Origin: a virus
Taxonomy: Duplodnaviria > Heunggongvirae > Uroviricota > Caudoviricetes
Length of the DNA: 15,970 nucleotides
Strand: one strand, 5' to 3'
Virus record (IMG/VR): IMGVR_UViG_2778261276_000005
Span: 1-15,970 of that record
Part shown: in pieces, positions 1-15,970 of the stretch
How positions within the stretch are numbered: position 1 is the first letter of the stretch
How the letters are laid out: each line of letters opens with the position of its first letter
Translations under genes and position numbers: made by a program
The notes under the pieces: model-generated
Databases searched by the model: none
What the model was told of the DNA's origin: nothing
The model's input: the letters and a program-made list of their open reading frames with translations, nothing else

Positions 1-209
1 GTGGCGGCCTCAGTCCGGAACAATTTGAAAACCAGAACCTCGCTTAGGCCTGTGTCCATATTACGTGGGTAGGATCAGTTATCCCTTCGTATCAATGACT
101 GACTCTTAAACGCAATGCTTTGGTTGCTGGCGTATCTGACAGCTTCTTCGGCGTGAAGGTCGTTGTGTAAGTATACTTCTTGGTTTATTTAGGCTATATA
201 AAACCATGA

Positions 210-1106
210 CTATGACTGGCTGTTTTCAGTAAGAGTCTTATCATCCAAAGAATTTATTCTAGAAATTCTTTTTAACTCATTAAGATAATCAACCTCGTTT
301 TCTAAGAACCAATGAAGAACTTTAGAGTTGCCAAGTAATTTATTAATATATGACTGGATTATAACGAATTTCAACATATCTGAACCATACTCGGTTTGAA
401 GTTTTTTCGTTTCTTCCGAAGTTGTTGCCATTTCTTGTTCCAGACGAAGTATGGTTTTTTTTATGTCCTTTTTATAGGGAGTGTTTTTCCCTTTATTTAC
501 TATCATCGATGACGGTGTTGCATCCAAGATGCTCATTGCAAATTTTTTACTATAATTATCAAAATTAATCATTGTACCGACTGCTTCAATTTGACGAATT
601 GGCTTCATTTTCCTCAAAACGTCAAATGTAGCCTTAGGTATAGGTTTATCAGAAAGTTTCGCAATTACACTTGGATCTATGCCGTTCATCACATTAGCTT
701 TATCTTTTATGGCATCAACAGATATGCCCAAAGCAGCACTAAGTTTTTCAATTGATACTTTTGCCAGAGACTTAATTATCATTCTATGTTCTTCAACTAC
801 ATTTATATGATTCACTTGTTTGTTAGGAGTGAAAGCATCATCTATGCTCGAAAGTATACATGGAGCTTTTTCTATATCTAAGTCTTTTAAAGCCTCAACC
901 CTTAAATGGCCATCAAGTATCTTAGTGACATCTTTATCTTTGTCATAGAATACTATTATTGGTTCAATAATACCCAAGCTTTCGATAGAGGTAACTATTT
1001 GATGATATTTATGGCTTCGCTTTACGTTTTCTAATAATTCCTTAGATGGAATTAACTTATTAGTTTCCAGGTAAATAAAATTTTTGCCAAAACGTATCTG
1101 AATCAT
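210..1106 (-). CDS. ParB/Srx-fold protein (ParB N-terminal domain-like), paralog A
   Basis: 298-aa ORF; motif ILDGHLRVEAL resembles ParB box II / DGQHR-type arginine motif; ATG overlaps stop of the upstream gene (ATGA at 1103-1106); AGAGG ribosome-binding site about 8 nt upstream; AT-rich codon usage shared with the neighbours. Confidence 0.6.
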   Translation of the reverse strand: MIQIRFGKNFIYLETNKLIPSKELLENVKRSHKYHQIVTSIESLGIIEPIIVFYDKDKDVTKILDGHLRVEALKDLDIEKAPCILSSIDDAFTPNKQVNHINVVEEHRMIIKSLAKVSIEKLSAALGISVDAIKDKANVMNGIDPSVIAKLSDKPIPKATFDVLRKMKPIRQIEAVGTMINFDNYSKKFAMSILDATPSSMIVNKGKNTPYKKDIKKTILRLEQEMATTSEETKKLQTEYGSDMLKFVIIQSYINKLLGNSKVLHWFLENEVDYLNELKRISRINSLDDKTLTENSQS

Positions 1107-1999
1107 TTTGATACCTCTTTGTTTACTGGGTTTAATATCTGAGATGGTAGTTCTGAAAGATTCTCTTGTTCAAGTATATTTTGAAAGCTTTTATTCATCA
1201 TTATGATGTTAAAAATCTCATTTATTATTAGTAGATTGGTTTTTATAAATTTCGAGTTGTTATAAACAGATTTATGTTCAGCGATACTATTTTCATAAAG
1301 CTCAATCAACTCCTCTGCAGTCATCCTTTTTGATGGTTTGTGATAATAAAATCCGGCTGCTTTTGCACCTTTATTCCCAACTGTTCTTTGATTTAGAATG
1401 TATTTTATCTTTATAATGTCCCGACTTTTTATTAATTTTTTATCATATGCTTCGGTAAGAATATCTTGTGCTTCCTCAGTTTCACATCTTGCAAATTGCA
1501 CTGCGAGATACAGAGGCAAATTACCCCGTTCGACTGCTGAGAGAAGTTTATGCTCTCCCTTATCAAGAAGCATATTAATACTGCTCACCCAGTTCGATGA
1601 ATATCCAGTAATCTCACTTATTTCGGAGTCTGAAAGTCCTCTGATTTTCATGTCTTTAATCACCTGTAATAACTCATTAGAACGTGGTCTTCTCCTTGCA
1701 ATGTTTTCAACTAAACTCATAACGTAAGCATCTTCTTCTGATACATCTCTTATAATTGCTGGAATAATAGTTTCACCTAATGCAACAAGAGCCTCTATTC
1801 TCCCTTGACCACAAATTAAAGCATATTTGAAATCGTCTTCATCAATAGTTCTTACGCTTATAGGCTTGCTTAATCCTCTTTTTTTTATGCTTTCCTTTAT
1901 TTCTTCATGCACTACCTTATTTCTTGTTCGTGGGTTAAGAAATTTTATTTTTGCAATCTCAATTTGAATTATTGGGAATTCATTTTTTTCAGGCAGCAT
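1103..1999 (-). CDS. ParB/Srx-fold protein (ParB N-terminal domain-like), paralog B
   Basis: 298-aa ORF; LICGQGRIEAL (box II-like G-x-x-R-x-x-A) and SLVENIARRRP (ParB box III-like) motifs; start overlaps the recombinase stop (1989-1999); GAGGGA ribosome-binding site 5 nt upstream. Confidence 0.65.
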   Translation of the reverse strand: MLPEKNEFPIIQIEIAKIKFLNPRTRNKVVHEEIKESIKKRGLSKPISVRTIDEDDFKYALICGQGRIEALVALGETIIPAIIRDVSEEDAYVMSLVENIARRRPRSNELLQVIKDMKIRGLSDSEISEITGYSSNWVSSINMLLDKGEHKLLSAVERGNLPLYLAVQFARCETEEAQDILTEAYDKKLIKSRDIIKIKYILNQRTVGNKGAKAAGFYYHKPSKRMTAEELIELYENSIAEHKSVYNNSKFIKTNLLIINEIFNIIMMNKSFQNILEQENLSELPSQILNPVNKEVSK

Positions 2000-3545
2000 A
2001 TAGTTCCCTCACTTTCATGCGAGTAATAATTTGTAGAAATTTATCAAGATTATCAAATCTATAGAGATCTAACCGAATGTTGTTTGTTTCCATCATACAC
2101 ATTTTACTATATTCGTTTTCAATCTTTGGTATGATATAAAAATCAAGAGGTGAAATATTTTGTGAATTCATTCGTATAACAATTGTTATGTCTGCTTTCT
2201 GTGAGTTATCAAACCGGACTTTCCATCTAAGTTTACCTGATTTCATATGTATGCATTTAGTAACAAGGACGGAAATTAAAAACTCATCATTGATGTAAAG
2301 CATTGGGTAATATTTATACTCGTCTATATGACAGTTACTTTTTAATATTTCGCCCTTAAAATCCTCAATTATCTCTGAGTAAAATGATCTTAGTGCTTCA
2401 TTTATTTGGAGATAGCTGTAATCATGTTCTGGCTTATAACCAATCAAAGTATATGCTCTTAAAAGACCACCAAATCGGGTTCTATAAACAGAAGATGAAG
2501 GGCCTGTATCATCTTCATCAATGATAAAGCCTGATAGTTTTCCATTAGATTCTAATTTTTCTTTTAGCTTTTCTAATAGATCTTCATTAGTCAAATGAAT
2601 GGATCGGAGCTGAATTATTTCTTGAGCTTTATTATATTTTTTCTTTGAAATAATTGGTTTATATGCCTTGTCACATCTAATCCATTCATGTTTGGGGTTT
2701 TTTACAAGCCTACTTTTTAGTTTAGATGAGGTTTTGTTATATATGTTGTTTCCAATATATTTTTCATTTGTCAAAATTTGATGTATTTTTGCACGAGTCC
2801 ATGATGTTCCATTTTCTGCAGGTATGCTCTGTTCATTTAATCTCTCAGCAATAATGAATTCTGGGACGTTACTATCTATAAAGAGATCATAGATTCTATT
2901 TACAATTTTTATTTCATTTTTTGGTCCCGGAATTAATATTACCCTATCTGTTTGAATACTCTTTCTTTTGCGGAAATTCAATATTTCTTTAGCTATGCCA
3001 TTTTCGTCTACTAAAAGACGTCTCAGCCCATAACCAGCCATACCGCCTTGATGATAACCAAGCTTTATTAAATTTACTTGCCCTATAAATACCTTTTCAG
3101 ATAGATTCCTGCTGTGATATGCAGCACTTGATCTTTTTATATTCAGTATAACAGAGGACTCTAAAGGGAAATCTTTAGTGGGTATAGGTTCGGAACAATA
3201 TATAAGATCTACACCATTTCTTTCAAATAGAAAGGAATAATATGCAGCTTCATCACTATTTTGAAAACGACCAAAACGGCTCACATCATAAAATAATACA
3301 GCCTGTATATCTATTTTCTTTTGTTCTACATCGCTAAGTAACTGCTGCAAAGAATGCCTGCCTACGATACTGACTCCGCTCTTACCTGCATCATCGTAGG
3401 TATAAGCGATTTCCATATTGTTCTTTTCAGCATAATCTTTGATATATTCAGACTGATTATGTAAAGAATATTGCTGATGGTCGGTAGACATCCTCAAGTA
3501 CTGTGCGACCCTAACTCTATGATTTTTTTCATTTCCGCTAGCCAT
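1989..3545 (-). CDS. Large serine recombinase (resolvase/invertase-type catalytic domain plus long C-terminal recombinase extension)
   Basis: N-terminal motif YLRMSTDHQ with the catalytic Ser, typical of serine recombinases; about 518 aa from the ATG at 3545 (the ORF track begins at a TTG at 3551); GAGG 8 nt upstream of that ATG. Confidence 0.85.
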   Translation of the reverse strand: MASGNEKNHRVRVAQYLRMSTDHQQYSLHNQSEYIKDYAEKNNMEIAYTYDDAGKSGVSIVGRHSLQQLLSDVEQKKIDIQAVLFYDVSRFGRFQNSDEAAYYSFLFERNGVDLIYCSEPIPTKDFPLESSVILNIKRSSAAYHSRNLSEKVFIGQVNLIKLGYHQGGMAGYGLRRLLVDENGIAKEILNFRKRKSIQTDRVILIPGPKNEIKIVNRIYDLFIDSNVPEFIIAERLNEQSIPAENGTSWTRAKIHQILTNEKYIGNNIYNKTSSKLKSRLVKNPKHEWIRCDKAYKPIISKKKYNKAQEIIQLRSIHLTNEDLLEKLKEKLESNGKLSGFIIDEDDTGPSSSVYRTRFGGLLRAYTLIGYKPEHDYSYLQINEALRSFYSEIIEDFKGEILKSNCHIDEYKYYPMLYINDEFLISVLVTKCIHMKSGKLRWKVRFDNSQKADITIVIRMNSQNISPLDFYIIPKIENEYSKMCMMETNNIRLDLYRFDNLDKFLQIITRMKVRELYAA

Positions 3546-3827
3546 GCACAAAACCTCATGGATGATTCAATACAATGTAGAGGATAAAATTGATCAAATT
3601 TTAACCGAATTCAACTGTTTTATCATTGATTAGAGCGAATTTGGTAGTTCTTCGAGGTGTATGATAATCGAGAAGAGATGTGAATTATTTAGCTGATATG
3701 ACCGACAGCTTTCGTTATGTGGCCTCAAGGTACCCATTTGTAAATGGCTATGCTTAGTCCACATAGGTTAATGGTGTGATCATTAATTCTTCAAATAAAT
3801 CAAGATAGTTAACCCATCATGGAAGAG

Positions 3828-5057
3828 TTATGCGGCAATAACTTTGTATTTTTGAGACGAAACATAGTCACTCCACCATTGCATGAGAACCACACGTTCT
3901 GTGAGATACTCTGCACGATTGTAGGCTGCAATTATTTCATCTTTTTTCGAGTGGGCAAGGGCGGCTTCTAAGACATCAGTTCTAAACTTGCCACACTCCT
4001 CAGCCGCCGTTCTAGCGATTGATCGCATACCATGAGCTACAAGCTCACCTCCGAAGCCCATACGGATTATAGCCGCATTAGCTGTTTGTTCATGCATGTG
4101 ATTGAGTGGAGCTTTGATACTGGGAAAAACCCACTCTCTATGCCCGCTGATGGCTTTCATTGAATCCAAGACTCGCAAAGATTCTTTGCTCAGTGGAACT
4201 TTGTGAGGCTTCTTCATTTTCATAAACTCCGCCGGGATGTTCCACATGCTGGTTTCTATATCAATATCTGACCATCTTGTGCGAACAGCTTCACCAGGGC
4301 GAACCCATGTGAGAAGTTGCCACTCAATCAGTAGCCTTGTTTCTAAACGGATAGAAGCATTGTTTAGAGCAACCAGGAAGCGGGGGAGTTCGGAAGGGGG
4401 TAATGCTGGCATATTCTGTTTTTTTGGCTTGCTGAACCGTTGCCCCAGGTTGTCAGCCGGATTGAATTCTATGAGTTCTTCTGTTGCTGCATAGCGGAAA
4501 ATTTCATTCAGGCGGGATATGACGCGGCGAAGTGTTTCAAGGACACCTCGTTTTTCTATGGGGTCTAAATGCTGTTTAAGCATTTTAGGGCGAATCTCCT
4601 TAATGGGGGTATCACCCAACGTTGGAAAGATATTTCTCTCTAGGCTTCGCCAGATGTCGTTAGCATGATCCTGGGAGATGCCTGACGTTTTGACTTTCTC
4701 ATCAAGCCACTTCTTGGCTACTGCTTGAAATGTATGTTCCGTTGCATCCTTAAGGGCATTGGCTTTGTGGGTGTTATGAACTTGTGGGTCTATACCATTT
4801 GCAAGCAACGACAAGTACTCATCACGTAAAGCTCGTGCCTTCGCAAGTGTAAGGTGAGGATAGGTTCCTAAGCTCACCTTAGTTCGCTTTTTGGTCACAG
4901 GCACTGCATATCTGAAATACCAATTTTTCTTTCCTCCCTTCGCTAAGGGGGCGATTCGCAGGAGCAAACCATCGCCGTCAAAAAGGTTAACCTCTTTCTC
5001 GGCAGGTTTGGTGCTTTTGATTTCAGTGTCAGTGAGCTTCTTAGCGATTTTTGCCAT
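3828..5057 (-). CDS. P4-family tyrosine integrase
   Basis: Arm-binding N-terminus (KNWYFRY), C-terminal catalytic region with HGMRSIARTAAEE ... LAHS ... AYNRAEY (R/H/Y catalytic residues); the ORF track extends to 5201, but the ATG at 5057 (MAKIAKKL...) has a GAGGG ribosome-binding site 8 nt upstream, giving about 410 aa. Confidence 0.9.
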   Translation of the reverse strand: MAKIAKKLTDTEIKSTKPAEKEVNLFDGDGLLLRIAPLAKGGKKNWYFRYAVPVTKKRTKVSLGTYPHLTLAKARALRDEYLSLLANGIDPQVHNTHKANALKDATEHTFQAVAKKWLDEKVKTSGISQDHANDIWRSLERNIFPTLGDTPIKEIRPKMLKQHLDPIEKRGVLETLRRVISRLNEIFRYAATEELIEFNPADNLGQRFSKPKKQNMPALPPSELPRFLVALNNASIRLETRLLIEWQLLTWVRPGEAVRTRWSDIDIETSMWNIPAEFMKMKKPHKVPLSKESLRVLDSMKAISGHREWVFPSIKAPLNHMHEQTANAAIIRMGFGGELVAHGMRSIARTAAEECGKFRTDVLEAALAHSKKDEIIAAYNRAEYLTERVVLMQWWSDYVSSQKYKVIAA

Positions 5058-5100
5058 GTTTGGGACCCTCATGTTTTGGACCCTTTGTGTTGGGTCCCAA
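5058..5100 (-). promoter_or_regulatory. Cluster of GGGACCC-type repeats just upstream of the integrase start (possible regulator or integrase binding sites)
   Basis: GTTTGGGACCC (5058-5068), GTTTTGGACCC (5073-5083) and the inverted copy TTGGGTCCC (5090-5098) within 45 bp. Confidence 0.3.
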
Positions 5101-5155
5101 AAAGGGTGCCATAACGAGTAGATTCTAGCAATTCTCGGTAGACTACTATAGACGT

Positions 5156-5189
5156 AAAAAAGCCCGCAAGGCTGGTTCCATGCGGGCTT
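5156..5189 (-). terminator. Rho-independent terminator, minus strand, just downstream of the ssrA 3'-end fragment
   Basis: Perfect 9-bp inverted repeat AAGCCCGCA / TGCGGGCTT (5160-5168 / 5181-5189) followed on the minus strand by a run of T (plus-strand A run 5156-5161). Confidence 0.6.
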
Positions 5190-5223
5190 GATAGACTTCA
5201 CTGAACTTCAATATATCAAAAAT

Positions 5224-5254
5224 TGGTGGAGCTGGCGGGAGTTGAACCCGCGTC
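5224..5254 (-). repeat. ssrA: 31-nt fragment identical to the 3' end of tmRNA (ssrA); attachment-site repeat, not a complete gene
   Basis: Minus-strand sequence GACGCGGGTTCAACTCCCGCCAGCTCCACCA matches the acceptor/T-arm 3' terminus of enterobacterial tmRNA as I recall it; similarity stops abruptly at 5255 and no tmRNA body follows. Confidence 0.8.
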
Positions 5255-5379
5255 AAAATTTATATAATCTTTTGTAAAATATACGTTTTTTCTATTGTTT
5301 TTGATCCGCGTATACTTCGCGTACACTTTGCCATTTGAACTTAAACATGCTGCCGTCGCTACATCATGACATGTTATTT

Positions 5380-6081
5380 TTACTTCTCATTTTCAAAGTC
5401 ATCACGAATGTTAATTAGATCTGTAATCAAAGCGCCAACTTTAGTTGAAGGATTTATCGAACCGTCTTTTTTGGCGGCATCTTCGACTCTTTTAGCATTG
5501 ATTAATGCCGTATCGAGCCGATCTTGCAATTTATTAAATACACCTGATGCCTTTTTCTCATAATCTGGCATGTATTTTTTTAACTCAGCTAGCATTTGTG
5601 CGCCTTCACTTTTGCCTTTCTGAGGTGAAAATGATTTTCGGGGGTATCCAAAATGTAGTATCAGCCAGTACTCGAAACATGGTATGGAAGTTATAGCAAC
5701 AAAAATCCCTTTTGGATTTAAGGAATTAATCCTGCTAAGAGCTTCATCATAGTTAGGGTGAGCGTCTCTATCAAAGACACAATAAACCTTATCATAAGGG
5801 TCGCTCCTTTTTTTTTCCGTATTATATTTTTCTTTTGCCCAAGATACCACATTCATAGGGCTTGAGCCGCACTCTCCAGAAATCTCAACTATGCTTGCCG
5901 TGCTTATACGGCAATGTTTTATAAAATCTGTAAAATATGCGGGCTCAGTCTTCTCTCCCTCACAGACGATAAGAATTTTCTTCATTTGAGCTCGTGCTTT
6001 ACTAACTCGTTTGAATTCATTATTACGCCGAGCCTTTCTTTTTTTGAACAGATCTTCGCTTCCCATTAATATCTCTCCCAT
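5380..6081 (-). CDS. RloB-like (AbiLii-family, TOPRIM/OLD-type) protein
   Basis: Motifs ILIVCEGEKTEPAYF, VFDRDAH and CFEYWLILHF characteristic of the RloB family; overlaps the upstream ATPase gene by 16 nt; an alternative ATG at 6066 (TAATG overlap, GGAG 8 nt upstream) would give 228 aa. Confidence 0.7.
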   Translation of the reverse strand: MGEILMGSEDLFKKRKARRNNEFKRVSKARAQMKKILIVCEGEKTEPAYFTDFIKHCRISTASIVEISGECGSSPMNVVSWAKEKYNTEKKRSDPYDKVYCVFDRDAHPNYDEALSRINSLNPKGIFVAITSIPCFEYWLILHFGYPRKSFSPQKGKSEGAQMLAELKKYMPDYEKKASGVFNKLQDRLDTALINAKRVEDAAKKDGSINPSTKVGALITDLINIRDDFENEK

Positions 6082-7331
6082 TTCCCAATGAGTGGTAAAG
6101 CCCCATATCTACCGTCAAGATAAGAAGCTTCTAAATTCTCCCTTCCTTTTCTTGGACTAAAATCCGTAAGTGGGAAAAGATTTGTTTGCTTTGAATTGTC
6201 TTTTTCTACAAACCAAATCTGATCTCGTCTGAAAACATCTTGATTTAAAATAGACGTCTCATGAGTTGTAAAGATTAACTGGGCACCATTCTTATTGATA
6301 TTTTTATCGTGAAATAAACCTACAATAAACTCAACTAATTTGGGGTGTAAGTTATCATTTAATTCATCAATAAACAGGATGTTTCCTGTCTCGAGTGAAT
6401 GTGATAAGGGACCCGCGAAACTAAAGATTTTTCTAGTTCCATGCGATTCATCTTTTAAATCGAATGGAATTGGCTCTCCATCCTCATTATTATGAAGTGT
6501 TTTAATGACATATTCTTCCTTGCCTTGCATATTCTTAATCACTAGTTCCTTGATGGCTGCAGGCATATCATCAGGAAGAGCATTGGGATTGAATTTTTCT
6601 TTTGTTACATGAATGTCATCAATACCTACATCGGCAGCTTTTAAAAAATTGAGAATCTCATCTTTCTTATCATTTAAGCATTGCTTTGCACTGTAATCAC
6701 TATCCCAACCTGTTAATTCAGTAAATTTAACTTTGTAATAAAACCAATCGTATACAGGTTTTAGTTGTACACTGTTTAATTGTACCGCTGTAGAAAGAAA
6801 GAGCGCATTAGGCCTAGTTGATTTCAACCATGTTTGTTTTTCTCCTGTCAACGATGGCCCCAACTCCCATTCATGGGTTTGTTTTTCTTCATCCCATAGA
6901 CGTAAAAACCATTTTTGTGGTCTGCCTTTGGGGAATGCAAATAACCATTCGTCGTGAATAAAATCTTCTGTTGCAGAAAAACCATACTGGTATCTGATGC
7001 CTTCGGAAATAAAGTTAATTTCAAATTCAGATGGTTGATTAATCTTCTTTGAGTCTAGTCTAAAAGGCGTGATATCAAGTTTATCACCACTTTTATAACC
7101 TGTAGCAGACCGGACAATAAGTTCAGCCATAGTTGTAATAGCGTTAATAATGTTTGATTTTCCGGCAGCATTAGGGCCATAAATCACAGCACTTTTAAGC
7201 AATTCAAGAGATTTAGGTTCATCAATACTGAACAGATTATTAGGCAAATCGTTAAGTTTTGATGCAACTAAACTCAGTGTTTGTTTCTCTGAAATAGATT
7301 TATAGTTTTGTACTGTAAACTCAATCAACAT
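6066..7331 (-). CDS. AAA/ABC-type ATPase (AbiLi-like, AAA_21/AAA_15-type)
   Basis: Walker A GPNAAGKS near the N-terminus, Walker B LFIDELNDNLH near the C-terminus, 421 aa; AT-rich; first gene of a two-gene operon. Confidence 0.75.
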   Translation of the reverse strand: MLIEFTVQNYKSISEKQTLSLVASKLNDLPNNLFSIDEPKSLELLKSAVIYGPNAAGKSNIINAITTMAELIVRSATGYKSGDKLDITPFRLDSKKINQPSEFEINFISEGIRYQYGFSATEDFIHDEWLFAFPKGRPQKWFLRLWDEEKQTHEWELGPSLTGEKQTWLKSTRPNALFLSTAVQLNSVQLKPVYDWFYYKVKFTELTGWDSDYSAKQCLNDKKDEILNFLKAADVGIDDIHVTKEKFNPNALPDDMPAAIKELVIKNMQGKEEYVIKTLHNNEDGEPIPFDLKDESHGTRKIFSFAGPLSHSLETGNILFIDELNDNLHPKLVEFIVGLFHDKNINKNGAQLIFTTHETSILNQDVFRRDQIWFVEKDNSKQTNLFPLTDFSPRKGRENLEASYLDGRYGALPLIGKWERY

Positions 7332-7521
7332 AATTTATACCCTTTTAACTTCCCATAGCTTAAAAACCACTAAAAGTGATTTTATAGCACAAATTTGACA
7401 AAAAACGTCAAATCTTTGCATTTAATGCACACTAAAACCATTGTACACTATCCTCATCATCCTGCTAACATTCTTGTAAGCTTTACTGTTTTGCGAAGGG
7501 GGGCTAGTGCTATCGGGCGTT

Positions 7522-8718
7522 TTACTTCTCAATTTTCATGTTCTCCGGATTTTTTGATACTTGGTCCTTACAAGCTGTCTTGCCATCATAGTCTACGAGA
7601 TACGAACCATAATGCCTGAAAAGCATTTCCGGCCCTTTATGCCCCATTTGAGCTGCAAGCCAAAACAGATTTGCTCCTCGGCTGATATGGCTGGTGGCGA
7701 ATGTATGCCTAGTTTGATATGGATTTCTGTATCGAATACCTGCTTTCCGTAATGTTGGCACCCATGCTTTTTTCCTGATTGCATCAGCACTTGCCCAAGG
7801 CTTATTGGTCTTTGGGTCTTCAAAGACAGTAGCATCCTTCATGAATGTAAATGGCTTCTGATTTATCAGCGCCAACATTGCCTCTTCTGTCAGTTCAACT
7901 TTACGAGTACCTGCTTTTGTCTTTGTCCCTTTGATAACACCGACAACACTTGCGCTCTGGACATGGGCAGTTTTTCCAACAAAGTCGATATCACGCCATC
8001 GAAGGGCACATAATTCAGAACTACGCAGGCCTGTATGTATAGCGAACCGGAACAGATTCTCCCATTGTTTGTTTCCGGCTGCTGCTAGTAATGCATCAAC
8101 TTCTGTTGGTGATAGCGGATCAACCACGTAGCTGCTTTCTACTTCTGACTTATCACTTTGGTAGCGCGAAGCAGTTACCAACGATACGGGGTTAATTTGA
8201 AGTACCCCATCGGTTACGGCTTCATCAAGTGCTGACCGCAGGAAAGATAACTGGTTGCGAATTGTTTTTAAGGTCGTTTTCTGGCTTTGAATCCACGCTT
8301 TCAGGATTGCTGGTGTTAATTCACTTGCAGGGCAAATGTGGAGTGAGGCTAACGCACTACGGCATTTTTTATAACCACCAATCGTAGATGGTGAAAGTTT
8401 TCTCGTTTCGCAGATTTCAAGGTATTCGTCCAGGTACATTTTTACCGTTTTGCCTGCAGCAGCATTACCAAAAATTTTCAAACGAGCAGAACGGGGAAAA
8501 TATTCCGCATAAATGAATGTTCCCCTTTCGATCTTATTATGAATTTCGCCGAGTGTGCGCTCGGCGTATTTAATGTTCTTTGGTGTTACTTCCAGATTGG
8601 AAAGTGGCTCACGACATTTAACTCCTTTGTAGGTGAAAGTTATATTGATCGTTTCTCCCTGACGGTGTTTTCTGATTGTTACGCCGCGCGGTAGTTTGAG
8701 CAGTTTTGTCTGGCCCAT
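7522..8718 (-). CDS. Lambda-family tyrosine integrase
   Basis: 398 aa; C-terminal catalytic region RHTFATSHISRGANLFWLAAQMGHKGPEMLFRHYGSY and a C-terminus ending ...KIEK as in lambda Int; GAGG ribosome-binding site 7 nt upstream; 5' end overlaps xis. Confidence 0.9.
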   Translation of the reverse strand: MGQTKLLKLPRGVTIRKHRQGETINITFTYKGVKCREPLSNLEVTPKNIKYAERTLGEIHNKIERGTFIYAEYFPRSARLKIFGNAAAGKTVKMYLDEYLEICETRKLSPSTIGGYKKCRSALASLHICPASELTPAILKAWIQSQKTTLKTIRNQLSFLRSALDEAVTDGVLQINPVSLVTASRYQSDKSEVESSYVVDPLSPTEVDALLAAAGNKQWENLFRFAIHTGLRSSELCALRWRDIDFVGKTAHVQSASVVGVIKGTKTKAGTRKVELTEEAMLALINQKPFTFMKDATVFEDPKTNKPWASADAIRKKAWVPTLRKAGIRYRNPYQTRHTFATSHISRGANLFWLAAQMGHKGPEMLFRHYGSYLVDYDGKTACKDQVSKNPENMKIEK

Positions 8719-8885
8719 TTTGCAACCTCACTAAGATCAATCCACCTCTCCTTAACGCCTTCAACCTTTAAAACCTGAACACCTTCACGCCAAACACCGC
8801 GCTGTACACGTTTGTTTATTGCTTCAGGAGTTTCGCCAGTTTCTTTGCAATAAGTTGAGATAGGAACGCAATCGAGGTTCAGCAT
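8679..8885 (-). CDS. Excisionase (Xis-like winged-helix DNA-binding protein)
   Basis: Small basic protein directly upstream of and overlapping int; W/R-rich pattern (VQRGVWREG...ERWIDLSEVAKW) like lambda Xis; ATG at 8885 has GGAG 6 nt upstream (the ORF track begins at a GTG at 8897). Confidence 0.65.
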   Translation of the reverse strand: MLNLDCVPISTYCKETGETPEAINKRVQRGVWREGVQVLKVEGVKERWIDLSEVAKWARQNCSNYRAA

Positions 8886-8944
8886 ATGTTTCTCCACTTA
8901 GCCCGCTGCACACGGGCAGTAATATCAAATTCCAGTCCTGATAA

Positions 8945-9160
8945 TTAATTTTGTTCTCTGGTTGCTACCTGTTTTATTGGCCTGATGCTGTCCAGGAGCA
9001 GACGGCGACGCATGTTTGGCGCACCCCAACGGTAACCAGTCTTTTTGTCGTAGGATTCACAACGTCCGGCAACCCAGGACGTTTCAGTGGAATGTAATTT
9101 CATCCGCTTTTCACCGTCTCGGGTGATAACAATTCCTGTATGAGTTTTTATCACGCTCAT
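8945..9160 (-). CDS. Hypothetical small phage protein
   Basis: 71-aa ORF; ATG overlaps the stop of the upstream gene (ATGA at 9157-9160), i.e. translationally coupled within the leftward operon. Confidence 0.45.
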   Translation of the reverse strand: MSVIKTHTGIVITRDGEKRMKLHSTETSWVAGRCESYDKKTGYRWGAPNMRRRLLLDSIRPIKQVATREQN

Positions 9161-9519
9161 TTCTTAGTCTCTGGTGCTTTCGGCATTACTGCCCAGTGAG
9201 TGATATTGACGTTTTCAAGGTCCCCGACCTGAAATGTCCACTGCCATTCTCCGGTTTCTTTTTGCCCCCATGTGTACCAGAGAGAACGCCAGCCAATCAG
9301 CCAGCCTTCTCCATTAGCATCAAATAACAGAACACTTTCATTTGCTGGCGGCAGTTCAGCTGACACTGGTATTACTTTGTTTTCCAGAGCCGCACATTTA
9401 GCTTCAAGCGCATCGAATTTACGTACCAGATACTCAGCATTTGTTTCATTCACTTTCAGATCTCGCGGTACACATTTCCCGCGAAGAACCCCTTCCATTT
9501 CGAAAACATTCATGCGCAT
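9157..9519 (-). CDS. Hypothetical phage protein (Trp-rich C-terminus; YfdS-like by size and position)
   Basis: 120-aa ORF; GGAG 8 nt upstream of the ATG; overlaps the stop of the upstream HD-domain gene by 10 nt. Confidence 0.55.
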   Translation of the reverse strand: MRMNVFEMEGVLRGKCVPRDLKVNETNAEYLVRKFDALEAKCAALENKVIPVSAELPPANESVLLFDANGEGWLIGWRSLWYTWGQKETGEWQWTFQVGDLENVNITHWAVMPKAPETKK

Positions 9520-10046
9520 TTGCGTAACTCCGATAATTCGTTAAAGCGTTCCATAAACATCCCGTAGGCATGGCCTGGAGCCAGTGGAATCACGTTGAAC
9601 ATCTCTGTTGCCGGGATACCTTCCAGCACAGGCCAGAAAGAGCCATCATCAAGCCCGAGATCGCGGCGTTCGGTTGCCAGCATGATGAGATCGGCATATT
9701 TCACGGGGGTACTCATAACCGGGGGTAACCCGTATTTCTCACGGATTACGGCGTCTATTTTTTCTTCCATCCGTTTATAGTCAGGAAGAAGGCGTTTCAG
9801 TGGCGCCGGGATGTCCTGGCAATACGCTTCTGTTGCATCATGCATTAACGCTTCAAAAGCAAATTCCTGCGGTACCAGTTGGCTGCAAAGCACCGCATGT
9901 TGGGCGACGCTGTAGAAATGTGAAAGATGTCCTGCAAAGCGACAGATATTTGAAAGAGAAACCGCGATATCGTTAATAACGATGTCGTCTTTATTTATCC
10001 TGTCATAATAAAAATGCTTCCCGGAAAAAGTTTTAATAAATGACAT
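9510..10046 (-). CDS. HD-domain metal-dependent phosphohydrolase (YfdR-like putative 5'-deoxynucleotidase)
   Basis: H...HD motif pattern (SVAQHAVLCSQL, LMHDATEAYCQDIP); the ORF track starts at a GTG at 10073, but the ATG at 10046 has GGAG 8 nt upstream and gives 178 aa. Confidence 0.75.
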   Translation of the reverse strand: MSFIKTFSGKHFYYDRINKDDIVINDIAVSLSNICRFAGHLSHFYSVAQHAVLCSQLVPQEFAFEALMHDATEAYCQDIPAPLKRLLPDYKRMEEKIDAVIREKYGLPPVMSTPVKYADLIMLATERRDLGLDDGSFWPVLEGIPATEMFNVIPLAPGHAYGMFMERFNELSELRKCA

Positions 10047-10139
10047 TTTGTTCTCCACGTATATGCGCTGCACCGCGCTGAATTCTGGTAAAAGGAAGCC
10101 CTCACCATCCGGCGATTATTGAGTCAATTACGTTTCCAT

Positions 10140-10161
10140 AAATGCCCCCGCAGGGGCATTT
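10140..10161 (-). terminator. Perfect stem-loop right after the stop of the upstream gene (weak terminator or stability hairpin)
   Basis: AAATGCCCC-CGCA-GGGGCATTT, 9-bp stem with a 4-nt loop, 13 nt downstream of the stop at 10174; only a short U-tract. Confidence 0.35.
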
Positions 10162-10173
10162 GCAGTAATGAAA

Positions 10174-10998
10174 TCAGGCGGTGAAAGTACCAATAAAGGT
10201 TTCTACTTTGCTGTCCTTGAATTTCTCAACAAGCAGATCACGAAATTCGTTAGCCATTTCTTCCTGCACTGCTTCCAGCTGAATAATGCGCAGAACCAGT
10301 ACAGGACGATCGCCAGTGATAATGCTGAGGCGTAATTTAAACGGACGTTCTTTCAGGCCTTCAAACGGAACGCATTTAAATTCAAATGCCACAGGCATAA
10401 TATCTTTGGTCTTCGCTTCGACAGACTCCATCAGGGAGCGTTTGCCGCTGAAGTCATTGTCTTCAAAATCAGCGGTCTGGTTTGCTTCAATCGTGATTTT
10501 ACGGACTGCCGCAGCCGCTTTTGTTGCCTGAATGGCATCACCATTAGCATCAAAGCCCACAAGGTAGTCGGCCCAGTCTTCGATCCATTCTGCCAGTGAC
10601 TTCTGGGAGTTACGCTCGCCGTTAACAGACAACAGAGCAGAGAACGGTGCTGTCTTTTTCAGTTTGAGAGTGGCAGTGTTATCTGCGTGACCTGGCTCAT
10701 CAATAGTACCCAGGTTAAGCACACTGACGGCACGCATATTATCGGCATCGATAAAGCAGCGGGTGCCTTCATCTGCAAGATCTTTAGAATAACGAGTAAA
10801 GTCATCGATGCTGGCAGTGGAAAGCGCACCACGGAAACGGAAACGATTTAAATTAAATTTTTCCAGATCATGAATGCGGAAATTCTCAGGCAATGCCACA
10901 GCATCGGCACCAATCTTACTGATAATTTCATTAACACCCTGAGCAGAAATAAGGGCATGGATTTGATTAATTGCGGTTGCGTCTAAGTTCTGAGACAT
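10174..10998 (-). CDS. Phage protein of unknown function (YfdQ-like, 274 aa)
   Basis: Long ORF with GAGGA ribosome-binding site 6 nt upstream of the ATG; size and neighbourhood match the yfdQ-type gene of KplE1/CPS-53-like prophages (from memory, unverified). Confidence 0.65.
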
Positions 10999-11063
10999 AA
11001 TAAGTCCTCACTATATAAAAATATTCAGTGATGAGAGAAATAATCAGTTTATTAAAAACGATA

Positions 11064-11426
11064 TTAATGACCTGCTGCGCGGAGTTTTCCGTCAGGTTCA
11101 CCGGCAAGAGTCAGTAATTGTCCCTGGTCTTCCTGCAGAATAGTCAGGCGACCACCGCGATTGACATACATCGGCGTTTCGGTGGTGTCTTCTTCGGAAA
11201 TTTTCCCGCGGTTAGTCGGGCGAACATATGAGAGTTTGTGTTTGATTTTCACACGGTTCTCATCAAATGGTTCGATTTCCAGGTTGAGTGAGACCTTACC
11301 TTTGGTTTTCGTGTTCATCACACCGGAAGCGACTTCACTGAGAACTGCGCCGATTTTTGTTTCAAATACGCCGCCGTCCAGCTCCCCGATAAATGCCTGC
11401 ACATCAGTACTGCGTTCGCTAGCCAT
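11064..11426 (-). CDS. Hypothetical phage protein, first gene of the leftward early operon
   Basis: ORF track gives 197 aa from 11657, but the N-terminal 77 codons run through the GC-rich hairpin region; the ATG at 11426 (MASERSTDV...) has GAGGAG 7 nt upstream and gives 120 aa. Confidence 0.55.
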   Translation of the reverse strand: MASERSTDVQAFIGELDGGVFETKIGAVLSEVASGVMNTKTKGKVSLNLEIEPFDENRVKIKHKLSYVRPTNRGKISEEDTTETPMYVNRGGRLTILQEDQGQLLTLAGEPDGKLRAAGH

Positions 11427-11562
11427 TTTGTTGCTCCTCATCATATCGACCCTGCAAGGCCGATTAGTTTCTCCACAAAACAGAGAAGAACACCTGCGGT
11501 GGCAGCCGCCCGGATGGATTGGGTTATGAGCCCGTCGTCCGGTGATGCTCTTCTCTGTTTTG

Positions 11563-11609
11563 TAAAAAGAGCGGTACCAGCCGGAAGCAAGTGTACAAAC
11601 TGGTACCGC
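11563..11609 (-). terminator. Strong intrinsic terminator on the minus strand inside the leader of the leftward operon
   Basis: Perfect 10-bp inverted repeat GCGGTACCAG / CTGGTACCGC (11571-11580 / 11600-11609) followed on the minus strand by TCTTTTTA. Confidence 0.6.
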
Positions 11610-12020
11610 CAAAGCAGTGGCTGTTGTGGTGGGGTTGTCACTCAGGCGTATGGTCAACCTGACAATCCGGTGTCCTCAACGGGGAAAGAGTAACCCCGCC
11701 ATACTTACCGCCGCGCCATTTCGCGGATGACCACAACGCTGAGAGCACTTAGCCAGTTACGGCACCACACTTTGTCGCGGCTCCATAAATGCCCTCATCG
11801 TTGCACCCTGGTCTCTTCCCAGGCGTCAAACCGGATCGCCACGCTGGTTAGGCGTCTTATCAGCATCATCATTGACTTGCACATTCCGGCTACCTGGTTT
11901 GTTTGCCCTAGCAAGGAGTGGATTGTCCCCTTTAACGTCCCCAGACCGCTAACGACGCATGTGCCATACGCCGTGTTACAACCAAATTTTGTTAGTACCT
12001 TGTTTGTTGGTCTGGAAAGA

Positions 12021-12049
12021 AAGATAAAATGAAATTGCGCGTTGTGCAA
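12021..12049 (-). promoter_or_regulatory. Candidate pL-like promoter for the leftward early operon
   Basis: Minus strand TTGCAC - 17 nt - TATCTT; the -35 overlaps a 15-bp TTGC-N7-GCAA operator-like palindrome. Confidence 0.4.
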
Positions 12050-12072
12050 GTGTTTTGTTGCGAGATATGCAA
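12035..12072. promoter_or_regulatory. Two operator-like palindromes (oL-like)
   Basis: TTGCGCGTTGTGCAA (12035-12049) and TTGCGAGATATGCAA (12058-12072) share the TTGC-N7-GCAA architecture with a site in the cI-cro intergenic region. Confidence 0.5.
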
Positions 12073-12082
12073 TTTAATGGGT

Positions 12083-12107
12083 AATGAAAAGCCACCTTCG
12101 GGTGGCT
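12083..12107 (-). terminator. Rho-independent terminator following the cI-like repressor gene
   Basis: Stem GCCACC-TTCG-GGTGGC (12091-12106) about 20 nt after the cI stop, followed on the minus strand by TTTTCATT. Confidence 0.65.
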
Positions 12108-12127
12108 AATTGATGAGGAGGTAAGGG

Positions 12128-12820
12128 TTAATTGTGTCGCTTAAGGGTTTGTGACTGGCTGATTAAGACCTTTCCAAAGACCATAAACCGGTGTTCATTT
12201 TCGCTGGTAATTCCCCATTCACGGTAAATCTGGTTATCAGAAATCACCAGTAGTTTGTCAGGTATCATTTGCAGTCGTTTGACATAAATTTTATCATCAA
12301 AACCAAATACATAGATACCATCTCCATCAAACTGATTGATACTGACATCAACGAAGATGAGATCTCCTGGCTCAATGGTTGGACACATACTGTCCCCACG
12401 AACGTTGATAACTTTAATGTGATTGGCTGGTCGTCCGCCAAACATCGATACAGCATTATCAGTTCTGTATTCAATGGCATGAATCACATCAATGACATCA
12501 CCGCCCTGGATAAGGCCATTTCCCGCACTGGCACTGACATCCAGCATTTCAATACGGAATACATCCTTCACCTGCGCAACATCCTCACTAATACTGTTTT
12601 TACATACAGTATTACTTTTGAAGTCTGAGGTAAAGAGATCAGCAATATCAACACCTAAGCTCCTGGCAATATTACTCAGGGCTTGTTCAGTGAATTGTTT
12701 CTGCTTACCTGTTTCCAGGCGTGAGATATTCGCCGCATCCACTCCTATTGCTTCAGCGAGATCGGCGATTTTCATGTTCTTCGCCTGGCGAAGTTGTCTG
12801 ACTCGATTTCCTATGTTCAT
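12128..12820 (-). CDS. cI-like prophage repressor (XRE-type HTH plus LexA-like S24 autopeptidase domain)
   Basis: N-terminal HTH (VRQLRQAKNMKIADLAEAIGVDAANISRLETGKQ), C-terminal GDSM ... VKRL Ser/Lys dyad pattern; divergent from a cro-like gene. Confidence 0.9.
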   Translation of the reverse strand: MNIGNRVRQLRQAKNMKIADLAEAIGVDAANISRLETGKQKQFTEQALSNIARSLGVDIADLFTSDFKSNTVCKNSISEDVAQVKDVFRIEMLDVSASAGNGLIQGGDVIDVIHAIEYRTDNAVSMFGGRPANHIKVINVRGDSMCPTIEPGDLIFVDVSINQFDGDGIYVFGFDDKIYVKRLQMIPDKLLVISDNQIYREWGITSENEHRFMVFGKVLISQSQTLKRHN

Positions 12821-12917
12821 GCGTTTATTACATTTCTTTATTGCGCGTTAAGCAAATCAACTTGCGCAAAATAGTTGCGTGAAATAATATGCTTATCACG
12901 CAATATGTGGAGGTTAT
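12821..12917. promoter_or_regulatory. Immunity-region control region: divergent pRM-like and pR-like promoters with operator-like sites
   Basis: Plus strand TTGCGC (12862-12867) - 17 nt - TAATAT (12885-12890) then GGAGG and the cro ATG; minus strand TTGCTT (12855-12850) - 17 nt - TGTAAT (12832-12827) ending 6 nt before the cI ATG; palindrome TTGCGCGTTAAGCAA (12841-12855) and inverted repeat TTGCGTGA-N13-TCACGCAA (12875-12903). Confidence 0.6.
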
Positions 12918-13178
12918 ATGCAATCACCATTACGGAATGTGCGTAAAGCGCACGGATTTACTTTGCAGCATGTTGCTGCGGGCGTTCAGGTCAATCCAGC
13001 GACGCTGAGTCGTATTGAAAGACTGGAACAAATTCCATCTATCGACCTTGCAGAACGTCTGGCCAATTTTTTTAAGGGTGAAATCAGCGAAATGCAGATT
13101 CTTTATCCGGCACGTTTTCAATCTAGCCAAAACCAGAATGGGTTTAAACCACAGGAACAGGAGGTAAGCCGTGGGTAA
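12918..13178 (+). CDS. Cro-like HTH regulator
   Basis: 86 aa; HTH FTLQHVAAGVQVNPATLSRIER; GGAGG ribosome-binding site; divergent from cI across the operator region. Confidence 0.75.
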   Translation: MQSPLRNVRKAHGFTLQHVAAGVQVNPATLSRIERLEQIPSIDLAERLANFFKGEISEMQILYPARFQSSQNQNGFKPQEQEVSRG

Positions 13179-13722
13179 GCATCACTGGAAAGTGGAAAAA
13201 CAGCCTGAGTGGTACGTGAAAGCTGTCAGAAAAACTATCGCGGCGTTGCCGGGGGGGTACGCTGAAGCTGCTGAGTGGCTGGATGTAACAGAGAACGCTT
13301 TATTCAACCGCCTTCGTGCAGATGGCGATCAGATTTTCCCGCTGGGATGGGCAATGATTTTACAGCGCGCTGCTGGCACTCACTACATTGCGGATGCTGT
13401 CGCACAGTCTGCTGGTGGGGTGTTTGTATCGCTTCCTGAAATTGAGGAAGTAGAGAACGCAGATATAAACCAGCGCCTGCTGGAAGTCATCGAACAGATC
13501 GGGAGTTACTCAAAGCAGATTCGTTCGGCAATCGAAGATGGGGTAGTGGAGCCACACGAGCAGACAGCAATTAATGATGAATTGTATCTGTCAATTTCGA
13601 AGCTCCAGGAGCATGCGGCACTGGTCTACAAAATTTTCTGCGCTCCAGAAAAGAGTGACGCCCGCGAGTGTGCAGCTCCGGGCGTCGTGGCGTTTTGTGT
13701 CTGTGGAGAAACTAACGCATGA
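13171..13722 (+). CDS. cII-like / phage regulatory protein (putative)
   Basis: 183 aa, GTG start with GGAGG 6 nt upstream, overlapping the cro stop by 8 nt; position and acidic, helix-rich sequence suggest a CII/CP76-type regulator, but the family assignment is uncertain. Confidence 0.5.
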   Translation: MGKHHWKVEKQPEWYVKAVRKTIAALPGGYAEAAEWLDVTENALFNRLRADGDQIFPLGWAMILQRAAGTHYIADAVAQSAGGVFVSLPEIEEVENADINQRLLEVIEQIGSYSKQIRSAIEDGVVEPHEQTAINDELYLSISKLQEHAALVYKIFCAPEKSDARECAAPGVVAFCVCGETNA

Positions 13723-14870
13723 ACAGTTTAACGGCAAATAACCGTTTGTCGCAACAGCTGGTGGTCAGTGTCGCTGCACACCTGTTGTTACGGCATGAAT
13801 GCAGATTACCAAATCACCTGGCTGTAAGTAACCACAGAGAACTTTACCTGACTGTGGGGGGCGAGTTGTGCAGGAACTTAACCGCTGGTTTCGTGACGGA
13901 AGAGGACTTTATGTTCATGTTATTCGTTGGGAGCCAGAAACACAGCGCGTTATCTATCTTCGCAAAGACTACCCGCATGAGTGCTTTAGTCCTTTGTGGA
14001 AATTCAGGCGTGATTTTGTTGAGTGTGAAGGACCACCAGCACATTGATTCTGCCATTCCGGGACGTTACACTGTTCAGGCACCTTATAAAACGGGTGCCG
14101 GGCGTGGAAACCCGGAATTCACCAAAGCGCACAACCGCGCTCTTGCGGTTTTTTTGTGTCATGAGCAGCATTACGCCCAAATTATGGTGGGGCGTGCAGG
14201 GCCAACTTCGGTTGGGCCGGGTTCTTTGGTGACCGGTATTTCCACCCCTGTACGTCTCACCACCAATAAGGTCGTGGAAAGCCTTGGTGGTGAGTTATTA
14301 AAAATCACCAAAGAGGCTGCCATCATGGCTACGATCCCAACCCTCACTCAACCTGAAATTGCCATCGTTGATGGTCAGGCTGTTACTTCATCTCTGGCTG
14401 TTGCCAACTTCTTCTCCAAACGTCATGACGATGTACTGAAAAAGATCCGCACGCTTGAATGCTCCGCATCATTCACTGCCCGCAATTTTTCGGTGAGTGA
14501 TTACACCGATTGCACAGGCCGCAAACTACCTTGCTATCAAATAACCCGCGACGGCTTTGCGTTTCTTGCTATGGGGTTCACGGGTAAACGTGCTGCCCAG
14601 TTCAAAGAGGCATACATCAATGCCTTTAACCAGATGGAGAAACAGCTTTCAAAGCCCGCTGTACCGAGCGACGTTGCACATAACGCCAGCGTTCTCTGTT
14701 CCTACATTTCATCAATTCATCAGGTCTGGCTGCAGCAGCTTTATCCTATGTTGGCAAAAGCCGAATCCCCGCTGGCTGTTAGCTTGTATGACTATATTAA
14801 TGATGCTTCGGCACTGGCCTGCCTCATAAATTTGTCACTGAACCCTTCAGAGGTAAGGGGGCGCAAATGA
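13719..14870 (+). CDS. Rha-family phage regulatory protein (Rha domain in the C-terminal half; N-terminal about 200 aa of unclear assignment)
   Basis: Frame open for 383 codons with ATG overlapping the upstream stop (ATGA at 13719-13722); Rha-type motif IAIVDGQAVTSSLAVANFFSKRHDDVLKKIRTL begins just after an internal ATG at 14325, which has AAGAGG 9 nt upstream and may be the true start. Confidence 0.55.
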   Translation: MNSLTANNRLSQQLVVSVAAHLLLRHECRLPNHLAVSNHRELYLTVGGELCRNLTAGFVTEEDFMFMLFVGSQKHSALSIFAKTTRMSALVLCGNSGVILLSVKDHQHIDSAIPGRYTVQAPYKTGAGRGNPEFTKAHNRALAVFLCHEQHYAQIMVGRAGPTSVGPGSLVTGISTPVRLTTNKVVESLGGELLKITKEAAIMATIPTLTQPEIAIVDGQAVTSSLAVANFFSKRHDDVLKKIRTLECSASFTARNFSVSDYTDCTGRKLPCYQITRDGFAFLAMGFTGKRAAQFKEAYINAFNQMEKQLSKPAVPSDVAHNASVLCSYISSIHQVWLQQLYPMLAKAESPLAVSLYDYINDASALACLINLSLNPSEVRGRK

Positions 14871-15091
14871 TCCGGAATATTTTCAAACGGTTTACCAATC
14901 ATACTTTCCGTTGTCCTCGTCCGGGTCAGTGGTACACCACGCCTGCAGGGCATGTTCTACGTGTTAGCCTGGTGGACCGTGAATGTCAGAAGGTGATTTG
15001 TGAACCGCTGGGCCGTAATTACCGCGTCAGTATGCCGCTTATAGCCTTTTGCTCCGGAAAAAACATGAAGCATCTCGGAGGTGCAGCATGA
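14867..15091 (+). CDS. Hypothetical small phage protein
   Basis: 74-aa ORF; ATGA overlap with the Rha stop at 14867-14870, and its own stop overlaps the next start (ATGA at 15088-15091). Confidence 0.45.
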   Translation: MIRNIFKRFTNHTFRCPRPGQWYTTPAGHVLRVSLVDRECQKVICEPLGRNYRVSMPLIAFCSGKNMKHLGGAA

Positions 15092-15894
15092 GTATGGAGC
15101 TGATGGTTAAAGCGATGAAAATTCGAGTGGGTAATCCATTACGAAAACTGGTTCTGATCAAGCTGGCTGATAATGCCAGCGATCAGGGTGAGTGCTGGCC
15201 CAGCTACCAGCATATTGCTGACCAGTGCGAGATTAGCAAACGTTCTGTGATGAATCATATTGCGGCCCTTTGTGAGTCCGGGCTGGTAAAAAAAGTCACC
15301 CGGAAAGGTGAAAAAGGTAACTCAAGTAATATCTATCTCCTTCATCTGGATGGTGCAGGAGATTCACTAGGGGGTAGTGCAAATAATTCACTATCTGGTG
15401 CAGCAAATTCACCAGGTAGTGCAGGAGTTGCACCAGGGGGTAGTGCAGGAGATTCACCCAGAACCAGTCACTCTTTTGAACCAGTCAATGAACCAATAGC
15501 TGTTGGTGCATCTGCTGATGAGTCTGTGCGAGTTCGTTCAAACCGACCGGAATACTCTCCGGAGTTTGAGCAGGCATGGCTGGCATACCCCAAACGTGCT
15601 GGTGGCAATTCAAAATCTGCAGCCTTCAAAGCCTGGAAAGCCCGTTTGAATGAGGGGGTAAAACCCGAAACCATGCTGGAAGGTGTGAAACGCTACGCGG
15701 GCTGGGTATCTGCGATGGCTAACAGCGGAACACAATTTGTGAAACAGGCTGTCACGTTCTTTGGTCCGGATCGTCATTTCGAAGAATCCTGGGAAGTTCC
15801 TGCGGTATCTGCAGCCAGACGCGAGGACCCGTACTTCAAAGCCAGTTACGACAACGTGGACTACAGCCAGATCCCGGCAGGATTCAGGGGGTAA
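15088..15894 (+). CDS. Replication initiator, lambda O-like (N-terminal HTH, low-complexity linker, C-terminal domain)
   Basis: HTH region LRKLVLIKLADNASDQGECWPSYQHIADQCEISKRSVMNHIAAL; start ATG at 15088 has GGAGG upstream (the ORF track starts at 15049); contains in-frame direct repeats at 15354-15467. Confidence 0.7.
   Translation: MSMELMVKAMKIRVGNPLRKLVLIKLADNASDQGECWPSYQHIADQCEISKRSVMNHIAALCESGLVKKVTRKGEKGNSSNIYLLHLDGAGDSLGGSANNSLSGAANSPGSAGVAPGGSAGDSPRTSHSFEPVNEPIAVGASADESVRVRSNRPEYSPEFEQAWLAYPKRAGGNSKSAAFKAWKARLNEGVKPETMLEGVKRYAGWVSAMANSGTQFVKQAVTFFGPDRHFEESWEVPAVSAARREDPYFKASYDNVDYSQIPAGFRG
15354..15467. repeat. Five tandem imperfect 21-24-bp direct repeats (iteron-like; candidate origin of replication inside the O-like gene)
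   Basis: TGCAGGAGATTCACTAGGGGGTAG / TGCAAATAATTCACTATCTGG / TGCAGCAAATTCACCAGGTAG / TGCAGGAGTTGCACCAGGGGGTAG / TGCAGGAGATTCACCCAGAACCAG; every unit length is a multiple of 3. Confidence 0.5.
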
Positions 15895-15896
15895 TC

Positions 15897-15970
15897 ATGA
15901 GTCTTTTGAATGAAGTTCAGAAATTCATTGAAGCCCATCCGGGGTGTACTTCCGGAGACATTGCGGATGC
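15897..15970 (+). CDS. 5' end of the next rightward gene (partial; possibly the replication partner of the O-like gene)
   Basis: ATG at 15897 preceded by GGGGG 5 nt upstream, directly after the O-like stop; encodes MSLLNEVQKFIEAHPGCTSGDIAD..., running off the window. Confidence 0.4.
   Translation, partial: MSLLNEVQKFIEAHPGCTSGDIAD

Follow-up and report, generated by a model that had tools for sequence, protein, structure and literature searches.

Large serine recombinases (LSRs) are known as the integrases of phages and of chromosomal islands. In the phage enzymes (phiC31, Bxb1, and SprA with its partner SprB in SPbeta), an N-terminal catalytic domain, an alpha-E helix and a recombinase domain are accompanied by a zinc ribbon and coiled coil. 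This last part chooses the att sites and controls direction; the separate protein partner is a small directionality factor. In SCCmec (CcrAB) and in Dehalococcoides the LSR is itself the island integrase, located next to attL and paired with a second small serine recombinase. The Dehalococcoides ssrA-island integration module contains the CcrB-like LSR DsiB, DsiA, a RecF-like protein, a ParBc protein and Mom (PMC3146451). Chromosomal and plasmid ParB, Noc and KorB (with KorA) consist of an N-terminal domain plus HTH; ParB clamps of this type serve segregation, membrane tethering and transcription. In the Sin-Hbsu, Hin/Gin-Fis and Tn3/gamma-delta res systems, a serine recombinase relies on additional DNA-binding proteins for assembly of the synapse and for selectivity; these accessory factors are host proteins or further copies of the recombinase.

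The window analysed here is the whole 15,970-nucleotide stretch of a Caudoviricetes record (IMG/VR IMGVR_UViG_2778261276_000005). Its minus strand carries, at 210-3551, a trio of translationally coupled genes in the order LSR, ParB1, ParB2. ParB1 and ParB2 were labelled B and A, respectively, in the original prediction. The features of the locus are as follows:

75..209, minus strand: remnant of the 3' flank, 135 bp, truncated by an IS3 end; Leclercia homology begins at window position 76
210..1106, minus strand: ParB2, 298 aa
1103..1999, minus strand: ParB1, 298 aa
1989..3545, minus strand: LSR, 518 aa from the ATG at 3545 (the start used by RefSeq)
3546..3827, minus strand: leader, 282 bp between the integrase stop codon and the LSR start
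3626-3598, in the leader: promoter-like site (consensus scan), overlapping a TTGATCAA-centred near-palindrome at 3586-3605 (inverted-repeat list)
3828..5057, minus strand: P4/IntA-type tyrosine integrase of the ssrA island, 409 aa (RefSeq start)
5201..5254, minus strand: repeat of the ssrA 3' end, 54 nt, 100% identical to ssrA 333-386; att site and island edge

A single operon with overlapping stop and start codons and good ribosome-binding sites had been predicted, and every element is found in its place: LSR and ParB1 overlap by 11 nt (1989-1999), ParB1 and ParB2 share an ATGA at 1103-1106, and GAGG-type ribosome-binding sites precede all three starts. An alternative TTG start at 3551 (ORF 1989-3551, minus strand) would lengthen the LSR to 520 aa. 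The motifs YLRMSTDHQ, LICGQGRIEAL, SLVENIARRRP and ILDGHLRVEAL are all present in the translations. The block is also more AT-rich than the integrase, as predicted (GC 0.29-0.36 in the trio versus 0.44-0.47). The promoter-like site and near-palindrome of the leader form a putative promoter/operator. There is no regulator gene at the E. coli locus; one is present in most relatives in the table of subtypes.

The element is an E. coli ssrA (tmRNA) island of CP4-57 type; the P4-like satellite setting alluded to in the original prediction is unsupported. No complete tmRNA gene lies within the window; beyond the repeat at 5201-5254 a lambdoid prophage begins, in tandem and using the same ssrA site. 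Profile searches identify the integrase as IntA-like (NF007246, PRK09692, 444.6 bits, plus Arm-DNA-bind_3, Phage_int_M and Phage_integrase), and the trio directly adjoins this P4-type integrase as originally described. At the other end, sister genomes contain ~0.96 kb of AT-rich non-coding DNA at the position of the remnant at 75..209, and this longer 3' flank is common to Salmonella, Leclercia and E. coli IAL7250. Beyond the IS3, sister strains carry ypjA/ypjC; these and a YfjP-like GTPase are annotated neighbours of CP4-57 type. Across E. coli, Leclercia, Klebsiella, Salmonella and Enterobacter the integrase and trio make up one block of 95-99% identity, with variable genes downstream; integrase-trio spacing is constant in Klebsiella, Salmonella and Enterobacter. 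The trio had been regarded as variable cargo in a slot beside the integrase. This stands in so far as E. coli O103:H2 has a related integrase (~95% identity) with different genes in the slot; it does not stand for the Enterobacteriaceae in general, where the trio moves with the integrase.

Trios are found far beyond E. coli. At ~140 loci, which represent at least five phyla and include Alpha-, Beta- and Gammaproteobacteria, Acidobacteriota, Planctomycetota and others, the order LSR-ParB1-ParB2 is kept in essentially all cases with the genes abutting; median intergenic gaps are 0 and -9 nt. Since the same order and tight junctions repeat in ~140 independent loci, the arrangement is far beyond chance. 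In every other locus ParB1 and ParB2 each have their own orthologue at a fixed position. Two fusions were seen: one ParB1-ParB2 ORF (L006) and one LSR joined to a RepB domain (P0379). The operon is present in thousands of bacteria, and the LSR family comprises at least 6,400 protein clusters at 90% identity. In E. coli, 660 of 5,426 complete genomes (12%) carry the trio as one chromosomal copy in the same place; E. coli B and BL21(DE3) are among the strains in which it is intact.

The first gene had been predicted to encode a large serine recombinase of ~518 aa; profile searches bear this out, with Resolvase (PF00239, 7.5e-22) and Recombinase (PF07508, 4.6e-22, residues 212-314, after the alpha-E helix) domains and an intact catalytic core. 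R18, S20 (the nucleophile), D87, R90 and R93 are invariant in sets of 59 and 137 orthologues. Like the phage integrases, the LSR has the N-terminal catalytic domain, alpha-E helix and recombinase domain, and a Foldseek search with its AlphaFold model recovers the first and last of these in SprA, Bxb1 and phiC31 (E-values of the top matches 6e-13 to 1e-09). These matches extend over only ~320 columns. Unlike the phage integrases, the LSR lacks the zinc ribbon and coiled coil: there is no Pfam match to either in the whole protein at E <= 0.01 or in residues 321-518 at E <= 0.1, and only C117 and C431 are invariant cysteines. Instead, the C-terminal ~200 aa form a family-specific domain which opens with a diverged HNH_repeat-like unit; sister LSRs have tandem arrays of this unit. 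The best NCBIfam match is CcrB (9e-18), far below the model cutoff.

ParB1 is a complete ParB-type protein, in which an HTH lies between a CTPase-type domain at the N-terminus and a RepB-type domain at the C-terminus. It matches ParB_N (PF02195, 1.3e-13), RepB (31.2 bits; cutoff 30) and, above cutoff, TIGR00180; in phmmer alignments its N-terminal and HTH domains are matched by Spo0J (over residues 8-188), Noc and M. xanthus ParB. It has each of the three nucleotide boxes (NPRTRN, G64-Q-G-R67 and E98-N..R102), and NPRxRN, CGQGRLEA and SLVENxARR are kept in 132 orthologues. ParB1 keeps the GxxRxxA and ENxxR boxes and is a candidate for CTP binding. On the strength of its structural model, ParB2 is a diverged ParB-fold protein. 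Its RepB match is strong (5e-24), whereas ParB_N scores 24.2 bits, just short of the 26.3 cutoff; it matches Noc over residues 11-174 in a search of PDB sequences, and its AlphaFold model (pLDDT 79.5) matches ParB-CTPgammaS, Noc and KorB over ~200 columns with a Foldseek probability of 1.00. The motif L64-D-G-H-x-R69 is present, is conserved in orthologues and is followed by an HTH region and the RepB C-terminal domain; the ENxxR box is absent. The two proteins had been described as equal-length ParB-fold paralogs. HMM, PDB-sequence and structural searches agree with the fold; paralogy is seen at domain level only (30% identity over 63 aa, E = 0.003). Both resemble chromosomal and plasmid ParB, Noc and KorB in joining the N-terminal domain to an HTH, and both have a RepB-type C-terminal domain. 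Unlike the ParB clamps, they have no ParA partner or recognised parS; they form an obligate diverged pair whose partner is a recombinase.

These features suggest that the trio may be a self-contained ParB-assisted site-specific recombination module serving mobile elements, a reading held tentatively, at somewhat less than an even chance. It corresponds to the second of three hypotheses in the original prediction, in which ParB-like proteins are accessory factors of the recombinase, and it fits best of the three. A ParB1-ParB2 heterodimer would bind a specific site through its HTH domains and recruit, position or license the recombinase, probably under nucleotide (CTP) control; the recombinase would then cut and rejoin the DNA of its own carrier element. 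The reaction could be integration/excision, resolution or cassette movement. Complex formation, CTP binding and the DNA targets are all inferred. The ParB pair would stand in for the site-selection and direction-control roles of the missing LSR domain. As with phage integrases, a separate protein partner is proposed to be needed for control; here it would be two ParB-type DNA-binding proteins rather than one small directionality factor. The proposed logic is that of the accessory proteins of Sin, Hin/Gin and Tn3/gamma-delta, by analogy; the accessory factors of the trio would differ in being two dedicated, co-translated ParB-fold proteins, possibly nucleotide-gated.

Several lines of evidence support the recombination module. 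The catalytic residues are invariant while the zinc-ribbon/coiled-coil domain is missing; synteny is fixed, junctions abut, fusions occur, and both ParB proteins contain ParB_N and HTH regions. In Rhodobacterales, 86-93% nucleotide identity ends at the borders of a ~3.5-4 kb cassette and the flanks differ, which points to cassette movement. Trios typically occupy the border between the core and the cargo of a mobile element: in the E. coli type they follow the ssrA-island integrase, in one case the trio comes directly behind TniQ as the first cargo of a Tn7-like element, and others lie at prophage ends beside terminase or tail genes or on conjugative plasmids. Dedicated regulators, from three unrelated families, are encoded upstream. 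There is also a precedent in Dehalococcoides, where an LSR and a ParB-fold protein are likewise co-encoded at the edge of an ssrA-inserted island (PMC3146451). Dehalococcoides has a single ParBc protein of ~210 aa and the trio two full-length ParB/RepB proteins; in contrast to CcrAB and Dehalococcoides, the trio has no second recombinase, keeps a fixed gene order and, in E. coli, is separated from ssrA by a tyrosine integrase. Other observations argue against a recombination module. Neither the ends of the cassettes nor the surroundings of the E. coli copy show att, res or terminal repeats, and no rearrangement, excision or second insertion site was seen among the 660 E. coli genomes; a tyrosine integrase is already encoded by the E. 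coli island itself; and the gene neighbourhoods are equally expected of a defence system.

The main rival is an anti-phage or anti-plasmid system, the first of the original hypotheses, in which the ParB pair would load on an invader and the recombinase would make covalent double-strand breaks in it or scramble it. This is possible, if on balance unlikely. The trio is patchy and horizontally transferred, as seen from its frequency in E. coli, its near-identity across enterobacterial genera and its transfer at cassette level; its DNA is AT-rich and foreign, it has its own regulators, and the Tn7-like first cargo position and prophage ends are consistent with defence. Defence or toxin genes are frequent among its neighbours. 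The window itself contains AbiL; on pAtC58 the trio lies between AbiE and Fic genes (AbiEii; SoFic, 2.9e-125); Mrr, ScoMcrA and HNH genes are neighbours in Klebsiella and Salmonella; and ParDE, Cas1, DUF499, restriction-modification methylases and type ISP enzymes occur elsewhere. ParB/Srx proteins such as Osa and DndB act in conflict between elements, as cited in PMC10853773. Against this, no PADLOC-DB v2 model fits the trio, in agreement with the original view that it is no named defence system: LSR and ParB1 match no model, and the only match of ParB2 is to the ParB-like N-terminal part of a methyltransferase model (3.8e-06). No paper on an LSR with two ParB proteins was found in the literature searched; the obligate coupling of the two appears undescribed there, and apparently nobody has studied the trio. 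Turnover in the Enterobacteriaceae affects the genes beyond the trio, which itself remains beside the integrase. Finally, E. coli B and BL21(DE3), which carry the intact trio, serve as the standard hosts permissive for T-phages, lambda DE3 and plasmids of many types.

In one large subtype a divergent HTH gene is present and ParB2 is followed by a ~150-nt structured RNA; the E. coli copy has neither. The RNA shows strong covariation and has no Rfam match. It is a new structured RNA family, well supported and with an obvious genetic partner. A bolder reading of the trio takes in this RNA: a new DNA-targeting machine, in which a CTP-gated heterodimeric ParB clamp would find or track DNA and license the serine recombinase to cut or recombine it, either for anti-plasmid/anti-phage immunity of a new class or for clamp-guided, RNA-associated recombination, and in which the largest subtype would act jointly with a dedicated structured RNA that has no relatives so far recognised. 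This must be considered doubtful.

The trio might also be a mini mobile element that acts autonomously, in effect a 'transposon' of ~3.5-4.5 kb built on a serine recombinase, with no genes other than the recombinase and two ParB-like target-selection or immunity factors. The sharp end of homology at the cassette borders between distant Rhodobacterales genomes and the very diverse contexts would fit, as would orphan or second copies of the 3' RNA element; the lack of terminal inverted repeats is also compatible, since known LSR or IS607-type elements have none. However, E. coli genomes contain a single copy at one site, a second LSR-like match occurs at only one of ~140 loci and is weak, and neither ends nor target duplications are recognised. 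What looks like a left border where the LSR starts is a fast-evolving intergenic region and not an element end. A mini element is accordingly improbable.

A plasmid-type partition and multimer-resolution module (ParB plus resolvase), stabilising a replicon or the excised island, is very improbable. Both small proteins have ParB_N together with the RepB domain of repABC plasmids, and full-length homologues are found on large alphaproteobacterial and Burkholderia plasmids. However, these plasmids have their own replication and partition loci elsewhere; on pAtC58 the trio has AbiE and Fic genes on either side. The original prediction had named a mainly plasmid-borne distribution as evidence against itself; in fact none of 661 E. 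coli trio places (in 660 records) is on a plasmid, and a full-length LSR homologue is present on only 65 of 72,556 plasmids. The window has no ParA-type ATPase gene, nor does this type figure in the 25 most frequent Pfam families of the neighbours surveyed (130 downstream, 150 upstream), and no parS-like repeat was recognised in the inverted-repeat list. A ParABS system was rejected on the same grounds, as no ParA gene lies beside the trio and no parS is recognised.

A phase-variation switch, in which the recombinase would invert a nearby promoter or gene segment (the third original hypothesis), is scarcely credible: JGI names relatives 'DNA invertase Pin-like', some copies adjoin phage tail-fibre genes, and an inverted repeat of 20 nt with 85% complementarity has one arm in the leader (3586-3605) and the other inside the LSR gene (2770-2789), but the LSR has 518 aa and not the ~190 aa with C-terminal HTH of an invertase, the tail-fibre adjacency comes from a virus-biased collection only, and the sole repeat is AT-rich, with inversion between its arms disrupting the LSR gene. 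The hypothesis is unsupported because no convincing inverted repeats were found. A Hin/Gin/Pin-type invertase was likewise rejected for its wrong size, the lack of flanking inverted crossover sites and the absence of inverted variants at the 661 places in 660 E. coli genomes.

The trio is abundant, with several phyla represented among its many LSR clusters and more than a tenth of E. coli genomes carrying it. Since BL21(DE3) has an intact copy, the question of its function is directly testable in that strain. LSRs are prized in genome engineering, and ParB-CTP clamps have recently come to be recognised as a class of molecular switch. Should site choice or direction control come from the ParB pair, serine recombinases would be targeted here by a new principle; should the trio be a defence system, it would represent a new effector logic.

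Three genes on the minus strand of the window form an operon, as the original prediction had proposed. A large serine recombinase (LSR) is followed by two genes for ParB-type proteins, ParB1 and ParB2; we refer to the three genes as the trio.

Genes of the trio in the window
1989-3551, minus strand: LSR, an open reading frame (ORF) of 518 aa when counted from the ATG at 3545
1103-1999, minus strand: ParB1, a 298-aa ORF
210-1106, minus strand: ParB2, a 298-aa ORF

Both gene junctions overlap, by 11 nt between LSR and ParB1 and by 4 nt (ATGA) between ParB1 and ParB2, and a Shine-Dalgarno sequence lies ahead of all three starts. The trio block is AT-rich as described, with a GC content of 0.29-0.36 compared to 0.44-0.47 in the adjoining integrase. 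The assignment of this integrase to the P4 family also holds; it is of the P4/IntA type (NF007246, 444.6 bits).

LSR contains the Pfam domains Resolvase and Recombinase, and its catalytic motifs, YVRMST.HQ and DVSRWGRF, do not vary across an alignment of orthologues. Its AlphaFold model (pLDDT 75) comprises, in order, a catalytic domain, an alpha-E helix, a recombinase domain, a helical segment (301-402) and a beta-rich domain (407-473). Foldseek matches this model to the SPbeta SprA, Bxb1 and phiC31 integrases over only ~320 columns; Pfam finds no zinc ribbon in LSR, and there is no cysteine cluster. The C-terminal 198 aa form a family of their own with 1,315 representatives at 50% clustering (502 of them at E <= 1e-10). 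The first ~54 residues of this region are a single, diverged copy of the 'homing endonuclease associated repeat' (PF18780). LSR is an active-looking serine recombinase that lacks the usual att-recognition domain. In a sister LSR family from metagenomes (P0246, P0277, P0283, P0291), four to seven tandem PF18780 repeats replace the zinc-ribbon domain.

The ParB fold proposed for both 298-aa proteins is borne out by Pfam and phmmer and, for ParB2, also by AlphaFold and structure matching. Both have Pfam ParB_N and RepB domains, the ParB_N match of ParB2 being slightly below cutoff. ParB1 aligns with Spo0J, Noc and M. xanthus ParB across the N-terminal and HTH domains; ParB2 was aligned to Noc by phmmer. 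The AlphaFold model of ParB2 (pLDDT 79.5) matches ParB-CTPgammaS, Noc, ParB-CDP and KorB over ~200 columns with a probability of 1.00. ParB1 has a complete set of the three nucleotide boxes (NPRxRN, CGQGRLEA, SLVENxARR); ParB2 has kept LDGHxR, and the ENxxR box is absent. The two proteins had been called paralogous. They do share their ParB_N and RepB domains, but with 30% identity over 63 aa they are distant paralogues only. ParB1 and ParB2 are two predicted ParB-type DNA binders, of which one has intact nucleotide boxes.

The window comes from the ssrA (tmRNA) island of the E. coli chromosome. The order in sister genomes is smpB, ssrA, integrase, LSR, ParB1, ParB2, IS3 and CP4-57-type remnants (ypjA, ypjC); a short 'recombinase' pseudogene between ypjC and ypjA is unrelated to the trio LSR. 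The ssrA att site holds two elements in tandem, first the island with the P4-type integrase and then a lambdoid prophage, with a 54-nt repeat between them.

Other features of the window
1-74: end of IS3, which truncates the 3' flank of the trio
5201-5254: 54-nt repeat of the ssrA 3' end, the only part of ssrA inside the window; the complete tmRNA gene is outside
5380-7331, minus strand: AbiLi/AbiLii defence pair, between the two integrases
7522-8718: integrase of the lambdoid prophage, which is inserted at the same ssrA site, beyond 5201-5254
14079-14267, plus strand: adjacent isrK (67.9 bits) and C4 antisense RNA (83.6 bits), both from Rfam

AbiLi is an AAA_21 ATPase (PADLOC, 4e-101) and AbiLii is RloB (3e-29). 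The pair is part of the lambdoid prophage, at its integrase-proximal end, and does not belong to the island of the trio. The isrK/C4 pair is located in the early region of the prophage, adjoining a Rha-type regulator; it is a P1/P7-like antisense immunity element.

Of the complete E. coli genomes searched, 5,426 in all, 660 carry the trio, 620 of them at >= 80% coverage. All copies are on the chromosome, and each genome but one has a single copy; now and then the trio is interrupted by IS2, IS903B, ISApl1 or IS100. B strains, including E. coli BL21(DE3), carry it intact, and the whole island in BL21(DE3) consists of the integrase, the trio and IS1. Copies with 95-99% identity occur in Leclercia, Klebsiella, Salmonella, Enterobacter, Citrobacter and Cronobacter. 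The same integrase is found at the same spacing in the first four, the genera whose context was examined; the genes past the trio vary in these genera and include Mrr, ScoMcrA/HNH, HNH_5, DUF5677 and ThiF/ABC genes, and IS elements have come in repeatedly within 10-240 bp of the ParB2 stop. E. coli O103:H2 has a ~95% identical integrase, and the slot is filled by other genes.

In various enterobacteria, independent insertions of IS3-family and IS1 elements are seen at several positions within about 10-400 bp on the downstream side of ParB2 (window 1-74; loci L091/L092, 11564; L095, 11725; L176, 7965-8662), and the DNA on the far side has often been lost. An AT-rich non-coding 3' flank of ~0.96 kb (L093:11337-12298; L010:13337-14266) is shared, at 97-98% identity, by Salmonella, Leclercia and a single E. 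coli strain. This enterobacterial flank has no Rfam match, credible ORF or recognisable feature, and the Erwinia relative is without it. A (GCAATA)n microsatellite is located within the flank and is expanded in Salmonella.

The trio is an obligate three-protein unit. Among the candidates scored in profile searches, LSR has at least 6,470 clusters at 90% identity and ParB2 at least 6,944. A scan with one genome per species found at least 572 species, and the best 80 loci were examined; these span Alpha-, Beta- and Gammaproteobacteria, Acidobacteriota, Planctomycetota, and Bdellovibrionota-like and Clostridia bins. The order LSR, ParB1-type, ParB2-type is kept in all judgeable loci of the 80, the exceptions being two decayed copies and one that an IS interrupts. 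The same order is seen in 54 non-enterobacterial loci from the viral collection. Median gene spacing in trio loci is 0 and -9 nt. ParB1 and ParB2 form a single 594-aa ORF in one locus (L006), and LSR is joined to a RepB-domain protein in one metagenomic protein; both are possibly sequencing artefacts. L006 (NZ_CP110863.1) is a 13.5-kb 'plasmid' labelled Lactiplantibacillus plantarum. All six frames contain long ORFs, as is usual in high-GC DNA. The contig is probably misassigned and belongs to another organism.

The neighbourhoods of the trio are typical of mobile-element accessory regions. On pAtC58 its neighbours are AbiEii and SoFic, and in a Tn7-like element TnsA-TnsB-TniB-TniQ lies directly upstream. 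Other neighbours include ParDE toxin-antitoxin pairs, tyrosine integrases, ParB_N-methyltransferases, Cas1, DUF499 and restriction enzymes. Phage genes adjoin the trio in five of the 80 loci of the unbiased genome sample (L023, L059, L063, L074 and L078, from different orders and including one Planctomycetota bin). Downstream of the trio, all five have the same set of a ParB_N-DNA methylase, DUF5681 and a large terminase, and host genes lie a few kb upstream; this set puts the trio at the packaging end of a family of prophages. Many copies in the IMG/VR virus collection adjoin tail-fibre and lysis genes; the abundance of the trio in this collection is biased because the borders of proviruses are set at integrase-like genes. 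The trio was rejected as a phage gene: in the GenBank phage set it is carried by a single, unverified 7.4-kb contig, and only the five of 80 unbiased loci adjoin phage genes.

The flanking genes of the trio are not conserved, except the gene directly upstream. Across a table of 141 loci, three unrelated small families alternate at this place.

Subtypes of the upstream gene
U-a, 65 of 141 loci (L021:9466-9849): divergent ~125-aa HTH-like protein without Pfam family; motif MFPKKGKxFP...WTGASERTAKNW
U-b, 26 of 141 loci (L044:9337-9765): co-directional Cys-rich basic protein (CxxC...CQRERRR) without Pfam family
U-c, 6 of 141 loci (L059:9319-9783): OmpR-type winged-helix protein

There is no universal fourth gene of the module; the three upstream regulators are alternatives, and 36 of the 141 loci, including all enterobacterial copies, have none of them.

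In the U-a subtype, conservation of ~150 nt right after the ParB2 stop exceeds that of the genes. This element (L043:7460-7612; L021:13331-13482 and 18365-18515; ~100 other loci; absent from the window) has a predicted five-helix fold. Pairing is kept in 98.1% of cells over 100 distinct sequences, compared to 32-43% when the partners are slid. Twelve pairs have compensatory changes, and the observed values were reached by none of 500 shuffles. G-U pairs outnumber A-C pairs 87 to 22, which points to an RNA or a single strand of coding sense. Rfam has no counterpart at gathering thresholds or at relaxed E-values. ParB2 ends <= 200 nt upstream in 68 of 73 testable metagenomic occurrences of the 5' motif; U-a is present in 49 of 55 RNA-positive loci, and U-b or U-c in none. 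The covariance model has no matches in the window, the enterobacterial loci or the U-b and U-c loci, so the RNA is a feature of the subtype and not of the E. coli copy. The 3' flanks of loci without the RNA (enterobacterial, U-b, U-c) share no motif. The comparative data make a solid case for a new predicted family of structured RNAs that goes with a single subtype of the module. Orphan or second copies occur in a few cases; in L021 the second copy is 5 kb downstream, with a PLD/helicase-like gene and a PIN_12 gene between the two.

In five Rhodobacterales genomes, 86-93% nucleotide identity is confined to the cassette and ends just past the RNA and its hairpin; what looks like a left end, at the LSR start, is the fast-diverging intergenic region between regulator and LSR. 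No convincing terminal or flanking repeats were found around trio cassettes.

Our best explanation, held tentatively, is that the trio is a ParB-assisted site-specific recombination module of mobile DNA, in which the ParB pair may target or license the recombinase: ParB1 and ParB2 would steer or permit LSR action on the DNA of the element that carries them. This would account for the strict coupling of the three genes and the missing att-recognition domain, and for their position at the border of core and cargo in islands, transposons, prophages and plasmids. It would also account for a precedent in Dehalococcoides, where an ssrA-island module has a CcrB-like LSR and a ParBc protein (PMC3146451). 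The explanation is weakened because no site or rearrangement was identified at cassette ends or in the 660 E. coli genomes.

A defence or inter-element conflict system is possible but less probable, and fits the neighbourhoods and patchy distribution equally well. PADLOC is silent on the trio, in agreement with the original statement that it resembles no named defence system. Operons with recombinases are commonly filtered out of defence-system screens; the missing match consequently does not exclude defence. The intact trio in permissive BL21 speaks against defence only in the form of a broad and constitutively active system.

It is unlikely that the trio is an autonomous mini-element. A plasmid partition/resolution module is very improbable. 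Plasmid-borne, full-length LSR homologues with 42-48% identity, each followed by two 'RepB C-terminal domain' genes, occur in Agrobacterium C58 (pAt), Burkholderia, Piscinibacter, Sphingobium and Marinibacterium. The original prediction would have been contradicted by a trio found mainly on plasmids; the E. coli copies are all chromosomal, and a plasmid origin of the block was rejected, as megablast against 72,556 plasmids matched the IS3 end alone and no plasmid had the block. Among the functions first suggested, recombination and defence still stand, and phase variation has become the most improbable reading.

Searches of the literature, including RefSeq accession searches, and of database families found nothing describing the trio; a match to 'recombinase family protein' in a T4 paper proved to be pinR/pinQ. 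The parts of the trio are of known kinds; their obligate combination is not a known one. The trio may even represent a new type of clamp-guided DNA-targeting system, a possibility that we regard as rather doubtful.

Follow-up and report, generated by a model that had tools for sequence, protein, structure and literature searches.

The stretch of DNA analysed here (the window, 15,970 nt in its whole length) is E. coli DNA. Its best complete genome is that of EC71, which covers 89% of it at 98.4% identity, and none of the complete genomes in the collection searched matches the window as a whole. Two integrated elements share it, an island with a P4-type integrase below 5223 and a lambdoid prophage from 5255 onward, and what lies between them, at 5224..5254 on the minus strand, is a displaced duplicate of the final 31 nt of ssrA, the tmRNA gene.

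Read on the minus strand from 5254 to 5224, the copy is GACGCGGGTTCAACTCCCGCCAGCTCCACCA. The initial annotation had taken it for the 3′ terminus of tmRNA and suggested alignment to a reference ssrA, and that alignment bears it out: positions 333-363 of the 363-nt EC71 gene (the reference coming from the closest complete genome, where the gene is annotated as tmRNA) are identical to it at 31/31 nucleotides, with BLAST E = 1.3e-12. Its parts are, in order, GAC, a T-stem half GCGGG, the T loop TTCAACT, the other T-stem half CCCGC, the acceptor 3′ strand CAGCTCC and ACCA, and the T-arm hairpin is recovered in the fold. There is one match to the ssrA end in the window, even with 3 mismatches tolerated; dinucleotide-preserving shuffles gave 0 in 200, and none is expected by chance. 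The abrupt end of the match at 5255, also initially annotated, is real, the window there having ...aaatttt then GACGCGGG and ssrA having ...ggaatttcg.

As had likewise been claimed, the body of a tmRNA is absent, which makes this an attachment-site copy and not a gene. ARAGORN found zero tmRNA and zero tRNA genes over the whole window, the Rfam tmRNA model reached 31 bits (below its gathering score of 47, and only when stretched over 5224-5557), and BLAST with the EC71 ssrA found no resemblance elsewhere in the window beyond the 31 nt. A complete tRNA-like domain, a tag reading frame and pseudoknots, all expected of a functional tmRNA gene, are lacking at 5224-5254.

Two shorter segments are nested within the copy. 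One is the 25 nt GGTTCAACTCCCGCCAGCTCCACCA at 5224..5248 (minus strand), equal to the attP/attB of the Citrobacter phage phiNP, which lysogenises E. coli K-12 at the ssrA 3′ end and for which experimental mapping placed attP and attB in the 25-bp end of that gene (Magaziner et al. 2019, PMC6456863); on the plus strand, 5224-5248 is exactly the phiNP core TGGTGGAGCTGGCGGGAGTTGAACC. The other is the last 14 nt, CGCCAGCTCCACCA, at 5224..5237 (minus strand), the segment of which P4-type, CP4-57-like islands have a repeat at the far end.

The island and the prophage

Directly below the copy, the minus strand at 5058..5223 is the island leader, the downstream flank of the core, which in prophage-free genomes is joined to the intact ssrA. 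Folding reveals in it a strong intrinsic terminator hairpin, AAGCCCGCA...UGCGGGCUU and then a U run (5154..5189, minus strand), that in those genomes sits 34 nt past the mature ssrA 3′ end; the ssrA of K-12 has a homologous hairpin after it. Next is the gene for a tyrosine integrase of 409 aa (3828..5057, minus strand), which the initial annotation had put about 170 bp downstream on the same strand and assigned to the P4 family. Both statements hold, as the ATG at 5057 is 166 nt from the CCA end on that strand, with equal spacing after the intact ssrA of strain G4/9, and as a domain search returned the P4-type set Arm-DNA-bind_3, Phage_int_M and Phage_integrase, with 49% identity to IntA of the K-12 island CP4-57 (E = 3e-137). 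Besides this integrase, the annotated genes of 1-5223 are those for a large serine recombinase (520 aa, 1989-3551) and two ParB/RepB-like proteins (1103-1999 and 210-1106), all on the minus strand and island cargo. Stop and start codons overlap within this trio, which follows ssrA and int in G4/9 too, partly pseudogenised but with its order kept; anti-phage defence models applied to 210-3551 gave a single weak match, that of a methyltransferase model to the second ParB/RepB-like protein (E = 3.8e-06).

Scanning of 4950-5450 for promoters yielded none. The leader and its terminator hairpin also give a partial Rfam match to the small RNA IsrM (5156-5233, minus strand; 42 bits, the gathering score being 376), with homology limited to the last ~52 nt of the model. 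As 261 of the 329 model positions are absent, an IsrM gene at this place was rejected, and the 042-type variant of the leader (L009 11044-11113) is even nearer to the IsrM consensus. Salmonella STM2763 we take to be a P4-type integrase gene, which would make the position of isrM equivalent to that of the island leader. Salmonella isrM is located between STM2762 and STM2763 (PMC2330248). A bolder conjecture is that the ssrA fragment together with the island leader may be expressed as an IsrM-like small RNA.

On the other side of the copy, 125 AT-rich nucleotides (5255..5379, minus strand) separate the core from the stop codon of an RloB-family gene and constitute the integrase-proximal arm of the prophage attachment site, the arms being named here by position relative to the int gene and not by the lambda P/P′ convention. 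The RloB-family protein (5380..6081; Pfam RloB 3.3e-39) is the AbiLii of PADLOC (3.1e-29), and its partner, an AAA_21 ATPase (6066..7331; Pfam 1.3e-38), is AbiLi (4.2e-101), both being defence cargo on the minus strand. Beyond them, still on the minus strand, are the lambdoid tyrosine integrase gene (7522..8718), whose product has 92% amino acid identity to phiNP Int, and the gene for an excisionase (8679..8897), with 92% identity to the annotated phiNP Xis and, as in phiNP, overlapping the start of int. The remainder, 8898..15970 without strand assignment, is early and immunity region, with DUF2303/YfdQ, an S24-type CI-like repressor (12128-12820), an Ash/Rha ORF and a DnaD-like replication protein, and the prophage extends past the window end at 15970. 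Two RNAs above their Rfam gathering scores, an isrK-like RNA (14079-14155, plus strand, 67.9 bits) and a C4 antisense RNA (14180-14267, plus strand, 83.6 bits), both lie inside the Ash/Rha ORF (13719-14870), and the region amounts to a P1/P7-type c4-ant immunity module within a lambdoid prophage.

The integrase-proximal arm holds a tandem pair of ~12-nt motifs, AAAGTGTACGCG AAGTATACGCGG (5306-5329, minus strand), of the form AAAGnnnnCGCr twice over, ~65-88 nt upstream of the core. It keeps the same distance from the core in the window prophage, phiNP and 2 other prophages, and it is only in the alignment of these four that it becomes visible, a k-mer search for arm-type sites common to both arms being ambiguous alone. 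These motifs are candidate arm-type Int-binding sites. The pair recurs in the integrase-distal arm of EC71, at about 22320-22345 (minus strand) of that locus, as AAGGATACGCAAAGGAGCCGCGG.

The intact gene in relatives and the order of insertion

EC71 is 99.9% identical to the window over 5224-8718, and in it the order of features is smpB, intact ssrA, restriction-modification cargo, tail to head genes, Q, cI, int, AbiL, the 31-nt copy and the P4-type int; lysis and tail-fibre genes are also carried by its prophage. Its two ssrA ends are on the same strand, 47.7 kb apart. UK_Dog_Liverpool has the layout of EC71 with a shorter, defective prophage. The expectation of the initial annotation that the intact ssrA should lie outside the window is thus met by both genomes, which have it at the far end of the prophage and on the same strand. 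The other side of the island in EC71 leads to ypjA remnants, ileY and glaH, the region that in K-12 follows CP4-57. From these relatives, 96-99.9% identical, we infer a tandem array in the source genome, the window itself containing neither the intact ssrA nor either far end.

Cargo at the ssrA side of the prophage differs between its bearers. Between tail-fibre genes and ssrA, EC71 has a type II restriction endonuclease, a cytosine methyltransferase and a GIY-YIG protein (L002 19523-22199), UK_Dog_Liverpool has other genes, and phiNP has HicAB and an acetyltransferase. As the genes differ at each end, both att-proximal ends of this prophage family hold variable cargo.

The state of the locus before arrival of the prophage is represented among sequenced genomes. 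A chimeric query, composed of the last 150 nt of ssrA and window 5223..4758, stands for the junction predicted without the prophage; at least 20 complete genomes match all of its 616 nt at 100%, and 1081 E. coli genomes match it at 80% coverage or more. One such genome, G4/9, has the order smpB, ssrA, the same integrase, ParB/RepB genes and ypjA. The junction present in the window (prophage arm, core and island leader) was found at that coverage in only 10 complete genomes, independently assembled, and the block from int through AbiL to the copy in 15 complete genomes. Since the prophage-free junction occurs in 1081 genomes against 10, the island was at ssrA first and the prophage came later, between gene and island. 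That the copy separates two successive insertions had been the initial claim, and the fusion of ssrA to the very flank now downstream of the copy substantiates it.

On a wider scale, a search of 5422 E. coli genomes finds the 31-mer (matches of at least 28 nt) 5722 times, the median per genome being 1 and the highest number 4; displaced extra copies of the ssrA end in these genomes number about 300 and are unannotated fragments. An integrase like that of phiNP is present at 90% DNA identity or more in 412/5426 genomes.

The extent of the repeat and the choice between readings

With two integrases flanking one copy, 7522-8718 being that of the prophage and 3828-5057 that of the island, the length of the copy distinguishes between them. 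The repeat that P4-type islands at ssrA leave at their far end is 14 nt in K-12 (psaA, b4645, CCGCCAGCCCACCA) and 13 nt in G4/9 (CGCCAGCCCACCA). The integrase-proximal arms of four prophages (that in the window, phiNP, and one each from a 042-type and an ST131 strain) can be aligned, with an identical 25-nt core in 4/4, and the ssrA-like blocks of these four prophage ends depart from ssrA only upstream of the 25-mer, the breakpoint in the three others being within 6 nt of the same place. Because P4-type islands repeat only 13-14 nt and the prophage arms align around the 25-nt core, the 31-nt extent is, on this comparison of sequences, set by the attachment site of the phiNP-like prophage and not by the P4-type integrase. 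The last ~14 nt double as the ssrA-side core of the island, whose integrase would use just these, and so 5224..5254 serves as core to two junctions at once, the integrase-side one of the prophage and the ssrA-side one of the island. The prophage has its integrase and the 31-nt fragment; the island has its integrase, and its own fragment is not in the window. A third copy, at the far end of the island, was sought even with 10-nt cores and is absent both in the window and for 22 kb leftward in EC71; far-end fragments of islands are seen only in K-12 and G4/9, that of this island being outside the window. As the far-end repeat is lost in EC71, the island is possibly immobile.

The P4-type integrase gene 166 nt downstream is a classic tDNA-integrase arrangement, from which it could be argued that the copy is solely the ssrA-side repeat of the island, and that the prophage sits by chance at an unrelated adjacent site. 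The short repeats just described speak against this, as does the sequence upstream of the copy, which aligns with the integrase-proximal att arm of phiNP-like prophages; furthermore, the other prophage end adjoins the intact ssrA in relatives, and removal of the prophage in silico restores a junction found at 100% in many genomes. Such a coincidence is very improbable. Even less credit is due to the idea of a pseudogene, a second ssrA that has lost its 5′ part. The sub-threshold Rfam tmRNA match over 5224-5557 might seem to favour it, but what matches ssrA there is the last 31 nt alone, the remainder being RloB coding sequence and AT-rich arm; the breakpoint is shared, to within 6 nt, with the three other phiNP-like prophage ends, and the median number of ssrA-end copies per E. 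coli genome is one, the extras being fragments without annotation. To regard the match as a chance resemblance or the product of a chimeric assembly is just as implausible as the pseudogene, the former being countered by the shuffles (0/200) and the BLAST E of 1.3e-12, and the latter by recurrence of the junction, at 80% coverage or more, in 10 complete genomes assembled independently and of the int-AbiL-copy block in 15.

It is thus very probable, to a degree approaching certainty, that the 31 nt are a displaced ssrA 3′ fragment resulting from integration of a phiNP-like lambdoid phage at the 3′ end of the tmRNA gene. The phiNP record itself (OR565852.1) has the ssrA end at both termini: it starts with the ssrA end and an arm with clear homology to what comes after the intact ssrA of EC71, and it finishes with an arm and a 36-nt ssrA end with one mismatch. 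The window prophage resembles phiNP in orthologous Int and Xis and the same 25-bp core, in a homologous integrase-distal arm (phiNP compared with EC71), in a proximal arm with the tandem motif and an AT-rich tract, though of modest overall identity, and in having cargo genes between int and core. It differs in the ssrA-identical block, which is 31 nt here and in phiNP 36 nt with one mismatch, 25 nt being exact; in cargo, AbiLi/AbiLii here and an AAA ATPase with a methyltransferase in phiNP; and in the rest of the prophage, which is mosaic, with a DNA-level match only in the int-xis region (83%). When the phage collection was searched with 5224-8900, phiNP alone was found (int and xis) together with a trivial 41-nt match, and no free phage with this exact cargo. 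Lysogens of phiNP in K-12 would show the same order of ssrA, prophage, copy and an island with a P4-type integrase, in that case CP4-57.

CP4-57 is the counterpart for the older element. Here as there, an ssrA 3′ end is directly followed by a P4-type integrase gene of the same orientation, the leader has a terminator hairpin, and both elements lie in one part of the chromosome (ssrA through ypjA, ileY and glaH). In K-12, however, intA adjoins ssrA, the far-end repeat being the annotated psaA (b4645), whereas the island here has been parted from ssrA by the later prophage; the integrases are only 49% identical, and the cargo is a serine recombinase and two ParB/RepB-like genes here in contrast to alpA, yfjI and others in CP4-57, with no alpA among the genes annotated in the part of the island that the window covers.

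Integration, cargo and the layered locus

The proposed sequence of events is as follows. The phage attachment site, consisting of proximal arm, core and distal arm, bears a copy of the ssrA 3′ end, and recombination by Int in the block common to it and the chromosome would rebuild an intact ssrA at the integrase-distal, tail-fibre end of the prophage. What had been the end of the gene, and all DNA downstream of it, would be shifted to the integrase-proximal end. What followed the gene in this lineage would have been the island with the P4-type integrase, inserted at ssrA earlier, so that the copy is now between prophage (5255 onward) and island (5223 downward), and the intact ssrA of the source genome would be expected to precede ATCATGATTGGACGG. 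Strand exchange would fall within the 25-nt block. Tyrosine recombinases acting at tRNA-like genes usually cross over in a 7-nt loop flanked by inverted stem halves, and the crossover here is probably at the 7-nt T loop between the inverted T-stem halves (GCGGG TTCAACT CCCGC). By recombining the copy with the ssrA end, Int and Xis could excise the prophage, and such excision would rejoin ssrA to the island leader, which is the junction seen in prophage-free genomes.

The interval from int to the ssrA fragment is occupied by different cargo in the phiNP-like prophages compared. AbiLi/AbiLii are there in the window (5380-7331, minus strand) and in EC71, and in 15/412 genomes with this integrase; an AAA ATPase and a methyltransferase are there in phiNP (L003 5349-8100) and the 042-type strain (L009 8226-10938), a STAS-like gene with two hypothetical genes in UTI89 (L008 8165-10035), and one hypothetical gene in the ST131 strain (L010 8215-8994). 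The interval resembles a variable slot for defence genes or morons. Older insertions by the same phage family have left remains in the region as well. The 150 nt after psaA in K-12 (L004 23487-23640) are homologous to the integrase-distal arm of phiNP-like prophages and derive from such an insertion, as does the DNA next to the displaced copy in the ST131 strain (L010 9060-9130), a relic of that arm; L006 28566-28720 belongs with these loci. G4/9 has, between remnants of pinH and ypjC (ypjCB), a degenerate relic of the ssrA end, TGCCAGCCCACCA (L006 ~34049-34061). Given these relics, old insertions lie stacked between ssrA and glaH. Somewhat short of an even chance, in our estimate, is the broader proposition that the interval between int and fragment is a dedicated, fast-exchanged slot for anti-phage cargo and that the ssrA-glaH region preserves, layer upon layer, the repeated insertions of one phage family, with islands bearing P4-type integrases in between.

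The phenomenon as such is already known, integration at the ssrA 3′ end and tandem arrays being well documented, and this is one more ordinary instance. Multiple island traffic at the tmRNA gene is reportedly the subject of a 2003 article by Williams, 'Traffic at the tmRNA gene'. The Islander method is built on such displaced pieces of tDNA and on tandem arrays, and it reports 125 arrays of at least 2 islands among 3919 islands (PMC4383910). The present locus appears to conform to its definition, with a regenerated target gene as judged from relatives, displaced 3′ fragments in the same orientation, that of the island being seen only in K-12 and G4/9, and one integrase gene per element. Beyond annotation there is nothing conceptually new in it, and it is in annotation that the copy is informative: it gives boundaries precise to the base, with the prophage ending at 5224-5254 and the island starting at 5223, it shows the order of arrival, the island being earlier and the prophage after, and it assigns the AbiL defence pair to the prophage.

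What the first reader, a model, noticed from the sequence alone, without database searches (positions are those of the whole stretch)
5380..7331. Two-gene AAA ATPase + RloB-like module (AbiL/OLD-type abortive-infection candidate) wedged between two mobile elements
A 421-aa ATPase (Walker A GPNAAGKS, Walker B LFIDEL) is followed, with 16-nt overlap, by a 233-aa protein carrying RloB-type motifs (ILIVCEGEKTE, VFDRDAH, CFEYWLILHF). From established knowledge, an ATPase + RloB pairing is the architecture of AbiLi/AbiLii and resembles split OLD-family or PARIS-like systems. The module is AT-rich and lies exactly between the ssrA att repeat (5224-5254) and the integrase end of the lambdoid prophage (7522). 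This is a junction where cargo accumulates, so it is probably an anti-phage system acquired independently of both neighbours.
Basis: partly seen in the sequence, partly recalled or inferred. Interest (0 to 1): 0.6.

Follow-up and report, generated by a model that had tools for sequence, protein, structure and literature searches.

The report
Prophage-borne AbiL (RloA/RloB) defence pair
This is an ordinary member of the long-known AbiL family of two-gene anti-phage systems (an ABC ATPase plus an RloB nuclease-like protein), carried as swappable cargo at the integrase end of an E. coli prophage inserted in the ssrA gene, not an independently acquired island.

Summary
Two minus-strand genes encode a 421-aa ABC ATPase (6066-7331) and an RloB protein (5380-6066/6081). 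They score AbiLi 4e-101 and AbiLii 3e-29 in PADLOC, and AAA_21 and RloB at about 1e-39 in Pfam. They are not PARIS (no AriB/DUF4435 hit) and not Gabija/OLD.

The claim that the module was acquired independently of both neighbours is not supported. The pair lies inside the lambdoid prophage, between int and the prophage's attR (the 31-bp ssrA 3' repeat). All 15 of 5,426 complete E. coli genomes that carry the module have it joined to this same int, whatever lies to the left. About 400 other genomes with this int carry other cargo in the same slot: DarTG, a cassette whose methylase matches PD-Lambda-5_B, and several unknown cassettes. The swap boundaries are the ssrA core and the last ~15 codons of int.

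The mechanism is inferred and was not tested. The ATPase probably acts as sensor and regulator of a toxic TOPRIM-like RloB nuclease, giving abortive infection. The AbiL mechanism is unresolved in the literature.

Verdict: new member of a known kind, low-to-moderate interest. The uncharacterised cassettes in the same slot are the more promising lead.

The parts
6066..7331 (-). abiLi / rloA-type ABC ATPase, 421 aa. Motifs: Walker A G52-K58-S59, Q-loop Q115, signature S296-x-G298-T299, Walker B D322-E323, H-loop H357.
   Evidence: ORF. Pfam AAA_21 1.3e-38 and AAA_15 9.3e-09. PADLOC AbiLi 4.2e-101. All motif residues are invariant in 36 homologues. AF2 model pLDDT 84.6, with best PDB matches Rad50 head 7e-12, PtuA, SMC heads and Ts OLD.
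5380..6081 (-). abiLii / rloB, 233 aa from the first ATG. The probable true start is the ATG at 6066 (228 aa), overlapping the ATPase stop as TAATG. It has TOPRIM-like E36 and D99-x-D101 (228-aa numbering), further invariant E41, H103, E132 and H138, and a basic, disordered N-terminal ~28 residues.
   Evidence: ORF. Pfam RloB 3.3e-39. PADLOC AbiLii 3.1e-29. RefSeq annotation of 228 aa. Junction sequence. Invariant columns. AF2 model pLDDT 84.8 with beta1 29-35 and beta3 93-99 carrying the acidic residues.
7332..7521 (-). Intergenic region between the int stop and the abiLi start. It is part of the swapped cassette and holds one weak sigma-70-like candidate promoter (TTAGCA-17-TACAAT, 7468->7440).
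   Evidence: Sequence. Consensus scan, 9 of 12 matches, not enriched over shuffles. Not homologous to the same interval in E. coli 042.
5269..7566 (.). The exchangeable cargo cassette as delimited by homology breaks. It runs from 14 nt beyond the ssrA core to 45 nt inside the 3' end of int.
   Evidence: blastn of the window against 042: homologous at 76-5268 and 7567-11612 only. The 7567 break also appears against phage phiNP and in ~400 genomes. GC is 35.9%.
5224..5254 (-). 31-nt copy of the ssrA (tmRNA) 3' end. It serves as the attR core of the lambdoid prophage and, at the same time, the att junction of the P4-type island to the left.
   Evidence: Exact match. Partial, sub-threshold tmRNA Rfam hit. 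The intact ssrA with an identical 31 nt lies ~47.7 kb to the right in EC71. Homology with EC1515, which has a different left island, starts exactly here at 5223. Positions 5224-5248 are identical to the published 25-bp attP of phiNP.
5255..5379 (.). attR-proximal phage arm between the ssrA core and the rloB stop. It contains a CCGCGTATACTTCGCGTAC element (~5306-5324), and counterparts (GCGG/GCGT..TTTTGCG) recur at the same distance from the core in every cassette type. These may be Int arm-type sites, which is an inference.
   Evidence: Side-by-side junction sequences of 10 loci.
7522..8718 (-). Prophage tyrosine integrase, 398 aa. Its last ~15 residues are cassette-specific, and the catalytic region (...MGHKGPEMLFRHYGSYL) is conserved.
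   Evidence: Pfam Arm-DNA-bind_2 and Phage_integrase. C-terminal tails compared across cassettes. 412 of 5,426 E. coli genomes carry this int.

Best explanation
The two genes are an AbiL-type (RloA/RloB) anti-phage module carried as accessory cargo of a lambdoid prophage integrated in ssrA. They occupy an exchangeable slot between the phage integrase gene and the phage's attR.

Shown here:
(1) The family assignment of both proteins and their translationally coupled arrangement.
(2) Intact ABC-ATPase catalytic motifs, and TOPRIM-type acidic residues (E36, D99xD101) that are invariant across homologues.
(3) Location inside the prophage's direct repeats, constant linkage to this int, and replacement by other cargo (DarT + NADAR, a cassette whose methylase matches PD-Lambda-5_B, and unknown cassettes) in related prophages.
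(4) Recurrence of the same gene pair in other defence contexts: a Wadjet / type III RM island in Cellvibrio, the P2-like hotspot in Klebsiella phages, and the lysin-att end of a Lactococcus prophage.

Inferred, not shown:
The lysogen expresses the pair from its own promoter. The ABC ATPase (probably as an oligomer) holds the RloB nuclease inactive and acts as the infection sensor. On infection by a superinfecting phage, ATP-dependent conformational change releases or activates RloB. Its metal-dependent TOPRIM-like site then cuts an essential nucleic acid (tRNA or other RNA by analogy with PARIS AriB and P2 Old, or DNA by analogy with GajA). That stops growth and aborts the infection, protecting the lysogen population and the prophage.

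Cassette exchange most likely occurs by homologous recombination between related prophages, using the conserved int gene and the ssrA/att core as flanking homology.
For: Identity: Pfam AAA_21 1.3e-38 and RloB 3.3e-39. PADLOC AbiLi 4.2e-101 and AbiLii 3.1e-29. A Lactococcus prophage pair annotated as abortive phage resistance proteins hits the same two models and is 29.9% / 28% identical to the window pair, aligning over the DxD and EyWLxLHF motifs.

Catalytic competence: invariant Walker A, Q-loop, signature, Walker B and H-loop. Invariant E36, E41, D99, D101, H103, E132 and H138 in RloB. The acidic residues sit at the ends of beta1 and beta3 of a beta-alpha core. The ATPase fold matches Rad50, PtuA, SMC and OLD at E 7e-12 to 3e-10.

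Prophage cargo: intact ssrA plus a 31-nt repeat bracket a complete-looking lambdoid prophage in EC71. There is no other att copy. Homology with EC1515 begins exactly at the ssrA core although the left island differs. All 15 carriers have AbiLi contiguous with this int. Alternative cassettes occupy the same slot, including in strains where chromosomal glaH follows directly. The functional phage phiNP has the same attP, a related int and a cargo ATPase between them.

Defence association elsewhere.

Literature: AbiL confers abortive infection in Lactococcus, and the review lists AbiL as acting after transcription in Ceduovirus (PMC13064643). F. nucleatum AbiLii is toxic in E. coli (PMC3985639). 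AbiL is grouped with the ABC ATPase + TOPRIM systems (PMC11464382, PMC12409363).
Confidence: 0.8

Rival explanations
1. One reading: the pair is a separate mini-island that landed at the ssrA junction independently of both the prophage and the P4-type island.
For: It lies between two integrase-bearing elements, and its GC (35.9%) differs from the prophage's (47.2%). Tandem arrays of elements do form at ssrA.
Against: There is no third att copy delimiting it, and it has no integrase or other mobility gene of its own. 15 of 15 carriers have it fused to the same int. Its right boundary lies inside the int ORF and its left boundary is the ssrA core. The same slot is filled with other cargo in prophages that have no second element beside them. 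Phage phiNP carries cargo in the same place inside its genome record.
Confidence: 0.04
2. It is primarily a toxin-antitoxin or addiction module (RloB toxin, ATPase antitoxin) that stabilises the prophage end, rather than a dedicated anti-phage system.
For: F. nucleatum AbiLii is toxic in E. coli (PMC3985639). NetFlax places AAA ATPase / TOPRIM_OLD pairs, and an RloB-homologous node linked to the AAA ATPase node, in the type II TA network, and validated AAA-neutralised pairs (PMC10440598). The two genes are translationally coupled.
Against: It is not exclusive of defence, since PARIS is both. The pair recurs in defence islands and phage defence hotspots, and the slot's other identifiable occupants resemble defence systems. 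Lactococcal AbiL has a phage-resistance phenotype (PMC13064643). AbiLi gave no antitoxicity in the one published test.
Confidence: 0.1
3. It is a PARIS, Gabija or OLD system, or an accessory of a restriction-modification system like Campylobacter RloAB, which is embedded in type I hsd loci.
For: It has the ABC ATPase + TOPRIM-like architecture. AriA is the second-best PADLOC hit at 2e-37, and there are weak Old and ATPase-Toprim hits. One homologue is named RloA. In Cellvibrio the pair abuts a type III RM system. In EC71 the same prophage carries a type II RM at its other end.
Against: There is no AriB/DUF4435 hit for the second protein. The AriA hit comes from a 304-position model whose match mirrors the Pfam AAA_21 hit, and it is about 64 orders of magnitude weaker than the AbiLi hit. 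There is no fused TOPRIM and no UvrD helicase gene. There are no hsd or mod/res genes within the cassette or next to it in the window. AriA is absent from the top structural matches.
Confidence: 0.04

Closest known systems
AbiL (AbiLi/AbiLii) of Lactococcus lactis (Deng et al. 1999), as modelled in PADLOC and DefenseFinder
   Same: Two adjacent, co-directional genes with the ATPase first. Both proteins hit the AbiLi and AbiLii models (4.2e-101 and 3.1e-29). A lactococcal prophage pair hitting the same models aligns with the window pair over the whole ATPase (29.9%) and over the DxD / EyWLxLHF core of RloB. Both pairs are carried on mobile elements, at the end of a prophage.
   Different: Only about 30% identity to the lactococcal representative I could reach, and the founding pND861 proteins themselves were not compared. 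The host is a Gram-negative bacterium and the carrier is a lambdoid prophage rather than a plasmid. No phenotype is known for this pair.
RloA/RloB of Campylobacter jejuni type I RM loci (Miller 2005) and 'RloA' of Cellvibrio japonicus
   Same: The same Pfam RloB family and AAA_21 ATPase. The Cellvibrio RloA is 58% identical to the window ATPase and is followed by an RloB gene.
   Different: The pair here is not embedded in or adjacent to an hsd or RM operon; it is prophage cargo.
PARIS (AriA/AriB)
   Same: A split ABC ATPase + TOPRIM-type effector. It is often phage- or satellite-borne in hotspots, and it is the best mechanistic analogue: the ATPase sequesters a toxic nuclease and a phage trigger releases it (PMC11464382).
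   Different: The second protein is RloB, not DUF4435/AriB. AriA is not among the 50 best structural matches of the ATPase, and I saw no long coiled-coil insertion in the predicted secondary structure. The literature reports poor superposition of AbiLii on AriB (PMC13064643) and calls AbiL/RloAB structurally distinct from PARIS (PMC10802264). The trigger and substrate are unknown.
P2 Old / class 1-2 OLD nucleases and Gabija GajA
Prophage and satellite defence hotspots (P2/P4 hotspots, Rousset et al. 2022, PMC9122126)
   Same: A fixed position in a temperate phage genome, flanked by conserved genes, holding mutually exclusive cassettes that include identifiable defence-like genes.
   Different: A different phage family (lambdoid, ssrA-integrating) and a different position (int 3' end to attR). 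I found no paper describing this slot. That is a limited search, not proof of novelty.

Membership tests
AbiL (PADLOC/DefenseFinder sense) | AbiLi-type ABC ATPase (AAA_21/AAA_15) | tested here: met
   PADLOC AbiLi 4.2e-101; Pfam AAA_21 134 bits against a cut-off of 27.
AbiL (PADLOC/DefenseFinder sense) | AbiLii / RloB-family second protein | tested here: met
   PADLOC AbiLii 3.1e-29; Pfam RloB 135.5 bits against a cut-off of 31.5.
AbiL (PADLOC/DefenseFinder sense) | The two genes adjacent and co-directional, ATPase upstream | tested here: met
   Overlapping stop/start TAATG, or a 16-nt overlap from the first ATG. The same order is seen in Cellvibrio, Klebsiella and Lactococcus.
AbiL (founding lactococcal system) | Detectable homology of both proteins to lactococcal AbiLi/AbiLii | tested here: met
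   Compared with the L. cremoris prophage proPhi7 pair, which hits AbiLi 4.4e-76 and AbiLii 4.7e-18. ATPase 29.9% over 99% of the query, E 4e-38; RloB 28% over 101 aa, E 4e-06. The pND861 proteins themselves were not available.
AbiL (founding lactococcal system) | Abortive-infection phenotype requiring both genes | not testable with these tools
   Needs cloning and phage challenge.
ABC ATPase (Rad50/SMC-like, AAA_15/21 branch) | Walker A, Q-loop, signature, Walker B, H-loop and an ABC head fold | tested here: met
   Invariant K58, Q115, S296/G298, D322-E323 and H357. Foldseek Rad50 7e-12, PtuA 1.3e-11, SMC heads (first listed, human SMC1A head domain) 3.4e-11.
TOPRIM / OLD-type nuclease (for RloB) | Conserved Glu after beta1 and DxD after beta3 of a four-stranded beta-alpha core | tested here: met
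   E36, D99 and D101 are invariant in 46 sequences. The model has beta1 29-35, beta3 93-99 and beta4 122-128.
TOPRIM / OLD-type nuclease (for RloB) | Specific sequence or structure similarity to established TOPRIM/OLD domains | tested here: inconclusive
PARIS | AriB (DUF4435 TOPRIM) effector next to AriA | tested here: not met
   No AriB or DUF4435 hit for the second protein.
Gabija / class 1-2 OLD | ATPase and TOPRIM fused in one protein; GajB UvrD-like helicase partner for Gabija | tested here: not met
   The proteins are separate and the cassette has no helicase gene.
Prophage cargo (moron / defence hotspot) | Lies inside the prophage's att direct repeats | tested here: met
   The ssrA 31-nt repeat at 5224-5254 and the intact ssrA ~47.7 kb away bracket int, the AbiL pair and the phage genes in EC71. 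No further copy exists.
Prophage cargo (moron / defence hotspot) | Same position holds alternative, mutually exclusive cassettes in related prophages | tested here: met
   AbiL; AAA ATPase plus a PD-Lambda-5_B-like methylase; DarT + NADAR; three unknown cassette types; the phiNP ATPase.
Prophage cargo (moron / defence hotspot) | Cassette is excised and packaged with the phage | not testable with these tools
   Inferred only from phiNP, a functional phage with the same attP and architecture.

The most novel reading that the evidence does not exclude
Two readings are not excluded. (a) This RloA/RloB branch of AbiL, whose ATPase is unusually conserved (56-58% identity across distant Gammaproteobacteria), may work by a regulatory logic different from PARIS. 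The published absence of antitoxicity in trans and the structural distinctness from AriA/AriB would fit that, and the trigger and nuclease target would then be new. (b) The int-attR slot of ssrA-integrating lambdoid prophages (412 E. coli genomes) may be an unexploited defence hotspot. Its cassettes with no PADLOC hit (307 aa + DUF4325 + 209 aa; 271 aa + 127 aa; 259 aa) would then be new anti-phage systems.
Probability: 0.3. Interest if true: 0.55.

Novelty: new member of a known kind. Interest (0 to 1): 0.25.

Why it matters
On its own the finding adds little. AbiL has been known since 1999 and standard tools would call this locus. It has three practical values. First, it gives an E. coli-native, prophage-borne AbiL that could be studied with coliphage panels and E. 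coli genetics, which matters because the AbiL/RloAB mechanism is still unresolved in the papers I read. Second, it corrects the element map at this ssrA array: the cargo belongs to the phage, so lysogenic conversion would spread it. Third, it defines a sharply bounded exchange slot (ssrA core to int 3' end) present in about 8% of complete E. coli genomes, which can be mined for uncharacterised cassettes.

Tried and rejected
1. tmRNA/tRNA scan: ARAGORN finds no gene in the window. Only the 31-nt ssrA 3' fragment is present, so the intact ssrA had to be located in a complete genome.

2. Third att copy between int and abiLi: searched with the full 31-mer and a 15-mer core at up to 3 mismatches. 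Nothing relevant was found, so the separate mini-island idea was rejected.

3. Solved structures by sequence: nothing useful for either protein (FtsE at E 0.0097; apolipophorin noise).

5. PARIS, Gabija and Septu membership: considered because of weaker PADLOC hits (AriA, Old, PtuA, HEC-01A, PDC-M12A) and rejected for the lack of the cognate partner.

6. DNA-level search for the cassette in phages and plasmids: only a 68%-identical Klebsiella P2-like phage and short ATPase fragments. This module is not on known plasmids.

7. Promoter/terminator scan: one weak promoter candidate and no enrichment over shuffles. Not relied on.

8. Literature search for an E. coli AbiL experiment or for a description of this hotspot: none found.

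Full report
OBSERVATION. All the quoted motifs are present. RefSeq annotates the second protein as 228 aa, starting at the ATG at 6066. That ATG overlaps the ATPase stop codon by one base (TAATG). The homologues are 221-229 aa and do not cover the first five residues of the longer form. So the overlap is more likely 1 nt than 16 nt, and either way the genes are translationally coupled. The 31-nt sequence at 5224-5254 is an exact reverse-complement copy of the ssrA 3' end. The window contains no intact tmRNA or tRNA gene (partial Rfam hit). The cassette is AT-rich, at 35.9% GC against 47.2% for the prophage part.

WHAT THE PROTEINS ARE. In Pfam, the first protein hits AAA_21 at 1.3e-38 and AAA_15 at 9.3e-09, and the second hits RloB at 3.3e-39, all well above the curated cut-offs. 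In PADLOC they hit AbiLi at 4.2e-101 and AbiLii at 3.1e-29. The next-best ATPase hit is an AriA model at 2e-37. That model has 304 positions and its match (protein 48-363, profile 2-304) mirrors the Pfam AAA_21 hit, so I take it to be a generic AAA_21-type model. The second protein has no AriB or DUF4435 hit. NCBIfam has no specific model for either protein.

In an alignment of 36 ATPase homologues, every ABC catalytic element is invariant: Walker A G52/K58, Q115, signature S296-x-G298-T299, Walker B D322-E323 and H357. The AlphaFold model (pLDDT 84.6) matches Rad50 heads best (E 7e-12), followed by PtuA of Septu and retron Ec78, SMC heads and Thermus OLD. AriA is not among the first 50 hits.

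In an alignment of 46 RloB homologues, E36, E41, D99, D101, H103, E132 and H138 are invariant. In the model (pLDDT 84.8), E36 follows beta1 and D99-x-D101 follows beta3 of a beta-alpha core, which is the TOPRIM arrangement.

WHERE IT SITS. The window is E. coli. The 2.3-kb interval occurs at >=99.7% identity in 15 of 5,426 complete genomes, always chromosomal.

In strain EC71 the intact ssrA lies about 47.7 kb to the right. Reading from it, the order is a type II RM system, a GIY-YIG gene, lambdoid late genes, the early region, xis/int, abiLi, abiLii and then the 31-nt ssrA repeat. The pair is therefore inside the prophage's direct repeats. No other att-like copy exists in the window.

Four further results show that the pair belongs to the phage and not to the junction.

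(i) Strain EC1515 has a completely different island to the left (AlpA, YfjI, a Gabija-like pair and a TIR protein). Its homology to the window starts exactly at the ssrA core (5223) and runs through AbiL and int to 10157 at 98.9%.

(ii) All 15 carriers have abiLi contiguous with this int.

(iii) 412 genomes carry this int. In about 400 of them homology breaks between 7567 and 7607, inside the last codons of int, and other genes fill the interval down to the ssrA core. The occupants sampled were:
- E. coli 042: a 577-aa AAA_15/21 ATPase plus a Dam-type methylase that hits PD-Lambda-5_B at 5.8e-124.
- PSS-10: DarT plus a NADAR antitoxin.
- D5 and S88: a three-gene set with a DUF4325 STAS-like protein.
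- CFT073 and EC21Z-147: two hypothetical genes.
- S6: one hypothetical gene.
In S6, CFT073, S88 and EC21Z-147 no second element is present and chromosomal glaH follows directly.

(iv) Citrobacter phage phiNP is an experimentally functional temperate phage. Its published 25-bp attP equals window 5224-5248 (PMC6456863). Its int is 83% identical at the DNA level with the same 7567 breakpoint, and it carries a cargo ATPase between int and the att core within its genome record.

The int protein stays intact across all these swaps. The conserved sequence runs through the catalytic region (...MGHKGPEMLFRHYGSYL) and only the last ~15 residues are cassette-specific. On the att side every cassette differs immediately after the core, yet all share a GCGG/GCGT...TTTTGCG-like element 55-70 nt in. 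This may represent Int arm-type sites (inference).

I conclude that the slot is a phage-internal exchange site.

THE PAIR ELSEWHERE. The family is large: more than 7,500 ATPase hits and 1,700 RloB hits at E <= 1e-5. The ATPase is strikingly conserved, at 56-58% identity in distant Gammaproteobacteria. One homologue is named RloA, so this is the RloA/RloB pair.

The gene order is conserved and the contexts are defensive or phage-borne. In Cellvibrio japonicus the pair lies between a Wadjet system and a type III RM system. In Klebsiella it lies between gpA/DinI and the portal gene of P2-like prophages, and it is also present in the deposited Peduoviridae phage ST13-OXA48phi12.1. From my own knowledge of P2, that is the position where P2 carries old and tin. 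In Lactococcus prophage proPhi7 a pair annotated 'abortive phage resistance protein' follows the lysin gene at the prophage end. It hits the same AbiLi and AbiLii models and is 29.9% and 28% identical to the window pair.

HOW IT PROBABLY WORKS. Nothing here is experimental for this locus. From the literature:
- AbiL confers abortive infection in Lactococcus, and the review lists it as acting after transcription in Ceduovirus (PMC13064643).
- F. nucleatum AbiLii is toxic in E. coli, and AbiLi did not neutralise it in trans (PMC3985639).
- AbiL is classed with the ABC ATPase + TOPRIM systems: Old, Gabija, PARIS and MADS (PMC11464382, PMC12409363, bioRxiv 10.64898/2026.07.10.737580).
- Its mechanism is explicitly called unresolved and structurally distinct from PARIS (PMC10802264, PMC13064643).

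The best-supported model is therefore by analogy. An oligomeric ABC ATPase senses infection and controls a toxic, metal-dependent RloB nuclease, whose activity arrests the cell and aborts the infection. I put about 0.5 on that mechanistic outline, about 0.95 on the family assignment and about 0.9 on the prophage-cargo conclusion. The main caveat is the negative antitoxicity test in trans, which may mean that regulation needs co-translation or differs from PARIS.

COMPARISON AND NOVELTY. The locus meets every sequence-level criterion for AbiL that I could test. It fails the defining partner criteria for PARIS and for Gabija/OLD. RefSeq already annotates the two proteins as 'AAA family ATPase' and 'RloB family protein', and PADLOC models recognise them. 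So this is a new, unstudied member of a known kind in a typical setting, a prophage defence slot.

I found no paper describing this particular int-attR slot of ssrA lambdoid prophages. The principle is well established for P2 and P4 (PMC9122126, PMC13586616). The uncharacterised cassettes in the slot are a better discovery lead than the AbiL pair itself.

VERDICT. Interest: 0.25.

Noticed in passing
L008 3055-4943 (E. coli D5) and L010 3078-4948 (S88); L009 3745-4933 (CFT073) and L011 3740-4928 (EC21Z-147); L007 4141-4920 minus (S6): The same int-attR slot holds cassettes with no PADLOC hit and almost no Pfam hit: 307 aa + DUF4325 STAS-like 113 aa + 209 aa; 271 aa + 127 aa; and a single 259-aa protein. 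By position they are candidate new anti-phage systems.
   Followed up: partly
L003 5731-8443 (E. coli 042); L005 1087-2874 (phage phiNP): The 042 cassette is a 577-aa AAA_15/21 ATPase plus a Dam-type methylase that hits PD-Lambda-5_B at 5.8e-124. phiNP carries a related 595-aa ATPase alone in the same slot.
   Followed up: partly
window 5306-5324, and the equivalent positions 55-70 nt from the ssrA core in L002-L011: Although the cassettes are unrelated, each has a GCGG/GCGT...TTTTGCG-like element at the same distance from the att core. These may be Int arm-type or accessory-factor sites of attP.
   Followed up: no
window 14079-14155 (+) and 14180-14267 (+): Above-threshold Rfam hits to isrK (67.9 bits) and C4 antisense RNA (83.6 bits). 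They lie inside the mechanically listed + strand ORF 13719-14870, which carries Ash and Rha domains. I read this as a P1/P7-type immI-like antirepressor control module in this lambdoid prophage.
   Followed up: no
window 210-5201: The left-hand element is an AT-rich island (36.7% GC). It has a P4-type integrase abutting the ssrA repeat, a 520-aa large serine recombinase and two tandem ParB/RepB-like proteins. It is conserved in 042, EC71 and PSS-10, and its function is unknown.
   Followed up: partly
L004 31343-35199 (EC71, the other end of the same prophage, next to intact ssrA): The ssrA-proximal end of the prophage also carries cargo: a type II restriction endonuclease, a DNA cytosine methyltransferase and a LEM-3-like GIY-YIG protein.
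   Followed up: no
L002 516-6421 (EC1515 left island): An alternative island at the same ssrA array carries a DUF4238 protein, a TIR-domain protein and a Gabija-like pair (ATP-dependent nuclease + UvrD helicase). The ssrA locus stacks defence cargo from several elements.
   Followed up: no
Plasmid hits H117-H135 (3.7-6.5 kb E. coli, Klebsiella and Enterobacter plasmids, plus one 13.8-kb Klebsiella aerogenes plasmid): Many of these mostly very small enterobacterial plasmids encode an ATPase 28-31% identical over the full length of the window ATPase; one is annotated 'abortive infection protein'. I did not check whether an RloB partner is present.
   Followed up: no
window 5156-5233 (-): Sub-threshold Rfam hit to the Salmonella sRNA IsrM (42 bits against a gathering score of 376). 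It spans the ssrA 3' end and the downstream terminator-like hairpin at 5161-5173. It probably reflects shared ssrA-flanking sequence rather than an IsrM gene.
   Followed up: no

Follow-up and report, generated by a model that had tools for sequence, protein, structure and literature searches.

In the DNA analyzed here, a stretch of 15,970 nucleotides from a Caudoviricetes virus record (hereinafter the window), we found that the gap between yfdP (ATG at 11426) and the repressor gene (stop at 12128) is best read, with a probability that we put at roughly 70%, as the 5' leader of a repressor-controlled early-left operon in a lambdoid prophage of the SfV / mEp460 / cdtI / CPS-53 type. According to this reading, the leader is no simple attenuator and would serve as a polycistronic precursor of separately conserved, mobile RNA modules. 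The leader is a mosaic of such modules, one of which represents a new widespread family; an earlier note on this DNA had missed this mosaic. The modules are real and non-coding, carry compensatory changes on the minus strand, and recur in other combinations in other phages. Their positions, together with those of the neighboring signals, are listed in Table 1.

Table 1. Features of the leader and its control region, in the order of leftward transcription (positions are those of the window)
Feature	Position	Strand	Sequence or basis
Repressor (cI-like) transcript intrinsic terminator	12087..12107	-	AGCCACC-CGAA-GGUGGCU + UUUU; terminator scan
Operator-like palindromes TTGC-N7-GCAA	12035..12072 (oL1, 12035-12049; oL2, 12058-12072)	.	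Exact-site scan
Candidate pL-like early-left promoter	12021..12049	-	-35 TTGCAC (12044-12049), 17-nt spacer, -10 TATCTT (12021-12026)
Module C core, ~165-180-nt pseudoknotted RNA	11800..11980	-	Covariance model R1, covariation
Module C hairpin H1	11953-11973	-	Hand-built structure
Module C long-range helix H2	within 11800-11980	-	Hand-built structure
Module C invariant stretch (16-mer)	11879-11894	-	GGUAGCCGGAAUGUGCAAG; alignment
Module C hairpin H5, loop pairing with GGUU (~11828-11831) as a pseudoknot	11841-11855	-	
Module C hairpin H7	11807-11823	-	CCUGG-GAAGAGA-CCAGG
P8 long hairpin, variable tip	11731..11804	-	GCAAC-GAUGAGGGCAUU...AGUGCUCUCAGC-GUUGUGG; arm-variant pairing
Module B, pseudoknotted; homologue of the 190-nt DicF precursor body of K-12 Qin	11623..11737	-	Flanked by GUUGUGGU and ACCACAAC
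Putative DicF-like sRNA core and intrinsic terminator	11564..11613	-	UUUGGCGGUACCAG, 19-nt loop, CUGGUACCGCU, then CUUUUU
A2 long stem, 20-bp helix closing a two-hairpin multiloop	11475..11563	-	ACAAAACAGAGAAGAGCAUC / GGUGUUCUUCUCUGUUUUGU; fold
Unpaired motif	11464-11474	-	GGAGAAACUAA; alignment
Small hairpin	11446-11463	-	UCGGCC-UUGCAG-GGUCGA; stem compensated between phage types
Shine-Dalgarno sequence and yfdP ATG, first protein gene of the operon	11424..11439	-	GAGGAG; PGAP, identical genome

The gap carries no PGAP annotation in a genome 100% identical to it. A Pfam search with its four ORFs of 64 to 101 amino acids gave no match, and two of them matched PHROG families of unknown function, i.e., ORF 11499-11693(+) matched phrog_3651 (E = 4.9e-38) and ORF 11441-11641(-) matched phrog_33599. 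No third-codon-position excess of variability was observed in any ORF frame tested (0.349/0.342/0.289 and 0.625/0.644/0.663 by codon position), the third position not being the most variable. Stops in homologues interrupt both ORFs over 11441-11693, and the plus-strand one is intact in 41 of 53 close homologues. Over module C, homologues carry stops in all six frames, at least half of the representatives being stopped in every frame, and 98 of 119 pairwise indels have lengths that cannot be divided by three. These results bear out the earlier description of the gap as non-coding. It had also been called GC-rich and highly structured, and both statements hold: the GC content is 0.56 at 11450-11900 versus 0.39-0.50 in the flanks, and the 587-nt leader folds on the minus strand at -228.5 kcal/mol (z = -4.87), a value equaled by none of 100 shuffles. 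The minus strand, on which G-U pairs are frequent, folds better than the opposite one (-212.5 kcal/mol, z = -3.97). Indeed, all features named in the earlier note were found where it had placed them or within a few bases. Among the checks that it had suggested, RNA folding and comparison with homologues revealed stems that keep pairing by compensatory changes on the minus strand, and the Rfam search yielded no relevant family; both at gathering and at permissive E-values, nothing relevant was found for the whole window, the gap, the hairpin, or module C. ARAGORN detected no tRNA or tmRNA in the window, the Rfam tRNA model did not match modules B and C at E<=5, and an exact-sequence text search of the literature did not find the leader sequence.

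The promoter proposed earlier at 12021-12049 is present on the minus strand as TTGCAC-N17-TATCTT. It is a weak match (7/12 versus the consensus), which is why the promoter scan did not list it, and it overlaps the palindrome oL1. Exact TTGC-N7-GCAA sites occur only four times in the window (at 12035, 12058, 12841, and 14510), and oL1 shares 13 of 15 positions with the one at 12841, which lies between cI and cro. The -10 element and the operators are conserved in mEp460, and phage L189, which has a different operator region, carries a -10-like TATCTT about 10 nt before module C. We infer that the leftward transcript starts near 12013, which would place the start of module C some 20-30 nt downstream. 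Besides, the modules lie on the transcribed strand in every annotated context, i.e., the P1 ban operon, phiV10, and the 43 loci in which a same-strand tRNA abuts module C.

Module C, the element nearest to the promoter, was recognized by the covariance model R1 with 151 bits (E = 1.4e-42), in one copy in the window. Its structure was built by hand with pseudoknots and replaces an RNAalifold proposal, the long-range helix of which clashes with H1; since a G-C to A-U covariation at alignment columns 13/25 favors H1, the hand-built structure was used. With this structure, 98.1% of cells are paired and 10 pairs are altered on both sides, which none of 500 shuffles reached, and slid controls gave 25-45% paired. 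The predicted H1-loop pseudoknot (GGCAC/GUGC) never varies. Many unpaired bases are also invariant, in long stretches, and the 16-mer GGUAGCCGGAAUGUGCAAG is nearly so even in loci gathered by an independent pattern. Conservation and fold complexity of this kind are otherwise met in ribozymes and riboswitch aptamers.

Module C is present in 1,833 of 5,426 complete E. coli genomes and was unannotated among the matches listed. A pattern search combined with the covariance model gave 23 loci in genomes of Enterobacteriaceae species; about 33 of the 56 pattern matches on species-genome contigs lay outside Enterobacteriaceae and were chance matches, which the covariance model discarded. The element adjoins a same-strand tRNA in 43 of 125 loci, and in phiV10-like phages it stands immediately 5' of tRNA-Arg in a short operon that ends with this tRNA. 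Against Rfam 15, module C gave chance-level matches only (E >= 0.5, 10-15 bits), and the P1 copy likewise had no match; the coverage of a genome-language-model preprint on non-coding elements does not include it. Previously reported RNAs were considered for this locus and rejected: svsR (PMC12803456) is nested in the 3'-terminal part of cI, on the opposite strand, whereas the late Q/moron region, a different locus, encodes the Pas sRNAs (bioRxiv 2026.05.13.724894) and AgvB/AsxR (PMC4104026). It seems that module C has never been described before.

The arms of the P8 hairpin were compared in 23 variants, in which stems of about 19-22 pairs, mostly with one mismatch, are retained and several distinct sequence types stay paired. 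P8 is a probable RNase III site parting module C from module B, and a P8-type hairpin also stands in K-12 Qin, at the place expected for the 5' end that RNase III gives the 190-nt DicF species. Module B shows 88.6% identity to a 123-nt stretch of K-12 Qin that stops 9 nt short of dicF, and about 75% identity to P1 just past Pban. Its structure showed 97.1% of cells paired with 4 pairs altered on both sides (slid controls, 30-48%). In related phages, a tRNA-Arg(UCU) gene occupies the exact position of module B, and there tRNA processing would serve instead.

The earlier note had described a hairpin followed by TCTTTTT and had raised the possibility of a structured small RNA ending at this terminator. 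We confirmed the former on the minus strand at 11564-11613 (GGCGGUACCAG-19 nt-CUGGUACCGCU-CUUUUU; -21.2 kcal/mol, z = -4.7), and the latter gained support, as the hairpin corresponds to a DicF-family 3' end and is preceded by the 123-nt block shared with Qin. The stem is GC-rich (11-13 bp), the loop is 15-19 nt long, and C+U5 follows directly 3'. Four variants of the hairpin have folding energies between -20 and -23 kcal/mol (z between -4.2 and -7.4), and in this family the distal stems covary and the loops vary. With a loop longer than the limit of 8 nt, the hairpin escaped the consensus terminator scan, and the termination efficiency is uncertain because a 19-nt loop is unusually long. The stem base is common with K-12 dicF (UUUGGCGGUA(U/C)CAGUUU...CCGC(C/U)CUUUUU), such that UUUGGCGGUACCAG...CUGGUACCGCUCUUUUU of the window aligns to UUUGGCGGUAUCAG...CUGCCGCCCUUUUU of K-12. 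The K-12 dicF hairpin is a documented terminator (PMC5069750), and partial termination is likely here as at dicF in Qin.

The kinship does not extend to the whole of DicF. The Rfam DicF model (RF00039) was not matched at the gathering score, nor when the threshold was relaxed to E<=5 for a 951-nt stretch and to E<=10 for 121 nt spanning the hairpin, and the P1 "dicF-like region" also has no Rfam DicF match. DicF pairs with xylR and pykA through its 5' region and is complementary to the ftsZ ribosome-binding site in its 3' region/loop (PMC5069750); in the alignment, the xylR/pykA-pairing region is absent at this hairpin. Targeting of ftsZ by the DicF-like RNA gained no support, as its duplex with the ftsZ leader (-24.5 kcal/mol) was no better than that of shuffles (mean, -30.1) and K-12 DicF reached -38.5. 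RNAduplex over-extends on this pair, and by eye only AGUUU and CUUCCG, about 9 nt apart, can pair with the ftsZ ribosome-binding site.

The imperfect stem of about 19 bp reported earlier is A2, which has 20 bp and arms at 11544-11563 and 11475-11494, in a 120-nt element of -56.6 kcal/mol (z = -5.95). Its architecture is kept with a wholly different stem sequence in the L318 type, and compensated changes were observed in L094 and L088. Like the terminator hairpin, A2 takes a similar fold in four sequence types. Whether the operon opens with yfdP or with an unrelated gene, A2 immediately precedes that ORF in all cases, and K-12 has an analogous long stem directly 3' of dicF. It is probably an RNase III site parting the sRNA from the yfdP mRNA. 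The invariance of GGAGAAACUAA, next to the stem, is partly an ascertainment effect because this motif served as a search pattern.

Sub-blocks of the leader are shared differently by different phages. Homology begins only at position 11993 of the window, i.e., with module C, in many phages; the array reads P8 - C - P8 - tRNA-Arg - DicF-like hairpin in L212 and P8 - tRNA-Arg - DicF-like hairpin - A2 in L318; and the entire leader has been lost from K-12 CPS-53, which has yfdP. Of the 156 unique loci of module C, at least 71 carry a DicF-like hairpin and U-run farther downstream, at a median distance of 273 nt.

We propose the following course of events. In a lysogen, the cI-like terminator at 12087-12107 would shield the leader from read-through. 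Once the repressor leaves both operators, leftward transcription would start at about 12013 and would pass module C, P8, module B, the DicF-like hairpin with its U-run, A2, and the yfdP ribosome-binding site, in this order. As in Qin, RNase III would cleave P8 and the A2 stem and leave a 5'-monophosphate that enables RNase E to trim module B off the sRNA, and the hairpin with its U-run would end part of the transcripts and form the sRNA 3' end, the others reading through into a yfdP-yfdQ-yfdR mRNA. By terminating some transcripts and letting the rest pass, the hairpin would thus both make the sRNA and set downstream expression. RNase III/RNase E processing and partial termination are established for Qin (PMC10448788, PMC5069750), and the 72-nt DicF is reported to be made by RNase III processing in K-12 (PMC5069750); all processing sites and the termination event in the present leader are predicted from homology to Qin.

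The earlier note had instead suggested that a put-like RNA or a boxA element gates the left operon by antitermination. The boxA resemblance dissolves on inspection, as CGCUCUUUUUACAA is the U-tail of the terminator running into the first bases (5' arm) of the A2 stem, and it is not followed by the boxB-like short hairpin of a lambda-type nut site. No arginine-rich, N-like ORF is present, a point on which the ORF check agreed with the earlier note. This absence fits a role in which module C replaces N by acting in cis on RNA polymerase, in the manner of HK022 put or Bacillus EAR, and defeats the DicF-type and later terminators. The location of module C about 20-30 nt past the inferred pL start (about 10 nt past the -10-like element in L189), the terminator-like hairpin downstream of it in at least 71 of 156 loci, and its pseudoknots and invariant unpaired bases, as expected of an RNA docking on a protein machine, are also in line with such a role. 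However, model R1 detects a single copy in the 16 kb of the window, pR and the 3 kb beyond it included, and no putR-like partner is present. The P1 genome has the reverse order: its module C stands between tRNA-Ile and ban, which follows directly, and some 2 kb past the dicF-like terminator. The copy of phiV10-like phages belongs to a short operon with tRNA-Arg at its end, and K-12 Qin has the same terminator and read-through into dicB in the absence of module C. Furthermore, its size (about 165 nt) and its two pseudoknots set module C apart from put, an RNA of about 70 nt with two hairpins. Thus, we consider antitermination by module C unlikely.

It is quite unlikely, too, that the leader is merely a cis-regulatory 5' UTR, in which A2 with GGAGAAACUAA and the small hairpin governs the stability or translation of the first gene and the upstream modules are inert remnants of mosaicism. 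A2 does directly precede the first ORF whichever gene this is, the small hairpin could bring GGAG near the in-frame AUGAUG at 11441-11446, and the mosaic boundaries fall between modules. Nevertheless, near-invariant sequence and compensatory pairs persist in phages from many genera, be they P1-like, epsilon15-like, or lambdoid, which argues that the upstream modules are not inert, and the tRNA genes within the same arrays show that such stretches are processed into stable RNAs. We regard it as very improbable that the gap holds overlooked small protein genes, such as the plus-strand ORFs of mEp460 and cdtI and those of PHROG families 3651 and 33599. Hypothetical proteins are annotated here in the mEp460 and cdtI records, and the PHROG matches and the plus-strand ORF open in 41 of 53 homologues point the same way. 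Against this stand the lack of a Pfam match and of a third-position excess, the stops in module C frames, and the non-triplet indels; moreover, the changes compensate RNA stems, the A2 stem is swapped for an unrelated sequence with the same fold, and the matched PHROG families probably originate from ORFs called on conserved DNA that encodes RNA. The spurious ORFs that gene callers put on the leader are matched by two PHROG families, neither of which has a known function.

The modular precursor that we favor resembles several known systems in part. As with Qin dicF, the unit lies in a repressor-controlled early operon of a lambdoid prophage, the block 5' of the sRNA is conserved, a long hairpin stands at the RNase III end of the 190-nt precursor, and the same terminator base (UUUGGCGGUA.CAGUUU...CCGCC.UUUUU) is followed by a long stem before the next gene. 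Unlike Qin, the leader lacks the 5' third of DicF (UUUCUGGUGACG, xylR/pykA pairing) and goes unmatched by the Rfam DicF model, its 19-nt loop has another sequence with weak, split complementarity to the ftsZ site, neither ydfABC upstream nor dicB downstream is present, and module C precedes the unit where Qin has a different sequence. The P1 ban operon has module B (about 75% identity) and a dicF-like terminator just past the C1-controlled Pban, and a module C core about 78% identical, 1-2 nt after tRNA-Ile on the transcribed strand. There, however, the two modules come in the opposite order, separated by 2 kb that hold tRNAs and tciABC; module C has no P8 and runs straight into the ban ribosome-binding site, which leaves room for a cis role in P1. 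The P1 record NC_005856 annotates the "dicF-like region" and leaves the module C element between trnI and ban without annotation.

HK022 put RNAs are about 70 nt long with two stem-loops, occur once per early operon, and act in cis on RNA polymerase. The leader shares with putL/putR a promoter-proximal structured RNA in the early operon of an N-less lambdoid phage with a terminator downstream, whereas module C is about 165-180 nt long, is pseudoknotted, occurs in a single copy in the window with none past pR, and elsewhere lies in places where antitermination would make no sense. GOLLD, ROOL, and the T4 RNAs C and D (rnaC/rnaD) are structured phage RNAs of unknown function typically located beside or among co-transcribed phage tRNA genes. 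Module C is likewise phage-borne and abuts same-strand tRNAs (43/125 loci), but it has no sequence or model similarity to GOLLD and ROOL, both of which are included in Rfam, is much smaller than these RNAs, and is confined, as far as sampled, to Enterobacteriaceae phages.

Placed at the very 5' end here, and between P8 hairpins or beside tRNAs elsewhere, module C is most likely released as a stable trans-acting RNA. Only tentatively do we extend this to an undescribed class of phage RNA with two pseudoknots, carried by P1-like phage-plasmids, epsilon15/phiV10-like podoviruses, and many lambdoid prophages of Enterobacteriaceae, which would be freed from non-coding operons punctuated by RNase III sites and tRNAs and might act in trans on a host or defense component as a ribozyme, a ligand- or protein-binding RNA, or a tRNA-linked decoy.

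DicF is among the oldest known bacterial sRNAs and has been treated as a feature of defective prophages. Indeed, no DicF was found in about 2,000 phage genomes in one study (PMC5069750). Our results indicate that DicF-like units form a whole family in intact temperate phages, where their loops vary, their targets probably differ, and they sit in processed arrays with tRNAs and other structured RNAs. In addition, a highly conserved pseudoknotted RNA lies unannotated in P1 and in about one-third of complete E. coli genomes, which are among the best-studied genetic systems. If module C does act in trans during early infection or induction, this function would be directly testable in P1 and in lambdoid lysogens.

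The window is an Escherichia coli lambdoid prophage with a 100% match to strain CH4797, and besides the genes in the table its plus strand carries a CII-like ymfL and an Ash/Rha protein. The promoter that the earlier note proposed for a leader is present as sequence, though it matches the consensus weakly, and no N-like arginine-rich ORF exists, as that note had stated. Two exact TTGC-N7-GCAA palindromes lie at 12035-12049 and 12058-12072. Since the candidate promoter overlaps one of them and the remaining exact copies in the window are just two, one between cI and cro at 12841 and the other at 14510, it is reasonable to regard the palindromes as putative repressor operators. Elsewhere on the plus strand, Rfam matches at gathering level were obtained for isrK (14079-14155, 67.9 bits) and C4 antisense RNA (14180-14267, 83.6 bits). 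Both lie inside ORF 13719-14870, annotated as a 383-aa Rha-family protein, and overlap the Ash domain that Pfam assigns to it (aa 117-213, nt 14067-14357). Either this ORF has been given a start too far upstream, so that it runs over two RNA genes, or the same DNA codes for both RNA and protein.

Features of the leader region and blocks of the gap common to other phages
Feature	Position	Strand	Remark
yfdR-like	9510-10073	minus	annotation of the identical genome
yfdQ/DUF2303	10174-10998	minus	
yfdP	11064-11426	minus	
Unannotated gap	11427-12127		putative RNA leader on minus
A2 long stem	arms 11544-11563 and 11475-11494	minus	20-bp helix closing a multiloop; element z = -5.95
DicF-like hairpin, GGCGGUACCAG / CUGGUACCGCU then CUUUUU	11564-11613	minus	-21.2 kcal/mol, z = -4.7
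Module B	11623-11737	minus	
P8 hairpin	11731-11804	minus	
Module C	11800-11980	minus	
Candidate promoter, TTGCAC-N17-TATCTT	12021-12049		absent from the promoter scan list
Terminator of repressor transcript	12087-12107		terminator scan; separate from the leader hairpin
XRE/S24 repressor gene	12128-12820	minus	
cro-like	12918-13178	plus	
Shared block	11427-11631		SfII, SfIV, Stx2c phages
Shared block	11615-11737		PPompW-type prophages
Shared block	11731-11974		phiV10 and epsilon15-like podoviruses, 82%
Shared block	11810-11987		P1, P7, D6, RCS47, 78%

We found that the gap is not protein-coding, in agreement with the earlier note. PGAP annotates no gene in it, Pfam gives no match for any of its four ORFs, codon-position variability is flat or lowest at position 3, and 98 of 119 pairwise indels have lengths not divisible by three. 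Besides, every frame across module C contains stops in at least half of 42 representatives, the two ORFs over 11441-11693 are broken in 12 and 37, respectively, of 53 homologues, and the observed sequence changes compensate one another within RNA helices. Some phage records annotate hypothetical proteins over the gap, and two gap ORFs match PHROG families without known function. These families, phrog_3651 and phrog_33599, match ORFs on both strands in 11441-11693, over the DicF-like and A2 RNA region, and look like products of spurious gene calls on conserved non-coding DNA.

The gap is also GC-rich and highly structured, as had been claimed: its GC content reaches 0.56 versus 0.39-0.50 in the flanks, and the putative 587-nt leader folds at -228.5 kcal/mol (z = -4.87 against shuffles), whereas the opposite strand folds more weakly (-212.5 kcal/mol, z = -3.97). 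The GC-rich hairpin with its U-run was confirmed, and the stem put at roughly 19 bp proved to be the longer A2 helix. In other phages the A2 element stands ahead of first genes that are unrelated; the stem is compensated in two loci (L094 and L088) and wholly different in sequence in the L318 type, with the fold retained. An unpaired motif 3' of the A2 stem, GGAGAAACUAA (11464-11474, minus), is similar to the ribosome-binding region of ftsZ, GGAGAGAAACUAUG, a DicF target, and some DicF-like loops, e.g., AGUUUUUUC in L088, could form 9 bp with it. The motif may be a cis target or decoy; because it served as the search pattern, ascertainment accounts for part of its conservation.

Sensitive blastn against phage genomes revealed that sub-blocks of the gap differ in which phages carry them (table), and wherever annotation exists these blocks are on the transcribed strand, equivalent to the minus strand of the window. 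In many phages the similarity runs from inside yfdP only to 11993 and therefore covers the leader from the start of module C on and leaves out the promoter and operators. K-12 CPS-53 (L182 5248-5604) has kept yfdP, yfdQ, and yfdR and lost the entire RNA leader; what it has in common with the window ahead of yfdP is limited to the 19 nt next to the start codon, and unrelated repeat-rich DNA lies upstream.

The segment 11615-11737 aligned with the K-12 cryptic prophage Qin at 88.6% identity over 123 nt, ending 9 nt before dicF. In Qin, DicF is excised from the polycistronic dicBF transcript, RNase III first generating the 5' terminus of a 190-nt species and RNase E then yielding the 53-nt sRNA, and the 3' terminus is set by intrinsic termination or, in a 72-nt form, by RNase III (PMC10448788, PMC5069750). 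We observed that the position 190 nt upstream of the dicF 3' terminus lies within a long hairpin, on its 3' arm, that this hairpin has the same design as P8 (CAAC...GUUGUGG), and that another long stem directly 3' of dicF, before dicB, is analogous to the A2 stem. The P8 arms comprise several distinct sequence types, and most of 23 arm variants have about 19 to 22 pairs with a single mismatch. Module B is a pseudoknot in which GGCG..UAUGG pairs with CCAUACGCC, crossed by GGAUUGUCA with UGACAACCC; in 17 sequences, P1-like ones included, pairing holds in 97.1% of cells, and four pairs have changed on both sides. Just 3' of module B, ACCACAAC exactly complements GUUGUGGU at the P8 end (11623-11630 and 11730-11737, minus), and the homologue variants CUACAAC, CUGCAAC, and UCACAAC still pair through G-U. 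CACAACA is also the consensus that the GcvB R1 seed targets, as noted for the phage anti-sRNA AgvB (PMC4104026).

The leader hairpin shares with DicF the stem base UUUGGCGGUA(U/C)CAGUUU...CCGC(C/U)CUUUUU. However, the 5' region of DicF is missing, the loop is different, and the duplex energy with ftsZ is unremarkable, so that retention of ftsZ targeting is doubtful. In the Rfam check of the leader proposed in the earlier note, the DicF model did not match the hairpin, and on all these grounds we do not class it as DicF proper. The dicF-type unit of the leader is a variant, new in form.

For module C, an exact 16-mer scan of viral contigs gathered 108 unique sequences, giving 42 representatives below 93% identity; a second collection, made with a pattern independent of the first, comprised roughly 150 instances, of which only about a dozen deviated from the 16-mer, by one base each except in one more diverged copy (L237). 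A structure built by hand on 29 sequences consists of hairpin H1, long-range helix H2, hairpin H5, and hairpin H7 (loop GAAGAGA), and the H5 loop CACC pairs with GGUG further downstream (in the window, AACC with GGUU). It paired 98.1% of cells, with 10 pairs changed on both sides, versus 25 to 45% pairing in slid controls, and none of 500 shuffles matched its covariation. The covariance model scored the window copy, the single one there, at 151 bits.

Other phages order these parts differently: P8, module C, P8, tRNA-Arg, and DicF-like hairpin in L212; P8, tRNA-Arg, DicF-like hairpin, and A2 in L318; and Pban, module B, dicF-like terminator, tRNAs, tciABC, tRNA-Ile, module C, and ban in P1. 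Furthermore, a hairpin of the form UGGCGGU...ACCGCCCUUUUU, with covarying distal stems and very different loops, follows module C in at least 71 of 156 unique loci (median, 273 nt). Thus, these are non-coding arrays punctuated by long hairpins and tRNAs. The variable P8 tip can contain degenerate tRNA-like sequence (L100, about 3700-3800, ...GGTTCGATTCC...CGCACCCAC), and true tRNA-Arg(UCU) genes occupy the position of module B in L212 (9380-9900) and L318. Another recurrent hairpin, GCCUG-AUGUGGYUAAAAG-CAGGC, is absent from the window and occurs in 56 of 458 fetched loci (e.g., L085 at 3137 and 4107, L191, L243, and L274), directly 5' of module C or the DicF-like unit, in some cases with two copies in less than 1 kb; it may serve as additional punctuation or represent a nut-like site. 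Within the ban operon of P1, a sub-threshold Rfam STnc100 match (L003 3996-4115, minus; 33.4 bits, E = 6e-5) lies between tciA and upl, adjoining the TerB-like tciA; a 2026 preprint ties the STnc100 and PasD sRNAs to TerB-containing prophage regions.

The modules are non-coding, conserved in fold and strand, and recombine independently, and they include homologues of the dicF locus. Of the two readings in the earlier note, a small RNA ending at the terminator is supported by the DicF-type hairpin and the block shared with Qin. A gate by antitermination is not: it is improbable that module C is a put-like element, since, although its promoter-proximal place and the absence of N would suit that role, it has a single copy in the window, its P1 and phiV10 contexts do not fit, and Qin reads through the same terminator without it. 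The supposed boxA, moreover, is the terminator tail. For the small-RNA reading, we infer that loss of the repressor would start leader transcription from about 12013, that RNase III would cut P8 and the A2 stem, and that RNase E would trim module B off the sRNA; with a tRNA in place of module B, tRNA processing would separate the sRNA. The hairpin would end a fraction of transcripts, and the remainder would read on into yfdPQR.

The covariance model separates 23 true module C loci, in Escherichia, Citrobacter, Klebsiella, Enterobacter, Kosakonia, Phytobacter, Kluyvera, and related genera, from chance pattern matches in other phyla. The top-scoring copy among species genomes (L178, 166.8 bits; contig JAIIAN010000430.1, 1753 bp), in a MAG labelled Bacillota, most likely stems from an enterobacterial phage fragment that was binned there in error. 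Among 5426 complete E. coli genomes, 1833 contain the core; 554 of its places are on plasmids, and none among the matches listed carries an annotation for it. Rfam 15 has nothing resembling module C, and text and sequence searches of a literature collection found no description. A same-strand tRNA adjoins it in 43 of 125 loci, tRNA-Ile2(CAU) ending just 5' (as in P1) or tRNA-Arg(UCU) beginning just 3' (as in phiV10). Module C is probably set free as a stable RNA that acts in trans. It seems to represent a widespread RNA family not described before, and it is what makes this locus worth following up.

Follow-up and report, generated by a model that had tools for sequence, protein, structure and literature searches.

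The cI-like repressor gene of an E. coli lambdoid prophage is flanked by copies of one 15-bp palindrome (consensus TTGCG-N5-CGCAA, with an A/T-rich centre), and these sites are very likely the operators of that repressor. The sites exist, are enriched around the gene, keep their positions while their centres vary freely, co-vary with the HTH type of the repressor and travel with the cI-cro cassette. The window, by which we mean the whole 15,970-bp stretch of DNA analysed, carries the mEp460/SfII/Stx2a_1447 immunity type; its features are listed in Table 1. The original prediction held that the same class of site lies on both sides of the repressor gene, as in lambda oL/oR, and this arrangement is borne out. 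All four sequences that it named, TTGCGCGTTGTGCAA (12035-12049), TTGCGAGATATGCAA (12058-12072), TTGCGCGTTAAGCAA (12841-12855) and the inverted repeat TTGCGTGA-N13-TCACGCAA (12875-12903), are found where it placed them.

Table 1. Positions of observed and predicted features in and next to the immunity region of the window.
Feature	Position	Strand	Description
Terminator-like hairpin	11563-11610	-	10-bp stem GCGGUACCAG/CUGGUACCGC, 19-nt loop, UCUUUUUA; between leader RNA and yfdP
Conserved structured leader RNA, ~190 nt	11796-12000	-	core helices 11807-11973; just outside cassette; covariation
Exchangeable immunity cassette (pL, oL, terminator, cI, oR, cro)	11994-13142		replaced as one block in phage cdtI
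Predicted pL	12021-12049	-	-35 TTGCAC (12049-12044), 17-nt spacer, -10 TATCTT (12026-12021); read from sequence
Candidate oL1 operator TTGCGCGTTGTGCAA	12035-12049		exact motif; matrix score 18.8; position kept in 13 of 15 loci
Candidate oL2 operator TTGCGAGATATGCAA	12058-12072		exact motif; matrix score 18.8; conserved position
Intrinsic terminator of cI transcript	12090-12107	-	between cI stop and oL2
cI-like repressor, 230 aa	12128-12820	-	N-terminal HTH_3, C-terminal S24 LexA-like autopeptidase
Predicted pRM	12827-12855	-	-35 TTGCTT (12855-12850), 17-nt spacer, -10 TGTAAT (12832-12827)
Candidate oR site A TTGCGCGTTAAGCAA	12841-12855		matrix score 17.4; covers predicted pRM -35 and spacer
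Invariant ACTTGCGCAA	12860-12869	+	contains predicted pR -35 TTGCGC (12862-12867) and one operator half-site
Left arm of 29-bp repeat TTGCGTGA	12875-12882		lineage-specific, without wider conservation
Predicted pR -10 TAATAT	12885-12890	+	17 nt after -35; start ~12897
Candidate oR site B ATGCTTATCACGCAA	12889-12903		matrix score 18.6, equal to oL sites; covers predicted pR -10/+1
Cro-like HTH_3 protein, 86 aa	12918-13178	+	Pfam HTH_3 5.8e-10
Candidate distal site GTGCGTAAAGCGCAC	12939-12953		cro codons 8-12; fifth-best matrix match, 12.6

Candidate operators around the repressor gene

The repressor matches Peptidase_S24 (6.5e-19) and HTH_3/HTH_26 in Pfam, and the features of an autopeptidase can be read in its translation (the serine of GDSM, the lysine of KR and the Ala-Gly of SASAGNG). 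Its gene is divergent from that of the HTH_3 Cro, after which a CII-like gene follows; no NCBIfam model reached its cut-off for either cI or Cro.

The exact motif TTGC-N7-GCAA occurs four times in the window against 0.55 expected, a count reached in one of 200 shuffles, and three of the four copies flank the repressor gene within 821 bp. Between 12035 and 12855 its density is 36.5 per 10 kb, ~85-fold above the 0.43 per 10 kb of a background set of 1.03 Mb of other phage and host DNA. Copies with one mismatch, which include ATGCTTATCACGCAA at 12889-12903, are by themselves uninformative (15 against 10.4 expected). The fourth exact copy (14510-14524, in the Rha gene) was rejected: it has a G+C-rich centre, lies outside the top 14 matches of a matrix built from relatives and is probably due to chance.

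Conservation and exchange of the sites

Footprints were compared over 15 loci with repressors 66-100% identical; the loci are related and therefore do not represent 15 independent observations. Comparison with related immunity regions, as proposed beforehand, found the half-sites fixed in position and invariant in sequence, with the central 7 bp varying; measured from the cI ATG the sites lie at -35, -83 and -133, and past the cI stop at +54 and +77. The exact motif of oR site A is present in all 15 loci (-35/-36), and so is oR site B in the form ATGC-N7-GCAA (-83/-84), which starts with A owing to its overlap with the final two bases of the predicted pR -10. A scoring matrix was trained on 36 sites from eight distant loci only, excluding the clade of the window; the training sites were picked by the TTGC-N7-GCAA pattern at homologous positions. 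On the window it scores the sites starting at 12035, 12058, 12889 and 12841 between 17.4 and 18.8, against a shuffle maximum of 15.8, followed by 12939 (12.6).

Homologues of ~40% identity that have other HTH sequences show other palindromes at the same places, and a repressor of this family is encoded at every locus examined in which two exact sites are spaced 20-26 bp from each other. Phage cdtI has flanks 98.6% (left) and 97.3% identical to those of the window around an unrelated cassette interior. Both cdtI and e14 retain the flanks and cII (89-98% identity) and exchange 11994-13142, the interval within which all sites of the window fall. Their replacement cI/cro genes come with GTAC-type palindromes on both sides of cI, the e14 cassette being of the same type as that of cdtI. 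The immunity region of the window is shared by mEp460, a working, mitomycin-inducible temperate phage (PMC9836094).

Another reading is that the palindromes work as RNA hairpins, in attenuation or termination, and not as DNA bound by protein, and on the plus strand a terminator scanner did flag two weak terminator-like hairpins (12035-12049 and 12938-12954), but we find this scarcely credible: the stems are only 4-5 bp, a plus-strand transcript over oL, which lies upstream of the leftward start, would be unexpected, and the half-sites are invariant without co-variation around freely varying centres, whereas the stem of the neighbouring cI terminator has compensatory changes in relatives (GCCACC/GGTGGC, GGCCTC/GAGGCC, CCGCC/GGCGG) next to a U-run.

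Predicted promoters and a model of the switch

At the left side, the -35 hexamer of the predicted pL is itself a half-site of oL1, and at the right side the -35 hexamer of the predicted pRM is a half-site of oR site A; both promoters are conserved in 15 relatives, and both overlaps agree with what had been claimed from the window alone. oL1 spans the pL -35 and 11 bp of spacer (~-35 to -21 relative to the predicted start at ~12013-12014), oL2 lies upstream of the -35, and most of the 15 loci keep the -10 block AAGATAA. For pRM, neither ATTACA nor the TTGC of the -35 varies in any of the 15 loci, and the same holds for TAA-AT of the pR -10. The pRM start is predicted at the A of the cI ATG (12820), so that the cI mRNA would be leaderless; no Shine-Dalgarno sequence precedes this codon. 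A consensus promoter scanner left pL, pR and pRM of the window uncalled, since no more than 3-4 of the six positions in their -35 hexamers agree with TTGACA; a leftward promoter that it proposed (TCCACA-N16-TATTAT) is not conserved in relatives and was rejected.

The coincidence of three half-sites with predicted -35 hexamers (pL, pRM, pR) raises the question of whether the TTGC words are merely promoter elements with palindromic partners that arose by chance. This is highly improbable, as every locus has an unchanged GCAA partner at exactly N7, none of oL2, oR site B and the site inside cro is at a -35, the matrix scores exceed those of all shuffles, and the motif shifts when the repressor type shifts.

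If the sites are operators, a repressor dimer would place one HTH on each TTGC half-site. At pL it would cover the -35 hexamer and spacer from oL1, and oL2 lies 23 bp upstream (centre to centre; 22-24 bp in relatives), a spacing that would allow pairwise cooperativity. oR site B spans the pR -10 and start point, and a repressor bound there would silence cro together with the early-right operon. At oR site A, over the pRM -35, cI would repress its own gene and/or Cro would turn off cI synthesis. All sites would be freed once the S24 domain cleaves itself on SOS induction. The assignment of proteins to sites, the ranking of affinities, the precise promoters and starts, and any cooperativity or looping are what we infer in this model. 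The best consensus site in oR sits over pRM, not pR, and the window has no lambda-like triple of adjacent sites. A middle oR site (12862-12876) has decayed in the window but is complete, with one mismatch, in the relatives Klebsiella, Eeyore and L011; lambda-style positive autoregulation of the window's cI is therefore not to be assumed.

Cro, other proteins and the 29-bp inverted repeat

The recognition helices of Cro (NPATLSRIE) and cI (DAANISRLE) are alike and are fixed within the family, and Cro probably reads the 15-bp operators as well. One could go further and suppose that cI does not bind the sites, and that they serve Cro alone or some other protein encoded in the cassette or its flanks, such as the CII-like YmfL. 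In favour of this, Cro has an HTH_3 of its own whose helix is similar, the strongest oR site sits over pRM, the first target of lambda Cro, and lambda CII recognises TTGC repeats. However, a lysogenic repressor requires just such sites at pL and over the pR -10, and lambda CII sites are direct TTGC-N6-TTGC repeats, unlike the inverted N7 repeats described here. Moreover, the YmfL gene is 89-97% identical in e14 and cdtI, which are without these sites; hence the sites follow cI/cro and not cII. Overall we consider it unlikely that cI is not the protein that they serve.

The original prediction further suggested that the 29-bp inverted repeat is a second class of site, for example for Cro. Both the window and PhiR47 have perfect 8-bp arms, and the repeat covers the spacer, -10 and start of the predicted pR. 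Yet its right arm is wholly accounted for by the same-class site at 12889-12903, and its left arm is specific to one lineage: TTGCGT of the left arm is kept only in a clade of >90% identity (the window, PhiR47, SfII, L008, L009 and L010), and TTGCGTGA is absent in Adana, Klebsiella, Eeyore and L011-L015. Even within the close clade the extended arms decay (TTGCGTGA...ACGCGCAA in SfII and L008, TTGCGTAA...TGGCGCAA in L009), and the left arm is missing in all relatives with repressor identity <=84%, although the Cro recognition helix is conserved there. A distinct class of site is accordingly improbable, and this part of the prediction is not supported.

A fifth candidate, at 12939-12953 inside cro, was not on the earlier list. 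It lies 50 bp from oR site B, at ~+43 to +57 of the predicted pR, and in relatives the palindrome recurs at -133/-134 despite amino acid changes (V/L, A/S, H/Q). It is also present in L012 and L013, where cro is deleted or truncated; these are degraded prophages offering weak support, and we did not take them as independent proof. The palindrome may be an auxiliary site, and it could be retained partly by coding constraint. In the Gram-positive phages TP901-1 (OD) and r1t (O3), a third, distal operator of the same class lies within the cro-like gene, downstream of the lytic promoter; the repressors of these phages are without S24 domains and form higher oligomers that loop DNA, whereas the distal candidate in the window is only 50 bp away.

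Comparison with known switches

The predicted switch shares with lambda the divergent cI (a LexA-like S24 autopeptidase) and cro genes, a single class of imperfect palindromes on both sides of cI overlapping the predicted pL, pR and pRM, a terminator-bounded cI unit with a predicted leaderless mRNA from pRM, and a block that is exchangeable as an immunity cassette. It differs in its 15-bp sites with a TTGC half-site (17 bp in lambda), in an oL of two sites instead of three, and in an oR with two strong sites 48 bp apart, whereas lambda has three adjacent ones ~23-24 bp apart, which allow pairwise cooperativity and activation of pRM from the middle one. Three adjacent sites per operator are a feature of lambda itself and not of every lambdoid phage. 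The possible extra site inside cro is a further difference, as is Cro, which is an HTH_3 paralogue of the cI N-domain and not a lambda-fold Cro.

Phage 434, with 14-bp ACAA-N6-TTGT operators, is similar in that its repressor and Cro read the same palindromes with closely related HTH_3-type recognition helices; in these palindromes the outer 4-bp half-sites are conserved, whereas the A/T-rich centre varies and is not contacted. In the PDB, the cI N-domain is matched best by a 434-derived domain (1sq8), though weakly, at 24 bits. Half-site and spacing differ, however, and sequence similarity is marginal; because the base-contacting Q28, Q29 and Q33 of 434 are A, A and R in the cI of the window, the two specificities are unrelated.

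The cassette of e14 (K-12) and cdtI (YmfK/CohE, YmfT/CroE) shares flanking genes (YmfL 89% identical), architecture and the presence of palindromes around the repressor gene. Its HTH is unrelated to that of the window and its palindromes are of the GTAC type (TGTACC-N5-GGTACA), and therefore the immunity specificity is different. The cI of the window aligns with YmfK only over 39 residues of the S24 domain (38% identity), its Cro has no match to YmfT, and e14 has no site by the matrix, its best score being 8.4 at an unrelated place. On these grounds (unrelated HTH, no Cro-YmfT match, no matrix site) e14 was rejected as the same immunity type. The RefSeq name "ymfL" does not make the prophage of the window e14-immune.

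The searchable literature yielded no binding, footprint or reporter results for this immunity type. Papers on SfII, SfIV and SfV describe no operators, and for e14/YmfK the literature searched holds a table entry only, without sites. A 2007 paper on SfV reportedly concerns termination-mediated immunity.

A structured leader RNA of the predicted pL transcript

There is little room for doubt that a conserved structured RNA exists on the minus strand at 11796-12000, next to the cassette. Its match in the window scores 156 bits against a covariance model of 188 positions with at least four covarying helices; two pseudoknots are also possible. The minus strand was assigned because G.U pairs fix it. 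A plus-strand ORF of 101 aa across the element (11727-12032) was set aside on the same evidence and because most records leave it without annotation. Folded as a single sequence, neither strand stands out (z ~ -1.2), and the element contains no tRNA. It was found in 1,833 of 5,426 complete E. coli genomes and also in P1-like and phiV10/epsilon15-like phages, where tRNA genes adjoin it; P1 carries it, unannotated in the reference genome, between trnI and ban. No annotation of it was present in sampled RefSeq records, no family was found in Rfam 15 at E<=1 or E<=10, and a literature search with its literal sequence returned unrelated primers only. Identification as the Pas sRNA was rejected. The element would be a new RNA family, absent from Rfam 15.

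A repressor gene precedes 45 of 128 copies. In the window, the covariance-model match begins ~14 nt and the structured core ~40 nt past the predicted pL start, and the terminator-like hairpin comes ~200 nt beyond the last helix, or ~220 nt beyond the nominal end of the element. Neither an N gene nor cIII was seen in the window, the search for N-like genes being a Pfam scan of window ORFs that took in the small ones in part.

The put RNAs of HK022 and HK639 occupy the same kind of place, directly downstream of pL in an N-less lambdoid phage with a terminator after them (PMC9378689). The first hairpin of the leader RNA (ACGGCG-loop-CAUGCGUCG) resembles put stem I, and its GGAAGAG apical loop resembles HK639 putL (PMC9378689); the likeness is confined to this hairpin and this loop. 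In contrast to put, which is ~70 nt with two stems, the leader RNA has ~190 nt, at least four helices and the two possible pseudoknots, and no second copy follows pR. It was rejected as a known HK022-type put, with no match on HK022 or HK639 by blastn, nhmmer or the covariance model. Antitermination of the put type involves read-through of terminators in cis and depends on the beta-prime zinc-binding domain of RNA polymerase. A put-like RNA has been speculated for N-less lambdoid phages with a yfdR-yfdQ-yfdP left operon (PMC12315714), and none had been identified. We put forward tentatively the possibility that the leader RNA is a cis-acting processive antiterminator that replaces N in N-less lambdoid phages.

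Biological significance

The candidate operators very likely belong to an ordinary lambda-style switch of a so far uncharacterised immunity type, and the gain in knowledge from them is modest. They define a predicted DNA specificity, TTGCG-N5-CGCAA, for an immunity group common in prophages of E. coli, Shigella, Salmonella, Citrobacter and Klebsiella, some Stx2a phages included, and this specificity should help in predicting cross-immunity, designing reporters and annotating immunity cassettes. The predicted switch would be a compact variant of that of lambda, with two oL sites, two separated oR sites, -35 hexamers that double as half-sites and perhaps one more site within cro.

The leader RNA is more unusual and weightier than the operators, and offers a concrete, testable candidate for a put-like RNA in N-less lambdoid phages. 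If it is an antiterminator, this would explain how the early-left operon passes the terminator before yfdP, and the element would represent a second class of put-like RNA, much larger than the first and more widely distributed.

Palindromic sites around the repressor gene

The original prediction placed candidate operators of the cI-like repressor on both sides of its gene, and all of its site coordinates proved exact. The window holds four exact copies of TTGC-N7-GCAA, against 0.55 expected, a number reached in 1 of 200 shuffles, and three of the four fall within 821 bp around cI. A motif scan, which had been proposed as a check on this claim, did not find similar frequencies elsewhere: density is 36.5 per 10 kb in 12035-12855 and 0.43 per 10 kb in 1.03 Mb of other DNA, and all loci in the DNA scanned that have two exact sites 20-26 bp apart encode the repressor family of the window.

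We built a weight matrix from 36 sites, taken from eight distant loci only, and then scanned the window with it. The highest-ranking sites were oL1 (18.8) and oL2 (18.8), which lie past the end of cI, site B (18.6) and site A (17.4), which lie between cI and cro, and a palindrome within cro (12.6); the next score was 9.2, and 60 shuffles reached 15.8 at most. These five also head the ranking in the 29.6-kb locus from E. coli CH4797. The exact copy within the Rha gene, at 14510, was rejected as an operator; it is outside the matrix top 14 and is probably due to chance. The sixth-best site in the CH4797 locus (L002 7599-7613, TTGCGATTTGTACAA, matrix score 11.3) lies just upstream of the prophage integrase gene, in a left arm unlike that of the window, and may be a chance match or a weak repressor site near int.

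Features of the immunity region and the adjoining leader (promoters predicted from sequence and conservation)
Feature	Position	Strand	Remarks
oL1, candidate operator	12035-12049
oL2, candidate operator	12058-12072
Site A, candidate operator	12841-12855
Site B, candidate operator	12889-12903
Possible distal operator	12939-12953		cro codons 8-12
pRM	-35 TTGCTT 12855-12850; -10 TGTAAT 12832-12827	-	spacer 17 nt
pR	-35 TTGCGC 12862-12867; -10 TAATAT 12885-12890	+	spacer 17 nt; -35 inside invariant ACTTGCGCAA; start near 12897
GGAGG ribosome-binding sequence	12909-12913		on pR transcript
pL	-35 TTGCAC 12049-12044; -10 TATCTT 12026-12021	-	spacer 17 nt; start near 12013
Intrinsic terminator	12090-12107	-	between cI and oL; conserved, compensatory stem changes
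cI-like repressor gene	12128-12820	-	230 aa; N-terminal HTH, C-terminal Peptidase_S24
Cro-like gene	12918-13178	+	86 aa; HTH_3; divergent from repressor gene
Leader RNA, whole	11796-12000	-	~190 nt; core helices 11807-11973
P1 helix	11973-11953	-
P2 helix	11946-11942 with 11896-11892	-
P4 helix	11855-11841	-
P5 helix	11823-11807	-
PK1, possible pseudoknot	GCACAU 11964-11959 with AUGUGC 11884-11879	-	invariant, hence no covariation signal
PK2, possible pseudoknot	AACC 11849-11846 with GGUU 11832-11829	-	co-varies: CACC/GGUG in other copies
Strong terminator-like hairpin	11563-11610	-	between leader RNA and yfdP; -21 kcal/mol and U-run; 10-bp stem, 19-nt loop, UCUUUUUA

Conservation of the sites among relatives

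Positional conservation was assessed in 15 loci, the window and 14 others with repressors 66-99% identical to its own, which come from phages (Salmonella Adana, Klebsiella Kp4873-4 and P7641, Escherichia Eeyore, SfII and PhiR47_1) and from genomes of Shigella, Citrobacter, Pseudescherichia, Klebsiella, Buttiauxella and Trabulsiella. An exact site (site A in the window) is found 35-36 bp before the cI ATG in 15 of 15 loci, as is a one-mismatch site, TTGC-N7-GCAT in the cI orientation, at -83/-84 (site B). Most loci carry two further sites, 22-24 bp apart, located 53-57 and 75-81 bp past the cI stop (oL2 and oL1). At -133/-134 a site is present in the loci whose repressor identity does not exceed 84%; the corresponding position in the window's close clade holds a two-mismatch palindrome. 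The outer TTGC/GCAA is fixed across loci, the fifth base (G/C) mostly so, and the central bases are free to vary.

In the window the -133/-134 equivalent is GTGCGTAAAGCGCAC, a possible distal operator within cro, 50 bp beyond the pR-proximal site. A TTGCG-N5-CGCA[AT] palindrome has been retained here in relatives although the encoded amino acids differ, and two degraded prophages still have it after losing cro.

Promoters and the position of the sites on them

A consensus promoter scanner passed over pL, pR and pRM on account of their poorly matching -35 hexamers; the single leftward promoter that it called shows no conservation in relatives and was discarded. None of the 15 loci departs from ATTACA, ACTTGCGCAA or TAA-AT, and most retain AAGATAA. 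The predicted pL -35 and spacer are covered by oL1, and oL2 follows at a distance of one site upstream; site A covers the predicted pRM -35 and spacer, and site B the predicted pR -10/+1. The ten fixed bases of ACTTGCGCAA (12860-12869) exceed what a -35 hexamer needs and hold an 8-bp palindrome, TTGCGCAA, that is, two abutting half-sites. The A of the cI ATG (12820) is the seventh base past the pRM -10 and no Shine-Dalgarno sequence is present; for this stretch (12818-12832) a leaderless cI mRNA starting on this A is therefore predicted, as from lambda pRM.

A 29-bp inverted repeat (12875-12903) had been proposed as a second class of site, for example for Cro, but such a class is not needed. 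Its right arm, TCACGCAA, forms the right half of site B and is thus of the same class; the first two bases of site B double as the end of the pR -10, which explains its initial A in place of T. As for the left arm, TTGCGTGA (12875-12882), it is limited to the >90% clade, within which the extended arms already decay (SfII and loci L009 and L010), and is missing from seven more distant loci where Cro recognition helices stay conserved. Some relatives have a true middle site at the pR -35, TTGCGCAATTCGCTA / TTGCGCAAGTCGTAA, with one mismatch, which is degenerate in the window (TTGCGCAAAATAGTT).

A structured RNA at the start of the predicted pL transcript

No minus-strand gene is annotated in the ~590 bp between pL and yfdP in any record examined. 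Window 11731-11987 is 70-88% identical to non-coding DNA of P1, P7, D6, phiV10-like and other phages, and a search with the invariant 18-mer TTGCACATTCCGGCTACC brought up more than 120 viral contigs. When 41 representatives, less than 90% identical, were aligned, they gave support to four nested helices and also to two possible pseudoknots. Paired cells make up 97.6%, versus 88.6% when shuffled and 24-49% with partners slid; two-sided changes occur in 12 pairs, and the covariation score (0.274 versus 0.121) was reached by none of 500 shuffles. The RNA is assigned to the minus strand, that of the pL transcript, because its frequent G.U pairs would be A.C on the other.

With the covariance model, the copy in the window reaches 156 bits, and Klebsiella phage Kp4873-4 was found to carry a diverged one (107 bits) behind its oL pair. 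No Rfam 15 family matched, E-values up to 10 included. The P1 reference genome has the element in the trnI-ban gap, which it fills, on the strand of both neighbours, and none of the 535 annotated features corresponds to it; in P7 and D6, too, it sits between trnI and ban. It occurs in 1,833 of 5,426 complete E. coli genomes, at 1,913 chromosomal and 554 plasmid places, and was annotated in 0 of 40 sampled E. coli rows. A sense-strand terminator follows within 600 nt in 75 of 86 distinct 3' flanks (antisense control, 34 of 86). Phage SfV, which lacks the leader RNA, shares the hairpin stretch of the window (11400-11611) at 98% identity.

That the element is a processive antiterminator is a tentative and rather doubtful proposal. 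The element has the layout of HK022 put, namely early promoter, structured RNA, terminator and genes, and occurs in phages with no N reported; none is reported in SfII/SfV/SfIV (PMC3851460) or in LLS-type phages (PMC12315714). Stem I of put (HK022, HK639) is ACGGCGC-loop-CCAUGCGUCG and P1 of the element is ACGGCG-loop-ACAUGCGUCG, with a G.U pair in common; both share a GGAAGAG loop, and GCGG...CGGCAAU of put corresponds to AGCGG...CCGGAAU. However, put comprises ~70 nt and two stems (PMC9378689), whereas the element has ~190 nt and four helices, the window has no second copy after pR, and blastn, nhmmer and the covariance model found no connection between the two. We therefore keep it apart from the put family. 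The HK639 record also annotates an 'M3-like RNA' (37910-37969) after cII, besides a putL-like RNA.

Alternatively, the element may be a stable processed RNA co-transcribed with tRNAs, or a leader regulator of some other type. A tRNA-Arg lies just downstream in 28 copies and tRNA-Ile(CAT) just upstream in 18, always on the same strand, and in phiV10-like phages the element precedes tRNA-Arg. The element is also found in lambdoid phages: of 128 copies, 45 are located 84-450 nt past the stop of an S24 repressor gene, behind at least three immunity types, and in two loci (L034 and L064) the element begins ~10 nt after a pL with TTGC-N7-GCAA operators.

Gene content and genomic surroundings

Beyond cro lie a CII-like (Phage_CP76/YmfL) gene and then a Rha/Ash gene; the left arm carries yfdP-yfdQ-yfdR-type genes, a DUF551 gene and an integrase (7522-8718). 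The 1.6-kb core is 100% identical to the E. coli CH4797 chromosome, 97-99% to phages PhiR47_1, mEp460 and Stx2a_1447/WGPS2, and 91% to Shigella phage SfII. Phage mEp460 is reportedly inducible and the representative of an immunity group of its own (PMC9836094). No NCBIfam model reached its cut-off for cI or Cro, no solved structure was closer than 24 bits, and the PHROGs label was nothing more specific than "transcriptional repressor / CI-like repressor".

The left part of the window is not collinear with CH4797, the strain whose match to the immunity core is 100%. Between the prophage integrase and a second, P4-type integrase (3828-5201) sits what looks like an anti-phage defence pair (5380-7331, minus strand), with one gene for an RloB-like protein (PF13707) and one for an AAA_21/AbiEii-type ATPase (PF13304). 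A large serine recombinase and two tandem ParB/RepB-like genes (210-3551, minus strand) lie left of the P4-type integrase; the prophage thus seems to border on a second, distinct integrative element.

Immunity specificity

The recognition helices of cI (D-x-A-N-[IV]-S-R-[LV]-E-T-G-K) and Cro ([DN]-x-[AS]-[TN]-L-S-R-[IV]-E) are mutually alike and essentially fixed in the family, while linkers and tails diverge. The situation would be that of phage 434, where one operator set serves two paralogous HTH proteins. TTGC-N7-GCAA is absent from the equivalent places in homologues of ~40% identity (Turner, PhiR70_1, SPLA1b, Mulock and a Mannheimia phage), which have other HTH sequences and carry other palindromes there, for example ATACGC-N2-GCGTAT and ATCGC-N4-GCGAT.

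In phage cdtI, identity to the window stands at 98.6% up to 11993 and 97.3% from 13143 on; between these flanks the phage carries an unrelated cassette of the K-12 e14 type (YmfK/YmfT), with GTAC-type palindromes between cI and cro and after cI. The exchanged block includes the five candidate sites, pL, pR, pRM and the terminator, with the CII-like gene, 89% identical to e14 YmfL, outside it. Thus, the sites travel with cI and cro, not with cII. Candidate operators for the K-12 e14 repressor are the palindromes TGTACC-N5-GGTACA, ATGTA...TACAT and GGTACATTATGTATC, which are repeated in the ymfK-ymfT interval and again past the end of ymfK in e14 (L150 1585-2524) and cdtI (L153 560-1508).

Our literature search found no paper describing the candidate operators of the window. 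They differ from those of lambda in being 15 bp long, in having two sites and not three at oL, and in having two strong sites 48 bp apart at oR, with the best consensus site over pRM; a possible distal site lies inside cro, and Cro itself is an HTH_3 protein. Judged from its sequence, the window carries a lambda-type immunity region of uncharacterised specificity.

Follow-up and report, generated by a model that had tools for sequence, protein, structure and literature searches.

A probable replication origin of tandem iterons inside the HTH_36 initiator gene of Shiga-toxin phages and their relatives

Where does replication start in phages whose replication unit ends in an HTH_36 protein? Papers describing such units leave the origin unplaced, and our literature search found none described for Eru, SfV, ST64B or HTH_36 phages, nor any under the core or block sequences reported below. 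The question is posed by a 15,970-nt stretch of viral DNA (the window), in which an original prediction had marked repeats within a replication gene as a candidate phage origin. Comparison of related loci strongly supports this reading: the five repeats are very probably the iterons of a prophage replication origin, placed inside the gene of their predicted cognate initiator.

The initiator gene and its setting

The gene starts with an ATG that overlaps the stop of an upstream small ORF (ATGA), and its product belongs to the HTH_36/PHROG 270 family by both models: Pfam HTH_36 (44.1 bits, cut-off 25) and PHROG 270 'replication initiation protein' (E 9.7e-88, residues 3–267). Among the other PHROG families matched are 'DnaD-like helicase loader' and 'primosomal protein'. 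Pfam at E ≤ 0.01 returned HTH_36, DnaD_N (a weak similarity of the N-terminal domain, E 3.5e-05, below cut-off), B-block_TFIIIC and HTH_20, with no match to Phage_rep_O (PF04492) and no Rep_3-type double winged-helix signature. Searches with the whole protein gave sub-threshold HTH regulators only in NCBIfam, and spurious matches to the low-complexity linker only among PDB sequences.

15088–15894, plus strand: replication initiator gene, 268 aa (ORF and translation, Pfam, PHROG)
15088–15351, plus strand: N-terminal winged-helix DNA-binding domain, aa 1–88 (AlphaFold2)
15238–15279, plus strand: predicted recognition helix, aa 51–64, KRSVMNHIAALCES (AlphaFold2, co-variation with half-site)
15550–15747, plus strand: helical C-terminal domain, aa ~155–220 (AlphaFold2)
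15898–15970, plus strand: start of the following gene, truncated where the window ends; relatives have a PerC/YfdN-like counterpart here rather than a helicase or loader

The AlphaFold2 model is differentiated into an N-terminal winged helix (helices 3–11, 17–29, 40–47 and 51–64, wing 67–73/79–85; block-mean pLDDT 67–92), a stretch of pLDDT below 50 (residues 91–154) and C-terminal helices within 155–220 (158–166, 176–189 and 193–213, moderate pLDDT). Foldseek against the PDB found generic winged-helix domains, all with E above 0.01, DnaD-N among them (2v79, E 0.02). The C-terminal domain is presumed to recruit a partner; it has no Pfam match at E ≤ 10, and no characterised domain that recruits a helicase is recognisably homologous to it in Pfam or PDB sequences.

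Rightward of cI, a Rha/Ash gene (13719–14870) precedes the HTH_36 gene. Eru6 is recognised by a gene of the Rha family with an HTH_36 gene behind it and by close identity to AP012537, and the window shows both. Eru6 is a replication unit of Shiga-toxin phages represented by Stx2a_WGPS2 (AP012537; PMC8951638). The initiator gene is 97–99% identical in DNA in Stx2c and Stx2a phages, SfV (orf39), cdtI (orf46) and mEp460, and 87% identical in ST64B (sb42); at 80% or more of its length it is carried by 897 of 5,426 complete E. coli genomes.

Behind the initiator gene, SfV, cdtI, ST64B and relatives from metagenomes go on with PerC/YfdN-like, Dam, LexA-DNA-binding-like and RusA genes. Directly downstream, a gene of P, DnaC or DnaB type is absent in the window's lineage and found in distant relatives only, and SfV has no gene annotated as helicase, loader or primase anywhere in its genome, nor any other annotated replication gene. 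In keeping with an initiator role, the downstream partner changes across relatives with the C-terminal class, being DnaC/IstB-like, lambda P (a homologue follows the initiator in relative L037), a DnaB-like helicase or a Toprim-helicase. Distant relatives with the window's own C-terminal class have a DnaC/IstB-like ATPase gene next.

Five dyad-symmetric units in the linker

The original prediction had placed five in-frame repeats at 15354–15467, with unit lengths of 21–24 nt in multiples of three, in the linker that follows the N-terminal HTH domain. Sequence reading and repeat tools recover this array to within one base of those coordinates, as five head-to-tail units of 24, 21, 21, 24 and 24 nt (starting at 15353, 15377, 15398, 15419 and 15443), in frame with ORF 15088–15894. 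The position in the protein also holds by Pfam and AlphaFold2: the array occupies codons ~89–126 of 268, encodes GAGDSLGGSANNSLSGAANSPGSAGVAPGGSAGDSP and lies almost wholly within the predicted disordered linker. Every unit opens with a dyad-symmetric core, GTGCA-N5-T(T/G)CAC. Neither this internal symmetry nor the downstream element at 15457–15494 had figured in the original prediction.

15353–15367, no strand: iteron 1 core, GTGCAGGAGATTCAC (unit 15353–15376)
15377–15391, no strand: iteron 2 core, GTGCAAATAATTCAC (unit 15377–15397)
15398–15412, no strand: iteron 3 core, GTGCAGCAAATTCAC (unit 15398–15418)
15419–15433, no strand: iteron 4 core, GTGCAGGAGTTGCAC, a perfect 5-N5-5 palindrome (unit 15419–15442)
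15443–15457, no strand: iteron 5 core, GTGCAGGAGATTCAC, which meets the conserved block in fixed register (unit 15443–~15459)

The pattern GTGCANNNNNTKCAC has exactly five matches in the window, all inside the array. Allowing one mismatch on both strands gives 13, against 2.04 ± 1.64 expected from 200 dinucleotide shuffles, none of which reached 13. The array has no DnaA box resembling TTATNCACA within 1.3 kb, and such sites are fewer in the window than in shuffles. A promoter scan around the array found no sigma-70-like site, and a terminator scan a single terminator-like hairpin, on the minus strand upstream of the array, a count expected by chance. Rfam over 14800–15970 gave nothing but one chance miRNA match (22 bits, gathering score 84).

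Conservation of the repeats as DNA

Dyad repeats of 5-N5-5 form recur in the same place at some 150 related loci (Enterobacterales, Pseudomonas, Shewanella and Marinomonas). For the majority of 80 loci, sampled from one-genome-per-species contigs, the top-scoring tandem repeat of the initiator gene falls at aa ~87–130 with a period of 21–24. The loci divide into at least seven helix/half-site classes and at least 13 C-terminal classes. The half-sites follow the recognition helix: SKRSVMNH or SRRSVI[NS]H is paired with GTGCA..TTCAC, SKRSVMRH with GTGAC..GTCAC, [GS]RSTVKxH with GGGCA..TGCCC, CSKSAVRxH with TGCCA..TGGCA, DRSTVRKH with TAGGC..GCCTA and MSRKTAIGH with GTGTA..TACAC. Half-site and helix are correlated (Mantel r 0.69, reached by 0 of 2,000 permutations), a statistic that by itself is no proof of recognition, since helix and iterons lie ~100 bp apart and are co-inherited.

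Copy number was expected to vary, and it does. Close relatives carry from one to nine units, usually five; near-identical proteins have 1, 2, 5, 8 or 9, with 21-nt expansions besides, and phage cdtI bears an exact 66-nt duplication equal to three units. The shortest arrays, of one or two units (P0043; P0032, the latter on 64 contigs), weigh against an origin. The array is kept in the functional or viable phages SfV, mEp460, Ayreon and cdtI.

Such variability, together with the predicted disorder of the region and the fact that all units of the window are multiples of three, is what a slippage-prone Gly/Ser/Ala/Pro linker might display, its length selected in the protein and its DNA repeat having no function in cis. 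The wider comparison goes the other way. Peptides encoded by the arrays of different classes are unrelated (GAGDSPGG, PPMPSDGT and GGAGAAP), yet they still go with 5-N5-5 dyads at 21–24 nt. Pseudomonas relatives have unit spacings of 23 and 22 nt, which puts successive units in different reading frames. At 15 loci whose N-terminal domains are only 24–55% identical at synonymous third positions, four to seven iterons are still kept; the repeats persist where the synonymous sites of that domain are near saturation. Within the window's class, five copies spaced 24-21-21-24 recur in 50 of 62 loci, unlike free slippage. These comparative data largely refute a linker-only account, which we regard as extremely improbable. 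The repeats are conserved as DNA and not as peptide, the opposite of the protein-only conservation that the original prediction had named as counting against an origin.

A conserved block in register with the last iteron

Directly after the last repeat, in fixed register with it, begins a 38-nt block that encodes RTSHSFEPVNEP within the disordered linker.

15457–15494, plus strand: conserved 38-nt block, CCCAGAACCAGTCACTCTTTTGAACCAGTCAATGAACC (conservation at all codon positions, register with last iteron)

The block (consensus CCCAGAACCAGTCACTCTTTTGAACCAGTCAAxGAACC) contains direct repeats of GAACCAGTCA at 15461 and 15478. The majority base is found at 87–90% at all three codon positions, against 36–44% in the flanks, and non-synonymous changes are tolerated more often than synonymous ones. 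Of 78 genome loci, 64 share a single end position for the dyad nearest the block, as do 73 of 78 viral loci. Of 80 loci in the viral collection, 74 have the block in frame behind the GECWPS winged helix. Among the 15 loci of 24–55% synonymous identity, 13 have a block 84–97% identical to that of the window (the exceptions, L029 and L069, have 76% and 63%). The block is near-invariant between hosts of 37% and 63% GC, and at least 13 unrelated C-terminal classes follow it.

In lambda, as the original prediction noted, the origin comprises iterons plus an AT-rich segment. Here the segment adjoining the array is lower in GC: the block has 40% GC against 50% for the whole gene, at the 6th percentile of the gene's 40-nt windows; across 78 loci the median is the 3rd percentile. 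At just ~60% A+T the block is far below lambda's tract, and it is sequence-conserved rather than merely AT-rich. A TTTGA-ACCAG-TCAAA dyad of 5-N5-5 form inside it has arms that vary among relatives and is thus probably not the conserved feature. By eye, there is no convincing match in the block to an IHF site, oriC-like 13-mers or a DnaG CTG priming site.

Within the origin, we regard the block as a candidate site of unwinding or of helicase entry. More tentatively, and at somewhat less than even likelihood, it may be a universal replicator element that is recognised by its sequence and in fixed register with the final iteron; its reader would be a factor conserved across Gammaproteobacteria, or an invariant face of the winged-helix domain. 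Such a universal replicator would explain the near-invariance of the block in phages of 37% to 63% GC hosts, its override of codon and even amino-acid choice in the linker, and its shared use by initiators whose partner-recruiting C-termini are of at least 13 kinds.

The mosaic junction lies exactly at the block, where different N-terminal domains join the same C-terminus. This junction, the variety of C-terminal classes behind the same block and its solitary occurrence inside an otherwise dissimilar HTH gene (H105, megablast) are compatible with a homologous-recombination 'linker', through which phages exchange N-terminal/iteron modules and C-terminal modules and which is no working part of an origin. 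Convenience for recombination does not on its own explain near-invariance at all codon positions across hosts of such different GC, and leaves the fixed register with the last iteron unaccounted for. As a sole role for the block we consider recombination very unlikely; the two roles are not exclusive.

A regulatory function of the whole array has also to be weighed, in which the repeats serve the initiator as sites for autorepression, a transcriptional roadblock or handcuffing-type copy control and a separate origin lies elsewhere in the phage. Plasmid iterons often double as control elements, the co-variation and dyad symmetry point to recognition and not to initiation, and the flank of the array is just moderately AT-rich. 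Neither the window nor most of its relatives yielded a second repeat family or an AT-rich repeat cluster in the replication region, however. The invariant block in register with the last iteron suggests a composite replicator and not a simple operator, and the layout matches the mapped ori-lambda. We consider purely regulatory sites unlikely.

A model for initiation

The steps that follow are drawn by analogy with ori-lambda and O; what is shown here is sequence architecture alone. Derepression would lead to rightward transcription from the cro-side promoter and to synthesis of the 268-aa initiator, whose N-terminal winged-helix dimers would bind the five GTGCA-N5-TKCAC sites and form a wrapped nucleoprotein complex. 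With a spacing of 21–24 bp, about two helical turns, the sites would share one face of the DNA. The complex would then destabilise the adjacent block (15457–15494, low in GC and A-rich on the top strand), and the C-terminal domain would bring in the replicative helicase. As the lineage has no loader or helicase gene beside the initiator, the host DnaC–DnaB is presumably used. With the origin placed where a disordered linker is encoded, the protein would tolerate any peptide imposed by the DNA sites. Points against the model are the modest A+T content of the flank, the lack of nearby DnaA boxes and the absence of recognisable helicase-recruiting homology in the C-terminal domain. We found no binding, footprint, origin-cloning or marker-frequency data in the literature for this initiator family.

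Implications

The carriers include Stx2c and Stx2a ('Eru6') phages, the serotype-converting Shigella phage SfV, Salmonella ST64B and cdtI. Toxin output follows phage replication, so a placed origin offers a target for studying or blocking toxin-phage amplification. Iteron copy number explains the length polymorphism of an otherwise conserved gene, and the locus offers a clear case of a cis-acting DNA element that sets the sequence of a protein linker. The comparative set amounts to a readable series of protein–DNA specificities, several helix variants being paired with several half-sites. Should the block prove to be a universal replicator, and the helix-to-half-site code a simple one, these phages would hold a natural set of orthogonal, reprogrammable origins.

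Comparison with known systems

Plasmid iteron origins (pSC101 RepA, R6K pi, RK2 TrfA, F RepE and P1 RepA) use winged-helix initiators that bind multiple direct repeats of 17–22 bp beside an unwinding element, often with short direct repeats. Their iterons lie outside the rep gene, usually with DnaA boxes; here the iterons are intragenic, there are no DnaA boxes near the array and the initiator has no Rep_3 match. DnaD-type replication organisers, or phage 'Rep' proteins, with an in-gene origin are known from Gram-positive phages such as lactococcal TP901-1, and repeats inside the rep gene have been reported for some phages of that kind. The weak DnaD_N similarity of the N-terminal domain recalls these proteins, but the C-terminal domain of DnaD (DnaB_2) is missing, hosts and sequences differ, and homology is not established. 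Weigel and Seitz (FEMS Microbiol Rev 2006) reportedly recognise an 'initiator-solo' class among phage replication modules.

Eru6 matches the window in the genes that lie rightward of cI, with Rha/Ash and then the HTH_36 protein at the end, and its representative AP012537 (H24) carries a replication gene 97.1% identical to that of the window. PMC8951638 classifies genes only; in the two Eru papers searched, this one included, the word 'iteron' is absent and the origin is not discussed.

Among the closest systems is ori-lambda, with which we group the phi80, 82 and 21 ori/O types and P22 gene 18. The lambda record has four ori iterons at O codons 117–145 of 299, with starts 20, 24 and 23 nt apart and an AT-rich stretch after them, so the position equivalent to the lambda origin in O, as originally predicted, stands. 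The two differ in the initiator, which here is HTH_36/DnaD_N-like with no Phage_rep_O match; in the sites, five 15-bp 5-N5-5 cores against four 18-bp iterons; in the flank, an invariant 38-nt block of ~60% A+T against a strongly AT-rich tract; and in the next gene, which in the window's lineage is not P, DnaC or DnaB. They agree in dyad-symmetric tandem iterons about two helical turns apart, set mid-gene in the linker after an N-terminal DNA-binding domain, with a lower-GC segment downstream, and in a division of labour whereby the N-terminal domain and iterons form a specificity module and the C-terminus fits the helicase or loader partner. The locus thus appears to hold a lambda-like origin served by a different initiator family, one that is unstudied and very common.

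A probable iteron array within the prophage replication gene

Two mobile elements adjoin each other in the window, the second being a lambdoid prophage with a tandem array in its replication gene.

Features of the window
210-7331, minus: first mobile element (two ParB/RepB-like genes, serine recombinase, tyrosine integrase, AbiLi/AbiLii pair)
5380-6081, minus: AbiLii/RloB (E 3e-29)
6066-7331, minus: AbiLi/AAA_21 ATPase (E 4e-101)
7522 onward: lambdoid prophage
7522-8718, minus: prophage integrase
12128-12820, minus: CI-type repressor with S24 peptidase domain
12918-13178: Cro-like HTH gene
13171-13722: CII-like gene
13719-14870: Rha/Ash protein
14867-15091: small ORF
15088-15894: replication gene containing the array (268 aa)

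The array comprises five head-to-tail units starting at 15353, 15377, 15398, 15419 and 15443 (24, 21, 21, 24 and 24 nt long). Each opens with a 15-nt core, GTGCA-N5-T(T/G)CAC, a 5-N5-5 inverted repeat that is a perfect palindrome in unit 4. The exact core pattern occurs five times in the window, always in the array; allowing one mismatch on both strands gives 13 matches (2.0 ± 1.6 in shuffles), a count reached by 0 of 200 shuffles. A promoter scan found no promoter-like site, Rfam gave no credible match and no DnaA box was found near the array. On the comparisons below, the five repeats are very probably the iterons of the prophage origin.

Elsewhere in the window, the interval from the AbiL genes to the prophage integrase contains a palindrome, TTGCATTTAATGCAC (7416-7430), that differs from the iteron core at one base on each strand; it is probably due to chance or part of the attachment region. 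The cI repressor gene contains a 9-nt tandem repeat, TCAATGACA (12471-12500; 3.3 copies, 76% matches). DNA of 210-5201 (minus; two ParB/RepB-like genes, a large serine recombinase and a second tyrosine integrase) adjoins the prophage and is found near ssrA in other E. coli genomes. Matches to the AbiL abortive-infection system come from the adjacent AbiLii/RloB and AbiLi genes (5380-7331, minus), which lie immediately beyond the prophage integrase. The Rha/Ash product (383 aa; Ash residues 117-213, Rha 223-308) is encoded between the cII-like and replication genes, where lambda has nothing comparable.

The replication protein and its distribution

The 268-aa protein scores above threshold against Pfam HTH_36 and also hits PHROG 270, 'replication initiation protein' (E 9.7e-88); the Pfam scan returned no Phage_rep_O match. 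An AlphaFold2 model built on a 17-sequence alignment gives a confident winged-helix domain (residues 1-88; recognition helix 51-64, wing 67-85), a disordered stretch (91-154, pLDDT <50) and a helical C-terminal domain (~155-220). Fold comparison retrieves generic winged-helix domains (DnaD-N among them), every one with E >0.01, and neither Pfam nor the PDB holds a sequence homologue of the C-terminal domain. Since the array occupies codons 89-126, almost entirely within the modelled disordered stretch, it encodes a disordered linker. Sequence, repeat search and model thus bear out the original prediction of in-frame tandem repeats in a replication-gene linker.

The gene is 97-99% identical at the DNA level in Stx2c and Stx2a phages, 2H10, cdtI, mEp460, Ayreon and SfV (orf39), and 87% identical to ST64B sb42. 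The replication unit corresponds to 'Eru6' in a classification of Stx-phage replication regions (PMC8951638), a paper in which the word 'iteron' is absent by text search and the origin is not discussed. Among 5,426 complete E. coli genomes, 897 carry the gene at ≥80% of its length. In about half of complete E. coli genomes the match is confined to its last 74 nt, next to yfdN (for example matches H81, H84 and H87; K-12-type strains), apparently what is left of the same gene in a cryptic prophage.

Conservation of the repeats as DNA

The repeats could be conserved only as a protein linker, the outcome named as counting against the original prediction; in relatives the reverse holds. Although the classes encode unrelated peptides, they share the 5-N5-5 geometry and repeat at intervals of about two helical turns. 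In Pseudomonas, successive spacings are 23, 22, 21 and 24 nt, so that one unit is read in a different frame. Iterons of the GTGCA/TTCAC type also occur at 15 loci from other genera whose N-terminal domain agrees with the window at just 24-55% of synonymous third positions, which is near saturation; every one of these loci retains 4-7 matching iterons. Together these observations rule out a repeat maintained purely at the peptide level.

Copy number varies. An exact 66-nt, three-unit duplication gives cdtI eight units, and near-identical proteins have 1 (variant P0043), 2 (for example P0032, on 64 contigs), 5, 8 or 9, or else runs of a 21-nt GSAGVAP unit. Five units spaced 24-21-21-24 predominate (50 of 62 DNA loci with the SKRSVMNH helix). 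Mosaic relatives share the C terminus and have a different N-terminal domain, with other in-frame repeats at the same place: TGCCA-N5-TGGCA four times at locus L004 (coding PPMPSDGT-like peptides), six related units at L005 and GGGCA-GGAGC-TGCCC twice at L006.

A scan of one-genome-per-species contigs yielded 80 loci spanning Enterobacterales, Pseudomonas, Shewanella, Marinomonas, Photorhabdus, Xenorhabdus and other genera. In most, the top tandem repeat of the whole 5.5-kb locus lies at residues ~87-130 of the replication gene, with a period of 21-24. Reverse-complementing the window's GGTGCAGGAGATTCACC gives exactly the iteron GGTGAATCTCCTGCACC, which is found at L026 (Microbulbifer), L025 and L056 and as the first unit of L019; this slightly asymmetric site thus occurs in either orientation relative to gene and block.

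A conserved 38-nt block beside the repeats

Directly after the last iteron, just outside the span of the original prediction, lies a 38-nt block, CCCAGAACCAGTCACTCTTTTGAACCAGTCAATGAACC (15457-15494), with GAACCAGTCA direct repeats inside it. Relatives have 2, 3 or 4 copies of a 12-nt GAACCAGTCAAx element; the window has one fewer than most (15478-15499; EPVN EPI versus EPVK EPVN EPI at L001, L002 and L003), which accounts for its gene length of 807 versus 817-819 nt.

When 78 loci are aligned without gaps, with the block as anchor, the majority base reaches 90% (codon position 1), 89% (position 2) and 87% (position 3), against 36-44% in the flanks. Codons are nearly fixed (AGA 74/78, AGT 73/78, CAC 76/78, GAA 77/78), and changes are often non-synonymous (ACC to ATC, TTT to TCT, CCA to TCA). 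Block GC is ~41% irrespective of host GC (37-63%), typically within the lowest 3% of the gene's 40-nt windows; in the iteron zone the mean is 58%. The dyad nearest the block ends at one fixed position relative to it (64 of 78 genome and 73 of 78 viral loci), a register that holds across all iteron classes, and at least 13 C-terminal regions without mutual BLAST similarity follow the block.

Scanning viral contigs for the exact block pattern gave at least 120 occurrences, one per contig. Among the 80 examined, 74 lie in frame behind a GECWPS winged-helix motif, and contig ends cut four of the other six. The remaining two (L131 and L153) have no recognizable in-frame GECWPS motif upstream, contig ends not being the cause; these may be truncated or frameshifted genes, or carry a different N-terminal domain. 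E. coli strain 1218KP (match H105, NZ_CM173878.1 3911201-3911237) aligns by megablast only over 37 nt of the block (query 371-407), inside an otherwise dissimilar helix-turn-helix gene; here the block has travelled with a different initiator.

The block's peptide, RTSHSFEPVxEP, is part of the stretch predicted to be disordered, and the conservation of the block is therefore not explained by protein folding. We infer that the block is the common half of the origin, a site of DNA opening or helicase entry, akin to the conserved AT-rich half of lambdoid origins.

Predicted recognition helices track half-sites

Sorting loci by predicted recognition helix gives a consistent half-site series, also seen in the 80 viral contigs.

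Predicted recognition helices and repeat half-sites
SKRSVMNH, SRRSVI[NS]H: GTGCA..TTCAC
SERSVQNH: GTG[CA]A..TGCAC
SKRSVMRH, SKRSAMRH: GTGAC..GTCAC
[GS]RSTVKxH: GGGCA..TG[CA]CC
CSKSAVRxH: TGCC[AG]..[CT]GGCA
DRSTVRKH: TAGGC..GCCTA
MSRKTAIGH: GTGTA..TACAC

Helix and half-site similarity correlate (r 0.69, reached by 0 of 2000 permutations); because helix and repeats lie ~100 bp apart and are co-inherited, this is supportive, not decisive.

Putative helicase partners and comparison with lambda

By analogy, the protein would work like a lambda O-type initiator, without being a sequence member of that family. Gene neighbourhood supports the analogy: in a Pfam scan of 10 representative loci, the next gene encodes a helicase-loading or helicase protein in nine, namely a DnaC/IstB-like ATPase (L007, L009, L020, L023, L027, L044), a lambda P homologue (L037), a DnaB-like helicase (L066) or a Toprim-helicase (L075); that of L017 had no Pfam match. 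This order of initiator then helicase partner follows the logic of O/P and gp18/gp12. In other genera, the C-terminal class found in the window usually comes with a DnaC-like gene; the SfV/Stx/cdtI/ST64B lineage instead continues with PerC/YfdN-like, Dam, small LexA-DNA-binding-like and RusA genes. As this lineage lacks a downstream partner gene and the complete genome of SfV, a viable phage, has no annotated helicase, loader or primase, it presumably uses host DnaC-DnaB.

Iterons and block very probably form a composite replicator, set in the part of an HTH_36 initiator gene that encodes the disordered linker. To our knowledge, no origin has been mapped in this initiator family, and the literature searched contained no description of this origin or its sequences. 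Systems of this kind are well known from ori-lambda. In the lambda record, four annotated iterons occupy O codons 117-145, their starts separated by 20, 24 and 23 nt, with an AT-rich run after them; the window's five occupy codons 89-126, with start spacings of 24, 21, 21 and 24 nt, and lead into the low-GC block. The array was therefore correctly placed, from the outset, at the position equivalent to the lambda origin in O.
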